Shown: piece by piece, positions 1-64,000 of the stretch
Numbering within the stretch: position 1 is the stretch's first letter
Layout of the letters: every line of letters begins with the position of its first letter
Assembly: GCF_003991155.1 (NCBI RefSeq)
Contig: NZ_CP031295.1
From: Escherichia coli
GTDB taxonomy: Bacteria; Pseudomonadota; Gammaproteobacteria; Enterobacterales; Enterobacteriaceae
Reading direction: 5' to 3' (one strand)
DNA length: 64,000 bases
Notes under the pieces: model-generated
Told to the model about the DNA's origin: nothing
Database searches by the model: none
What the model saw: the letters and a program-made list of their open reading frames with translations, nothing else
Position numbers and translations under genes: made by a program

Positions 1-8725: not shown

Positions 8726-9997
8726 TCAGAATGAAGCAATGGGGATCTCAGTCCATTGTGTTGTATACGAAGGCGAGAGCATTTCCCGTTTCATTTGCCA
8801 TTCAGGGGCGGTTCCTCGCCCCGCAAACCACACTTTCCCTTTTCCAGACTGGTTCAGTTCATCGAGTGTTTTCATTAACTTTTCGCTGTTTTTACGGGGC
8901 TGGATCTCATCAAATAATCCCGGCTGCGCTATACCCGATGGTGTGAAATCAGCCAGCATGACTCCTGCCTTCATATAGCGGTACCCTTCACGCCAGACAT
9001 GGTTTAACGCTCTGCATGCTGCGGCAATAATGTCCCGGCTGTCCTGTGTGGGTAATGGAAGCTTTTCCACAGCGGCATTGCTGTAACAGGGTTCTTTTAC
9101 TGCAAAGGGGGATGTCCGTACAAATGTCGTCACCTGCCGGCAATACTGACGCTCCCCACGTAGTTTCTCTGCGGCCCGCTCTGCATACTGAACAACAGCC
9201 TGGTGCATGGCATCTTTGTCTGTGATTCGTTCACCAAAACTGCGACTACAGACAATCTGCTGTTTTGCCGGTGGTGCTTCTTCCAGGGATATGCAGGACT
9301 CGCCGTTGAGTTCGCGTACCGTACGCTCAAGAATGACGCTGAAGTTTTTCCGGATGAATGCCGTGTTAGCCTGCGCCAGCTGCAGTGCTGTGTTAATACC
9401 CAGCGCATTCAGCTTTTCCGTCAGTCTGCGTCCTACTCCCCAGACCTCACCAACTGGCTGCAGCCCCAGTAGCTTCAAGATCCGATTACGGTTTTCTGCC
9501 TCCAGCGCGACCACACCGGAAAACTGTGGCCATTGCTTTGTTGCCCACTGTGCACTTTTAGCCAGCGTTTTTGTAGGCGCAATGCCCACCCCCATGGTGA
9601 GTCCTGTCCAGCTCTTTACCTGTTCCCTGAGCTGATGACCAAAAACCTCCGGAGAGATGCAATGATTTATCCCCCGCAAATCAATGAACATTTCATCAAT
9701 TGAGTAGGGCTCAACTGCGGGAGAAAGCGACTCCAGAACAGCCATGACCCGTTGGCTCATGCTGTGGTACAGCGCATAATTGCTGGAAAATACATGTATT
9801 TTCTTCTCCAGGCGCATCTGTCTCACCTGAAACCAGGGCTGCCCCATTCTGATGCCAAGGGCTTTTGCCTCCGGGCTGCGCGCGATCACACAGCCATCGT
9901 TATTGCTGAGTACGATGACCGGTTCGTTGCGAAGGTCCGGGCGGAAAACTTTTTCACATGAGGCGTAGAAACTGTTGATATCAGCCAGTGCAAACAT
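8726..9997 (-). CDS. impB: error-prone Y-family polymerase subunit (UmuC/ImpB family)
   Basis: MFALADINSFYASCEKVFRP... N-terminus typical of UmuC/MucB/ImpB; 423 aa. Confidence 0.9.
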   Translation of the reverse strand: MFALADINSFYASCEKVFRPDLRNEPVIVLSNNDGCVIARSPEAKALGIRMGQPWFQVRQMRLEKKIHVFSSNYALYHSMSQRVMAVLESLSPAVEPYSIDEMFIDLRGINHCISPEVFGHQLREQVKSWTGLTMGVGIAPTKTLAKSAQWATKQWPQFSGVVALEAENRNRILKLLGLQPVGEVWGVGRRLTEKLNALGINTALQLAQANTAFIRKNFSVILERTVRELNGESCISLEEAPPAKQQIVCSRSFGERITDKDAMHQAVVQYAERAAEKLRGERQYCRQVTTFVRTSPFAVKEPCYSNAAVEKLPLPTQDSRDIIAAACRALNHVWREGYRYMKAGVMLADFTPSGIAQPGLFDEIQPRKNSEKLMKTLDELNQSGKGKVWFAGRGTAPEWQMKREMLSPSYTTQWTEIPIASF

Positions 9998-10434
9998 CAG
10001 CGTAACTCCCGCGTCCTGTGTATCACGTGAGTGACAACACCAAAAATACAGATGTTTTCCGGATACAGTGTGCGGAATTCCGGGCTGTCTGAAACCGGCT
10101 CCAGTGCCGGGCGTGGGCGCAACAGCAGTCGTTTGACGGTGAACTCACCGTCGATCTCAGCGATAACGATGTCCCCGTGTTGTGGTTTCTCGGCCCTGTC
10201 CACTACCAGCAGATCACCATTCTGCACGCCAGCCTGGTTCATCGATTCACCGCTGGCGCGCAGAAAGAAGGTGGCTGCAGGTCTGCTGATGCAATAGCTG
10301 TTCAGATCCAGTTCCTGCTCAGCATAATCAGTGGCAGGCGAAGGAAAACCGGCCTGGCAACGATCGGCAAACAACGGTCGCACGTAACTGTCATCGCCTG
10401 AAGGGTCAGCCGGACGGTGATAAACGGTACTCAT
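9997..10434 (-). CDS. impA: UmuD/ImpA-like S24 peptidase
   Basis: LexA-type autocleaving domain with SGESM serine motif; translationally coupled to impB. Confidence 0.85.
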   Translation of the reverse strand: MSTVYHRPADPSGDDSYVRPLFADRCQAGFPSPATDYAEQELDLNSYCISRPAATFFLRASGESMNQAGVQNGDLLVVDRAEKPQHGDIVIAEIDGEFTVKRLLLRPRPALEPVSDSPEFRTLYPENICIFGVVTHVIHRTRELR

Positions 10435-10679
10435 GCTGCAGGCAGCCAGCTGTCGTCCTGCCAGATTTCTTCCAGCAGAGACAGGATACGTTCTTTATCC
10501 TTGTCGTTGCGGGCTCCTGTGACAGATACAGACGGGGCGCTGCCCTGGTCAATACGCAGCCAGATTTCCGGGTAGTGTGGTTTCAGACGTTGTTCGATTT
10601 CATTCTGTAGCGCCTGAAGTGTGCCTGATTTGAGGTTTTTTGTGCTCTGGCGGTCGAAAAGAATTTCAATGCGGATCAT
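10431..10679 (-). CDS. impC: ImpC-like small protein
   Basis: First gene of the three-gene operon; start placed at MIRIEILFDRQ (ATG 10677-10679). Confidence 0.7.
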   Translation of the reverse strand: MIRIEILFDRQSTKNLKSGTLQALQNEIEQRLKPHYPEIWLRIDQGSAPSVSVTGARNDKDKERILSLLEEIWQDDSWLPAA

Positions 10680-10702
10680 GTTCTCATCTCCCTTTTTTAT
10701 TG

Positions 10703-10718
10703 CTGTATGTATATACAG
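10703..10718. promoter_or_regulatory. LexA box (SOS operator) upstream of impC
   Basis: CTGTATGTATATACAG fits the CTGT-N8-ACAG consensus, about 25 bp upstream of the impC start. Confidence 0.75.
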
Positions 10719-11072
10719 TATTCTAATAACTGAATCCACACACAGTCAAATGTCATTATTGTGACTAAAAAACGCTCAATTCTCTGAGAGTGTGGCTGTA
10801 TGCCTGCTGTGGACTGCTGTGTCCAGCTTATCCACAGCATTTTGCGCACGGTTCTGTGAATAAAATACCTGGTTACCCAGGCCGTGCCGGCACGTTAACC
10901 GGGCTGCATCCGATGCAAGTGTGTCGCTGTCGCCGGCCTCCTCACCCGGTCACGTTTCGTCGTTCCTCCTCCACGCGCTGCGGCTTCGGGGCCGCACCTG
11001 CATTCGTATGCGGTCGCCCGGTTACAGGTGCGGCACGGCCTGATGGAGGCCGCATGTGAGAGGAGAATTCCC

Positions 11073-11999
11073 ATGCCAAACTGGTGCTCGAATCGTATGC
11101 ATTTTTCTGGTGAACCGGCACAGATTGCTGAGATTAAACGACTGGCCAGCGGTGCCGTCACACCGCTTTATCGCCGCGCCACAAATGAAGGTATTCAGCT
11201 GTTTCTGGCCGGAAGTGCCGGACTTCTGCAGACCACTGAAGATGTGCAGTTTGAACCGTGCCCCGGACTGACGGATGCCGGACGTGGTGTTGTATCGCCG
11301 GAGAATATCGCGTTCACCCGCTGGCTGACACACCTGCAGAACGGTGTACTGCTGGATGAGCAAAACTGCCTGATGCTGCATGAACTCTGGCTGCAGAGTG
11401 GTACTGGCCAGCGTCGCTGGGAAGGATTACCGGATGAGGTCAGGGAAACCATCACCGTGCATTTCACCGCAAAAAGAGGTGACTGGTGTGGCTTCTGGAG
11501 TAACGAGGATGTATCGGTGTGGTGGAACCGTCTGTGTGACAATGTACTGCCGGAAAAAACCATGCCGTTTGACCTGCTGACGGTTCTGCCCACCCGCCTG
11601 GATGTTGAAGTGAATGGCTTTAACGGTGGTGTTCTGAACGGTGTTCCTTCTGCGTATCACTGGTATACGGAACAGTATGGCGTGAAGTGGCCTGTGGGGT
11701 ATGAGGTGAATATCAGCCGTCAGGGAGAAAACTTCATTCAAGTGGATTTCGACACGCCGTGGTGTCAGCCGGAAAGCAACGTTGTTGCAGAATTAAGCCG
11801 CCGTTTCGGCTGCACGCTGGAGCACTGGTACGCCGAACAGGGCTGCAATTTCTGTGGCTGGCAGCGATATGAGCGTGGAGAGCTTGTTGATGTGCTGTGG
11901 GGGGAACTGGAATGGTCTTCCCCGACAGATGATGATGAGCTGCCGGAAGTCACCGCGCCGGAGTGGATAGTCGACAAGGTGGCGCATTACGGGGGATGA
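11073..11999 (+). CDS. conserved leading-region protein, Cys/Trp-rich, unknown function (308 aa)
   Basis: ORF with GAGAGGAG RBS; many W and C residues (PNWCSNRMHF, WCGFWSNEDVSVWWNRLC); no enzymatic motif recognised. Confidence 0.65.
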   Translation: MPNWCSNRMHFSGEPAQIAEIKRLASGAVTPLYRRATNEGIQLFLAGSAGLLQTTEDVQFEPCPGLTDAGRGVVSPENIAFTRWLTHLQNGVLLDEQNCLMLHELWLQSGTGQRRWEGLPDEVRETITVHFTAKRGDWCGFWSNEDVSVWWNRLCDNVLPEKTMPFDLLTVLPTRLDVEVNGFNGGVLNGVPSAYHWYTEQYGVKWPVGYEVNISRQGENFIQVDFDTPWCQPESNVVAELSRRFGCTLEHWYAEQGCNFCGWQRYERGELVDVLWGELEWSSPTDDDELPEVTAPEWIVDKVAHYGG

Positions 12000-12012
12000 A
12001 GTATGACGGAGA

Positions 12013-12038
12013 CGGGCGGGCAACCGCCCGTTTCTTTT
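12013..12038 (+). terminator. rho-independent terminator
   Basis: GGGCGGGCAACCGCCCG hairpin followed by TTTCTTTT. Confidence 0.6.
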
Positions 12039-12383
12039 CCGACAAAGGATGTCGCCGTGCTCCTCTTTTTACTGCGCCGGCTGACGCGGCGCGGCAGGAA
12101 CGCTGCCTGTGGTCAGTGTCCCGCGTCCGGCGGGCACGGGACGGGCGCTTTTACTGCTCCCGGCTGGCACCGGTGACAGTGTACGCCAGCCTGTCGCCCT
12201 TTTCTGATGAACGCCCTTCAAGCCGCTTTCGCGGCATATTCTCGCCGTCAAAAAGACGACGGCTGCGATATTCCACGGTCGGCCTGACCCGTTACCGGAC
12301 GCGGTGAACAGCCCACAGGCAGCGGGGAACGGGCACCACAGGGGTGCCCTCCCGGTGCCCTCTGTAAGAGAAGGAGCGTTGTT

Positions 12384-13067
12384 ATGTCCCGTTTTGTCCT
12401 TGGTAACTGCATCGATGTTATGACGCGTATCCCTGATAACGCCATTGATTTCATATTAACTGACCCGCCATATCTCGTCGGTTTTCGTGACCGTTCCGGG
12501 CGCACCATCGCCGGCGATAAAACCGATGAATGGCTGCAACCGGCCTGTAATGAAATGTACCGCGTACTCAAAAAAGACGCGCTGATGGTGAGCTTCTACG
12601 GCTGGAACCGCGTCGATCGCTTTATGGCCGCCTGGAAAAATGCGGGATTCAGCGTTGTTGGTCACCTGGTCTTCACCAAAAACTACACATCGAAGGCCGC
12701 ATATGTGGGCTATCGCCACGAATGCGCCTACATCCTGGCAAAAGGCCGTCCACGTCTGCCACAAAACCCGCTGCCGGACGTGCTGGGCTGGAAATATTCT
12801 GGCAATCGTCATCACCCGACGGAAAAGCCCGTTACCAGCCTGCAACCGCTGATTGAGAGCTTCACACACCCGAACGCAATTGTGCTGGACCCGTTTGCAG
12901 GCAGCGGCTCAACCTGCGTCGCCGCCCTCCAGTCCGGACGCCGGTATATCGGTATCGAGCTGCTTGAGCAGTATCACCGTGCCGGGCAGCAACGCCTTGC
13001 CGCCGTGCAACGGGCCATGCAGCAGGGGGCCGCGAATGATGACTGGTTTATGCCGGAGGCTGCGTAA
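12384..13067 (+). CDS. orphan DNA methyltransferase, beta-class (motif IV before motif I)
   Basis: DPPY motif (ILTDPPYLVGF) near the N-terminus and SAM-binding FAGSGST near the C-terminus; no adjacent restriction gene. Confidence 0.85.
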   Translation: MSRFVLGNCIDVMTRIPDNAIDFILTDPPYLVGFRDRSGRTIAGDKTDEWLQPACNEMYRVLKKDALMVSFYGWNRVDRFMAAWKNAGFSVVGHLVFTKNYTSKAAYVGYRHECAYILAKGRPRLPQNPLPDVLGWKYSGNRHHPTEKPVTSLQPLIESFTHPNAIVLDPFAGSGSTCVAALQSGRRYIGIELLEQYHRAGQQRLAAVQRAMQQGAANDDWFMPEAA

Positions 13068-13289
13068 ATGAACTATGCCGGACACGAAAAACTTCGCGCC
13101 GACGTGGCGGAGGTGGCCAACACCATGTGTGACCTTCGGGCCAGGCTGAACGATATGGAGCATCGCTGTCGCTTTGATTCCGATGTGCTTGTTGAACGCC
13201 TGACACGCCAGACGCTGTATCGCGCCAATCGCCTGTTTATGGAGGCGTATACCGAAATTCTGGAACTGGATTCCTGCTTCAAAGATTGA
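13068..13289 (+). CDS. hypothetical protein (73 aa)
   Basis: ATG overlaps the methyltransferase stop (translational coupling); no motif recognised. Confidence 0.5.
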   Translation: MNYAGHEKLRADVAEVANTMCDLRARLNDMEHRCRFDSDVLVERLTRQTLYRANRLFMEAYTEILELDSCFKD

Positions 13290-13302
13290 GAAGGAGACGA
13301 GA

Positions 13303-13737
13303 ATGTACGGAACATGCGAAACGCTATGCCGGGAGCTGGCAGCAAAGTATCCGGGAGACGCGCCGCTGATGCTGGTTATCTGGTCCCCGGAAGAGATTCA
13401 GGCACTGGCTGACGGTATGGAAATTTCTCTGACCGATCATGAAATCAGGACCGTCCTGGCGCGCATGGAGGACATCCCGGAAGACCAGCGGACTGAATCC
13501 GGTATTTCTTCCGCCGCGGTGATGGAGATTATCAGCAACGTGAGCGAAAACCGCCAGGTGACCGTCCCTGCTGAACTGCTGGCGTCCCTGATTCAGACCG
13601 CTGAACAGGCACTGTGGAAACGTGAGTGGGCCGCCCGTGATAACGGCCTCGCCGTCCCGGAATGCGTTACCCGCCGTCAGGCGGTGGTTAATCAGGCCCG
13701 CACCCTGCTGAAAAACAACACACACGAAAACAACTGA
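13303..13737 (+). CDS. conserved leading-region protein (144 aa), paralog of 15453..15875
   Basis: Shares N-terminal MY-x-T, SLTD-x-E and RQVTVPA motifs with the 140-aa protein at 15453; GGAG RBS. Confidence 0.65.
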
Positions 13738-13787
13738 TGTTATCGCCGCCTGCCCTGCGGGCGGCGATACAGGGAGAACGCTTAATC

Positions 13788-14564
13788 ATGAACGAAAACA
13801 GCACGCTGAACGCACTGATTTGTCGTCACGCCCGTAACCTGCTGCTGGCGCAGGGCTGGCCGGAAGAGACGGATGTTGACCAGCGAAATCCGAACTATCC
13901 GGGCTGGATCAGCATTTACGTGCGGCTGGATGCGCCCCGGCTGGCGACGTTACTTATCAACCGTCACGGCGGCGTACTGCCGCCGCTCCTGGCCTCCGCC
14001 ATTCAGAGACTGACCGGAACCGGGGCGGAACTGGTACTGTCCGGCAGTCAGTGGCAGTCGCTGCCGGTACTTCCGGCAGACGGAACGCAGGTGTCTTTCC
14101 CGTATGCCGGAGAATGGCTGACCGAAGACGAAATCAGGGCTGTTCTTGATGCGGTGCACGATGCGGTACGAAGCATCTGTTACCAGGTGGCAGAAGATGC
14201 GCGGCGTATCCGTGCGGCGCTGACCACCACCGGTCAGACGTTGCTGACCCGCCAGACGCGCCGCTTTCGCCTGGTCGTGAAGGAAAGCGATCACCCCTGC
14301 TGGCTCGATGAAGATGACGAAAACCTGCCCGTGGTGCTCGATGCCATCGTGAACCGGGGAGCACGTTTTTCGTCGGTGGAAATGTATCTGGTCAGTGAGT
14401 GTATTGAGCATATCCTGTCCAGTGGGCTGGCCTGCGATGTGCTGCGTATACCGGATGAACCGCCCCGCCGCTGGTTTGACCGTGGTGTTCTGCGGGAGGT
14501 GGTCCGGGAAGCCCGGACCGAAATCCGCAGCATGGCGGATGCCCTGGCAAAAATCCGGAAATGA
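13788..14564 (+). CDS. conserved leading-region protein (258 aa), unknown function
   Basis: Long ORF; start placed at MNENSTLN (ATG 13788) just downstream of a hairpin; no motif recognised. Confidence 0.6.
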
Positions 14565-14571
14565 TGACGAT

Positions 14572-14596
14572 GGCGGGGAAAATCCCCGCCTTTTTC
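14572..14596 (+). terminator. rho-independent terminator
   Basis: GGCGGGGAAAATCCCCGCC hairpin followed by TTTTT. Confidence 0.7.
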
Positions 14597-14980
14597 CTGC
14601 CGGTCCCCGGACAGAGCACAAAGGAAGTCGCCGCCGGCTCCGCTTTACCCGGCCATGCAGGGCATGGCCTTGTGGTTTTTCAGTTATGTGGCCTCAGCGT
14701 CGTGTGCGGGCTGTGCCGTGCCTCCATCTTAGCCGGGCTGGCGTTGATGCAAGGGTACGCTTCGCCGCTGCGGTCACCCGGTCCCTCCTTCCCGTCTGCC
14801 GTGATTTTCCGGTCGTTCACCCGCTCAGATTTCGCGGTCTCACCCTGCAACTCCCGTCAGCCGTGTGCGTCAGGCTGCGGCTTCCCTTGCGCCCCTGCAT
14901 CCCCGCCTGTTCGCCCGGCTTTTATGGAGGCACGGCACCGCCCGGTGTCGCGGAATATGTGAACAACGGAGGAAAACATC

Positions 14981-15406
14981 ATGCAATATGCGAAACCTGT
15001 CACTCTGAATGTTGAAGAGTGCGACCGTCTCTCCTTTCTGCCGTATCTGTTTGGCAACGATTTTCTGTATGCCGAGGCGTATGTGTACGCGCTGGCGCAA
15101 AAAATGATGCCGGAATATCAGGGAGGCTTCTGGCACTTCATCCGCCTACCGGACGGTGGCGGTTACATGATGCCGGATGGCGACCGTTTCCACATGGTGA
15201 ACGGTGCAAACTGGTTTGACCGTACCGTGAGTGCTGATGCCGCAGGCATCATCCTGACCTCCCTTGTGATTAACCGCCAGTTGTGGCTGTACCACGACAG
15301 CGGGGATGCAGGACTGACCCAGCTTTACCGGATGCGCGATGCGCAGTTGTGGCGTCACATCGAATTTCACCCCGAATGCAACGCGATTTACGCGGCTCTG
15401 GACTGA
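14981..15406 (+). CDS. klcA: KlcA/ArdB-family antirestriction protein
   Basis: 141 aa; [12 protein letters not shown]...[17 protein letters not shown]...[10 protein letters not shown] resembles KlcA/ArdB as recalled. Confidence 0.8.
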
Positions 15407-15452
15407 TTAACGGACGGGGCGGCAATGCCGCCCCTGTAAAGGAGACGAGAAC

Positions 15453-15875
15453 ATGTACTGTACTGTTAAAGAAATTATCCGCGAAGTGCTGGATACAGAC
15501 GTGCCGGACAGTGAATGCGTTTTTGCCGTAGTGCTGACCCGTGGGGATGTGCGTCACATAGCCCAGGACTGGAGTCTGACAGACGATGAGCTGGAAACCG
15601 TCATGCAGCGGCTGGACGATGCCTTTGAATATGGTGCGGATGTCAGCGTTGTTCACGGCGTTGTTCGTGAACTGATGGAAGAAAAGCGCGCCAGCCGTCA
15701 GGTGACAGTCCCGGCGGTGATGCTGGAAAAAGTGATGGCGCTGGCAGGCAGTGAAATGAAGCGCCTGTATGCCGTCGGGAGTGAGAACGGGGGCGACGGT
15801 GACGCATTCGTCAGGGAGGAACGCGAAGCAATGGACGTTGTGTTACAGGCGCTGGACGGGGAGACGATGTCATGA
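15453..15875 (+). CDS. conserved leading-region protein (140 aa), paralog of 13303..13737
   Basis: Shared motifs with the 144-aa protein (SLTDDELETV, RQVTVPAVMLEKV). Confidence 0.65.
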   Translation: MYCTVKEIIREVLDTDVPDSECVFAVVLTRGDVRHIAQDWSLTDDELETVMQRLDDAFEYGADVSVVHGVVRELMEEKRASRQVTVPAVMLEKVMALAGSEMKRLYAVGSENGGDGDAFVREEREAMDVVLQALDGETMS

Positions 15876-16063
15876 ATATCAGCACAGAAACCCGCGAAAT
15901 TCTGCGTAATTACAGGGCCGTGATTAATGCGCGGCGTCGTGAAATGGGGCAGAAACCGCTCACCACCGCGCAGATTGTTGATGAAATCTGCGATTTTGTG
16001 GCGAATCAGCAGGCGGTTTTCCTGGGCGGTCACTACATCTTACAGGGTAGCAGAAACAGGTGA
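15872..16063 (+). CDS. small hypothetical protein (63 aa)
   Basis: Start overlaps the previous stop (ATGTCATGA); no motif. Confidence 0.5.
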   Translation: MNISTETREILRNYRAVINARRREMGQKPLTTAQIVDEICDFVANQQAVFLGGHYILQGSRNR

Positions 16064-16224
16064 TACAGGGGCAGGCGGTGGAGGCCGCCTGTCAGTCCGC
16101 GCGAAAACCCCTGGCAGGCTGACGCCTGCCGGAAGGGAAGCGGGCCACGCTGGCGCGTCGCCCGTTACCCTTCCCGTCTGTGATGTGTCTGACTCAGGAG
16201 TGTTTCTTTCTTATGTTATGGAAC

Positions 16225-16870
16225 TGTTCCTGATGTTGTTGTTCCTTTATCTGCTGCTCTGATTCTGACTACTGCAGTGTTGTTCTGTCTGCCGGGCGCA
16301 CCTTCGGCTCCCGGCTGCCTGGCGGCATCCGGTCGTCAGGCCCGACTCCGACAGGCAGCTGCTGGCGCACCCGCCAGTCTCCGCCGAACCCGCTGGCGCG
16401 GTTTCGGGCTGTCGCTACGGTCCGATGCGTGAAAACCCCGGGCTTGCAGCGACCGTTCCGGTCGCGCCACCCTTGTCGCGCCGTGGCCTGCGCTCCCGGC
16501 ATCCCGGCAAAAGGCCGCCGGGATGTAAGGGGCAACGCCGTTTCGCGCACGCGCTCTCCGTCGTTGCGGCGGGTCCCTGCTCATTGCCTGCCGGTGCCAC
16601 ACACCCGTATGAGTCCCTGTCGCCGGGGGCTGATACAGCCACAACCTGCCGCACTGACTGTCCAGGGTAAATGAACAGCCCACAAAATTTTTTACCCAAA
16701 ACCCGGTAAAAAATTTTGCGTTCTGCCCAGGACAGGTGCGTCAGGCCGTGGCAGTGATGCCCCTTGCGGCGAAGGTTCTCAAACGGGTGAAGTTCATACC
16801 ACAGGGAATACAGCAGCAGGTTCCCGCGAAACGTCAAAACCGCGGCTCCCGAAACTCAACGGGTGATGTT
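16225..16870 (+). repeat. GC-rich structured repeat, copy 1 (Frpo/ssi-like single-strand promoter candidate)
   Basis: About 650 bp near-identical to 19510-20185 and 24965-25608; internal palindrome AAAATTTTTTACC...GGTAAAAAATTTT at 16684-16718. Confidence 0.7.
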
Positions 16871-17097
16871 CTTTAAAAATCAGGATTTATTTCAGACTCC
16901 GGCAATACGCATTTATGTGTTCTGTCAGTCATCCGGCTGGCAGGTAATGAGAACGCAGGAACAGAAGGAGGAAAACACCGGAGAACGTCAGACGCAGATA
17001 TGAAAAAAGCAGGTCAGGGACCTGCTTAATCCACACCGCAGAGACTGCACGAACAGTCTTTACGGTTTCATTAATTAACGTCATAAGAGGCTAAATT

Positions 17098-17328
17098 ATG
17101 ACAGTAAGTATTGTTTCACCTTCCGCAGCGGCTGTAAAGCCCCGCCGTCATCCCCGTTTCAGACGCGAAGACATCCCCGCGCCGGAAATTGACCCCGTGC
17201 TGAAAGCCTTCGGGCGACACATTGCCCGGAGTTTTCACCGGGGGCGTGGTGTACACATCCCCGCCATGAAAAACACGGCCTTCGGGCAGGTGCTCCGCAC
17301 ACTCGAACTGAAACGCGCTTTTAACTGA
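17098..17328 (+). CDS. small basic hypothetical protein (76 aa)
   Basis: First ORF downstream of repeat copy 1; AGAGG RBS. Confidence 0.5.
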   Translation: MTVSIVSPSAAAVKPRRHPRFRREDIPAPEIDPVLKAFGRHIARSFHRGRGVHIPAMKNTAFGQVLRTLELKRAFN

Positions 17329-17379
17329 TGAGGTGAGCCGCCCCGCGAGGGGCGGCAACAGACGGAAGGAGAACATTTT

Positions 17380-18741
17380 ATGACATTAGCAGCAATCACC
17401 ATGACCGCCCCGGAAGCCGCCAGCCCTGTGCAGATGTACCGCGCGACCTACTCACCGGATGACAACAAACTGCGCCTGTATGCCGTGTCACGTCTTGACC
17501 CGGAGACGTATAAAAAAGTGCATGATGCCGGTTTCCGCTGGGCACCAAAACAGGCGCTGTTTGTCGCGCCAGCCTGGACACCGGGCCGGGAAGACGTGCT
17601 CCTCTCACTTGCCGGAGAGATTGAGGATGAAGACAGCACGCTCGCTGAACGTCAGGAAGCACGGGCGGAGCGGTTTACCGGATACAGCGGAAAGCGGGCC
17701 AGTGAATCCGCACAGGCACTTGATGAAGTGGAAAGACTGGCCGCGATGATCCCGCCCGGTCAGCCCATTCTTGTGGGGCATCACAGCGAACGCCGCGCCC
17801 GTCGTGATGCGCAGCGTATTGAAAACGGCATGAAACGAGCCGTGATGCTCTTTGAACGTGCGGAATACTGGGAAGAGCGGGCGCGGTCGGCACTGCTTCA
17901 CGCGAAGTATAAAGAACGTCCGGACGTTCGCTGGCGTCGTATCAAAAAAATCGAAGCTGATTTGCGCAAGGCTGAAAAGACCATCGCGCAGTCGCAGAAA
18001 TATCTGACGATGTGGCGGGCTGAATCGCTGGATCTGAATATGGCAAAACTCATCAGCAGTCATGACCATATCAGCGCCTGTTTCCCGCTGGATACGTATC
18101 CGCGCCCGGCAGAAAAAAGCCAGTATGAAGGAAGTCGATCGTTATGGTCGGCCCTGGATGATGACATCATCACCACGGAGCAGGCCCGCGAAATTGCGAT
18201 CCGCTGTCATGAACGGCAGATTCAGCGTCAGCAACGCTGGGTTAACCACTATCAGAACCGCCTGATCTATGAGCGTGCCATGCTGGACGAAAGCGGCGGC
18301 GTGGTTACCCGGACACAGGATTTTGAGCCGGGCGGACAGGTTTTCAGCCGGGGCGAGTGGCTGACTATCATCCGCGTGAACAAAAGCAACGGGGCGGTGA
18401 GTTCAGTCACAACGCCGAATTACAGTTTTCTCGGGTACAGCGGCACGATGAAAGTGACGCCCGATCGCATTACGGACTACAAAGCACCATCGGCAGAAGA
18501 GGCTGCCGTCGCCAGTCAGGCCGCTAAGCGTCCGCCGGTAGTCAACTATCCGGGGGAAGGTTTCCGGGAAATGACAAAGGCACAGTGGGCCGCCCTGCCC
18601 CGGGACTGTAAGGCCGTGCGCAGTGTGGCAGAAGCAGAAGACCACGGGGCATACCGGTACCGCCGCACAATGGACAATAATTTCCGCCTGGTGAATGTGT
18701 ATATCTCCGACATGAAAATCACGGAAATCCCACAGAAATAA
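17380..18741 (+). CDS. conserved leading-region protein (453 aa), unknown function
   Basis: Long ORF with GGAGAA RBS; Arg/Glu-rich central region; no catalytic motif recognised. Confidence 0.7.
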   Translation: MTLAAITMTAPEAASPVQMYRATYSPDDNKLRLYAVSRLDPETYKKVHDAGFRWAPKQALFVAPAWTPGREDVLLSLAGEIEDEDSTLAERQEARAERFTGYSGKRASESAQALDEVERLAAMIPPGQPILVGHHSERRARRDAQRIENGMKRAVMLFERAEYWEERARSALLHAKYKERPDVRWRRIKKIEADLRKAEKTIAQSQKYLTMWRAESLDLNMAKLISSHDHISACFPLDTYPRPAEKSQYEGSRSLWSALDDDIITTEQAREIAIRCHERQIQRQQRWVNHYQNRLIYERAMLDESGGVVTRTQDFEPGGQVFSRGEWLTIIRVNKSNGAVSSVTTPNYSFLGYSGTMKVTPDRITDYKAPSAEEAAVASQAAKRPPVVNYPGEGFREMTKAQWAALPRDCKAVRSVAEAEDHGAYRYRRTMDNNFRLVNVYISDMKITEIPQK

Positions 18742-18788
18742 GGTATATCCCCCCGGGAAAATCCCCGGGGGATGACGGAGATAATGAT

Positions 18789-19352
18789 ATGCACAGTCAG
18801 TTAAGAGAACGTATCCGGCTGATGCGCGCAAGGCTGGATAACGCCGCGCCGGTTGCTGAAATCCGGGCTGAATCTCAGCTTTTTGTGACTCCTGCCCCGG
18901 TCTGTGATCGCCTGGTGATGCTGGCGGAGATCAGCAACCGTGATCACATTCTGGAACCCTCTGCCGGCACCGGGGCCATACTGCGGGCGATTCGGGATAC
19001 CGCGCCGGGGGCCATGTGTGATGCGGTGGAAATCAACAGCGGGCTGGTCCGGTATCTGCGGGAAAATTTTAACGGTGTCAGGGTTCAGTGTGGCGACTTC
19101 ATGGAATGGCAGCCGGTGCAGTATTACAGCCGGGTTATCATGAATCCGCCGTTCAGCCACGGGCAGGATATCCGGCATATCCTGCGGGCCTTTTCCCTGT
19201 TGCGTCCGGGGGGCGTGCTGGTCGCCGTCTGTCTCAACGGACCACGCCAGCAGGAGAAGCTGTTACCGTTTTCTGACGTCCGCGAGGAGCTGCCGCGCGG
19301 CACGTTTGCTTATACCGATGTCCCGACGATGATTATTCGTCTGCGTGCCTGA
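18789..19352 (+). CDS. small orphan DNA methyltransferase, gamma-like order (motif I before motif IV)
   Basis: SAM-binding LEPSAGTGAIL followed by VIMNPPFSHGQD (NPPF); only 187 aa. Confidence 0.75.
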   Translation: MHSQLRERIRLMRARLDNAAPVAEIRAESQLFVTPAPVCDRLVMLAEISNRDHILEPSAGTGAILRAIRDTAPGAMCDAVEINSGLVRYLRENFNGVRVQCGDFMEWQPVQYYSRVIMNPPFSHGQDIRHILRAFSLLRPGGVLVAVCLNGPRQQEKLLPFSDVREELPRGTFAYTDVPTMIIRLRA

Positions 19353-19509
19353 AGACGCCGGGCAGGCGGGAGGATAAATGCCCGTCTGCCCGCGCCGGGA
19401 AAAGACCGCGCGCCGGTGGCGCTGAAAGGGGCCGCGCTCACGCGCCGCCCCTTTCATTACGCGGACGTTCTGATGGGGGCTTCTGTTTCTTCATGCCTGT
19501 CATTTGTCT

Positions 19510-20185
19510 GTTACTGATGTTGTTGTTCCTGCTACTGTTCTTCTTTTTCCTGCTGCTCTGATTCTGACTACTGCAGTGTTGTCCTGTCTGCCGGGCGCAC
19601 CTTCGGCTCCCGGCTGCCTGGCGGCATCCGGTCGTCAGGCCCGACTCCGACAGGCAGCTGCTGGCGCACCTGCCAGTCTCCGCCGAACCCGCTGGCGCGG
19701 TTTCGGGCTGTCGCTACGGTCCGATGCGTGAAAACCCCTGGCTTGCAGCGACCGTTCCGGTCGCGCCGCCTCTGTCGCGCCGTGGCCTGCGCTCCTGGCA
19801 TCCCGGCAAAAGACCGCCGGGATGTAAGGGGCAACGCCGTTTCGCAAACCGCGCTTCACGTCGTTGCGGCGGGTCCCTGCCCGTTGTTCTGTCCGGTGCC
19901 ATTCACCTGTTTAAGCCCCTGTCGCCGGGGGCAAAGACAGCCACAACCGTCTCCGCCAGTCCAGGGGTGAAATGTACATCCCGCAAAACTTTTTGCCCAA
20001 AAGCAGGCAAAAACTTTTGCGGGATGTACATTTCACCCCCGGACAGTCGTTTCCGTCCGTGGCAGTGATGCCCCTTGCGGCGAAGGTTCTCAAAAAGGTG
20101 ATGGTGAATACCGGAGGGAACAAAAGGCAGGTCCCCGCAAAACGTCAAAACCGCGGCTCCCGAAACTCAAAAGATGATGGGGGCT
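19510..20185 (+). repeat. GC-rich structured repeat, copy 2 (Frpo/ssi-like), upstream of ssb
   Basis: Near-identical to copies 1 and 3; long hairpin 19962-20041 (GGGGTGAAATGTACATCCCGCAAAACTTTTTGCC ... GGCAAAAACTTTTGCGGGATGTACATTTCACCCC) with a single central mismatch. Confidence 0.7.
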
Positions 20186-20212
20186 GAAAACATCAACAGA
20201 AGGAGGCACATC

Positions 20213-20752
20213 ATGGCAGTTCGTGGCATTAACAAGGTCATTCTCGTAGGACGCCTGGGAAAAGATCCGGAAGTCCGTTACATCCCCAACGGGGGCGCAG
20301 TGGCAAACCTGCAGGTGGCCACATCAGAAAGCTGGCGTGACAAACAGACGGGGGAGATGCGGGAGCAGACAGAATGGCATCGTGTGGTGCTGTTCGGCAA
20401 GCTCGCGGAAGTGGCAGGTGAATATCTGCGCAAGGGCGCGCAGGTCTACATCGAAGGTCAGCTTCGCACCCGTAGCTGGGAGGATAACGGTATCACCCGT
20501 TACGTCACCGAAATTCTTGTTAAGACCACGGGCACCATGCAGATGCTGGGACGTGCCGCAGGTGCTCAGACTCAGCCGGAAGAGGGGCAACAGTTCAGCG
20601 GTCAGTATCAGCCGGAACCACAGGCGGAGGCCGGTACGAAAAAAGGAGGCGCAAAAACGAAAGGCCGTGGACGTAAGGCCACGCAGCCGGAGTCGCAGCC
20701 GCAACCGCCGGAGAGTGACGATTACGGGTTTTCAGATGATATCCCGTTCTGA
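20213..20752 (+). CDS. ssb: plasmid single-stranded DNA-binding protein
   Basis: [25 protein letters not shown]-fold N-terminus, Gly/Gln-rich linker, acidic tail DDIPF; AGGAGG RBS. Confidence 0.95.
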
Positions 20753-20766
20753 ACGACTGACTGTGA

Positions 20767-21042
<276 letters not shown>

Positions 21043-21106
21043 GAGAGGTGCCGGACGGGGATCACGTCCGGCAGACATACAACCACCCCGGTCAAAGGAG
21101 AAATAT

Positions 21107-23065
21107 ATGTCAGTTACAGAGTCTAAGGTAAAAACGGAGCGTAAATCCAGCCGTAAACCTGCAAAAACGCAGGAAACAGTCCTGTCGGCCCTGCTGGCGG
21201 AGACGGCTGAAGTGAGCGTGCCGCTGGCCTCGCTGATTAAGTCACCGCTGAATGTGCGCACGGTGCCGTATTCTGCGGAGTCCGTCAGCGAACTGGCAGA
21301 GTCCATTAAGGGCGTCGGCCTGCTGCAGAATCTGGTTGTTCATGCCCTGCCAGGTGACCGTTACGGTGTCGCCGCAGGCGGTCGCCGACTGGCAGCACTC
21401 AACATGCTGGCAGAGCGCAACATCCTTCCGGCTGACTGGCCTGTCCGCGTGAAGGTTATTCCGCAGGAACTGGCGACTGCCGCATCAATGACTGAAAACG
21501 GTCATCGTCGGGATATGCACCCTGCCGAACAGATTGCCGGATTCCGCGCAATGGCGCAGGAAGGCAAAACACCTGCACAAATCGGTGATTTGCTGGGCTA
21601 TTCACCCCGCCACGTTCAGCGAATGCTGAAACTGGCAGACCTTGCGCCTGTCATCCTCGATGCGCTGGCAGAAGACCGCATCACCACAGAGCACTGTCAG
21701 GCGCTGGCGCTGGAGAACGACACCGCGCGTCAGGTGCAGGTGTTTGAAGCCGCCTGTCAGTCGGGATGGGGCGGTAAACCGGAAGTACAGACCATTCGTC
21801 GTCTGGTGACCGAAAGTGAAGTGGCGGTGGCGGGGAACAGTAAATTCCGCTTCGTGGGGGCTGATGCCTTCTCGCCAGACGAACTGCGCACCGATTTGTT
21901 CAGCGACGACGAGGGTGGCTATGTGGACTGCGTGGCGCTCGATGCCGCCCTGCTGGAAAAACTCCAGGCTGTCGCAGAGTTCCTTCGGGAAGCCGAAGGC
22001 TGGGAATGGTGCGCCGGACGCATGGAGCCTGTCGGTGAGTGCCGTGAGGATGCCGGAACATACCGCTGTCTGCCGGAGCCGGAAGCGGTGCTGACCGAGG
22101 CGGAAGAAGAACGTCTGAACGAACTGATGGCACGTTACGACGCGCTGGAAAACCAGTGTGAGGAATCTGACCTGCTGGAAGCAGAAATGAAGCTGATGCG
22201 CTGCATGGCGAAGGTCAGAGCGTGGACGCCGGAGATGCGTGCCGGAGGTGGAGTGGTGGTGTCCTGGCGTTATGGAAACGTATGTGTCCAGCGTGGTGTG
22301 CAGTTACGCAGTGAGGATGATGCGGCTGACGACGCTGACCGCACGGAACAGGTGCAGGAAAAAGCGTCAGTGGAGGAAATCAGTCTGCCACTGCTGACGA
22401 AAATGTCCTCAGAGCGCACGCTGGCAGTCCAGGCAGCACTGATGCAGCAACCGGACAAATCCCTGACACTGCTGGCATGGACGCTCTGCCTGAATGTGTT
22501 TGGCAGCGGAGCGTACAGTAAACCAGCACAAATCAGCCTGGAATGTAAACATTATTCGCTGACCAGCGATGCGCCATCGGGGAAGGAAGGTGCCGCATTC
22601 ATGGCGCTGATGGCAGAAAAAGCCCGTCTTGCTGCCCTGTTACCGGAGGGATGGTCACGGGACATGACGACATTCCTGTCACTCAGTCAGGAGGTGCTGT
22701 TATCCCTGCTCAGTTTCTGCACCGCATGCAGCCTTAACGGTGTCCAGACCCGTGAGTATGGTCACACGTCACGCAGTCCGCTGGACACGCTGGAGAGCGC
22801 CATCGGTTTTCACATGCGCGACTGGTGGCAGCCGACAAAAGCAAACTTCTTCGGACACCTGAAAAAGCCGCAGATTATCGCAGCCCTGAATGAGGCAGGA
22901 CTGTCCGGTGCTGCACGGGATGCAGAGAAGATGAAGAAAGGTGATGCGGCTGAACATGCAGAGCACCATATGAAAGACAACCGCTGGGTGCCTGGCTGGA
23001 TGTGTGCACCACATCCACAGACGGATACCACTGAACGCACCGATAACCTGGCTGATGCCGCCTGA
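21107..23065 (+). CDS. large ParB/Srx-domain protein of the leading region (652 aa)
   Basis: N-terminal ParB-like motif GLLQNLVVHALPGDRYGVAAGGRRLAAL; long acidic and Cys-containing C-terminal extension. Confidence 0.8.
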   Translation: MSVTESKVKTERKSSRKPAKTQETVLSALLAETAEVSVPLASLIKSPLNVRTVPYSAESVSELAESIKGVGLLQNLVVHALPGDRYGVAAGGRRLAALNMLAERNILPADWPVRVKVIPQELATAASMTENGHRRDMHPAEQIAGFRAMAQEGKTPAQIGDLLGYSPRHVQRMLKLADLAPVILDALAEDRITTEHCQALALENDTARQVQVFEAACQSGWGGKPEVQTIRRLVTESEVAVAGNSKFRFVGADAFSPDELRTDLFSDDEGGYVDCVALDAALLEKLQAVAEFLREAEGWEWCAGRMEPVGECREDAGTYRCLPEPEAVLTEAEEERLNELMARYDALENQCEESDLLEAEMKLMRCMAKVRAWTPEMRAGGGVVVSWRYGNVCVQRGVQLRSEDDAADDADRTEQVQEKASVEEISLPLLTKMSSERTLAVQAALMQQPDKSLTLLAWTLCLNVFGSGAYSKPAQISLECKHYSLTSDAPSGKEGAAFMALMAEKARLAALLPEGWSRDMTTFLSLSQEVLLSLLSFCTACSLNGVQTREYGHTSRSPLDTLESAIGFHMRDWWQPTKANFFGHLKKPQIIAALNEAGLSGAARDAEKMKKGDAAEHAEHHMKDNRWVPGWMCAPHPQTDTTERTDNLADAA

Positions 23066-23119
23066 TAAACAACCACACCGCCCCGCCGGAGACGGGGCGG
23101 CAGCAAGGGAGATACCGTG

Positions 23120-23554
23120 ATGAAAACTGAACTGACCCTGAATGTATTACAGACCATGAGCGCACAGGAATATGAAGATATCCGGGCAGCCGGAAGTGAT
23201 GAACGTCGTGAGCTGACACACGCCGTGATGCGGGAACTGGATGCGCCGGACAACTGGACGATGAACGGCGAGTACGGCAGCGAGTTTGGCGGATTTTTCC
23301 CCGTCCAGGTCCGTTTCACGCCTGCCCACGAACGTTTCCACCTGGCGTTATGTTCACCGGGCGATGTCTCTCAGGTCTGGGTGCTGGTTCTGGTGAATGC
23401 CGGTGGTGAGCCGTTTGCGGTGGTTCAGGTACAGCGGCGGTTTGCACCGGAAGCCGTCAGCCATTCACTGGCACTGGCGGCGTCACTGGACGCGCAGGGG
23501 TACAGCGTCAGTGACATCATCCATATCCTGATGGCGGAAGGAGGTCAGGCATGA
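23120..23554 (+). CDS. psiB: plasmid SOS inhibition protein PsiB
   Basis: [46 protein letters not shown]... matches F PsiB as recalled. Confidence 0.9.
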
Positions 23555-24270
23555 GCGCACGTTCACAGGCACTGGTTCCTCTCAGCACAGAGCAACAGGC
23601 CGCATGGCGGGCGGTGGCGGAGACCGAAAAACGCCGCCATCAGGGTAACACGCTGGCTGAATATCCGTATGCGGGGGCGTTTTTCCGCTGTCTGAACGGA
23701 AGCCGCAGGATATCGCTGTCTGACCTGCGATTTTTCATGCCGTCCCTGACCGCAGAAGAACTGCACGGCAACCGTCTTCAGTGGCTGTATGCCATCGATG
23801 TGCTGATTGAAACACAGGGCGAGGTCTGCCTCCTTCCCCTTCCCGGTGATGCAGCAGAGCGCTTGTTCCCGTCGGTGCGGTTTCGTGTCAGGGAACGCAG
23901 TCGCCATAAATCCGCGCTGGTCATGCAGAAGTACAGCCGCCAGCAGGCGAGGGAGGCAGAGCAGAAAGCCCGTGCGTACCAGGCGCTGGTCGCTCAGGCT
24001 GAAATCGAACTGGCATTCCATTCGCCGGAAACAGTCGGAAGCTGGCATGCACGCTGGAGTGACCGGGTGGCAGAGCATGACCTGGAAACCCTGTTCTGGC
24101 AGTGGGGCGAGCGTTTTCCGTCACTGGCCGGAATGGAACGCTGGCAGTGGCAGGATATGCCATTCTGGCAGGTCATCGCAGAGGCTGGTATGGCGGCAAG
24201 GGTGGTCGGTCATGCTGTTCGTGAGATGGAGCGGTGGATGGTGCCGAACAAACTCCGGGAGGCAGCGTGA
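23551..24270 (+). CDS. psiA: PsiA
   Basis: Translationally coupled to psiB; 239 aa matching F PsiA as recalled. Confidence 0.9.
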
Positions 24271-24491
24271 TGCGGCAACAATCACACGGATTTCCCGTGA
24301 ACGGTCTGAATGAGCGGATTATTTTCAGGGAAAGTGAGTGTGGTCAGCGTGCAGGTATATGGGCTATGATGTGCCCGGCGCTTGAGGCTTTCTGCCTCAT
24401 GACGTGAAGGTGGTTTGTTGCCGTGTTGTGTGGCAGAAAGAAGATAGCCCCGTAGTAAGTTAATTTTCATTAACCACCACGAGGCATCCCT

Positions 24492-24704
24492 ATGTCTAGT
24501 CCACATCAGGATAGCCTCTTACCGCGCTTTGCGCAAGGAGAAGAAGGCCATGAAACTACCACGAAGTTCCCTTGTCTGGTGTGTGTTGATCGTGTGTCTC
24601 ACACTGTTGATATTCACTTATCTGACACGAAAATCGCTGTGCGAGATTCGTTACAGAGACGGACACAGGGAGGTGGCGGCTTTCATGGCTTACGAATCCG
24701 GTAA
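24492..24704 (+). CDS. mok: mok-like overlapping leader ORF of the hok locus (flmC-like)
   Basis: ORF overlapping hok in another frame, as in hok/sok-type loci. Confidence 0.45.
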
Positions 24705-24708
24705 GTAG
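24550..24708 (+). CDS. hok: Hok-family membrane toxin (F FlmA-like, 52 aa)
   Basis: [52 protein letters not shown] read directly from 24550. Confidence 0.85.
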
Positions 24709-24964
24709 CAACCTGGAGGCGGGCGCAGGCCCGCCTTTTCAGGACTGATGCTGGTCTGACTACTGAAGCGCCTTTATAAAGGGGCTGCTGGTTCGCCGGT
24801 AGCCCCTTTCTCCTTGCTGATGTTGTACGGGCATGAACAACCTGACTTCAGGAAGGTCGTTTCCCTTCAGGAACGGGGATGAACGCGCGCCTGCGGCGCC
24901 CGTTCTTTTCCCCCGCCTTCTCTGGTTATGGCCTGTCAGAAATCACATCACCTTCCCTGTGATT

Positions 24965-25608
24965 ATTCTCTTTTTCTTCCTGCTCTGATTCTGACTACTG
25001 CAGTGTTGTCCTGTCTGCCGGGCGTACCTTCGGCTCCCGGCTGCCTGGCGGCATCCGGTCGTCAGGCCCGACTCCGACAGGCAGCTGCTGGCGCACCTGC
25101 CAGTCTCCGCCGAACCCGCTGGCGCGGTTTCGGGCTGTCGCTACGGTCCGATGCGTGAAAACCCCTGGCTTGCAGCGACCGTTCCGGTCGCGCCGCCTCT
25201 GTCGCGCCGTGACCTGCGCTCCCGGCATCCCGGCAAAAGGCGCCGGGATGTAAGGCGCAACGCCGTTTCGCAAACCGCGCTTCACGTCGTTGCGGCGGGT
25301 CCCTGCCCGTTGTTGTGTCCGGTGCCATTCACCAGTTTAAGCCCCTGTCGCCGGGGGCATAGACAGCCACAACCGTCTCCGCCAGTCCAGGGGTGAAATG
25401 CACATCCCGCAAAACTTTTTGCCCAGAAGCAGGCAAAAACTTTTGCGGTCTGCCCCCGGACAGTCGTTTCCGGCCGTGGCAGTGATGCCCCATGCGGCGA
25501 AGGTTCTCAAACAGGTGATGGTGAATACCGGAGGGAACAAAAGGCAGGTCCCCGCAAAACGTCAAAACCGCGGCTCCCGAAACTCAACAGATGATGGGGG
25601 CTGAAAAC
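24965..25608 (+). repeat. GC-rich structured repeat, copy 3 (Frpo/ssi-like)
   Basis: Near-identical to copy 2; palindrome GCAAAACTTTTTGCC...GGCAAAAACTTTTGC at 25407-25448. Confidence 0.7.
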
Positions 25609-25628
25609 CAGAGAGAGGAGAAAGCAGG

Positions 25629-25916
25629 ATGAGTACCCGAAATATCCACGTTAACACCGCGTCGTACACGCTTCTTGTTGCCGGGAAGAAAAAAAACACC
25701 GGGGAAGAGTGGGACGTCCTGGAATTCAGCAGCCTGACTGAGCTGAAAAAATATCGCAAAAGCCACCCGGAAAAGATGGCCTTCAGTTATAGCTACGCGC
25801 TCAGTCAGGGTGTGGATAAGCAGTTCCGCCATATCAACATTGCGGAAGCCGATCACTTCAAACAGTTCCTGCGTCAGATTAAGCGTGCCGGCCTCGATAT
25901 CCGGGCGATCTGCTGA
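25629..25916 (+). CDS. small conserved hypothetical protein (95 aa)
   Basis: First ORF after repeat copy 3; GAGAGGAG RBS. Confidence 0.6.
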   Translation: MSTRNIHVNTASYTLLVAGKKKNTGEEWDVLEFSSLTELKKYRKSHPEKMAFSYSYALSQGVDKQFRHINIAEADHFKQFLRQIKRAGLDIRAIC

Positions 25917-26033
25917 CCGGATGTGATGAATATCCCTCCTGATTGTTGCAATCTTGTTAATGGAGATCGGGGGGATGATATTAAGCGGAAAAATTTTTTA
26001 TTAAATTTATTCTTTCATAAAGGAGTAGCTGTT

Positions 26034-26855
26034 ATGCGATTAGCTTCCCGTTTTGGTCGGTATAATTCCATCCGCCGTGAACGTCCTTTAACGGATGATG
26101 AATTAATGCAGTTCGTGCCTTCGGTATTTTCCGGTGATAAACATGAGTCCCGGAGTGAACGTTATACGTATATTCCAACAATCAATATCATCAATAAGTT
26201 ACGTGATGAAGGTTTCCAGCCATTCTTTGCCTGTCAGAGTCGGATTCGTGATTTGGGACGTCGCGAATACAGTAAACATATGTTACGTCTTCGCAGGGAA
26301 GGGCATATTAACGGACAGGAAGTTCCTGAAATTATCCTGCTTAATTCACATGATGGTTCATCCAGTTATCAGATGATCCCCGGAATTTTTCGTTTTGTCT
26401 GCACAAATGGCCTGGTGTGCGGAAATAATTTTGGCGAAATCCGCGTTCCACATAAAGGTGATATTGTCGGGCAGGTTATCGAGGGAGCGTATGAAGTGCT
26501 CGGTGTCTTTGATAAGGTCACTGATAATATGGAGGCGATGAAAGAAATTCATCTTAACAGTGACGAGCAACATTTATTTGGCAGAGCTGCACTGATGGTC
26601 AGGTATGAAGATGAAAATAAAACGCCAGTGACACCTGAACAGATAATTACTCCCCGTCGTCGGGAAGACAAACAGAACGATCTCTGGACAACCTGGCAGC
26701 GGGTTCAGGAGAATATGATAAAAGGTGGATTATCGGGGCGAAGTGCCTCCGGGAAAAATACCAGGACAAGAGCCATTACAGGTATTGATGGTGATATAAG
26801 AATCAACAAGGCGTTATGGGTGATTGCCGAACAGTTCAGAAAGTGGAAGTCATGA
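26034..26855 (+). CDS. conserved leading-region protein (273 aa), unknown function
   Basis: ORF with AAGGAG RBS; start placed at MRLASRFGRY; family often annotated only as a DUF in F-like plasmids (recollection, unverified). Confidence 0.7.
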   Translation: MRLASRFGRYNSIRRERPLTDDELMQFVPSVFSGDKHESRSERYTYIPTINIINKLRDEGFQPFFACQSRIRDLGRREYSKHMLRLRREGHINGQEVPEIILLNSHDGSSSYQMIPGIFRFVCTNGLVCGNNFGEIRVPHKGDIVGQVIEGAYEVLGVFDKVTDNMEAMKEIHLNSDEQHLFGRAALMVRYEDENKTPVTPEQIITPRRREDKQNDLWTTWQRVQENMIKGGLSGRSASGKNTRTRAITGIDGDIRINKALWVIAEQFRKWKS

Positions 26856-26866
26856 TAATATAAGTA

Positions 26867-26894
26867 AAGCCCCGAAAAAATTTTCGGGGCTTTA
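26867..26894. terminator. bidirectional hairpin terminator
   Basis: AAAGCCCCGAAAAAATTTTCGGGGCTTT perfect palindrome between convergent genes. Confidence 0.65.
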
Positions 26895-27151
26895 CTTATA
26901 TTATCATTTTTCGGCATTGCTGTGTCGTCTGATATACCTCAATTTCATCAACCGGATTTCCGGTTGTCTGTAAATATTGTGCCCGCGAAAAATGGTCTGG
27001 CAGGAGGCTGCACAGTTACCGGGTATATATAAGATGGGTTCCCGCTTCGCGGGGCTTCGGCCAGTCAGTATTGTCACTCATATGATATTTTTGTGTGTGG
27101 CCTTCCATGCCGCTTTTGCGGCATAACCGGTATCTGACAATGTCTGTAAGA

Positions 27152-27661
27152 TTAATTGTTCTGCACGCTGTTAATTTCCGGAAGTGATTTCTTCGTGGCC
27201 GGAAGTCGGATACCTTTACTGCTTTTTATCCCAGTATAAATCCGGTAAACATCTGATGCGTAGGCAAGACGTCTCTGGTTCTGGCGTTCGGTTTTCCTGA
27301 ATCCGGCATTGTATGCACCAACGGCCTCCCAGGTGACGCCCCATTTTTTAAATGCTATTGCCAGATAATAAGCACCGGTATAAATGTTCATGCAGGGATC
27401 TGTTGTCAGATGTTCTGGCTTAATTCCGTAGCGGGCCAGTTCGTTAAAATGCTGGGAATCTACCTGCATCAGTCCGCTGCCATATCCCGTTACCGGATTA
27501 ATACCGATGGCATTAACCCGGTAACGGGATTCTTGCCATGATATTGCTCTCAGTAAATCAGGATCTATTTTGTAATCCCGGCCTGCAAGATCAAAGCAAT
27601 CAGTGGCCTGGCAGATCTCATTTATAAACATCAGGCAGATGGCTAACATCCATTTTTTCAT
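27152..27661 (-). CDS. lytic transglycosylase (F gene X / orf169-like)
   Basis: Signal peptide [12 protein letters not shown] and SLT motif ISWQESRY; sits next to oriT and is transcribed away from it. Confidence 0.85.
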
Positions 27662-28074
27662 TTTTCCACCTCTGGTGACTTTATCCGTAAATAATTTAAC
27701 CCACTCCACAAAAAGGCTCAACAGGTTGGTGGTTCTCACCACCAAAAGCACCACACCCCACGCAAAAACAAGTTTTTGCTGATTTTTCTTTATAAATAGA
27801 GAGTTATGACAAATTAGTTCTTCTTGCTCTCTTTGTGATATTTAAAAAAGCGGTGTTGGCGCAGCTACAACACCGCGCCGACACCGCTTTTTAGGGGTGG
27901 TACTGACTATTTTCATAAAAAACATCATCTTATATTAGGGGTGCTGCTAGCGGCGCGGTGTGTTTTTTTACAGGACGCCCCTGGGGGCGCTGCTAGCGGT
28001 GCGTCCCTGTTTGCATTATGAATTTTAGTGTTTCGAAATTAACTTTATTTTATGTTCAAAAAAGGTAATCTCTA
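27662..28074 (-). other. oriT: origin of transfer (oriT), F-type, nic site near 27752/27753 on the reverse strand
   Basis: Reverse complement of 27740-27775 reads TTTGCGTGGGGTGTGGTGCTTTTGGTG (F nic region as recalled); inverted repeats and AT-rich tracts between gene X and traM. Confidence 0.85.
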
Positions 28075-28458
28075 ATGGCTAAGGTGAACCTGTATATCAG
28101 CAATGATGCCTATGAAAAAATAAATGCGATTATTGAGAAGCGTCGACAGGAAGGGGCAAGGGAAAAAGATGTCAGTTTTTCAGCAACAGCTTCAATGCTT
28201 CTTGAACTGGGGCTTCGTGTACATGAGGCTCAGATGGAGCGTAAAGAGTCTGCATTTAATCAGACTGAGTTTAATAAATTGCTTCTTGAATGCGTTGTAA
28301 AAACACAATCATCAGTAGCGAAAATTTTGGGTATTGAGTCTCTCAGTCCTCATGTCTCCGGAAATCCAAAGTTTGAATATGCCAATATGGTTGAAGATAT
28401 CAGGGAGAAGGTATCATCTGAGATGGAACGATTTTTTCCAAAAAATGATGATGAATAA
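28075..28458 (+). CDS. traM: TraM relaxosome accessory protein
   Basis: MAKVNLYISNDAYEKINAIIEKRRQEGAREKDVSFSATASMLLELGLR... matches F TraM. Confidence 0.95.
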   Translation: MAKVNLYISNDAYEKINAIIEKRRQEGAREKDVSFSATASMLLELGLRVHEAQMERKESAFNQTEFNKLLLECVVKTQSSVAKILGIESLSPHVSGNPKFEYANMVEDIREKVSSEMERFFPKNDDE

Positions 28459-28564
28459 AAGAAATTTGACTTCGTTCAAATATCAGAGTTTTTATGATTT
28501 AAAAAGGTGACAGTACGAAAGATAATTAGTATATTAATTACGTGGTTAATGCCACGTTAAAATT

Positions 28565-28650
28565 TGAATTTGAAAATCGCCGATGCAGGGAGTTCTCTCC
28601 TCCCTGCATCGACTGTCCATAGAATCCTTTGTGAGGAGGTTCCTATGTAT
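28565..28650 (-). ncRNA. finP: FinP antisense RNA (complementary to the traJ leader)
   Basis: Stem-loop GATGCAGGGAG...CTCCCTGCATC in the traJ 5' UTR overlapping the traJ RBS; position as in F-like plasmids; boundaries approximate. Confidence 0.5.
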
Positions 28651-29334
28651 CCGATGGATCGTATTCAACAAAAACATGCTCGTCAAATAGATCTGCTGGA
28701 AAATCTGACGGCAGTTATTCAGGATTATCCAAATCCAGCCTGTATCAGGGACGAAACTGGAAAATTTATTTTTTGCAATACGCTGTTTCATGAGTCATTT
28801 CTTACACAAGATCAAAGTGCTGAAAAATGGCTTCTGTCGCAGAGAGATTTTTGTGAATTGATCTCTGTCACAGAGATGGAAGCATACAGGAATGAGCATA
28901 CGCATCTTAATCTTGTAGAGGATGTTTTTATTCAGAACAGATTCTGGACAATATCTGTCCAGTCATTTCTTAATGGACACAGAAATATTATTCTGTGGCA
29001 ATTTTATGATGCTGCTCATGTTCGTCATAAAGACAGTTATAATCAAAAAACGATTGTCAGTGATGATATCAGAAATATAATCAGAAGAATGAGTGATGAT
29101 TCTTCTGTATCATCATATGTAAATGATGTCTTTTACTTATATAGCACCGGAATCAGTCATAATGCTATAGCAAGAATATTAAATATATCCATCTCCACAT
29201 CAAAGAAACACGCATCTCTGATATGCGACTACTTCTCTGTTTCTAATAAAGATGAGTTAATTATCTTACTCTACAATAAAAAGTTTATTTATTATTTATA
29301 CGAGAAGGCTATGTGTATCATAAATACGCGTTAA
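28645..29334 (+). CDS. traJ: TraJ transfer activator
   Basis: MYPMDRIQQKHARQIDLLENLTAVIQDYPNPACIRDETGKF... matches F TraJ; GAGGAGG RBS. Confidence 0.9.
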   Translation: MYPMDRIQQKHARQIDLLENLTAVIQDYPNPACIRDETGKFIFCNTLFHESFLTQDQSAEKWLLSQRDFCELISVTEMEAYRNEHTHLNLVEDVFIQNRFWTISVQSFLNGHRNIILWQFYDAAHVRHKDSYNQKTIVSDDIRNIIRRMSDDSSVSSYVNDVFYLYSTGISHNAIARILNISISTSKKHASLICDYFSVSNKDELIILLYNKKFIYYLYEKAMCIINTR

Positions 29335-29426
29335 TAAGGTGTTAATAAAATATAGACTTTCCGTCTATTTACCTTTTCTGATTATTCTGTAAACATAAGT
29401 GGTAACCAGAAGATAAACAGCGGGAG

Positions 29427-29828
29427 GTGTTATTGAAAAGATTTGGTACACGTTCTGCAACAGGTAAGATGGTAAAACTAAAATTACCTGTAGATGTGGA
29501 AAGTCTATTAATTGAGGCAAGTAACAGAAGCGGAAGAAGTCGATCGTTTGAGGCAGTAATAAGACTTAAAGATCATCTTCACCGCTATCCAAAGTTTAAC
29601 AGGGCAGGGAATATCTATGGTAAGTCGCTGGTTAAGTATCTGACAATGCGTCTGGATGATGAAACTAACCAGCTACTTATTGCAGCCAAAAATCGTAGTG
29701 GATGGTGTAAAACAGATGAGGCTGCAGACAGAGTTATTGATCATTTGATCAAGTTTCCTGATTTTTATAACTCGGAGATATTCAGGGAGGCAGATAAAGA
29801 GGAAGATATAACATTTAATACACTCTAG
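29427..29828 (+). CDS. traY: TraY relaxosome accessory protein (ribbon-helix-helix)
   Basis: KRFGTRSATGKMVKLKLPVDVESLLIEASNRSGRSRSFEAVIRLKDHL; non-ATG start (GTG 29427 or TTG 29433). Confidence 0.9.
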   Translation: MLLKRFGTRSATGKMVKLKLPVDVESLLIEASNRSGRSRSFEAVIRLKDHLHRYPKFNRAGNIYGKSLVKYLTMRLDDETNQLLIAAKNRSGWCKTDEAADRVIDHLIKFPDFYNSEIFREADKEEDITFNTL

Positions 29829-29860
29829 TTTTATTCATTTATCCGAAATTGAGGTAACTT

Positions 29861-30226
29861 ATGAATGCTGTTTTAAGTGTTCAGGGTGCTTCTGCGCCCG
29901 TCAAAAAGAAGTCGTTTTTTTCTAAATTCACTCGTCTGAATATGCTTCGCCTGGCTCGCGCAGTGATCCCGGCTGCTGTTCTGATGATGTTCTTCCCGCA
30001 GCTGGCGATGGCCGCCGGCAGCAGTGGTCAGGACCTGATGGCAAGCGGTAACACCACGGTTAAGGCGACCTTCGGTAAGGACTCCAGTGTTGTTAAATGG
30101 GTTGTTCTGGCTGAAGTTCTGGTCGGTGCTGTCATGTACATGATGACCAAAAACGTCAAGTTCCTGGCCGGTTTTGCCATCATCTCTGTATTTATTGCTG
30201 TGGGTATGGCCGTCGTTGGCCTCTGA
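29861..30226 (+). CDS. traA: TraA propilin (F-pilin)
   Basis: [23 protein letters not shown]...[32 protein letters not shown] is F propilin. Confidence 0.95.
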
Positions 30227-30240
30227 CAGGAAATAAAACG

Positions 30241-30552
30241 ATGTCGGGAGACGAGAATAAACTTAAGAAATATCGTTTCCCGGAAACACTGACCAACCAG
30301 AGCCGCTGGTTTGGCCTGCCACTGGATGAACTGATCCCCGCAGCAATCTGTATTGGCTGGGGTATCACAACATCGAAATATCTGTTCGGTATTGGTGCAG
30401 CGGTTCTGGTTTATTTCGGGATTAAAAAACTGAAAAAAGGGCGGGGCAGTTCCTGGTTACGTGACCTGATTTACTGGTATATGCCAACAGCCCTGCTGCG
30501 CGGTATTTTTCATAATGTTCCCGATTCGTGTTTCCGGCAGTGGATTAAATAG
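30241..30552 (+). CDS. traL: TraL
   Basis: Position and sequence as in the F tra operon. Confidence 0.9.
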
Positions 30553-30573
30553 AACTGATACCAGGATTGTTAT

Positions 30574-31140
30574 ATGGAACACGGTGCCCGTTTAAGTACC
30601 AGTCGTGTAATGGCCATCGCCTTTATATTTATGTCAGTGCTTATTGTTCTCAGCCTCTCTGTTAACGTCATTCAGGGGGTGAATAACTACCGTCTTCAGA
30701 ATGAGCAACGCACTGCCGTGACGCCAATGGCATTTAATGCCCCCTTTGCCGTGTCACAGAACAGTGCCGACGCCTCTTATTTACAGCAGATGGCGCTGTC
30801 ATTTATTGCCCTCCGTCTGAATGTTTCATCAGAAACCGTCGATGCCTCACATCAGGCGCTTCTGCAATATATCCGCCCGGGCGCACAGAACCAGATGAAA
30901 GTTATTCTGGCTGAAGAAGCGAAGCGTATTAAAAACGATAACGTGAACTCAGCCTTTTTCCAGACCAGTGTTCGTGTCTGGCCTCAGTATGGCCGTGTGG
31001 AAATTCGAGGTGTGCTTAAAACCTGGATTGGTGATTCAAAACCTTTCACTGATATCAAACATTACATCCTTATTCTGAAGCGGGAAAACGGGGTGACCTG
31101 GCTGGATAATTTCGGGGAAACAGACGATGAGAAAAAATAA
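30574..31140 (+). CDS. traE: TraE
   Basis: [28 protein letters not shown] matches F TraE. Confidence 0.9.
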
Positions 31141-31855
31141 TACGGCAATAATATTCGGCAGCCTGTTTTTTTCCTGCAGCGTGATGGCCGCAAACGGTAC
31201 GCTGGCCCCCACCGTGGTGCCAATGGTGAACGGTGGTCAGGCCAGTATTGCCATCAGCAATACCAGCCCGAATCTGTTTACCGTTCCCGGTGACCGGATT
31301 ATCGCCGTGAACAGTCTGGATGGTGCCCTGACCAATAATGAGCAGACCGCCTCCGGCGGTGTGGTGGTTGCCACCGTCAACAAAAAGCCCTTTACGTTCA
31401 TTCTGGAAACAGAACGTGGTCTGAATCTTTCCATTCAGGCCGTTCCCCGTGAAGGCGCGGGGCGTACCATTCAGCTGGTCAGTGACCTGCGCGGAACCGG
31501 AGAAGAAGCCGGTGCGTGGGAAACGTCCACGCCTTACGAATCCCTGCTTGTGACCATCAGCCAGGCCGTCCGTGGCGGAAAATTACCCGCAGGCTGGTAT
31601 CAGGTCCCAGTGACAAAGGAAACCCTGCAGGCCCCGGCGGGGCTGTCTTCAGTGGCAGATGCCGTATGGACGGGGAATCACCTGAAGATGGTCCGCTTTG
31701 CCGTGGAAAATAAAACGCTGTCTGCCCTGAATATCCGGGAAAGTGACTTCTGGCAGCCGGGAACCCGTGCCGTGATGTTCAGCCAGCCTGCCAGCCAGTT
31801 ACTGGCAGGTGCGCGCATGGATGTGTATGTCATCCGTGACGGGGAGGGCAACTGA
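31127..31855 (+). CDS. traK: TraK (secretin-like)
   Basis: Position and sequence as in F. Confidence 0.9.
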
Positions 31856-33282
31856 TGGCCAGTATCAATACCATTGTGAAACGCAAGCAGTACCTGTGGC
31901 TGGGGATTGTGGTTGTCGGTACAGCCTCCGCGATTGGTGGGGCACTGTATCTGTCTGATGTGGACATGTCCGGTAACGGTGAAACCGTGGCTGAACAGGA
32001 GCCTGTGCCGGATATGACCGGTGTGGTGGATACGACCTTTGATGACAAGGTGCGTCAGCATGCCACCACCGAGATGCAGGTGACGGCAGCGCAGATGCAG
32101 AAGCAGTATGAGGAAATCCGTCGTGAGCTGGATGTTCTGAACAAACAGCGCGGTGATGACCAGCGTCGTATTGAAAAGTTGGGACAGGACAATGCCGCCC
32201 TGGCAGAGCAGGTAAAAGCCCTGGGTGCTAATCCCGTCACGGCGACCGGTGAGCCTGTACCGCAGATGCCTGCCTCACCGCCCGGCCCGGAAGGCGAACC
32301 ACAGCCAGGAAACACCCCCGTATCCTTCCCGCCGCAGGGCAGCGTTGCTGTTCCACCGCCGACGGCGTTTTATCCCGGGAATGGTGTCACGCCACCACCA
32401 CAGGTGACGTACCAGTCTGTGCCGGTGCCTAACCGGATACAGCGTAAGGTGTTTACCCGTAATGAGGGAAAACAGGGACCATCACTGCCGTACATTCCGT
32501 CAGGAAGTTTTGCGAAAGCCATGCTGATTGAAGGGGCGGATGCCAATGCCTCTGTCACCGGTAATGAATCCACGGTGCCGATGCAGCTGCGTATCACCGG
32601 CCTGGTGGAAATGCCGAACAGCAAGACGTATGACGCAACGGGATGTTTTGTTGGTCTGGAAGCCTGGGGGGATGTGTCCAGTGAGCGTGCCATTGTACGT
32701 ACCCGCAATATCAGCTGCCTGAAGGACGGCAAAACTATTGATATGCCGATTAAGGGGCATGTCAGCTTCCGGGGTAAAAACGGTATCAAGGGCGAAGTGG
32801 TGATGCGTAACGGCAAAATCCTCGGCTGGGCATGGGGCGCGGGATTTGTTGACGGTATCGGTCAGGGAATGGAGCGCGCCTCCCAGCCGGCTGTCGGGCT
32901 GGGTGCCACTGCTGCTTACGGGGCCGGCGATGTCCTTAAAATGGGTATCGGTGGCGGCGCATCGAAAGCCGCACAGACGCTCAGTGACTACTACATCAAA
33001 CGTGCCGAACAGTATCACCCGGTGATACCGATTGGTGCGGGCAACGAAGTGACCGTGGTGTTCCAGGACGGCTTCCAGCTGAAAACCGTGGAAGAGATGG
33101 CGCTGGAACGCACGCAGAGCAGAGCGGAAGAAGACAATCCGGAAAGTCCGGTTCCTGTTCCGCCATCAGCTGAAAGTCATCTTAACGGCTTTAATACTGA
33201 CCAGATGCTGAAGCAGCTGGGCAACCTGAATCCGCAGCAGTTTATGTCCGGCAGTCAGGGAGGGGGCAATGATGGCAAATAA
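31855..33282 (+). CDS. traB: TraB (VirB10-like)
   Basis: 475 aa with Pro-rich region; F order. Confidence 0.9.
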   Translation: MASINTIVKRKQYLWLGIVVVGTASAIGGALYLSDVDMSGNGETVAEQEPVPDMTGVVDTTFDDKVRQHATTEMQVTAAQMQKQYEEIRRELDVLNKQRGDDQRRIEKLGQDNAALAEQVKALGANPVTATGEPVPQMPASPPGPEGEPQPGNTPVSFPPQGSVAVPPPTAFYPGNGVTPPPQVTYQSVPVPNRIQRKVFTRNEGKQGPSLPYIPSGSFAKAMLIEGADANASVTGNESTVPMQLRITGLVEMPNSKTYDATGCFVGLEAWGDVSSERAIVRTRNISCLKDGKTIDMPIKGHVSFRGKNGIKGEVVMRNGKILGWAWGAGFVDGIGQGMERASQPAVGLGATAAYGAGDVLKMGIGGGASKAAQTLSDYYIKRAEQYHPVIPIGAGNEVTVVFQDGFQLKTVEEMALERTQSRAEEDNPESPVPVPPSAESHLNGFNTDQMLKQLGNLNPQQFMSGSQGGGNDGK

Positions 33283-33862
33283 TACGTCGTCCCGTCAGGC
33301 GGGCCATGCCGCCCGGTATGTTGTCGCCCGGGTTCTGCGAGGACTGTTCTGGTGTCTGAAGTACACCGTCATTCTGCCACTGGCCACAATGGCCCTGATG
33401 GCTCTGTTTGTTTTATGGAAGGACAACACCACGCCGGGGAAATTACTGGTTAAGGAGATTAACTTCGTAAGACAAACAGCACCTGCCGGACAGTTCCCGG
33501 TCAGTGAATGCTGGTTTTCTTCCTCTGATTCTTCAGGCAGATCAGAAATACAGGATATCTGCCATTACCGCGCGGCTGATGCTGCAGATTATGTCAGGGA
33601 GACTGACCGGTCACTGATGCAACTGGTCACCGCATTATGGGCAACACTGGCACTGATGTATGTCTCGCTGGCAGCGATCACCGGGAAATATCCGGTGCGA
33701 CCCGGAAAAATGAAATGTATCCGGGTGGTAACCGCAGATGAACATCTGAAGGAAGTTTATACGGAAGACGCTTCCCTGCCGGGAAAAATCAGGAAATGCC
33801 CTGTTTATCTTCCTGATGACAGAACAAACAGAAACAACGGAGATAAAAATGAACATGCGTAA
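33269..33862 (+). CDS. traP: TraP
   Basis: 197 aa membrane protein in F order. Confidence 0.85.
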   Translation: MMANNTSSRQAGHAARYVVARVLRGLFWCLKYTVILPLATMALMALFVLWKDNTTPGKLLVKEINFVRQTAPAGQFPVSECWFSSSDSSGRSEIQDICHYRAADAADYVRETDRSLMQLVTALWATLALMYVSLAAITGKYPVRPGKMKCIRVVTADEHLKEVYTEDASLPGKIRKCPVYLPDDRTNRNNGDKNEHA

Positions 33863-34046
33863 TATTAATGTTATTACAGCCCTCTCTGTGCCGGGTAAAA
33901 CCGTGTCAGATGATTTTATGCATGCTGTTCTCAGTAACTGCGCCACAAGAATCGTACTTCCTGCACCGGAGAAATTCGGTTCTGAGTCATTGCCGGACAA
34001 TTTTAATATGACTGCTGTCGGTGTGATGAAGAATTCAGAAATATAA
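33849..34046 (+). CDS. trbD: TrbD
   Basis: 65 aa MNMRNINVITALSVPGKTVSDDF...; F order. Confidence 0.8.
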   Translation: MNMRNINVITALSVPGKTVSDDFMHAVLSNCATRIVLPAPEKFGSESLPDNFNMTAVGVMKNSEI

Positions 34047-34057
34047 GGAACCCTTCG

Positions 34058-34309
34058 ATGAATAAGCTGGTTTCTGATGGCAGCGTCAAAAAAATAAATT
34101 ATCCGGTGCTGTATGAGTCCGGAATAACACCTCCGTTATGTGAAGTCAGTGCACCAGAACCTGATGCGGGTGGGAAACGCATTGTGGCATATGTTTATAA
34201 ATCATCACGGAGTACGGTTTTTGAAAATCCTGACATTGTAAAAACCTGTACGGTCAGGGATTTGAAGAAGGATTTTGTGAACTGCGATGAGAAAGGTGAG
34301 GGACAATGA
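34058..34309 (+). CDS. trbG: TrbG
   Basis: 83 aa; F order. Confidence 0.8.
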   Translation: MNKLVSDGSVKKINYPVLYESGITPPLCEVSAPEPDAGGKRIVAYVYKSSRSTVFENPDIVKTCTVRDLKKDFVNCDEKGEGQ

Positions 34310-34821
34310 AACAGATTTCTTTCTTTATTCCTCTGCTGGGGACCTTATTACTTTCCGGCTGTGCCGGAACCAGTACGGAATTTGAGTGTAACGCCACCAC
34401 ATCCGATACCTGTATGACGATGGAGCAGGCCAATGAGAAGGCCAAAAAACTGGAGCAGTCCTCAGAAGCAAAGCCGGTTGCGGCATCACTGCCGCGCCTG
34501 GCTGAAGGGAACTTCCGGACAATGCCGGTGCAGACCGTCACCGCGACCACTCCGTCCGGCAGCAGACCTGCGGTGACAGCACATCCGGAGCAGAAACTGC
34601 TGGCACCTCGCCCGCTGTTTACCGCTGCCCGGGAAGTGAAAACGGTTGTTCCGGTCAGTTCAGTTACGCCGGTAACACCTCCTCGTCCGCTAAGAACGGG
34701 TGAGCAGACGGCAGCATTATGGATAGCGCCTTATATTGATAACCAGGATGTTTATCATCAGCCATCCAGCGTGTTTTTTGTTATTAAACCGTCTGCGTGG
34801 GGAAAACCACGTATTAATTAA
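34306..34821 (+). CDS. traV: TraV lipoprotein
   Basis: Lipobox LLSGCAG; F order. Confidence 0.9.
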   Translation: MKQISFFIPLLGTLLLSGCAGTSTEFECNATTSDTCMTMEQANEKAKKLEQSSEAKPVAASLPRLAEGNFRTMPVQTVTATTPSGSRPAVTAHPEQKLLAPRPLFTAAREVKTVVPVSSVTPVTPPRPLRTGEQTAALWIAPYIDNQDVYHQPSSVFFVIKPSAWGKPRIN

Positions 34822-34955
34822 CTGGCCCTGAAGTTGTATATCAGCCGGCAATGCCGGCGGGCTTTCTGTATTCAAAATCTGCCTGTAAAACGAGTGCCCT
34901 GTGCGTGAAAAGGGATGGGCGGTAGCGTGTCAGAACATGTCGGGAGGAATATTCC

Positions 34956-35177
34956 GTGAGTGATGAAGCCGATGAAGCATATTCAGTGACAGAACAACTG
35001 ACCATGACAGGAATAAACCGGATACGCCAGAAAATAAATGCTCATGGTATTCCTGTTTATCTCTGTGAAGCATGCGGAAATCCTATTCCGGAAGCCCGGC
35101 GGAAAATATTTCCCGGTGTGACGTTGTGCGTTGAATGTCAGGCGTATCAGGAAAGACAGAGAAAACATTATGCATAA
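34956..35177 (+). CDS. traR: TraR (DksA-like zinc finger)
   Basis: C4 motif CEACGNPIPEARRKIFPGVTLCVECQ. Confidence 0.9.
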   Translation: MSDEADEAYSVTEQLTMTGINRIRQKINAHGIPVYLCEACGNPIPEARRKIFPGVTLCVECQAYQERQRKHYA

Positions 35178-35336
35178 GTCAGTCGCAGAACATAGTGATT
35201 TAATTCCGGATGAACATGAGTGGATATTCAGAAAACAGAAATCTTTGTATATGCGCCGGGAAATGGCGCGTTAATTACAGGTATTCCCTTCATGGCTACC
35301 GCATTTCTCGCTTTATTTTTCAACTAAGGAATTCAT

Positions 35337-37964
35337 GTGAATAACCCACTTGAGGCCGTCACTCAGGCGGTTAACTCCCTCGTCACAGCACTGAAACTGC
35401 CTGACGAATCCGCAAAGGCCAATGAAGTTCTGGGCGAAATGAGCTTCCCGCAGTTCAGCCGTCTGCTGCCGTACCGTGATTACAACCAGGAATCCGGTCT
35501 GTTCATGAATGACACCACGATGGGCTTTATGCTGGAAGCCATCCCCATCAATGGGGCGAATGAGTCCATTGTGGAGGCCCTCGATCACATGCTGCGCACC
35601 AAACTGCCGCGCGGTATTCCGTTGTGTATCCATCTGATGTCCAGTCAGCTGGTTGGTGACAGGATTGAATACGGGCTGCGTGAGTTCTCCTGGTCAGGTG
35701 AACAGGCTGAACGGTTTAACGCCATTACCCGGGCCTATTATATGAAAGCGGCAGCGACACAGTTTCCGCTGCCGGAGGGGATGAATCTGCCCCTGACCCT
35801 GCGCCATTACCGGGTGTTTATCTCGTACTGTTCTCCTTCGAAGAAAAAAAGCCGGGCCGACATTCTGGAAATGGAAAACCTGGTGAAAATCATCCGGGCG
35901 TCGTTACAGGGGGCCAGTATCACCACACAGACGGTGGATGCACAGGCCTTTATCGATATTGTCGGGGAGATGATTAACCATAACCCGGACTCCCTGTATC
36001 CGAAAAGACGTCAGCTGGACCCGTATTCTGATCTGAATTATCAGTGTGTGGAGGACAGTTTTGATCTGAAAGTCCGGGCTGATTACCTGACGCTGGGCCT
36101 GCGTGAGAACGGCAGGAACAGCACGGCCCGCATCCTGAATTTCCATCTGGCCCGTAACCCGGAAATCGCCTTCCTGTGGAACATGGCCGACAACTACAGC
36201 AACCTGCTGAACCCGGAACTGTCCATCTCCTGTCCGTTCATCCTGACGCTGACTCTGGTGGTGGAAGACCAGGTGAAAACCCACAGCGAAGCCAACCTGA
36301 AGTACATGGACCTGGAGAAAAAGTCGAAGACCTCCTATGCCAAATGGTTTCCGTCCGTGGAGAAAGAGGCGAAGGAGTGGGGGGAACTGCGTCAGCGGCT
36401 GGGCTCCGGTCAGTCCTCTGTCGTGTCCTACTTCCTCAACATCACAGCATTCTGCAAGGACAATAATGAAACGGCGCTGGAAGTGGAGCAGGACATCCTG
36501 AACAGCTTCCGTAAAAACGGTTTTGAGCTGATTTCACCGCGCTTTAACCACATGCGCAATTTCCTGACCTGCCTGCCCTTTATGGCCGGGAAAGGGCTGT
36601 TTAAACAGTTGAAAGAGGCCGGAGTGGTTCAGCGCGCAGAGAGCTTTAATGTTGCCAACCTGATGCCGTTAGTGGCGGATAACCCCCTGACACCGGCAGG
36701 TCTGCTGGCACCCACCTACCGTAACCAGCTGGCGTTTATCGATATTTTCTTCCGGGGGATGAATAACACCAACTACAACATGGCGGTCTGTGGCACCTCC
36801 GGGGCCGGTAAAACCGGGCTGATACAGCCACTTATCCGCAGCGTGCTGGACTCCGGAGGCTTTGCCGTGGTGTTTGACATGGGGGATGGATACAAGTCCC
36901 TGTGTGAGAACATGGGCGGGGTGTATCTGGACGGTGAAACCCTGCGTTTTAACCCGTTTGCGAACATCACCGATATTGACCAGTCAGCGGAGCGTGTCCG
37001 TGACCAGTTGTCGGTGATGGCCAGCCCCAACGGTAACCTGGATGAAGTGCATGAAGGTCTGCTGCTGCAGGCGGTCAGGGCCTCCTGGCTGGCTAAAAAG
37101 AACAGGGCGCGCATCGATGATGTGGTGGATTTCCTGAAAAACGCCCGTGATAACGACCAGTATGTCGAGTCACCGACCATCCGCAGCCGTCTGGATGAAA
37201 TGATTGTCCTGCTGGATCAATATACCGCCGGCGGCACTTACGGCCGGTATTTTAACTCTGATGAGCCGTCCCTGCGGGATGATGCGAAAATGGTGGTGCT
37301 GGAGCTGGGCGGACTGGAAGACCGTCCGTCACTGCTGGTTGCGGTGATGTTCAGCCTCATTATTTACATCGAGAACAGGATGTACCGCACGCCGCGTAAC
37401 CTCAAAAAACTGAACGTCATTGATGAGGGATGGCGTCTGCTGGACTTCAAAAATCACAAGGTCGGTGAGTTTATTGAGAAAGGTTACCGTACCGCCCGCC
37501 GTCATACCGGTGCCTATATCACCATCACACAGAACATCGTCGACTTTGACTCTGACAAGGCCTCCAGTGCTGCCCGCGCGGCATGGGGTAACTCCTCCTA
37601 CAAAATTATCCTCAAACAGAGTGCGAAGGAGTTCGCGAAATACAACCAGCTGTATCCGGACCAGTTCCTGCCACTGCAGCGTGACATGATTGGTAAGTTC
37701 GGTGCGGCCAAAGATCAGTGGTTCAGTTCCTTCCTGCTGCAGGTGGAAAACCATTCCTCCTGGCACCGTCTGTTTGTGGACCCGTTAAGCCGCGCCATGT
37801 ACAGCTCTGACGGCCCGGATTTTGAGTTTGTGCAGCAGAAGCGTAAAGAGGGGCTGAGTATTCATGAGGCGGTATGGCAGCTGGCGTGGAAGAAGTCAGG
37901 GCCGGAGATGGCTTCGCTGGAAGCCTGGCTGGAAGAACATGAGAAATACAGGAGTGTGGCATGA
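35337..37964 (+). CDS. traC: TraC (VirB4-like ATPase)
   Basis: 875 aa; Walker A GTSGAGKTG. Confidence 0.95.
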   Translation: MNNPLEAVTQAVNSLVTALKLPDESAKANEVLGEMSFPQFSRLLPYRDYNQESGLFMNDTTMGFMLEAIPINGANESIVEALDHMLRTKLPRGIPLCIHLMSSQLVGDRIEYGLREFSWSGEQAERFNAITRAYYMKAAATQFPLPEGMNLPLTLRHYRVFISYCSPSKKKSRADILEMENLVKIIRASLQGASITTQTVDAQAFIDIVGEMINHNPDSLYPKRRQLDPYSDLNYQCVEDSFDLKVRADYLTLGLRENGRNSTARILNFHLARNPEIAFLWNMADNYSNLLNPELSISCPFILTLTLVVEDQVKTHSEANLKYMDLEKKSKTSYAKWFPSVEKEAKEWGELRQRLGSGQSSVVSYFLNITAFCKDNNETALEVEQDILNSFRKNGFELISPRFNHMRNFLTCLPFMAGKGLFKQLKEAGVVQRAESFNVANLMPLVADNPLTPAGLLAPTYRNQLAFIDIFFRGMNNTNYNMAVCGTSGAGKTGLIQPLIRSVLDSGGFAVVFDMGDGYKSLCENMGGVYLDGETLRFNPFANITDIDQSAERVRDQLSVMASPNGNLDEVHEGLLLQAVRASWLAKKNRARIDDVVDFLKNARDNDQYVESPTIRSRLDEMIVLLDQYTAGGTYGRYFNSDEPSLRDDAKMVVLELGGLEDRPSLLVAVMFSLIIYIENRMYRTPRNLKKLNVIDEGWRLLDFKNHKVGEFIEKGYRTARRHTGAYITITQNIVDFDSDKASSAARAAWGNSSYKIILKQSAKEFAKYNQLYPDQFLPLQRDMIGKFGAAKDQWFSSFLLQVENHSSWHRLFVDPLSRAMYSSDGPDFEFVQQKRKEGLSIHEAVWQLAWKKSGPEMASLEAWLEEHEKYRSVA

Positions 37965-38347
37965 GTTCAACGCAGAAACCCGCCGACGTCACGGCAGAAC
38001 AACGCATCCACTGGTGGTGGATGGTGCCGGGATGCCTGGCAATGGTGTTACTGAACGCAGCCGTCAGTTACGGCATTGTCAGACTGAACGCACCGGTGAC
38101 TGTCGCCTTCAACATGAAACAGACCGTGGATGCGTTTTTTGACAGCGCCAGTCAGAAACAACTGTCAGAAGCACAGTCAAAAGCCCTTTCAGCGCGTTTT
38201 AACACGGCACTGGAAGCCAGCCTGCAGGCGTGGCAGCAGAAACACCACGCGGTCATTCTGGTGTCGCCTGCTGTGGTACAGGGGGCACCGGATATCACCC
38301 GGGAAATCCAGCAGGATATTGCCCGGCGAATGAGGGCGGAACCATGA
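37961..38347 (+). CDS. trbI: TrbI
   Basis: 128 aa; F order. Confidence 0.85.
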   Translation: MSSTQKPADVTAEQRIHWWWMVPGCLAMVLLNAAVSYGIVRLNAPVTVAFNMKQTVDAFFDSASQKQLSEAQSKALSARFNTALEASLQAWQQKHHAVILVSPAVVQGAPDITREIQQDIARRMRAEP

Positions 38348-38976
38348 GATGCCGGGGGCTGATTGCCCTGCTGATATGGGGGCAGAGTGTGGCCGCCGCC
38401 GATCTTGGTACCTGGGGCGATCTGTGGCCGGTAAAGGAGCCGGACATGCTGACGGTGATCATGCAGCGCCTGACGGCACTGGAGCAGTCCGGTGAGATGG
38501 GCCGGAAAATGGATGCCTTTAAGGAGCGGGTGATCCGCAACAGTCTGCGGCCCCCTGCCGTGCCCGGTATCGGACGCACGGAGAAATACGGCAGCCGGTT
38601 GTTTGACCCGTCCGTCAGACTGGCTGCGGATATCCGGGATAACGAAGGGCGGGTGTTTGCCCGTCAGGGTGAAGTGATGAATCCGCTGCAGTATGTTCCT
38701 TTTAACCAGACGCTGTATTTCATCAATGGCGATGATCCGGCGCAGGTGGCCTGGATGAAACGCCAGACGCCGCCCACACTGGAGAGCAAAATTATCCTCG
38801 TGCAGGGCAGTATCCCGGAGATGCAGAAAGCGCTGGACAGCCGTATTTACTTTGACCAGAACGGTGTGCTCTGCCAGCGCCTCGGCATTGATCAGGTCCC
38901 GGCACGGGTGAGCGCCGTTCCCGGCGATCGCTTCCTGAAGGTGGAATTTATTCCGGCAGAGGAGGGCAGAAAATGA
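38344..38976 (+). CDS. traW: TraW
   Basis: Signal peptide MRCRGLIALLIWGQSVAA; F order. Confidence 0.9.
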   Translation: MRCRGLIALLIWGQSVAAADLGTWGDLWPVKEPDMLTVIMQRLTALEQSGEMGRKMDAFKERVIRNSLRPPAVPGIGRTEKYGSRLFDPSVRLAADIRDNEGRVFARQGEVMNPLQYVPFNQTLYFINGDDPAQVAWMKRQTPPTLESKIILVQGSIPEMQKALDSRIYFDQNGVLCQRLGIDQVPARVSAVPGDRFLKVEFIPAEEGRK

Positions 38977-39965
38977 AGCGAGGCCTGTGGCTGCTGATGT
39001 TCTTCCTTCTCGCCGGTCATGTCCCTGCGGCGTCTGCGGATTCTGCCTGTGAGGGGCGTTTTGTAAACCCGATCACGGATATCTGCTGGAGCTGTATTTT
39101 CCCGCTCTCGCTGGGCAGTATCAAAGTCAGTCAGGGTAAGGTCCCCGACACGGCGAACCCGTCGATGCCCATTCAGATTTGTCCGGCACCGCCGCCGCTG
39201 TTCAGGCGTATCGGGCTGGCCATTGGTTACTGGGAGCCGATGGCGCTGACGGACGTCACCCGGTCACCGGGATGCATGGTTAACCTGGGCTTCAGCCTGC
39301 CGGCTTTTGGTAAAACGGCACAGGGAACGGCGAAAAAGGATGAGAAGCAGGTGAACGGGGCGTTCTATCACGTTCACTGGTACAAATACCCGCTGACGTA
39401 CTGGCTGAACATCATCACATCGCTGGGCTGTCTGGAAGGTGGTGACCTGGATATCGCTTATCTTTCTGAAATTGACCCCACCTGGACGGACAGCAGCCTG
39501 ACCACCATTCTCAATCCGGAAGCTGTCATCTTTGCCAATCCGATAGCACAGGGGGCCTGTGCAGCAGATGCCATTGCCAGCGCCTTTAATATGCCTCTCG
39601 ATGTTCTGTTCTGGTGTGCCGGTTCGCAGGGCAGTATGTACCCGTTCAATGGCTGGGTGAGTAATGAGTCCAGTCCGTTGCAGTCCTCCCTGCTGGTCAG
39701 TGAACGCATGGCGTTCAAGCTGCACCGTCAGGGCATGATTATGGAAACCATCGGGAAAAATAACGCCGTCTGTAATGAATATCCGTCCCCAATCCTGCCC
39801 AAAGAACGCTGGCGTTACCAGATGGTGAATATGTATCCGGACAGCGGGCAGTGCCACCCGTTCGGGCGCAGCGTGACCCGCTGGGAAACCGGGAAAAATC
39901 CGCCCAACACAAAGAAAAACTTCGGCTACCTGATGTGGCGTAAACGTAACTGTGTCTTCCTGTGA
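38973..39965 (+). CDS. traU: TraU
   Basis: 330 aa; F order. Confidence 0.9.
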   Translation: MKRGLWLLMFFLLAGHVPAASADSACEGRFVNPITDICWSCIFPLSLGSIKVSQGKVPDTANPSMPIQICPAPPPLFRRIGLAIGYWEPMALTDVTRSPGCMVNLGFSLPAFGKTAQGTAKKDEKQVNGAFYHVHWYKYPLTYWLNIITSLGCLEGGDLDIAYLSEIDPTWTDSSLTTILNPEAVIFANPIAQGACAADAIASAFNMPLDVLFWCAGSQGSMYPFNGWVSNESSPLQSSLLVSERMAFKLHRQGMIMETIGKNNAVCNEYPSPILPKERWRYQMVNMYPDSGQCHPFGRSVTRWETGKNPPNTKKNFGYLMWRKRNCVFL

Positions 39966-39970
39966 GGTGA

Positions 39971-40606
39971 ATGATGAAGCTGAGTATGAAATCTCTGGCA
40001 GCACTGCTGATGATGCTGAACGGGGCGGTTATGGCGTCAGAAAACGTGAACACTCCTGAAAACCGCCAGTTCCTGAAGCAGCAGGAAAATTTAAGCAGAC
40101 AACTGCGTGAAAACCTGACCATCAGCTGAAAGCCGGGCGGAGAAGCAGGTGCTGGAAACCCCTTCAGCGTTCAGATAACCATTTCTGGATGAGCTGGTTC
40201 GTAAACAGCAGGCTTCGCAGGACGGGAAACCCGGCAGGGTGCTCTGTATTTTGTGTCGTTTTCCATTCCCGAAGAGGGGCTGAAACGAATGCTGGGCGAA
40301 ACCCGGCACTACGGTATACCCGCCACACTGCGGGGCATGGTGAACAATGACCTGAAGACCACCGCTGAAGCCGTGCTGTCCCTGGTGAAAGACGGCGCGA
40401 CTGATGGTGTTCAGATCGACCCGACGCTGTTTTCACAGTACGGCATTCGCAGTGTACCGGCACTGGTGGTGTTCTGCAGTCATGGATACGACATCATCCG
40501 GGGAAACCTGCGGGTCGGCCAGGCGCTGGAGAAAGTGGCCGCCACGGGTGACTGCCGGCAGGTGGCTCATGATTTACTGGCAGGGAAAGGAGATTCCGGG
40601 AAATGA
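39971..40606 (+). pseudogene. trbC: trbC disrupted by frameshift(s): N-terminal signal-peptide part and C-terminal part in different frames
   Basis: MMKLSMKSLAALLMMLNGAVMASENVNTPENRQFLKQQENLSRQLRENLTIS stops at 40126-40128; TrbC-like continuation (SFSIPEEGLKRMLGETRH ... GDSGK) is in another frame from 40253. Confidence 0.7.
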
Positions 40607-42411
40607 AACGTATTTTACCTCTGATACTGGCTCTGGTTGCCGGCATGGCACAGGCTGACAGCAACAGTGATTACCGGGCCGGTTCTGATTTTGCTCACCA
40701 GATCAAAGGGCAGGGAAGCAGCAGTATTCAGGGCTTTAAGCCACAGGAGAGTATCCCCGGCTATAACGCGAATCCGGACGAGACAAAATATTACGGTGGC
40801 GTGACTGCCGGCGGGGATGGCGGCCTGAAAAATGACGGCACCACGGAATGGGCGACCGGTGAAACCGGAAAAACCATTACAGAGTCATTCATGAACAAGC
40901 CGAAAGACATTCTTTCACCGGATGCACCGTTTATCCAGACCGGCAGGGATGTGGTGAACCGGGCTGACAGCATTGTGGGAAACACCGGGCAGCAGTGCAG
41001 TGCGCAGGAGATTAGCAGGAGTGAATACACGAATTACACCTGTGAGCGGGATTTACAGGTGGAGCAGTACTGCACACGAACTGCCCGTATGGAGCTGCAG
41101 GGGAGTACCACATGGGAAACCCGGACGCTGGAGTATGAAATGAGTCAGCTACCTGCACGTGAAGTGAATGGTCAGTATGTTGTCTCCATTACCTCTCCCG
41201 TTACCGGTGAAATTGTCGATGCGCATTACAGCTGGAGTCGTACTTACTTGCAGAAGAGTGTACCTATGACAATTACAGTACTGGGAACCCCACTGAGCTG
41301 GAATGCCAAATACTCAGCAGATGCCTCATTTACACCAGTACAGAAAACACTGACTGCCGGTGTGGCTTTTACGTCATCTCACCCCGTCCGGGTCGGGAAT
41401 ACAAAATTCAAACGTCATACGGCAATGAAGCTGCGTCTGGTTGTCAGGGTAAAAAAAGCCTCGTACACCCCGTATGTTGTCTGGTCTGAAAGCTGCCCGT
41501 TCAGCAAGGAGCAGGGGAAACTGACAAAAACAGAATGTACGGAGGCTGGCGGGAACAGGACGCTGGTGAAAGACGGTCAGTCATACAGCATGTACCAGAG
41601 CTGCTGGGCATACCGGGACACGTATGTCACGCAGTCAGCAGACAAGGGAACCTGTCAGACCTACACCGACAATCCTGCCTGTACCCTGGTGTCACACCAG
41701 TGTGCCTTTTACTCCGAAGAAGGTGCCTGTCTGCATGAATATGCCACGTACTCCTGTGAGTCAAAAACATCCGGGAAAGTGATGGTCTGTGGGGGAGACG
41801 TATTCTGTCTCGATGGCGAATGCGATAAGGCTCAGAGCGGGCAGAGTAATGATTTTGCCGAAGCCGTTTCTCAGCTGGCGGCACTGGCCGCAGCAGGTAA
41901 GGATGTTGCGGCGCTGAACGGGGGGGATGTCCGTGCTTTCACCGGTCAGGCGAAATTTTGTAAGAAGGCTGCAGCCGGATACAGCAACTGCTGTAAGGAC
42001 AGCGGCTGGGGACAGGATATCGGGCTGGCCAAATGCAGCAGTGATGAAAAGGCCCTGGCTAAAGCAAAATCAAACAAACTGACCGTCAGCGTCGGGGAGT
42101 TCTGTTCGAAGAAAGTGCTGGGTGTCTGTCTGGAGAAAAAACGCAGCTACTGTCAGTTTGATTCGAAGCTGGCGCAGATAGTCCAGCAGCAGGGGCGCAA
42201 CGGTCAGTTGCGTATCAGTTTTGGTAGTGCGAAGCATCCTGACTGTCGGGGGATTACGGTTGATGAGCTGCAGAAAATTCAGTTCAACAGACTGGATTTC
42301 ACTAACTTCTACGAAGACCTGATGAATAACCAGAAAATCCCGGACAGTGGCGTTCTGACGCAGAAAGTGAAAGAGCAGATTGCTGACCAGCTGAAACAGG
42401 CAGGACAGTAA
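40603..42411 (+). CDS. traN: TraN (mating-pair stabilisation, Cys-rich outer membrane protein)
   Basis: 602 aa, signal peptide, many Cys; F order. Confidence 0.95.
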   Translation: MKRILPLILALVAGMAQADSNSDYRAGSDFAHQIKGQGSSSIQGFKPQESIPGYNANPDETKYYGGVTAGGDGGLKNDGTTEWATGETGKTITESFMNKPKDILSPDAPFIQTGRDVVNRADSIVGNTGQQCSAQEISRSEYTNYTCERDLQVEQYCTRTARMELQGSTTWETRTLEYEMSQLPAREVNGQYVVSITSPVTGEIVDAHYSWSRTYLQKSVPMTITVLGTPLSWNAKYSADASFTPVQKTLTAGVAFTSSHPVRVGNTKFKRHTAMKLRLVVRVKKASYTPYVVWSESCPFSKEQGKLTKTECTEAGGNRTLVKDGQSYSMYQSCWAYRDTYVTQSADKGTCQTYTDNPACTLVSHQCAFYSEEGACLHEYATYSCESKTSGKVMVCGGDVFCLDGECDKAQSGQSNDFAEAVSQLAALAAAGKDVAALNGGDVRAFTGQAKFCKKAAAGYSNCCKDSGWGQDIGLAKCSSDEKALAKAKSNKLTVSVGEFCSKKVLGVCLEKKRSYCQFDSKLAQIVQQQGRNGQLRISFGSAKHPDCRGITVDELQKIQFNRLDFTNFYEDLMNNQKIPDSGVLTQKVKEQIADQLKQAGQ

Positions 42412-42434
42412 GGTATGGGAAATAACCGGGGGAA

Positions 42435-42695
42435 ATGATGAAAGTCATATTCACGTCGAACCGTTTTATTGATTTTCTTATCCGGCTTTTGATTACAGCG
42501 ATTGTCATTTCTCCGGTAATTATCTGGTCGTGGGATACGGTAAAAGAAACCACGGCAGACGGGATGCTTGCCGCTGCTTTCGTTATCCTTTACTCCGGTG
42601 TGCTCCTGTTTATTCTGTATTTTTGTTTTTCTGCCCTGACTGACCTGCAGAAACCTGATGAAAGAAAAAGTGATGAAAGGAATGAAGATGAATAA
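42435..42695 (+). CDS. trbE: TrbE
   Basis: 86 aa; F order. Confidence 0.8.
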   Translation: MMKVIFTSNRFIDFLIRLLITAIVISPVIIWSWDTVKETTADGMLAAAFVILYSGVLLFILYFCFSALTDLQKPDERKSDERNEDE

Positions 42696-43431
42696 AGCAT
42701 TACTGCCACTGTTACTCTGCTGCTTTATTTTTCCGGCGTCAGGAAAAGATGCAGGCTGGCAGTGGTATAACGAGAAAATAAATCCGAAGGAAAAAGAAAA
42801 TAAACCTGTATCTGCAGCCCCCCGTCAGGAACCGGATATTATGCAGAAACTGGCCGCACTGCAGACGGCAACAAAGCGGGCGCTGTACGAAGCCATTCTG
42901 TATCCCGGCGTGGATAATTTTGTGAAATATTTCCGGCTGCAAAATTACTGGACTCAGCAGGCCGGGCTTTTCACCATGAGCGCCAGAAAGGCCATGCTGG
43001 CACATCCTGAACTGGACTATAACCTGCAGTACAGCCATTACAACGGCACGGTACGGAACCAGCTGGCAGCAGACCAGGCGCAGCAGCGACAGGCCATTGC
43101 GAAACTGGCTGAACACTACGGCATCATGTTTTTTTACCGGGGGCAGGACCCCATCGACGGGCAACTGGCGCAGGTCATTAATGGCTTCCGGGATACGTAT
43201 GGTCTGAGTGTTATTCCCGTTTCCGTGGATGGCGTGATTAATCCGCTGTTGCCGGATTCCCGGACTGACCAGGGGCAGGCGCAGCGCCTCGGCGTGAAAT
43301 ATTTCCCGGCCATGATGCTGGTTGACCCGAAACAGGGCAGTATTCGCCCGTTATCATACGGCTTTATTTCGCAGGACGACCTGGCAAAACAGTTCCTGAA
43401 CGTTTCTGAAGATTTTAAACCCAATTTTTAA
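42688..43431 (+). CDS. traF: TraF
   Basis: Signal peptide MNKALLPLLLCCFIFPASG; F order. Confidence 0.9.
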   Translation: MNKALLPLLLCCFIFPASGKDAGWQWYNEKINPKEKENKPVSAAPRQEPDIMQKLAALQTATKRALYEAILYPGVDNFVKYFRLQNYWTQQAGLFTMSARKAMLAHPELDYNLQYSHYNGTVRNQLAADQAQQRQAIAKLAEHYGIMFFYRGQDPIDGQLAQVINGFRDTYGLSVIPVSVDGVINPLLPDSRTDQGQAQRLGVKYFPAMMLVDPKQGSIRPLSYGFISQDDLAKQFLNVSEDFKPNF

Positions 43432-43446
43432 TCGCGGATTTGATTT

Positions 43447-43815
43447 ATGAGTGAAGATTATTTGAAAATGTTTACAGGTGTTGTTCTGTTAATATTTGTC
43501 ATTATTGCCGGTTATTTCTTTTCTGAGCGTAATGACAGGAAAATGTTTCTCCTGAGCTCACTGGTTTTCCTTGTTATTAATATCGCGTGTTTATATGTGC
43601 TTACCGCCAGTCTCTGGTTTCTGTGTGGTGCAATTATGAGTCAGGGCGCAGCACTGGTTGTTTCAATAGTTGCGGCCGCATTACCGGACGTTACGAGCTT
43701 CGACAGGTTCAGAAGAATATTTATCTGTATTGTGTTGTCATCGGTATGGTCCGGAGTGATGTGGTTTTTTATAAGGGGGGCTTATGACAGGCTAAGTCAT
43801 ATAAAACGGTCATAA
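43447..43815 (+). CDS. trbA: TrbA
   Basis: 122-aa membrane protein between traF and traQ. Confidence 0.75.
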   Translation: MSEDYLKMFTGVVLLIFVIIAGYFFSERNDRKMFLLSSLVFLVINIACLYVLTASLWFLCGAIMSQGAALVVSIVAAALPDVTSFDRFRRIFICIVLSSVWSGVMWFFIRGAYDRLSHIKRS

Positions 43816-44111
43816 AAACCATACAAAATAATGAGGTTGATTACTGAAGACCATATGATAAACCATACCGCAATCCAGTGGCTTCTGAATAGCTCACAAA
43901 AATAAATATAGATAATTGAAAATAACCATAATACAACGATGCCTGCTGCGATACTTAATAAACTTATTACAAGATAGTCAGGGAAGGCATTGACCGGTAA
44001 TGAATGTGATGCTGCATATATCAGCGCAATAATTGCCGCATTTCCCGGTAACGACTCTCTTATTATGTTTCTGATTATTTCCAGTTTTTCTTTAAAAGAT
44101 CGCTTTTCCAT
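43797..44111 (-). CDS. artA: ArtA (antisense ORF within the tra operon)
   Basis: 104-aa hydrophobic ORF on the opposite strand at the F artA position. Confidence 0.65.
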   Translation of the reverse strand: MEKRSFKEKLEIIRNIIRESLPGNAAIIALIYAASHSLPVNAFPDYLVISLLSIAAGIVVLWLFSIIYIYFCELFRSHWIAVWFIIWSSVINLIILYGFYDRFI

Positions 44112-44191
44112 TTGTACCTCTGATTAATATCACACAAACGCGAATATTACAGACATGAATACTCTCATGTAAATAATAACCGGAGTTTAAC

Positions 44192-44476
44192 ATGATAAGT
44201 AAACGCAGATTCTCTTTACCCCGGCTTGATATTACGGGAATGTGGGTATTTTCCCTGGGTGTCTGGTTTCATATCGTCGCCCGTCTTGTTTACAGCAAAC
44301 CCTGGATGGCTTTTTTTCTGGCGGAGCTGATTGCGGCCATTCTCGTACTGTTCGGCGCATACCAGGTGCTGGATGCATGGATTGCCCGTGTCAGCCGGGA
44401 AGAGCGTGAGGCACTGGAAGCCAGGCAACAGGCCATGATGGAAGGGCAGCAGGAGGGCGGACATGTCTCTCACTAA
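44192..44476 (+). CDS. traQ: TraQ (pilin chaperone)
   Basis: 94 aa MISKRRFSLPRLDITGMWVFSLG...; F order. Confidence 0.9.
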   Translation: MISKRRFSLPRLDITGMWVFSLGVWFHIVARLVYSKPWMAFFLAELIAAILVLFGAYQVLDAWIARVSREEREALEARQQAMMEGQQEGGHVSH

Positions 44477-45008
44477 ATCACTGCTGTTCACCCTGTTGCT
44501 GAGCGCCGCTGCTGTGCAGGCCTCCACCCGGGATGAAATAGAGCGACTCTGGAATCCGCAGGGTATGGCTACGCAGCCTGCACAACCGGCAGCAGGCACG
44601 TCAGCCAGGACAGCAAAGCCGGCTCCCCGCTGGTTCCGCCTCAGTAATGGCAGGCAGGTTAACCTGGCCGACTGGAAGGTGGTGCTGTTTATGCAGGGGC
44701 ATTGCCCTTACTGTCACCAGTTTGACCCGGTACTGAAACAGCTGGCACAGCAGTACGGCTTTTCCGTTTTTTCCTACACCCTGGATGGTCAGGGGGATAC
44801 GGCCTTTCCTGAAGCATTACCGGTGCCACCGGAGGTGATGCAGACCTTCTTCCCGAATATCCCGGTGGCCACACCGACCACCTTCCTGGTCAACGTCAAC
44901 ACGCTTGAGGCATTACCGCTTTTACAGGGGGCAACGGATGCCGCCGGTTTTATGGCGCGGGTGGATACCGTTTTGCAGATGTACGGAGGAAAAAAAGGTG
45001 CGAAATAA
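44463..45008 (+). CDS. trbB: TrbB (thioredoxin-like)
   Basis: CPYC active site; signal peptide. Confidence 0.9.
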   Translation: MSLTKSLLFTLLLSAAAVQASTRDEIERLWNPQGMATQPAQPAAGTSARTAKPAPRWFRLSNGRQVNLADWKVVLFMQGHCPYCHQFDPVLKQLAQQYGFSVFSYTLDGQGDTAFPEALPVPPEVMQTFFPNIPVATPTTFLVNVNTLEALPLLQGATDAAGFMARVDTVLQMYGGKKGAK

Positions 45009-45279
45009 GCAGGTGGTGTTACTCATTGCCGGAATATCCGGCATCGTGACGGGAATAATCGTCAGCCTGAATATCCCCTTTATCCGTCAGGGGCTTTTTT
45101 ATCCCGCCAGCCCTGTAGAAATTGTCGTTTCGCTGAGTCTTACCTTTTCTGTTTCTGTTGTGTTTTTTGTGGGGGCAATTGTGGGATGGATTTCGGTGTC
45201 TGAAATATATTACAGCCGCATGACCGGTCTGAATGAATCATCGGAAATATCAGAGGGAACTTATAATGAGAGAAAATAA
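44998..45279 (+). CDS. trbJ: TrbJ
   Basis: GTG start; RNKQVVLLIAGISGIVTGIIVSL; F order. Confidence 0.75.
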   Translation: MRNKQVVLLIAGISGIVTGIIVSLNIPFIRQGLFYPASPVEIVVSLSLTFSVSVVFFVGAIVGWISVSEIYYSRMTGLNESSEISEGTYNERK

Positions 45280-45646
45280 AAGTAATCCTGAGCTCAAAAT
45301 CAGAAGTACAGAACGAGATTATAAATACATTTCCAGAATTACTGGCAGGTATGCTGGGTTGTCTCTGGTATTCCTGACTGCCGGAATTGTTTTATGGACA
45401 GTTATGGATATTATTTTTGATGCCTGTATTGATTCGTGGAAAGCGGACCCGGAATTAAATAATTCGAGTTATATGTGGAATATCCTGATATATGCCATTC
45501 CGTATGCGTTATATGCGCTTGCAGCCGGGTTTCTTGTTACATTTTTTTCTGTCCCCAATGTACGAATTAATATACGGAAATATCGAGATATTCCTGCTGA
45601 AATGTCGTATGCACCGGGAGAACACATTAAGGGAGGGCAAGAATGA
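45266..45646 (+). CDS. trbF: TrbF
   Basis: 126 aa; F order. Confidence 0.8.
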   Translation: MRENKSNPELKIRSTERDYKYISRITGRYAGLSLVFLTAGIVLWTVMDIIFDACIDSWKADPELNNSSYMWNILIYAIPYALYALAAGFLVTFFSVPNVRINIRKYRDIPAEMSYAPGEHIKGGQE

Positions 45647-47019
45647 TGCCACGCATTAAACCTCTTCTGGTTCTTTGTGCCGCCTTACTGACGGTGACGC
45701 CTGCAGCGTCAGCGGATGTGAACAGCGACATGAATCAGTTCTTTAATAAGCTGGGATTTGCTTCCAATACCACACAGCCGGGCGTCTGGCAGGGGCAGGC
45801 CGCCGGCTATGCTTACGGTGGCTCCCTGTATGCCCGTACTCAGGTCAAAAATGTTCAGCTAATTTCCATGACGCTGCCGGATATCAATGCTGGATGTGGC
45901 GGCATCGACGCCTATCTCGGCTCGTTCAGTTTTATTAATGGTGAGCAGTTGCAGCGTTTTGTTAAGCAGATTATGAGCAATGCTGCCGGTTACTTTTTTG
46001 ACCTTGCCCTGCAGACAACGGTGCCGGAAATAAAAACCGCAAAAGACTTCGTGCAGAAAATGGCAAGCGACATTAACAGTATGAACCTCAGTTCCTGCCA
46101 GGCTGCACAGGGGATTATCGGCGGGCTTTTCCCCCGGACGCAGGTGTCCCAGCAAAAAGTCTGTCAGGACATTGCCGGTGAGAGCAATATTTTTGCTGAC
46201 TGGGCGGCTTCCCGGCAGGGATGTACCGTTGGCGGGAAATCTGACAGTGTCAGGGATAAAGCCAGCGACAAGGATAAGGAGCGGGTGACCAAAAACATCA
46301 ACATCATGTGGAATGCGCTTTCCAAAAACAGAATGTTTGACGGCAACAAAGAGCTGAAAGAATTTGTGATGACGCTGACCGGCTCACTGGTGTTTGGTCC
46401 CAACGGCGAAATCACACCGCTGTCAGCCAGAACCACTGACCGCTCAATTATCCGGGCCATGATGGAAGGCGGCACAGCAAAAATTTATCACTGCAACGAT
46501 TCTGATAAATGCCTGAAAGTGGTGGCAGACACACCGGTGACTATCAGCCGGGATAATGCACTGAAGTCTCAGATTACTAAACTTCTGGCCAGCATTCAGA
46601 ACAAGGCGGTCAGTGACACGCCTCTGGATGACAAGGAAAAAGGCTTTATTTCCAGTACCACCATCCCCGTCTTCAAATACCTGGTTGACCCGCAGATGCT
46701 CGGAGTTTCCAACAGCATGATTTACCAGCTGACGGACTATATCGGTTACGACATCCTGCTGCAGTACATTCAGGAGCTGATACAGCAGGCCCGGGCGATG
46801 GTGGCCACGGGAAATTATGACGAAGCGGTTATCGGACATATTAACGACAACATGAATGATGCCACCCGGCAGATTGCGGCGTTTCAGTCACAGGTGCAGG
46901 TACAGCAGGATGCGCTGCTGGTTGTCGATCGTCAGATGAGCTACATGCGTCAGCAGCTTTCCGCCCGCATGCTCAGTCGTTACCAAAACAACTATCACTT
47001 CGGAGGGAGCACGCGGTGA
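45643..47019 (+). CDS. traH: TraH
   Basis: 458 aa with signal peptide; F order. Confidence 0.95.
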   Translation: MMPRIKPLLVLCAALLTVTPAASADVNSDMNQFFNKLGFASNTTQPGVWQGQAAGYAYGGSLYARTQVKNVQLISMTLPDINAGCGGIDAYLGSFSFINGEQLQRFVKQIMSNAAGYFFDLALQTTVPEIKTAKDFVQKMASDINSMNLSSCQAAQGIIGGLFPRTQVSQQKVCQDIAGESNIFADWAASRQGCTVGGKSDSVRDKASDKDKERVTKNINIMWNALSKNRMFDGNKELKEFVMTLTGSLVFGPNGEITPLSARTTDRSIIRAMMEGGTAKIYHCNDSDKCLKVVADTPVTISRDNALKSQITKLLASIQNKAVSDTPLDDKEKGFISSTTIPVFKYLVDPQMLGVSNSMIYQLTDYIGYDILLQYIQELIQQARAMVATGNYDEAVIGHINDNMNDATRQIAAFQSQVQVQQDALLVVDRQMSYMRQQLSARMLSRYQNNYHFGGSTR

Positions 47020-49838
47020 ATGAAGTTTATGTGATTGCCGGTGGTGAGTGGTTGCGGAATAACCTGAACGCCATTGCCGCCTTTATGGGAACCAGGACGT
47101 GGGATTCCATTGAAAAAATTGCGCTCACATTGTCTGTTCTCGCGGTGGCCGTAATGTGGGTACAGCGGCACAACGTGATGGATTTGCTGGGCTGGGTGGC
47201 CGTATTTGTGCTTATCAGCCTGCTGGTTAATGTCCGCACATCGGTGCAGATTATTGATAACAGTGACCTGGTCAAAGTTCACCGGGTGGATAATGTGCCG
47301 GTCGGACTGGCGATGCCACTTTCACTGACGACCCGTATCGGGCATGCAATGGTGGCCAGTTACGAGATGATCTTCACGCAACCGGACAGTGTCACCTACA
47401 GCAAAACGGGGATGCTGTTTGGCGCAGAACTGGTATCAAAAAGCACCGACTTTTTGTCCCGCAATCCGGAAATCGCCAATCTTTTCCAGGATTATGTGCA
47501 GAACTGTGTTATGGGGGATATTTACCTGAACCACAAATACACGCTGGAGGAGCTGATGGCCTCCGCTGATCCCTACACGCTGATTTTTTCCCGCCCCAGC
47601 CCGCTGCGGGGCGTTTATGACAGCAATAATAATTTCGTAACCTGTAAGGACGCGTCGGTTTCGCTGAAAGACAAGCTGAATCTGGACACACAGAGTGGCG
47701 GAAAAACCTGGCATTATTATGCCCAGCAGCTATTTGGTGGACGCCCTGATCCTAACCTGCTGTTCAGTACGCTGATTGGCGACAGTTACAGTTACTTCTA
47801 TGGCTCAAGTAAATCAGCCAGCCAGATCATCCGCCAGAATGTCACCATCAATGCGCTGAAGGAGGGGATCACCAGTTATGCCGCACGTAATGGTGATTCG
47901 GCCAGCCTGGTGAATCTGGCCACCACGTCATCGATGGAGAAACAACGTCTGGCACATGTCTCCATCGGTCATGTGGCGATGCGGACACTGCCCATGACGC
48001 AGACCATCCTGACGGGGATCGCCATCGGTATTTTCCCGCTCCTGGTACTGGCGGCTGTATTCAACAAACTGACGCTGTCTGTCCTGAAAGGTTATGTGTT
48101 TGCCCTGATGTGGCTGCAGTCATGGCCACTCTTGTACGCCATTCTGAACAGTGCCATGACATTTTATGCGAAACAGAATGGTGCGCCGGTGGTGCTCTCT
48201 GAAATTTCACAGATACAACTGAAATACTCCGATCTGGCTTCCACTGCCGGGTATCTTTCCATGATGATCCCGCCATTATCCTGGATGATGGTCAGGGGGC
48301 TTGGGGCCGGATTTTCCAGTGTGTACAGCCATTTCGCTTCCTCTGCTATCAGCCCGACTGCCAGTGCGGCAGGTAGTGTGGTTGACGGTAATTACTCCTA
48401 CGGCAACATGCAGACGGAAAACGTGAACGGCTTCAGCTGGAGCACCAACAGCACCACGTCGTTTGGTCAGATGATGTACCAGACCGGCAGTGGCGCAACC
48501 GCCACACAGACCCGTGACGGTAATATGGTGATGGATGCAAGCGGAGCGATGTCCCGTTTACCGGTCGGTATCAATGCAACGCGTCAGATTGCAGTGGCAC
48601 AACAGGAAATGGCCCGGGAGGCGTCGAACAGAGCAGAAAGTGCCCTGCATGGTTTCAGCAGCAGTATTGCCAGTGCCTGGAACACGCTCAGTCAGTTTGG
48701 TTCTAACCGGGGGAGCAGTGACTCTGTCACCAGTGGTGCTGACAGTACGATGAGTGCACAGGACTCCATGATGGCCAGCCGTATGCGCAGTGCAGTGGAA
48801 AGCTATGCGAAGGCGCATAATATCAGTAATGAGCAGGCGACTCAGGAACTGGCATCCAGAAGTACGAGAGCTTCTGCCGGGATGTATGGAGATGCTCATG
48901 CTGAATGGGGGGTTAAACCTAAAATTCTTGGTGTTGGTGGAGGATTAGGCGTTAGAGGTGGTGGTCGGGCTGGCATTGACTGGAGTGATGATGATGCGCA
49001 TCAGGCCAGCAGTGGTTCACGGGCCAGCTATGATGCTCGTCATGATATTGACGCTAAAGCCAGTAAGGACTTTAAAGAGGCCAGCGATTACTTTACCAGT
49101 CGCAAAGTCAGTGAATCCGGCAGCCATACTGACAATAATGCTGATTCCCGGGTGGATCAACTGTCTGCAGCCCTGAATTCAGCGAAACAGAGTTACGACC
49201 AGTACACGACGAATATGACCCGCAGCCATGAATATGCTGAAATGGCATCCCGTACTGAAAGCATGAGTGGGCAGATGAGCGAAGATTTGTCGCAACAGTT
49301 TGCACAGTATGTGATGAAACACGCACCGCAGGATGCCGAAGCTATTCTGACAAATACCAGTTCGCCGGAGATTGCAGAACGCCGTCGGGCAATGGCCTGG
49401 TCTTTTGTGCAGGAACAGATACAGCCTGGTGTTGATAATGCCTGGCGGGAATCCCGTGGCGATATTGGTAAAGGAATGGAGAGCGTACCTTCGGGTGGAG
49501 GCAGTCAGGATATTATTGCTGACCATCAGGGACATCAGGCCATTATTGAGCAAAGAACGCAGGACAGTAATATCCGTAATGATGTAAAACATCAGGTTGA
49601 TAATATGGTCACAGAATATAAAGGGAATATAGGTGATACTCAGAACAGCATACGTGGCGAGGAAAATATTGTAAGAGGACAGTATTCTGAACTGCAGAAT
49701 CACCATAAAACAGAGGCATTATCTCAGAATAATAAATATAATGAAGAAAAGTCGGCTCAGGAAAGAATGCCCGGGGCTGACAGTCCACAGGAACTGATGA
49801 AAAGGGCAAAGGAGTATCAGGATAAGTATAAGCAATAA
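47016..49838 (+). CDS. traG: TraG (mating-pair stabilisation / entry exclusion partner)
   Basis: 940 aa; F order. Confidence 0.95.
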   Translation: MNEVYVIAGGEWLRNNLNAIAAFMGTRTWDSIEKIALTLSVLAVAVMWVQRHNVMDLLGWVAVFVLISLLVNVRTSVQIIDNSDLVKVHRVDNVPVGLAMPLSLTTRIGHAMVASYEMIFTQPDSVTYSKTGMLFGAELVSKSTDFLSRNPEIANLFQDYVQNCVMGDIYLNHKYTLEELMASADPYTLIFSRPSPLRGVYDSNNNFVTCKDASVSLKDKLNLDTQSGGKTWHYYAQQLFGGRPDPNLLFSTLIGDSYSYFYGSSKSASQIIRQNVTINALKEGITSYAARNGDSASLVNLATTSSMEKQRLAHVSIGHVAMRTLPMTQTILTGIAIGIFPLLVLAAVFNKLTLSVLKGYVFALMWLQSWPLLYAILNSAMTFYAKQNGAPVVLSEISQIQLKYSDLASTAGYLSMMIPPLSWMMVRGLGAGFSSVYSHFASSAISPTASAAGSVVDGNYSYGNMQTENVNGFSWSTNSTTSFGQMMYQTGSGATATQTRDGNMVMDASGAMSRLPVGINATRQIAVAQQEMAREASNRAESALHGFSSSIASAWNTLSQFGSNRGSSDSVTSGADSTMSAQDSMMASRMRSAVESYAKAHNISNEQATQELASRSTRASAGMYGDAHAEWGVKPKILGVGGGLGVRGGGRAGIDWSDDDAHQASSGSRASYDARHDIDAKASKDFKEASDYFTSRKVSESGSHTDNNADSRVDQLSAALNSAKQSYDQYTTNMTRSHEYAEMASRTESMSGQMSEDLSQQFAQYVMKHAPQDAEAILTNTSSPEIAERRRAMAWSFVQEQIQPGVDNAWRESRGDIGKGMESVPSGGGSQDIIADHQGHQAIIEQRTQDSNIRNDVKHQVDNMVTEYKGNIGDTQNSIRGEENIVRGQYSELQNHHKTEALSQNNKYNEEKSAQERMPGADSPQELMKRAKEYQDKYKQ

Positions 49839-49853
49839 TACTGTGTTTGGGAG

Positions 49854-50351
49854 ATGATAATGAGATGTTTAGCCCATATTGCTCTGGTAACAGTGATACA
49901 GTTTATCGCCTGTTATCTGGCTGATTGGGGGAATGCCGAAACAGTTTTTATGCTGTTCTTCATAGTGCTATGGCAGGGACTGTTTATCTGGTTGTTCTCT
50001 CAAATACGAAAAAAACGGGATGTGTCGGATGAGTTTAAGTTTAGTAAAGGCGTTTGGTATATAACGATGCCAGTATCTTCCTTACTCTCTCCGTTATTAA
50101 GCCTGATGGTTTTTATCATTGGTACACTATACGAATTAAGGCAAGTTAGTGGTTGCATAAGCATAAAAAAATGGGGGCAAAATCAACTCAAAGACCAATA
50201 TGATGGGAGTGAAAAGTTAGACTTCGGGGGCATTGAACAGACCCCAACGATCTACTATAACCCTTCAACCGGATATCCTATGCATGGAGGCTTTGATTCA
50301 GCGGGAAATACTTTTGGGACTCGTTGGCAGGACTATTATGACAGGCAATAA
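49854..50351 (+). CDS. traS: TraS (entry exclusion, inner membrane)
   Basis: Hydrophobic 165-aa protein between traG and traT; called by position. Confidence 0.7.
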
Positions 50352-50382
50352 GAAAACTGTAGTTTGTAAAAAAGGTAATTTG

Positions 50383-51114
50383 ATGAAAACAAAAAAATTG
50401 ATGATGGTTACACTGGTCAGTTCCACTCTGGCCCTTTCAGGGTGTGGTGCGATGAGCACAGCAATCAAGAAGCGTAACCTTGAGGTGAAGACTCAGATGA
50501 GTGAGACCATCTGGCTTGAACCCGCCAGCGAACGCACGGTATTTCTGCAGATCAAAAACACGTCTGATAAAGACATGAGTGGGCTGCAGGGCAAAATTGC
50601 TGATGCTGTGAAAGCAAAAGGGTATCAGGTGGTGACTTCTCCGGATAAAGCCTACTACTGGATTCAGGCGAATGTGCTGAAGGCCGATAAGATGGATCTG
50701 CGGGAGTCTCAGGGATGGCTGAACCGTGGTTATGAAGGCGCAGCAGTTGGTGCAGCGTTAGGTGCCGGTATCACCGGATATAATTCCAATTCTGCCGGTG
50801 CCACACTCGGTGTGGGCCTTGCTGCCGGTCTGGTGGGTATGGCTGCAGATGCGATGGTGGAAGATGTGAACTATACCATGATCACGGATGTGCAGATTGC
50901 AGAGCGTACTAAGGCAACGGTGACAACGGATAATGTTGCCGCCCTGCGTCAGGGCACATCAGGTGCGAAAATTCAGACCAGTACTGAAACAGGTAACCAG
51001 CATAAATACCAGACCCGTGTGGTCTCAAATGCGAACAAGGTTAACCTGAAATTTGAAGAGGCGAAGCCTGTTCTCGAAGACCAGCTGGCCAAATCAATCG
51101 CAAATATTCTCTGA
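50383..51114 (+). CDS. traT: TraT surface exclusion lipoprotein
   Basis: Lipobox LALSGCGA; matches F TraT. Confidence 0.95.
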
Positions 51115-51123
51115 TTATCTTCC

Positions 51124-51220
51124 GGAGGCTGGTCTGACCGGCCTCCTGACTGACGCCTCGCTTTGCTCGTTGTCCAACCCCGGGGAGAAATAAAATAAAT
51201 TTTATTTCTCCCCGGCGTTT
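51124..51220 (+). terminator. tandem hairpins after traT
   Basis: GGAGGCTGGTCTGACCGGCCTCC, then CCCCGGGGAGAAATAAAAT...ATTTTATTTCTCCCCGG. Confidence 0.7.
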
Positions 51221-51366
51221 CCGAAATAAATATGAAAACACTGAGCGGTTGTGCAAATTCTTTGTGCGACCGTGAAGTGTTGCCGGCGAAGCCGGAATTT
51301 AACGGTTATTAATCTTTTCATCATTAATAATCAGTCCGACTGACTTTCTTTCTTCAGAATATCATC

Positions 51367-53507
51367 ATGAGTTTTAACGCAAAGGATATGACCCAGGGCG
51401 GTCAGATTGCGTCCATGCGTATCCGCATGTTCAGTCAGATCGCCAATATCATACTTTACTGCCTGTTTATTTTTTTCTGGATCCTAGTTGGTCTGGTTTT
51501 ATGGGTAAAAATAAGCTGGCAGACGTTTGTGAATGGCTGCATTTACTGGTGGTGCACCACGCTGGAAGGCATGCGGGATTTAATCAGGTCCCAGCCGGTC
51601 TATGAGATCCAGTATTACGGCAAAACCTTCCGGATGAACGCGGCTCAGGTACTGCATGATAAATATATGATCTGGTGCGGAGAGCAGCTATGGTCCGCAT
51701 TCGTTCTGGCCACAGTTGTGGCACTGGTTATTGCCTGATTACCTTCTTTGTTGTCTCACGGATTCTGGGGCGTCAGGGTAAACAACAGAGCGAAAATGAA
51801 GTCACAGGTGGTCGTCAGCTGACAGACAATCCGAAAGACGTTGCCCGGATGCTGAAAAAGACGGCAAGGACTCCGATATACGGATTGGCGACCTGCCGAT
51901 TATCCGGGATTCCGAAATCAGAACTTCTGTCTGCACGGCACGGTCGGGGCCGGTAAGTCGGAAGTTATCCGTCGTCTGGCCAACTACGCCCGTCAGCGTG
52001 GAGATATGGTGGTGATTTATGACCGTTCAGGGAATTTGTTAAAAGTTACTATGATCCCTCCATCGATAAAATCCTGAATCCGCTGGATGCCCGCTGTGCC
52101 GCACGGGATTTGTGGAAGAGTGCCTGACACAGCCAGATTTTGATAATACCGCAAATACTCTGATCCCGATGGGGACAAAAGAGGACCCGTTCTGGCAGGG
52201 TTCAGGACGTACCATTTTTGCGGAAGCGGCATACCTGATGCGTAATGACCCCAACCGCAGCTACAGCAAACTGGTGGACACACTGCTTTCCATCAAAATT
52301 GAAAAGCTGCGTACCTTCCTGCGTAATTCACCGGCGGCCAACCTGGTGGAAGAGAAAATCGAGAAAACGGCCATATCCATCCGTGCTGTGCTGACCAACT
52401 ACGTGAAAGCCATCCGTTACCTGCAGGGGATTGAGCATAACGGTGAGTCTTTACCATCCGTGACTGGATGCGTGGTGTCCGGAAGATCAGAAAAACGGCT
52501 GGCTGTTTATCTCGTCGAATGCCGACACCCATGCCTCCCTGAAGCCGGTGATCTCCATGTGGCTGTCCATTGCCATTCGTGGTCTGCTGGCAATGGGAGA
52601 AAACCGTAACCGTCGTGTGTGGTTTTCTGTGATGAGCTACCCACGTTACACAAACTGCCGGACTGGTGGAGATCCTGCCGGAAGCCCGTAAGTTCGGTGG
52701 CTGTTATGTGTTTGGTATCCAGTCTATGCCCAGCTGGAAGATATCTACGGTGAAAGCGGCTGCCACGCTGTTTGACGTCATGAACACCCGTGCCTTTTTC
52801 GTTCTCCCAGCCATAAGATTGCAGAGTTCGCTGCCGGTGAGATTGGTGAGAAAGAGCACCTGAAAGCCAGCGAGCAGTATTCCTACGGTGCTGATCCGGT
52901 ACGTGACGGGGTATCGACCGGTAAGGATATGGAGCGTCAGACGCTGGTCAGTTATTCCGACATTCAGTCTCTGCCGGATCTGACCTGTTATGTCACCCTG
53001 CCCGGACCGTATCCGGCAGTAAAACTCTCCCTGAAATATCAGACACGACCGAAGGTCGCTCCGGAGTTTATTCCGCGTGACATCAACCCGGAAATGGAGA
53101 ACCGTCTGAGTGCCGTACTTGCCGCAAGGGAAGCAGAAGGTCGTCAGATGGCCAGCCTCTTCGAACCGGATGTCCCGGAGGTTGTTTCCGGAGAAGACGT
53201 GACTCAGGCTGAACAGCCGCAACAGCCGGTGTCTCCTGCCATCAACGATAAGAAGTCAGATGCAGGTGTGAATGTTCCGGCAGGGGGGATCGAGCAGGAG
53301 CTGAAAATGAAACCGGAAGAAGAGATGGAACAGCAACTGCCACCCGGGATCAGTGAATCCGGTGAAGTGGTGGATATGGCCGTTTATGAGGCATGGCAAC
53401 GGGAGCAGAATCCGGATATCCAGCAGAAGATGCAGCGTCGTGAAGAGGTGAACATCAATGTGCACCGGGAGCGCGGGGAGGATGTTGAGCCGGGAGATGA
53501 TTTCTGA
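51367..53507 (+). pseudogene. traD: traD (coupling protein) fragmented into at least five reading-frame segments
   Basis: TraD-like peptide runs in ORFs 51367-51738, 51675-51956, 52112-52609, 52666-52863 and 52929-53507, each in a different frame; Walker [12 protein letters not shown] is in yet another frame near 51935. Confidence 0.8.
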
Positions 53508-53515
53508 TGAACAGG

Positions 53516-53914
53516 TCAGCTCCAGTCTTCAATTCTCAGACCGTCCACACGTTCAAATTCCCGGGTGTTATTAGTCACAATAATCAGTCCCCGACTGCGG
53601 GCATGACCTGCGATCATTTGATCAAATGGCCCGACAGGGCGTCCCTGACGGGCAAGTTCTGCTCTTATCTGGCCGCTGTGTGTGGCTGCGGCAGCGTCGT
53701 AATCCAGAACATCAATGCGGGAAACAAATCCCTCGATCACAGCGAGATTACGTTCAGGCATCTGGCTTTTTTCTGCACCATATATCAGCTCCATCAGGGT
53801 GACCGAACTGATACACATTCTCCCCTGGTTCAGGTTAAAACGCTCCCTGACGCTGGCGGGTTTGTTCTTTATCGTGAAAATGCAGATGTTGGTATCGAGC
53901 ATAAACTTCAGCAT
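53516..53914 (-). CDS. vapC: VapC PIN-domain toxin
   Basis: MLKFMLDTNICIF PIN N-terminus; 132 aa. Confidence 0.85.
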   Translation of the reverse strand: MLKFMLDTNICIFTIKNKPASVRERFNLNQGRMCISSVTLMELIYGAEKSQMPERNLAVIEGFVSRIDVLDYDAAAATHSGQIRAELARQGRPVGPFDQMIAGHARSRGLIIVTNNTREFERVDGLRIEDWS

Positions 53915-54141
53915 CAGAATGACTCCCTTTCCTGCATGCCGGGCTGTTCCCTGTTATCCATAAAATCGGCGCTGACGTTGTGTCCGTCGAACCATTCGTC
54001 CCATGTCTCTCCGGCTGGCGTAATGATTCTGGTTCGTCCGACAGCAATCACTTCAACGCGTTTTACGTTTTCCGGCAATGCAACCGCTTTTGGCAGTCTG
54101 ACCGCCTGGCTGCGGTTGCTGAAAAATACGGTGGTTTCCAT
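53914..54141 (-). CDS. vapB: VapB antitoxin
   Basis: 75-aa ORF immediately upstream of, and coupled to, vapC. Confidence 0.8.
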   Translation of the reverse strand: METTVFFSNRSQAVRLPKAVALPENVKRVEVIAVGRTRIITPAGETWDEWFDGHNVSADFMDNREQPGMQERESF

Positions 54142-54222
54142 TATTTGCCTCCTTATGTGGATATGTCTTGTGTATATCCATTGTGGGATTGATACCGGGA
54201 TATGTCAAAGGGATATACGTTT

Positions 54223-57200
54223 ATGATGAGTATCGCGCAGGTCAGATCGGCCGGAAGTGCCGGTAACTATTATACCGACAAGGATAATTACTATGTGCTG
54301 GGCAGCATGGGAGAACGCTGGGCCGGCAGGGGGGCTGAACAGCTGGGGCTGCAGGGCAGCGTCGATAAGGATGTTTTTACCCGTCTTCTGGAGGGGAAGC
54401 TGCCGGACGGAGCGGATTTAAGCCGCATGCAGGATGGCAGTAATAAGCATCGTCCCGGCTACGACCTGACCTTCTCCGCCCCCAAAAGTGTCTCCGTGAT
54501 GGCCATGTTAGGCGGTGATAAACGTCTTATTGATGCACATAACCAGGCCGTGGATTTTGCTGTCCGTCAGGTGGAGGCGCTGGCTTCCACACGGGTTATG
54601 ACGGACGGACAGTCAGAAACGGTGCTGACCGGTAATCTGGTGATGGCACTGTTTAACCACGACACCAGTCGCGATCAGGAACCACAGTTACACACACATG
54701 CGGTAGTGGCCAATGTCACGCAGCATAACGGCGAGTGGAAGACATTGAGCAGTGACAAAGTGGGGAAAACGGGGTTCATTGAGAATGTGTACGCTAATCA
54801 GATTGCCTTCGGCAGGCTCTACCGGGAAAAACTGAAAGAGCAGGTTGAGGCGCTAGGCTATGAAACGGAAGTGGTTGGTAAGCACGGTATGTGGGAGATG
54901 CCGGGCGTACCGGTGGAGGCCTTCTCCGGACGCTCACAGGCTATCCGGGAGGCCGTCGGGGAAGACGCCTCGCTGAAATCCCGGGATGTGGCGGCACTGG
55001 ATACGCGAAAATCCAAACAGCACGTCGATCCTGAAGTCAGAATGGCTGAATGGATGCAGACGCTGAAGGAAACCGGGTTCGACATCCGGGCGTATCGTGA
55101 CGCGGCGGACCAACGGGCGGAGACCCGCACGCAGACGCCCGGACCCGCTTCACAGGACGGGCCGGATGTGCAGCAGGCGGTGACACAGGCCATTGCCGGA
55201 TTAAGTGAACGCAAAGTGCAGTTTACGTACACGGACGTGCTGGCCAGAACGGTCGGCATACTGCCGCCGGAAAATGGTGTGATTGAACGGGCACGCGCCG
55301 GTATCGATGAGGCCATCAGCCGTGAGCAGCTTATCCCCCTCGATCGTGAGAAGGGGCTGTTCACGTCCGGGATTCATGTGCTCGATGAGCTGTCAGTCCG
55401 GGCACTCAGTCGTGACATCATGAAACAGAACCGGGTGACCGTACATCCGGAGAAAAGTGTCCCCCGGACGGCCGGTTACAGCGATGCGGTCAGTGTTCTG
55501 GCACAGGATCGCCCGTCGCTGGCTATTGTGTCCGGGCAGGGCGGTGCAGCCGGGCAGCGTGAGCGGGTGGCGGAGCTGGTCATGATGGCCCGGGAGCAGG
55601 GGCGGGAGGTGCAGATTATCGCCGCTGACCGTCGCTCGCAGATGAACCTGAAGCAGGATGAACGGCTGTCCGGTGAGCTGATAACCGGACGTCGTCAGCT
55701 GCAGGAGGGCATGGCCTTCACGCCGGGCAATACTGTTATCGTTGACCAGGGCGAAAAACTCTCCCTGAAAGAGACGTTAACCCTGCTGGACGGTGCCGCA
55801 CGTCATAACGTACAGGTCCTGATAACCGACAGCGGGCAGCGAACCGGTACAGGCAGTGCACTGATGGCCATGAAAGATGCCGGGGTGAACACATATCGCT
55901 GGCAGGGGGGAGAACAGCGGCCGGCCACCATCATCAGTGAACCGGACCGTAATGTCCGCTATGCCCGGCTGGCAGGAGATTTTGCTGCCAGCGTGAAAGC
56001 CGGAGAAGAGAGCGTGGCACAGGTCAGCGGGGTACGGGAACAGGCCATACTGACACAGGCCATTCGCAGTGAGCTGAAAACACAGGGCGTGCTCGGACGC
56101 CCGGAGGTAACCATGACCGCCCTGTCGCCGGTCTGGCTGGACAGCCGGAGCCGTTATCTGCGGGATATGTACCGTCCGGGGATGGTGATGGAGCAGTGGA
56201 ACCCGGAGACACGCAGTCATGACCGCTATGTTATCGACCGGGTGACGGCGCAGAGTAACAGCCTGACCCTGCGGGATGCGCAGGATGAAACGCAGGTGGT
56301 GCGTATTTCCTCCCTGGACAGCAGCTGGTCGCTGTTCCGGCCGGAAAAAATGCCGGTGGCAGACGGCGAGCGACTGAGGGTGACAGGGAAAATTCCCGGA
56401 CTCCGCGTCTCCGGCGGTGACCGCCTGCAGGTGGCATCCGTCAGTGAAGATGCGATGACGGTTGTTGTGCCGGGGCGGGCTGAACCGGCCTCCCTGCCTG
56501 TGAGCGATTCACCATTCATGGCACTGAAGCTGGAGAACGGCTGGGTGGAAACGCCCGGGCATTCCGTCAGCGACAGTGCGAAGGTTTTTGCCTCCGTCAC
56601 ACAGATGGCAATGGACAACGCCACCCTGAACGGTCTGGCCCGCAGCGGTCGTGATGTCCGGCTGTATTCCTCACTGGATGAAACCCGTACTGCGGAAAAA
56701 CTTGCCCGCCATCCCTCCTTTACGGTGGTTTCTGAGCAGATAAAGGCGCGTGCCGGTGAGACATTGCTGGAAACCGCTATCAGTCTGCAGAAAACCGGGC
56801 TTCACACGCCGGCACAGCAGGCTATTCATCTGGCGCTTCCTGTGGTGGAAAGTAAAAACCTGGCCTTCAGCATGGTGGACCTGCTGACAGAGGCGAAGTC
56901 GTTTGCTGCAGAAGGAACCAGTTTTACTGAACTGGGAGGGGAAATCAATGCGCAGATAAAACGCGGTGATTTACTGTATGTGGATGTGGCAAAAGGCTAT
57001 GGCACAGGCCTGCTGGTTTCCCGTGCGTCGTATGAGGCAGAAAAGAGCATTCTTCGCCATATTCTCGAAGGTAAGGAGGCGGTCACGCCACTGATGGAGA
57101 GAGTACCTGGCGAACTCATGGAGAAACTGACATCAGGACAGCGTGCCGCTACCCGCATGATACTGGAAACGTCCGACCGTTTCACGGTGGTGCAGGGCTA

Positions 57201-59493
57201 TGCCGGTGTGGGTAAGACCACACAGTTCCGGGCGGTGATGTCAGCCGTGAACATGCTGCCGGAGAGTGAACGTCCCCGTGTCGTGGGGCTGGGGCCCACG
57301 CACCGTGCGGTCGGTGAGATGCGCAGCGCCGGCGTGGATGCACAGACGCTGGCGTCCTTTCTGCATGACACGCAGCTGCTGCAGCGCAGCGGAGAAACGC
57401 CGAATTTCAGCAACACGCTGTTCCTGCTCGATGAGAGCTCTATGGTGGGCAATACCGACATGGCACGGGCATACGCCCTGATTGCGGCCGGTGGCGGTCG
57501 TGCCGTGGCCAGTGGTGACACGGACCAGTTGCAGGCCATCGCGCCCGGTCAGCCTTTCCGTCTCCAGCAGACGCGCAGTGCTGCCGATGTGGTCATCATG
57601 AAGGAGATTGTGCGTCAGACGCCGGAACTGCGGGAGGCGGTATACAGCCTGATTAACCGGGATGTGGAAAGGGCACTGTCCGGGCTTGAGAGTGTGAAAC
57701 CGTCTCAGGTTCCCCGTCAGGAGGGCGCATGGGCACCGGAGCACTCCGTGACGGAGTTCAGTCACAGCCAGGAAGCGAAACTGGCAGAAGCGCAGCAGAA
57801 GGCGATGCTGAAAGGCGAGGCTTTCCCGGATATCCCCATGACACTGTATGAAGCCATTGTCCGCGACTATACCGGCAGGACACCGGAAGCACGGGAGCAG
57901 ACGCTGATTGTCACACACCTGAATGAGGACCGGCGCGTACTGAACAGCATGATTCATGATGCACGGGAAAAGGCCGGTGAGCTGGGCAAAGAGCAGGTCA
58001 TGGTGCCTGTCCTGAACACAGCGAATATACGTGACGGAGAACTGCGTCGTCTCTCCACCTGGGAGAATAACCCGGATGCCCTTGCCCTGGTGGATAGTGT
58101 GTATCACCGGATTGCCGGTATCAGCAAGGATGACGGGCTGATAACCCTGGAGGATGCGGAAGGTAACACGCGGCTGATTTCGCCCCGGGAGGCGGTGGCT
58201 GAAGGCGTCACACTGTACACCCCGGACACCATCCGGGTGGGAACCGGTGACCGGATGCGCTTCACGAAGAGTGACCGGGAGCGAGGTTATGTGGCCAACA
58301 GCGTCTGGACGGTGACAGCGGTTTCCGGTGACAGTGTCACGCTGTCGGACGGACAGCAGATCCGGGTGATTCGCCCAGGTCAGGAGCGGGCAGAGCAACA
58401 TATTGACCTGGCTTATGCCATCACCGCCCACGGTGCGCAGGGGGCAAGTGAAACCTTTGCCATCGCGCTTGAAGGCACGGAAGGTAACCGGAAACTGATG
58501 GCCGGCTTTGAGTCAGCCTACGTGGCCCTGTCGCGTATGAAGCAGCATGTGCAGGTGTACACCGATAACCGTCAGGGCTGGACGGATGCCATCAACAATG
58601 CCGTACAGAAAGGAACTGCCCACGATGTGCTAGAGCCGAAATCGGACCGGGAGGTCATGAATGCAGAGCGGCTGTTCAGTACGGCGCGGGAGCTGCGGGA
58701 CGTGGTGGCCGGCCGTGCCGTTCTCCGTCAGGCAGGGCTGGCCGGGGGAGACAGTCCTGCACGGTTTATTGCACCCGGGCGCAAATATCCGCAGCCGTAT
58801 GTGGCACTGCCGGCTTTTGACCGTAACGGCAAGTCAGCTGGTATCTGGCTGAACCCGCTGACCACGGATGACGGAAACGGGCTGCGGGGCTTCAGTGGTG
58901 AAGGCCGGGTGAAAGGCAGCGGGGATGCGCAGTTCGTGGCCCTGCAGGGCAGCCGTAACGGAGAGAGCCTGCTGGCTGATAATATGCAGGATGGTGTCCG
59001 GATTGCCCGTGATAATCCTGACAGCGGTGTGGTGGTAAGAATCGCCGGTGAAGGTCGTCCGTGGAATCCCAGAACCATCACCGGTGGTCGCGTGTGGGGG
59101 GATATCCCGGACAACAGCGTTCAGCCGGGAGCCGGAAATGGCGAACCGGTCACGGCAGAGGTACTGGCACAGCGGCAGGCTGAAGAGGCCATCCGCCGTG
59201 AAACGGAACGCCGTGCGGATGAAATTGTCCGTAAAATGGCAGAGAACAAACCTGACCTGCCGGACGGCAAAACAGAGCAGGCTGTCAGGGATATTGCCGG
59301 GCTGGAGCGTGACCGGTCTGCCATATCTGAACGGGAAGCCGCGCTGCCGGAGAGTGTACTGCGTGAACCACAACGGGTGCGGGAAGCGGTCCGGGAGGTT
59401 GCCCGGGAAAATCTGCTGCAGGAGCGACTGCAGCAGATGGAGCGGGATATGGTTCGTGACCTGCAGAAAGAGAAAACCCTGGGCGGAGACTGA
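54223..59493 (+). CDS. traI: TraI relaxase-helicase
   Basis: MMSIAQVRSAGSAGNYYTDKDNYYVLGSMGERWAG relaxase N-terminus; helicase Walker A GYAGVGKTT; about 1756 aa. Confidence 0.95.
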   Translation: MMSIAQVRSAGSAGNYYTDKDNYYVLGSMGERWAGRGAEQLGLQGSVDKDVFTRLLEGKLPDGADLSRMQDGSNKHRPGYDLTFSAPKSVSVMAMLGGDKRLIDAHNQAVDFAVRQVEALASTRVMTDGQSETVLTGNLVMALFNHDTSRDQEPQLHTHAVVANVTQHNGEWKTLSSDKVGKTGFIENVYANQIAFGRLYREKLKEQVEALGYETEVVGKHGMWEMPGVPVEAFSGRSQAIREAVGEDASLKSRDVAALDTRKSKQHVDPEVRMAEWMQTLKETGFDIRAYRDAADQRAETRTQTPGPASQDGPDVQQAVTQAIAGLSERKVQFTYTDVLARTVGILPPENGVIERARAGIDEAISREQLIPLDREKGLFTSGIHVLDELSVRALSRDIMKQNRVTVHPEKSVPRTAGYSDAVSVLAQDRPSLAIVSGQGGAAGQRERVAELVMMAREQGREVQIIAADRRSQMNLKQDERLSGELITGRRQLQEGMAFTPGNTVIVDQGEKLSLKETLTLLDGAARHNVQVLITDSGQRTGTGSALMAMKDAGVNTYRWQGGEQRPATIISEPDRNVRYARLAGDFAASVKAGEESVAQVSGVREQAILTQAIRSELKTQGVLGRPEVTMTALSPVWLDSRSRYLRDMYRPGMVMEQWNPETRSHDRYVIDRVTAQSNSLTLRDAQDETQVVRISSLDSSWSLFRPEKMPVADGERLRVTGKIPGLRVSGGDRLQVASVSEDAMTVVVPGRAEPASLPVSDSPFMALKLENGWVETPGHSVSDSAKVFASVTQMAMDNATLNGLARSGRDVRLYSSLDETRTAEKLARHPSFTVVSEQIKARAGETLLETAISLQKTGLHTPAQQAIHLALPVVESKNLAFSMVDLLTEAKSFAAEGTSFTELGGEINAQIKRGDLLYVDVAKGYGTGLLVSRASYEAEKSILRHILEGKEAVTPLMERVPGELMEKLTSGQRAATRMILETSDRFTVVQGYAGVGKTTQFRAVMSAVNMLPESERPRVVGLGPTHRAVGEMRSAGVDAQTLASFLHDTQLLQRSGETPNFSNTLFLLDESSMVGNTDMARAYALIAAGGGRAVASGDTDQLQAIAPGQPFRLQQTRSAADVVIMKEIVRQTPELREAVYSLINRDVERALSGLESVKPSQVPRQEGAWAPEHSVTEFSHSQEAKLAEAQQKAMLKGEAFPDIPMTLYEAIVRDYTGRTPEAREQTLIVTHLNEDRRVLNSMIHDAREKAGELGKEQVMVPVLNTANIRDGELRRLSTWENNPDALALVDSVYHRIAGISKDDGLITLEDAEGNTRLISPREAVAEGVTLYTPDTIRVGTGDRMRFTKSDRERGYVANSVWTVTAVSGDSVTLSDGQQIRVIRPGQERAEQHIDLAYAITAHGAQGASETFAIALEGTEGNRKLMAGFESAYVALSRMKQHVQVYTDNRQGWTDAINNAVQKGTAHDVLEPKSDREVMNAERLFSTARELRDVVAGRAVLRQAGLAGGDSPARFIAPGRKYPQPYVALPAFDRNGKSAGIWLNPLTTDDGNGLRGFSGEGRVKGSGDAQFVALQGSRNGESLLADNMQDGVRIARDNPDSGVVVRIAGEGRPWNPRTITGGRVWGDIPDNSVQPGAGNGEPVTAEVLAQRQAEEAIRRETERRADEIVRKMAENKPDLPDGKTEQAVRDIAGLERDRSAISEREAALPESVLREPQRVREAVREVARENLLQERLQQMERDMVRDLQKEKTLGGD

Positions 59494-59512
59494 CACAGGA
59501 AGATAAACGCTG

Positions 59513-60259
59513 ATGACAACGGATAACACGAACACAACACGTAATGATTCACTGGCTGCCCGGACCGATACCTGGTTGCAGTCGTTGCTGGTCTGGTCAC
59601 CCGGACAGCGGGATATCATCAAAACGGTGGCACTGGTGCTGATGGTTCTGGACCATGCAAACCGCATTCTGCATCTGGACCAGTCGTGGATGTTTCTGGT
59701 CGGGCGTGGGGCCTTTCCGCTGTTTGCCCTGGTGTGGGGGCTGAATCTGTCCCGTCATACGCATATCCGGCAGGAGGCCATTAACCGGCTGTGGGGATGG
59801 GCGGTGATTGCCCAGTTCGCATATTATCTGGCCGGCTTTCCTTGGTATGAGGGGAATATCCTGTTTGCCTTTGCAGTTGCGGCACAGGTGCTGACATGGT
59901 GTGAAACGCGCACCTGGTGGCGTTCCGCAGAGACCATGTTGCTTCTGGCAATGTGGTTGCCTTTCTCCGGCACCAGTTACGGCATTGCCGGGCTGCTGAT
60001 GCTGGCAGTCAGCCACAGGCTGTACCGGGCGGAAGACAGAATGGAACGTCTGGCGCTGGTCGCCTGCCTGCTGGCTGTTATTCCGGCGCTTAACCTTGCC
60101 ACCAGTGATGCAGCGGCGGTGGCCGGCCTTGTGATGACGGTGCTGACTGTTGGTCTGGTGTCCTGTACAGGGAAATCACTACCCCGTTTCTGGTACGGGG
60201 ATTTTTTCCCGACGTTCTATGCCTGTCATCTTACTGTGCTGGGCGTTCTGGCTGTGTGA
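59513..60259 (+). CDS. traX: TraX (pilin acetylase)
   Basis: 248-aa polytopic membrane protein after traI. Confidence 0.9.
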   Translation: MTTDNTNTTRNDSLAARTDTWLQSLLVWSPGQRDIIKTVALVLMVLDHANRILHLDQSWMFLVGRGAFPLFALVWGLNLSRHTHIRQEAINRLWGWAVIAQFAYYLAGFPWYEGNILFAFAVAAQVLTWCETRTWWRSAETMLLLAMWLPFSGTSYGIAGLLMLAVSHRLYRAEDRMERLALVACLLAVIPALNLATSDAAAVAGLVMTVLTVGLVSCTGKSLPRFWYGDFFPTFYACHLTVLGVLAV

Positions 60260-60317
60260 CTGGTATGATGCTGGCGCTGATTCTGCTTATTAATAAACAA
60301 CATAACACAGGATATTT

Positions 60318-61178
60318 ATGAAAATTACGGATCACAAACTCCCTGAAGGTATTGCCCTGACATTTCGTGTCCCGGAAGGAAATATAAAACATCCTTTGAT
60401 TCTCTTATGCCATGGATTTTGCGGTATCCGGAATGTTCTGCTGCCTTCCTTTGCGAATGCGTTTACAGAAGCCGGGTTTGCAACGATTACTTTTGATTAT
60501 CGTGGATTCGGTGAGAGTGAAGGGGAACGAGGTCGTCTGGTTCCGGCAATGCAGACCGAAGATATTATTTCAGTTATCAATTGGGCAGAAAAGCAGGTAT
60601 GTATTGATAATCAGCGTATAGGATTATGGGGAACATCGCTGGGTGGGTGTCATGTATTCAATGCAGCTGCGCAGGATAAAAGAGTGAAAAGTATTGTCAG
60701 CCAGCTGGCTTTTGCTGACGGTGAGGTTCTGGTTACCGGAGAAATGAATGAACTGGAGAAAGCTTCTTTTCTGTCCACGCTGAATAAAATGGCAGAAAAG
60801 AAGAAAAATACCGGGAAAGAGATGTTTGTGGGGGTTACCCGGGTACTGAGTGATAATGAATCAAAGGTATTCTTCGAGAAGGTAAAAGGTCAGTATCCTG
60901 AAATGGATATAAAAATACCTTTCCTTACGGTTATGGAGACGTTGCAATATAAACCGGCAGAGAGCGCAGCCAAAGTACAGTGCCCAGTTTTGGTTGTTAT
61001 TGCCGGCCAGGATAGTGTTAATCCACCAGAACAGGGAAGAGCCTTATATGATGCTGTTGCTTCTGGTACTAAGGAATTATACGAGGAAGCTGACGCATGC
61101 CATTATGATATTTATAAAGGCGCGTTTTTTGAACGTGTGGCGGCAGTACAGACGCAATGGTTTAAAAAACATCTTTAA
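60318..61178 (+). CDS. alpha/beta-fold hydrolase
   Basis: GxSxG nucleophile elbow (LWGTSLGGC) and HGFCG oxyanion-hole-like motif; 286 aa. Confidence 0.7.
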   Translation: MKITDHKLPEGIALTFRVPEGNIKHPLILLCHGFCGIRNVLLPSFANAFTEAGFATITFDYRGFGESEGERGRLVPAMQTEDIISVINWAEKQVCIDNQRIGLWGTSLGGCHVFNAAAQDKRVKSIVSQLAFADGEVLVTGEMNELEKASFLSTLNKMAEKKKNTGKEMFVGVTRVLSDNESKVFFEKVKGQYPEMDIKIPFLTVMETLQYKPAESAAKVQCPVLVVIAGQDSVNPPEQGRALYDAVASGTKELYEEADACHYDIYKGAFFERVAAVQTQWFKKHL

Positions 61179-61280
61179 TTGTCGGTATTAATATGTCAGA
61201 GGTCGTTGAGGTCAGCTTAATATCATAGTGAGTAGTTTCAACGACCTGGAGGACATATTTTCACAAAGGTCAGGGCAATC

Positions 61281-61841
61281 ATGACAGAGCAGAAACGACC
61301 GGTACTGACACTGAAACGGAAAACGGAAGGGGAAACACCGACCCGGAGCCGGAAAACCATCATCAATGTCACCACGCCACCAAAATGGAAGGTGAAAAAG
61401 CAGAAACTGGCGGAGAAGGCTGCCCGGGAAGCAGAGCTGGCGGCGAAGAAAGCACAGGCCAGACAGGCGCTGTCCATTTATCTGACGCTGCCCTCGCTGG
61501 ATGAGGCGGTGAACACTCTGAAACCTTGGTGGCCGGGATTGTTTGACGGTAACACGCCCCGGCTTCTGGCCTGCGGTATCCGGGACGTGTTACTGGAAGA
61601 CGTGGCGCAGCGGAATATCCCGCTCTCGCATAAAAAACTGCGCCGGGCGCTGAAGGCCATCACCCGTTCAGAAAGCTATCTGTGTGCCATGAAAGCCGGT
61701 GCCTGCCGGTATGACACGGAAGGGTATGTGACGGAGCATATTTCTCAGGAGGAGGAAGCGTATGCGGCAGGGCGTTTGGAGAAAATTCGCCGCCAGAACC
61801 GGACAAAGGCAGAACTTCAGGCCGTGCTTGATGGGAAATAA
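61281..61841 (+). CDS. finO: FinO fertility inhibition protein (intact)
   Basis: 186 aa, Lys-rich N-terminus; matches FinO as recalled. Confidence 0.9.
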
Positions 61842-61846
61842 AAAAA

Positions 61847-61875
61847 GCCTCCCCGGAAACCGGGGAGGCTGAAAC
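61847..61875 (+). terminator. rho-independent terminator after finO
   Basis: AGCCTCCCCGGAAACCGGGGAGGCT hairpin. Confidence 0.7.
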
Positions 61876-61976
61876 AATAAGGCTTAAAAGGAAATAACTT
61901 CCGTACCCGAAAGGAAGCCAGTCCACTGAATTATTTACCACAATAATACTGACGACTAAAAGGGAGGAGCAGAAAA

Positions 61977-62189
61977 ATGAATGGATTCAGAAACAGTTCA
62001 CGGAACGGTCAGGTCTGGCGTTACCAGCGTGCCGGCGGGCGGGCCGTTATTCTGGAGGTCAGTGGACGCTGGATGGAAGCGGCAGAAGCATGGCGACGGG
62101 CTGCCTGCATAGCTCCCCGGACAGACTGGCAACAGTTTGCCCGGAAAAGGGCTGAACACTGCCACCGGCGCTGCCGGGGAAGGGTGTAA
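61977..62189 (+). CDS. small basic hypothetical protein (70 aa)
   Basis: ORF with AGGGAGG RBS; Arg/Trp-rich; uncertain. Confidence 0.35.
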   Translation: MNGFRNSSRNGQVWRYQRAGGRAVILEVSGRWMEAAEAWRRAACIAPRTDWQQFARKRAEHCHRRCRGRV

Positions 62190-62869
62190 CGAAAAAAGCA
62201 GCCTTCATTACTCCAGGAGTCAGAAGGCTGAAAGGAGTTTATGAGATTTGCTTTTTTTAATATCCGGTCGGGCAGTATGACCGGCCAGTTCTGAGTAGCA
62301 CAGAGTTTTTTCCGTATTAAGTCGCGATTTTATATTTTGTGATTAATTTCACAAAATAAGGTCTTATTCAATGTGTGCTGCGATATTCAGGGGGGCTGAA
62401 ATACAGGTGCCATTTATCTGATATGGAGAATAACATGAGGAAATATATTCCACTGGTATTATTTATCTTTTCATGGCCGGTATTGTCTGCAGATGTTCAC
62501 GGGCAGATTTATGCACCAGACAGAATGAATGTTAATTAGTTTATGAATACAACAGGGGCTGATCAGCAATCACCGGAACATCGTAGCTGACGCGTTCGCA
62601 ATGCTCAGTTGTCCCCCCCGGAAACGGGAAAAAGTAAGTTTTCCCCCGCTCCCGGCGTTTTTGTAACAAAAACAGGCAAATGGGGGTAATAGTCAGCAAC
62701 AGGGAATGTGGTATTATCGCGGCGGGTGTTTGAGCCTTTCTGGTTCAGGCAAGACGCAGGTACCAGAAATGCGAAGACCCCACTCGTTAATCCATTAACT
62801 CGTGAGGTCTGCATGAAGTACCTTAACACTACTGATTGTAGCCTCTTCTTTGCTGAGAGGTCAAAGTTT

Positions 62870-63019
62870 ATGACGAAATATGCCCTTATCGGGTTGCTCG
62901 CCGTGTGCGCCACGGTGTTGTGTTTTTCACTGATATTCAGGGAACGGTTATGTGAGCTGAATATTCACAGAGGAAATACAGTGGTGCAGGTAACTCTGGC
63001 CTACGAAGCACGGAAGTAA
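62870..63019 (+). CDS. srnB: Hok/Gef-family toxin (SrnB/PndA-like, 49 aa) with in-frame upstream extension from 62813
   Basis: MTKYALIGLLAVCATVLCFSLIFRERLCELNIHRGNTVVQVTLAYEARK resembles the Hok toxin at 24550. Confidence 0.75.
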   Translation: MTKYALIGLLAVCATVLCFSLIFRERLCELNIHRGNTVVQVTLAYEARK

Positions 63020-63302
63020 GCTGCCGGGCGGGGACGGAAGTCCCCGCTTTCCGGAAGTGTGAGGTATTTCAGGGGCAGACACCCTATATACCAGAAACAG
63101 CCGGTCCCGCCCGGGGCCGGCACCCTGGCTAAGGCATTTCCAGCTTTTCAGTCATTTCATTATCAAAATCACATTAAACGGTCGTAATCAGACATGATTT
63201 GTGCGCCAACACAGATCATCGTCACAACTTTCAAGTCGCTGATTTCAAAAAACTGTAGTATTCTCTGCGAAACGATCCCTGTTTGAGAATTGAGGAGGCG
63301 AG

Positions 63303-63560
63303 ATGTCGCAGACAGAAAATGCAGTGACTTCCTCATCAGGCACCAAGCGTACATACCGGAAAGGTAACCCTGTTCCGGCCAGAGAGAGGCAAAGAGCTTC
63401 TCTGGCTCGCAGAAGCAACACTCATAAGGCTTTTCATGCGGTTATTCAGGCCCGGTTAAAAGACAGGCTGAGTGAACTGGCGGATGAGGAAGGTATTACT
63501 CAGGCGCAGATGCTTGAAAAACTGATTGAATCAGAGCTGAAACGCAGAGCGACTTCGTAA
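63303..63560 (+). CDS. copB: IncFII-type replication control protein CopB/RepA2
   Basis: [11 protein letters not shown]... with C-terminal [19 protein letters not shown] matches CopB as recalled. Confidence 0.8.
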
Positions 63561-63689
63561 ATATTCACATTCTTGCTTATCTCAGGAGTGAGTGGTAGAT
63601 TGCTGATCGTTTAAGGAATTTTGTGGCTGGCCACGCCGTAAGGTGGCAGGGAACTGGTTCTGATGTGGATTTACAGGAGCCAGAAAAGC

Positions 63690-63790
63690 GAAAACCCCGA
63701 TAATCTTCTTCAAGTTTGGCGACTAGAAAGATTACCGGGGCCCCATAAAACCGCATAGCCAACAATTCAGCTATGCGGGGAGTATAGTTA
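63690..63790 (-). ncRNA. copA: putative CopA antisense RNA / CopT target region
   Basis: Long imperfect hairpins (CCCCGATAATCTT...AAGATTACCGGGG and CCGCATAGC...GCTATGCGG) between copB and the leader peptide; boundaries approximate. Confidence 0.35.
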
Positions 63791-63791
63791 T

Positions 63792-63866
63792 ATGCCCGGA
63801 AAAGTTCAAGACTTCTTTCTGTGCTCACTCCTTCTGTGCATTGTAAGTGCAGGATGGTGTGGCTAA
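63792..63866 (+). CDS. tap: replication leader peptide (Tap/RepA6-like, 24 aa)
   Basis: [24 protein letters not shown] read from 63792. Confidence 0.5.
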
Positions 63867-64000
63867 TCATGAAACACATTCAGTAATAGCGGGTGGGATT
63901 GAATCAGATCTTCACATTGATTCCAGCAAGTATCCTCACCCGTTTTGCAGCCTTCTCCAGAAAAGGGCTCATTTTGACTCCTTCAAGCATCTGATCTTCA

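Follow-up and report, generated by a model that had tools for sequence, protein, structure and literature searches.

Which gene follows the leader peptide tap at the end of the 64,000-nt stretch of Escherichia coli DNA analyzed here (the window; contig NZ_CP031295.1)? The original prediction expected the start of RepA at this point and saw only a 5-codon ORF after a leader ending at 63866, so that the RepA start seemed either displaced or cut off from its leader by an insertion. Our analysis shows that the flagged sequence (63867 to 64000) is real and differs from that of R100, and that it belongs to the usual makeup of RepFIC, a common replicon type, and is not a lesion of this plasmid. In place of the initiator, the leader is followed by a 160-codon ORF (ORF160), a diverged and truncated paralog of RepA, and the initiator gene repA1 comes next.

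The window ends inside a RepFIC-type (IncFIC, IncFII-family) basic replicon consisting of copB, CopA, tap, ORF160, and repA1. Its last 3441 nt are 100% identical to pAPEC-O1-ColBM, and its last 25 kb match, at 99.7% identity, many IncFIB/IncFIC F-type plasmids with tap, WP_001273588.1 (ORF160), and RepA WP_000774297.1 among their genes. MOB-suite types the window-identical records, and that of F, as IncFIC, and the flagged 134 bp have a counterpart of ≥99% identity in 497 plasmids of PLSDB, one of which is F. RepFIC, known since 1984 to 1987, is reportedly a basic replicon of the IncFI plasmids P307 and F, and the RepFIC segment of F (NC_002483.1) is 96.6% identical to the window over 1308 nt. 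That the window might be F carrying Tn1000 was rejected on the basis of this 96.6% identity to F versus 100% to pAPEC-O1-ColBM.

On the plus strand, copB (repA2), encoding an 85-aa transcriptional repressor, occupies 63303 to 63560; in pAPEC-O1-ColBM and pCREC-544_1, the annotation of the same sequence reads "replication regulatory protein RepA," and PF10723 matches copB-homologous genes at related loci. The gene for the CopA antisense RNA lies on the minus strand at 63686 to 63774 and matches Rfam RF00042 over its full length (1 to 92) with 93.6 bits against a gathering score of 60. A consensus scan returned a sigma-70-like candidate promoter, a pattern match only, at 63781 to 63809 on the minus strand, where it is placed to drive CopA (3250 to 3222 in L002, a locus identical in sequence to the window, for which the window coordinate equals the L002 coordinate plus 60559). 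A CopA-like antisense RNA, an upstream copB/repA2, and a tap stop codon overlapping the start of the next ORF are thus all present, as in the IncFII family; the one departure is that the tap-coupled ORF has 160 codons and is not a full-length RepA (PF02387/TIGR03474). Two further observations concern the surroundings of the leader. Just upstream of the replicon, at 62724 to 63019, lies a hok/sok-type (srnB-like) postsegregational killing module, with an Rfam sok match of 90.2 bits at 62724 to 62882 and a Hok/Gef-family ORF, annotated in identical records, that ends at 63019. The CopT/tap leader itself gave a plus-strand Rfam match to PK-repZ, the IncI-type repZ pseudoknot, at 3128 to 3253 of L002 (window 63687 to 63812); at 27.2 bits (E = 0.003) against a gathering score of 44, this subthreshold match probably reflects general similarity among antisense-controlled rep leaders.

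The tap (repA6) reading frame spans 63792 to 63866 on the plus strand, with 24 codons, and identical records name its product "RepA leader peptide Tap" (WP_001442103.1); the leader end had therefore been placed correctly. It had also been held that no start codon opens a long frame in the remaining sequence, which is true of ATG and fails for GTG: the GTG at 63859 to 63861 (tgGTGtggcTAA), which has an 8-nt overlap with the tap stop, begins a frame of 47 codons that is stop-free through 64000. The ORF list consulted at the time omits frames running off the source, and the GTG frame is accordingly absent from it. The 5-codon ATG ORF (ATGAAACACATTCAGTAA) exists at 63870 to 63887 on the plus strand, but it lies out of frame within ORF160, shifted by +2 [(63870 − 63859) mod 3 = 2], and we do not regard it as a feature. 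The sequence CTGATCTTCA, which had been pointed out at the very end, is indeed there (63991 to 64000, plus strand) and is the sole exact copy in the window. It resembles the repA start motif of R100, spans the ORF160 codons H-L-I-F, and is not the start of repA.

The remainder of ORF160 and repA1 lie beyond the window and were reconstructed from identical records. In the complete relatives pAPEC-O1-ColBM and pCREC-544_1, the GTG frame is a 160-codon ORF, WP_001273588.1, annotated "hypothetical protein," which continues from 63859 to window-equivalent position 64341. A circular permutation that would let ORF160 continue at the window start was rejected, as no match was found anywhere in the window. 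At the junction ggacATGgcTGA, the UGA that ends ORF160 (AUGGCUGA) and the AUG of the next gene overlap; this gene encodes a canonical RepA1 of 285 aa, 95% identical to R100 RepA. The true repA1 start, ATGGCTGATCTCC, is at 3775 of L002, corresponding to window-equivalent position 64334. As read from the window-identical records, RepA1 thus starts 334 nt past the edge, and no normal repA with standard spacing begins just beyond 64000. Alignment of the junction to R100 is clean, with 475 bp of extra sequence between GGATGGTG and TGACTGATCT, and a three-way alignment with R100 puts the 475-bp block exactly at the tap/repA junction. The two suggestions of the original prediction were therefore each half right. 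Relative to R100, the RepA start is displaced by 475 bp, yet an initiator-like frame does begin at the expected site, GTG 63859; there is an extra block between leader and initiator, yet it is no mobile element and represents the 5′ two-thirds of a RepA paralog. As a side observation, RefSeq annotates in F a 40-aa "hypothetical protein" antisense to ORF160 (minus strand, 3938 to 4060 of locus L001, 3962 to 4084 of the F record), whose counterpart in the window is a 28-aa minus-strand ORF at 63904 to 63990; the antisense frame was probably called in error within ORF160.

The relationship of ORF160 to RepA was apparent at the profile level. With hhalign, the ORF160 family alignment matched the RepA alignment with 97.6% probability (E = 4.5e−12), residues 22 to 153 of ORF160 aligning to residues 23 to 172 of RepA at 34% identity, which identifies ORF160 as a RepA homolog. 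In tblastn comparisons, ORF160 and the N-terminal halves of Klebsiella IncFII-family RepA proteins shared 29 to 34% identity, and identity to anything outside its own family was 26 to 34%. TIGR03474 matched ORF160 weakly over model positions 21 to 124 (17 bits against a cutoff of 447) and scored 580 bits on the full RepA encoded by the next gene, beyond the window; Pfam scans of ORF160 and its family yielded no recognition, with weak generic helix-turn-helix matches only. The two proteins are collinear at both ends. A conserved FC dipeptide occupies residues 29 and 30 of ORF160 and residues 30 and 31 of RepA, which excludes an N-terminal extension of ORF160 relative to RepA, and the tail of ORF160, ARRRGNSVGGG, aligns codon for codon with ARRSRVEWEN of RepA, so that an origin of the tail from the 3′ end of a second tap was rejected. 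These alignments identify ORF160 as a diverged, truncated RepA paralog, collinear with RepA from residue 1 to approximately 178 and lacking the C-terminal third; it ends at RepA-equivalent position ~178 and is not a full-length initiator of ~285 aa. By sequence comparison, the part retained is the N-terminal winged-helix domain, for which no solved IncFII RepA structure exists for comparison. No description of ORF160 was found in the searchable full text, outside which the early RepFIC papers fall; the pAPEC-1 paper remarks on an ORF in this region that is similar only to pAPEC-O1-ColBM.

A database search recovered relatives of ORF160 from E. coli, Salmonella, Citrobacter, Lelliottia, Klebsiella, and metagenomes. 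The 15 members aligned share 65 to 100% identity and measure 156 to 163 aa, or 198 to 199 aa when an N-terminal extension is present; 56 columns are invariant, 44 of them from residue 57 onward, a part that takes in the predicted helix-turn-helix and wing. Every locus fetched (Klebsiella CP052338, L007, L008, and L010 to L014) has the order copB-(tap)-ORF160-RepA (285 aa). The ORF160 start overlaps the leader end wherever a leader ORF is identifiable, and its stop overlaps repA in all fetched loci. The tap-ORF160-repA arrangement is kept in at least nine diverged lineages.

To evaluate constraint on the protein, dN/dS was determined for ORF160 and for repA in the same pairs. Across all pairs, ORF160 as a whole gave values of 0.2 to 0.6, compared to 0.04 to 0.26 for repA, which is under stronger constraint. 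Within ORF160, the core (residues 28 to 150) gave 0.20 to 0.37, with bootstrap upper bounds of 0.36 to 0.79, and the first 27 residues gave 0.47 to 0.90, values indistinguishable from neutral. These ratios indicate that the ORF160 core is under purifying selection. Coupling could keep the frame open, but by itself it does not account for the amino acid conservation of the core. With less certainty, purifying selection on the winged-helix core suggests that the protein probably retains some role beyond that of a translated spacer, for example, binding DNA or RepA as a regulator or decoy.

At the nucleotide level, ORF160 is the most conserved stretch of the replicon among eight loci, with a mean pairwise identity of 85 to 91%, compared to 80 to 87% for the CopA/CopT region and 65 to 80% for repA; the conserved segment was noted at 3320 to 3800 of L002 (window 63880 onward). 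The dS of ORF160 is 0.2 to 0.6, versus 0.7 to 2.2 for the adjacent repA, and is 3 to 5 times lower in most pairs; in the closest pair, L008-L013, the two are about equal (0.21 for ORF160 and 0.23 for repA). GC content is 44.6% in ORF160 versus 56% in repA. The low dS of ORF160 may stem from recent recombinational spread among diverged replicons or from extra constraint at the nucleotide level. A short motif, (C/A)(T/A)GATCTTCA(T/C), of 8 to 11 nt was also seen in three copies inside ORF160 and in one altered copy at the repA1 start (window 63903 to 63914 and 63989 to 64000; L002 3646 to 3658 and 3779 to 3791). Two copies encode D-L-H, as at the N terminus of RepA. A Dam-site role for the motif is unlikely because GATC is not conserved in the Klebsiella homolog.

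How, then, would control reach an initiator that lies behind a second gene? At the first junction, the layout of R100 is kept: the Shine-Dalgarno (SD) sequence and the hairpin are the same, and the tap stop again shares an 8-nt overlap with a GTG. The hairpin, CACUCCUUCUGUGC/GUGCAGGAUGGUGUG, covers the SD sequence (AGGA) and the GTG at 63826 to 63861 on the plus strand and has the same stem as in R100. Folding of 3257 to 3337 of L002 and of 4770 to 4850 of the R100 locus (L006) gave this same stem, with weak z-scores (−0.6 and −1.7); since the z-scores are weak, the argument for this hairpin comes from its conservation in R100 and not from thermodynamics. At the second junction, a strong SD sequence, GGAGGGGG, lies 3 to 4 nt upstream of the repA1 ATG. 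A 49-nt hairpin is predicted there at −21.6 kcal/mol (z = −4.34), and none of 200 shuffled sequences folded as well. Its stem pairs UUGGAGGGGG with the downstream CUGAUCUCCUUCAA, i.e., with the first repA1 codons, and buries both the SD sequence and the ATG. A consensus fold of eight loci also contains the hairpin, and 0 of its 31 pairs showed compensatory changes; covariation is absent because the sequence of the second junction is nearly invariant. In this lineage, repA1 starts with M-T/A-D-L-L-Q, compared to M-T-D-L-H-Q in R100, and some of the bases that pair with the SD sequence come from the codon that differs. In the junction tables of 13 loci, the GTG, TTG, or ATG start of the short ORF overlaps the leader end, and the ATG of the long ORF overlaps the short-ORF stop by 8, 4, or 1 nt. 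Start/stop overlaps combined with a predicted hairpin that occludes the ribosome-binding site constitute the geometry of translational coupling. A consensus scan found no promoter-like site within ORF160, and no second antisense RNA was found within it.

In R1 and R100, repA translation reportedly depends on translation of tap, which is said to be blocked by CopA, and CopA control acts only through tap. From the stop/start overlaps and the predicted hairpin, we infer a two-step termination-reinitiation relay as the most economical reading of the RepFIC arrangement. CopA would block tap translation, as in R1/R100; ribosomes finishing tap would reinitiate on ORF160; and ribosomes finishing ORF160 would melt the hairpin over GGAGGGGG and the repA1 AUG and reinitiate there. 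Antisense control would in this manner reach the initiator by a two-step relay of translational coupling. Some independent initiation of repA1 from its strong SD sequence and ATG may also occur. As to how the arrangement arose, the initiator gene and the origin would have been replaced by recombination at the tap/rep locus, leaving behind the 5′ two-thirds of the former repA with a stop that now overlaps the new repA1 start. Taken as a whole, the reading of the locus as a RepFIC replicon with a RepA-paralog ORF160, a coupling relay, and a recombinational origin is one that we consider quite likely.

The alternative that deserves most weight, although we find it doubtful, concerns the protein and not the arrangement: ORF160 could be a fossil, the leftover 5′ part of a replaced initiator, translated only to carry ribosomes and functionless as a protein. 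Coupling alone would keep such a frame open. The approximately neutral evolution of its 27 N-terminal residues, a dN/dS that is 2 to 5 times that of repA in most pairs, and the absence of a Pfam match are consistent with a spacer; so is a GC content of 44.6% versus 56%, which fits foreign, decaying DNA, and its nucleotide conservation could stem from recent recombinational spread. However, a spacer does not readily explain a core dN/dS of 0.20 to 0.37 with upper bounds of 0.36 to 0.79, or 56 invariant columns of which 44 lie from residue 57 on and take in the predicted helix-turn-helix and wing. The length of 159 to 160 codons is kept down to 65% identity, and the short ORF ends after the N-terminal domain (~178 to 192) both here and in a second lineage described below, although a spacer need not retain a whole domain. 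A different objection bears on the relay, namely, that repA1 is translated independently from its own SD sequence and ATG and that ORF160 is simply a separate upstream gene. The site itself invites this view, as GGAGGGGG 3 to 4 nt before an ATG is far better than the GTG of R100 repA. We nonetheless judge it improbable: a repA1 translated on its own would escape CopA, whose control in R1/R100 reportedly operates only via tap; the stop/start overlap is kept in 13 of 13 loci; the SD sequence and AUG are buried in a predicted hairpin with a z-score of −4.3; and no internal promoter was found.

Two other explanations appear far less credible. Fusion of ORF160 to RepA1 by programmed +1 frameshifting in the G-rich tail is suggested by the repA1 frame, which is +1 relative to ORF160, and by GGAGGGGGA runs at the junction, but it is very unlikely, given that the overlap varies among lineages (8, 4, or 1 nt) and hence leaves no conserved slippery site, that a separate SD sequence and ATG are conserved, and that RepA1 is full length at 285 aa and 95% identical to R100 RepA. 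Least probable of all, and close to untenable, is a mobile element (IS or MITE) inserted between leader and repA. A discrete 475-bp block absent from R100 and flanked by the similar decamers TGGCTAATCA and TGGCTGATCT has the outward look of one; yet terminal inverted repeats are absent both in the block and at its ends, a single ORF, collinear with RepA, makes up the block, and the decamers are the start-codon contexts of two paralogous genes. Furthermore, the first 134 bp of the block were found once in each of the 502 records that contain them, at the same locus in the records examined. Membership in an IS or MITE family was rejected on the lack of terminal inverted repeats and on this single place per record.

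The two-step relay is best appreciated against known systems. The RepFIC replicon resembles the IncFII replicons of R1 and R100 (NR1) in copB, CopA (RF00042), a near-identical 24-codon tap, the same hairpin, and the 8-nt GTG overlap. In R100, however, the GTG opens the 285-aa initiator, whereas in the window it opens a 160-codon truncated paralog, and the initiator of the window type is set back by 475 bp, with another stop/start overlap and another hairpin in front of it. The RepFIC segment of F shares 96.6% identity with the window and differs in carrying Tn1000 inside ORF160, after codon 91 (L001 4166/4167, corresponding to L002 3573), and not in the 285-aa repA1. In F, the gamma-delta terminal repeat directly follows the ORF160 break (GGGGTTTGAGGGCCAATGGAACG; GGGGTTTGAGGGCCAATGGAACGAAAACGTACG), and the truncated database proteins P0020 and P0021, with matches to residues 1 to 91, correspond to the Tn1000-cut ORF160. 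F RepFIC is reportedly described as interrupted "in repA1"; set beside the position of Tn1000 inside ORF160, this wording suggests that early workers may have taken ORF160 for repA1. In the IncI-alpha/IncB repY-repZ systems and with other rep genes coupled to leader peptides, an antisense RNA likewise controls the initiator via translation of a preceding ORF, the stop codon of which overlaps the start of rep; those leaders, in contrast, span about 29 codons and bear no relationship to the initiator, whereas the second "leader" of RepFIC is a folded 160-codon domain paralogous to it. Shortened copies of DNA-binding replication or transposition proteins that are coexpressed with the full-length protein and act as regulators are exemplified by the short forms of R6K pi and by Tn5 Inh. 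By analogy, ORF160 could be compared to these, with the difference that they arise by internal initiation within the gene for the full-length protein and ORF160 is a separate, highly diverged gene.

An exhaustive profile search further revealed more distant short proteins of 176 to 192 aa and, with them, a second lineage of the same design, in which tap is followed by an IncFII-type RepA N-terminal fragment of 183 to 190 aa (TIGR03474 positions 1 to 173) and then by a Rep of 337 to 339 aa. The long Rep belongs to a different subfamily, matched by NF040977 only, and the stop/start overlaps are 8 or 1 nt. One such locus (L021, NZ_CP021541.1, 1644 to 3271) comprises tap, a 183-aa N-terminal fragment (WP_022631532.1), and a 337-aa Rep (WP_015065551.1), with 8-nt overlaps at both junctions; L016, L017, and L019 are further instances. 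Pairs of this type occur in ~460 PLSDB plasmids, mostly from Klebsiella, and PGAP names both genes "plasmid replication initiator RepA." The Klebsiella IncFII-related arrangement thus shares with RepFIC the succession of tap, a short RepA-N ORF, and a full Rep, and in both lineages the short ORF breaks off shortly after the N-terminal domain, at nearly the same point of RepA (RepA-equivalent ~178 to 192). It differs in that its short ORF is a clear IncFII-type N-terminal fragment, 42 to 47% identical to RepA proteins in PLSDB, compared to 26 to 34% for ORF160, and in that its downstream initiator is of the 337- to 339-aa subfamily.

Two sets of ORF160 variants were also observed. In L008 (3001 to 3120) and L014 (529 to 650), which are metagenomic or assembly variants, the ORF has 40 extra N-terminal codons (VAEQNKSQAKWDGVPSDEQIRL...) that weakly resemble the N terminus of the 338- to 339-aa Rep (MAKYSQAPAHWSTLSPDEQIRF...; E = 7e−4 in a small search). 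Judging from this resemblance, the extension may be a second layer of remnant, from another initiator swap. P0002 (163 aa, 36 member sequences) is an ORF160 variant annotated "putative replication protein RepA" with a different C terminus (…RRRGIVLEGDMCVLP). Its C-terminal sequence implies a rearranged repA1 junction in some E. coli plasmids, and the variant could serve as a natural test of whether coupling is needed.

What goes beyond existing annotation is the recognition of ORF160 as a selected, truncated RepA paralog, of the double coupling geometry, and of a parallel lineage in Klebsiella. ColV/ColBM virulence plasmids and many resistance plasmids carry RepFIC/IncFIC replicons, and major resistance plasmids carry the Klebsiella lineage; textbook IncFII control by CopA, tap, and repA has been assumed to hold unchanged for both. 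Tentatively, and as a possibility more than an expectation, at least two IncFII-family lineages, the E. coli ColV/ColBM/F-type RepFIC and that of Klebsiella, may encode an unstudied third replication protein, a stand-alone RepA winged-helix domain that could act in trans, for example, by tuning copy number as a decoy or heterodimer partner or by poisoning rival replicons of the type from which it descends, and the tap/rep junction may be a site of initiator swaps that keeps selected remnants. If the relay holds true, copy number control would include one more step that can be tuned, ORF160 should be given a name by the pipelines for replicon typing and annotation, and it might be exploited for plasmid curing or in strategies based on incompatibility, such as anti-F cassettes. 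ORF160 would then also record the exchange of initiator genes between replicons.
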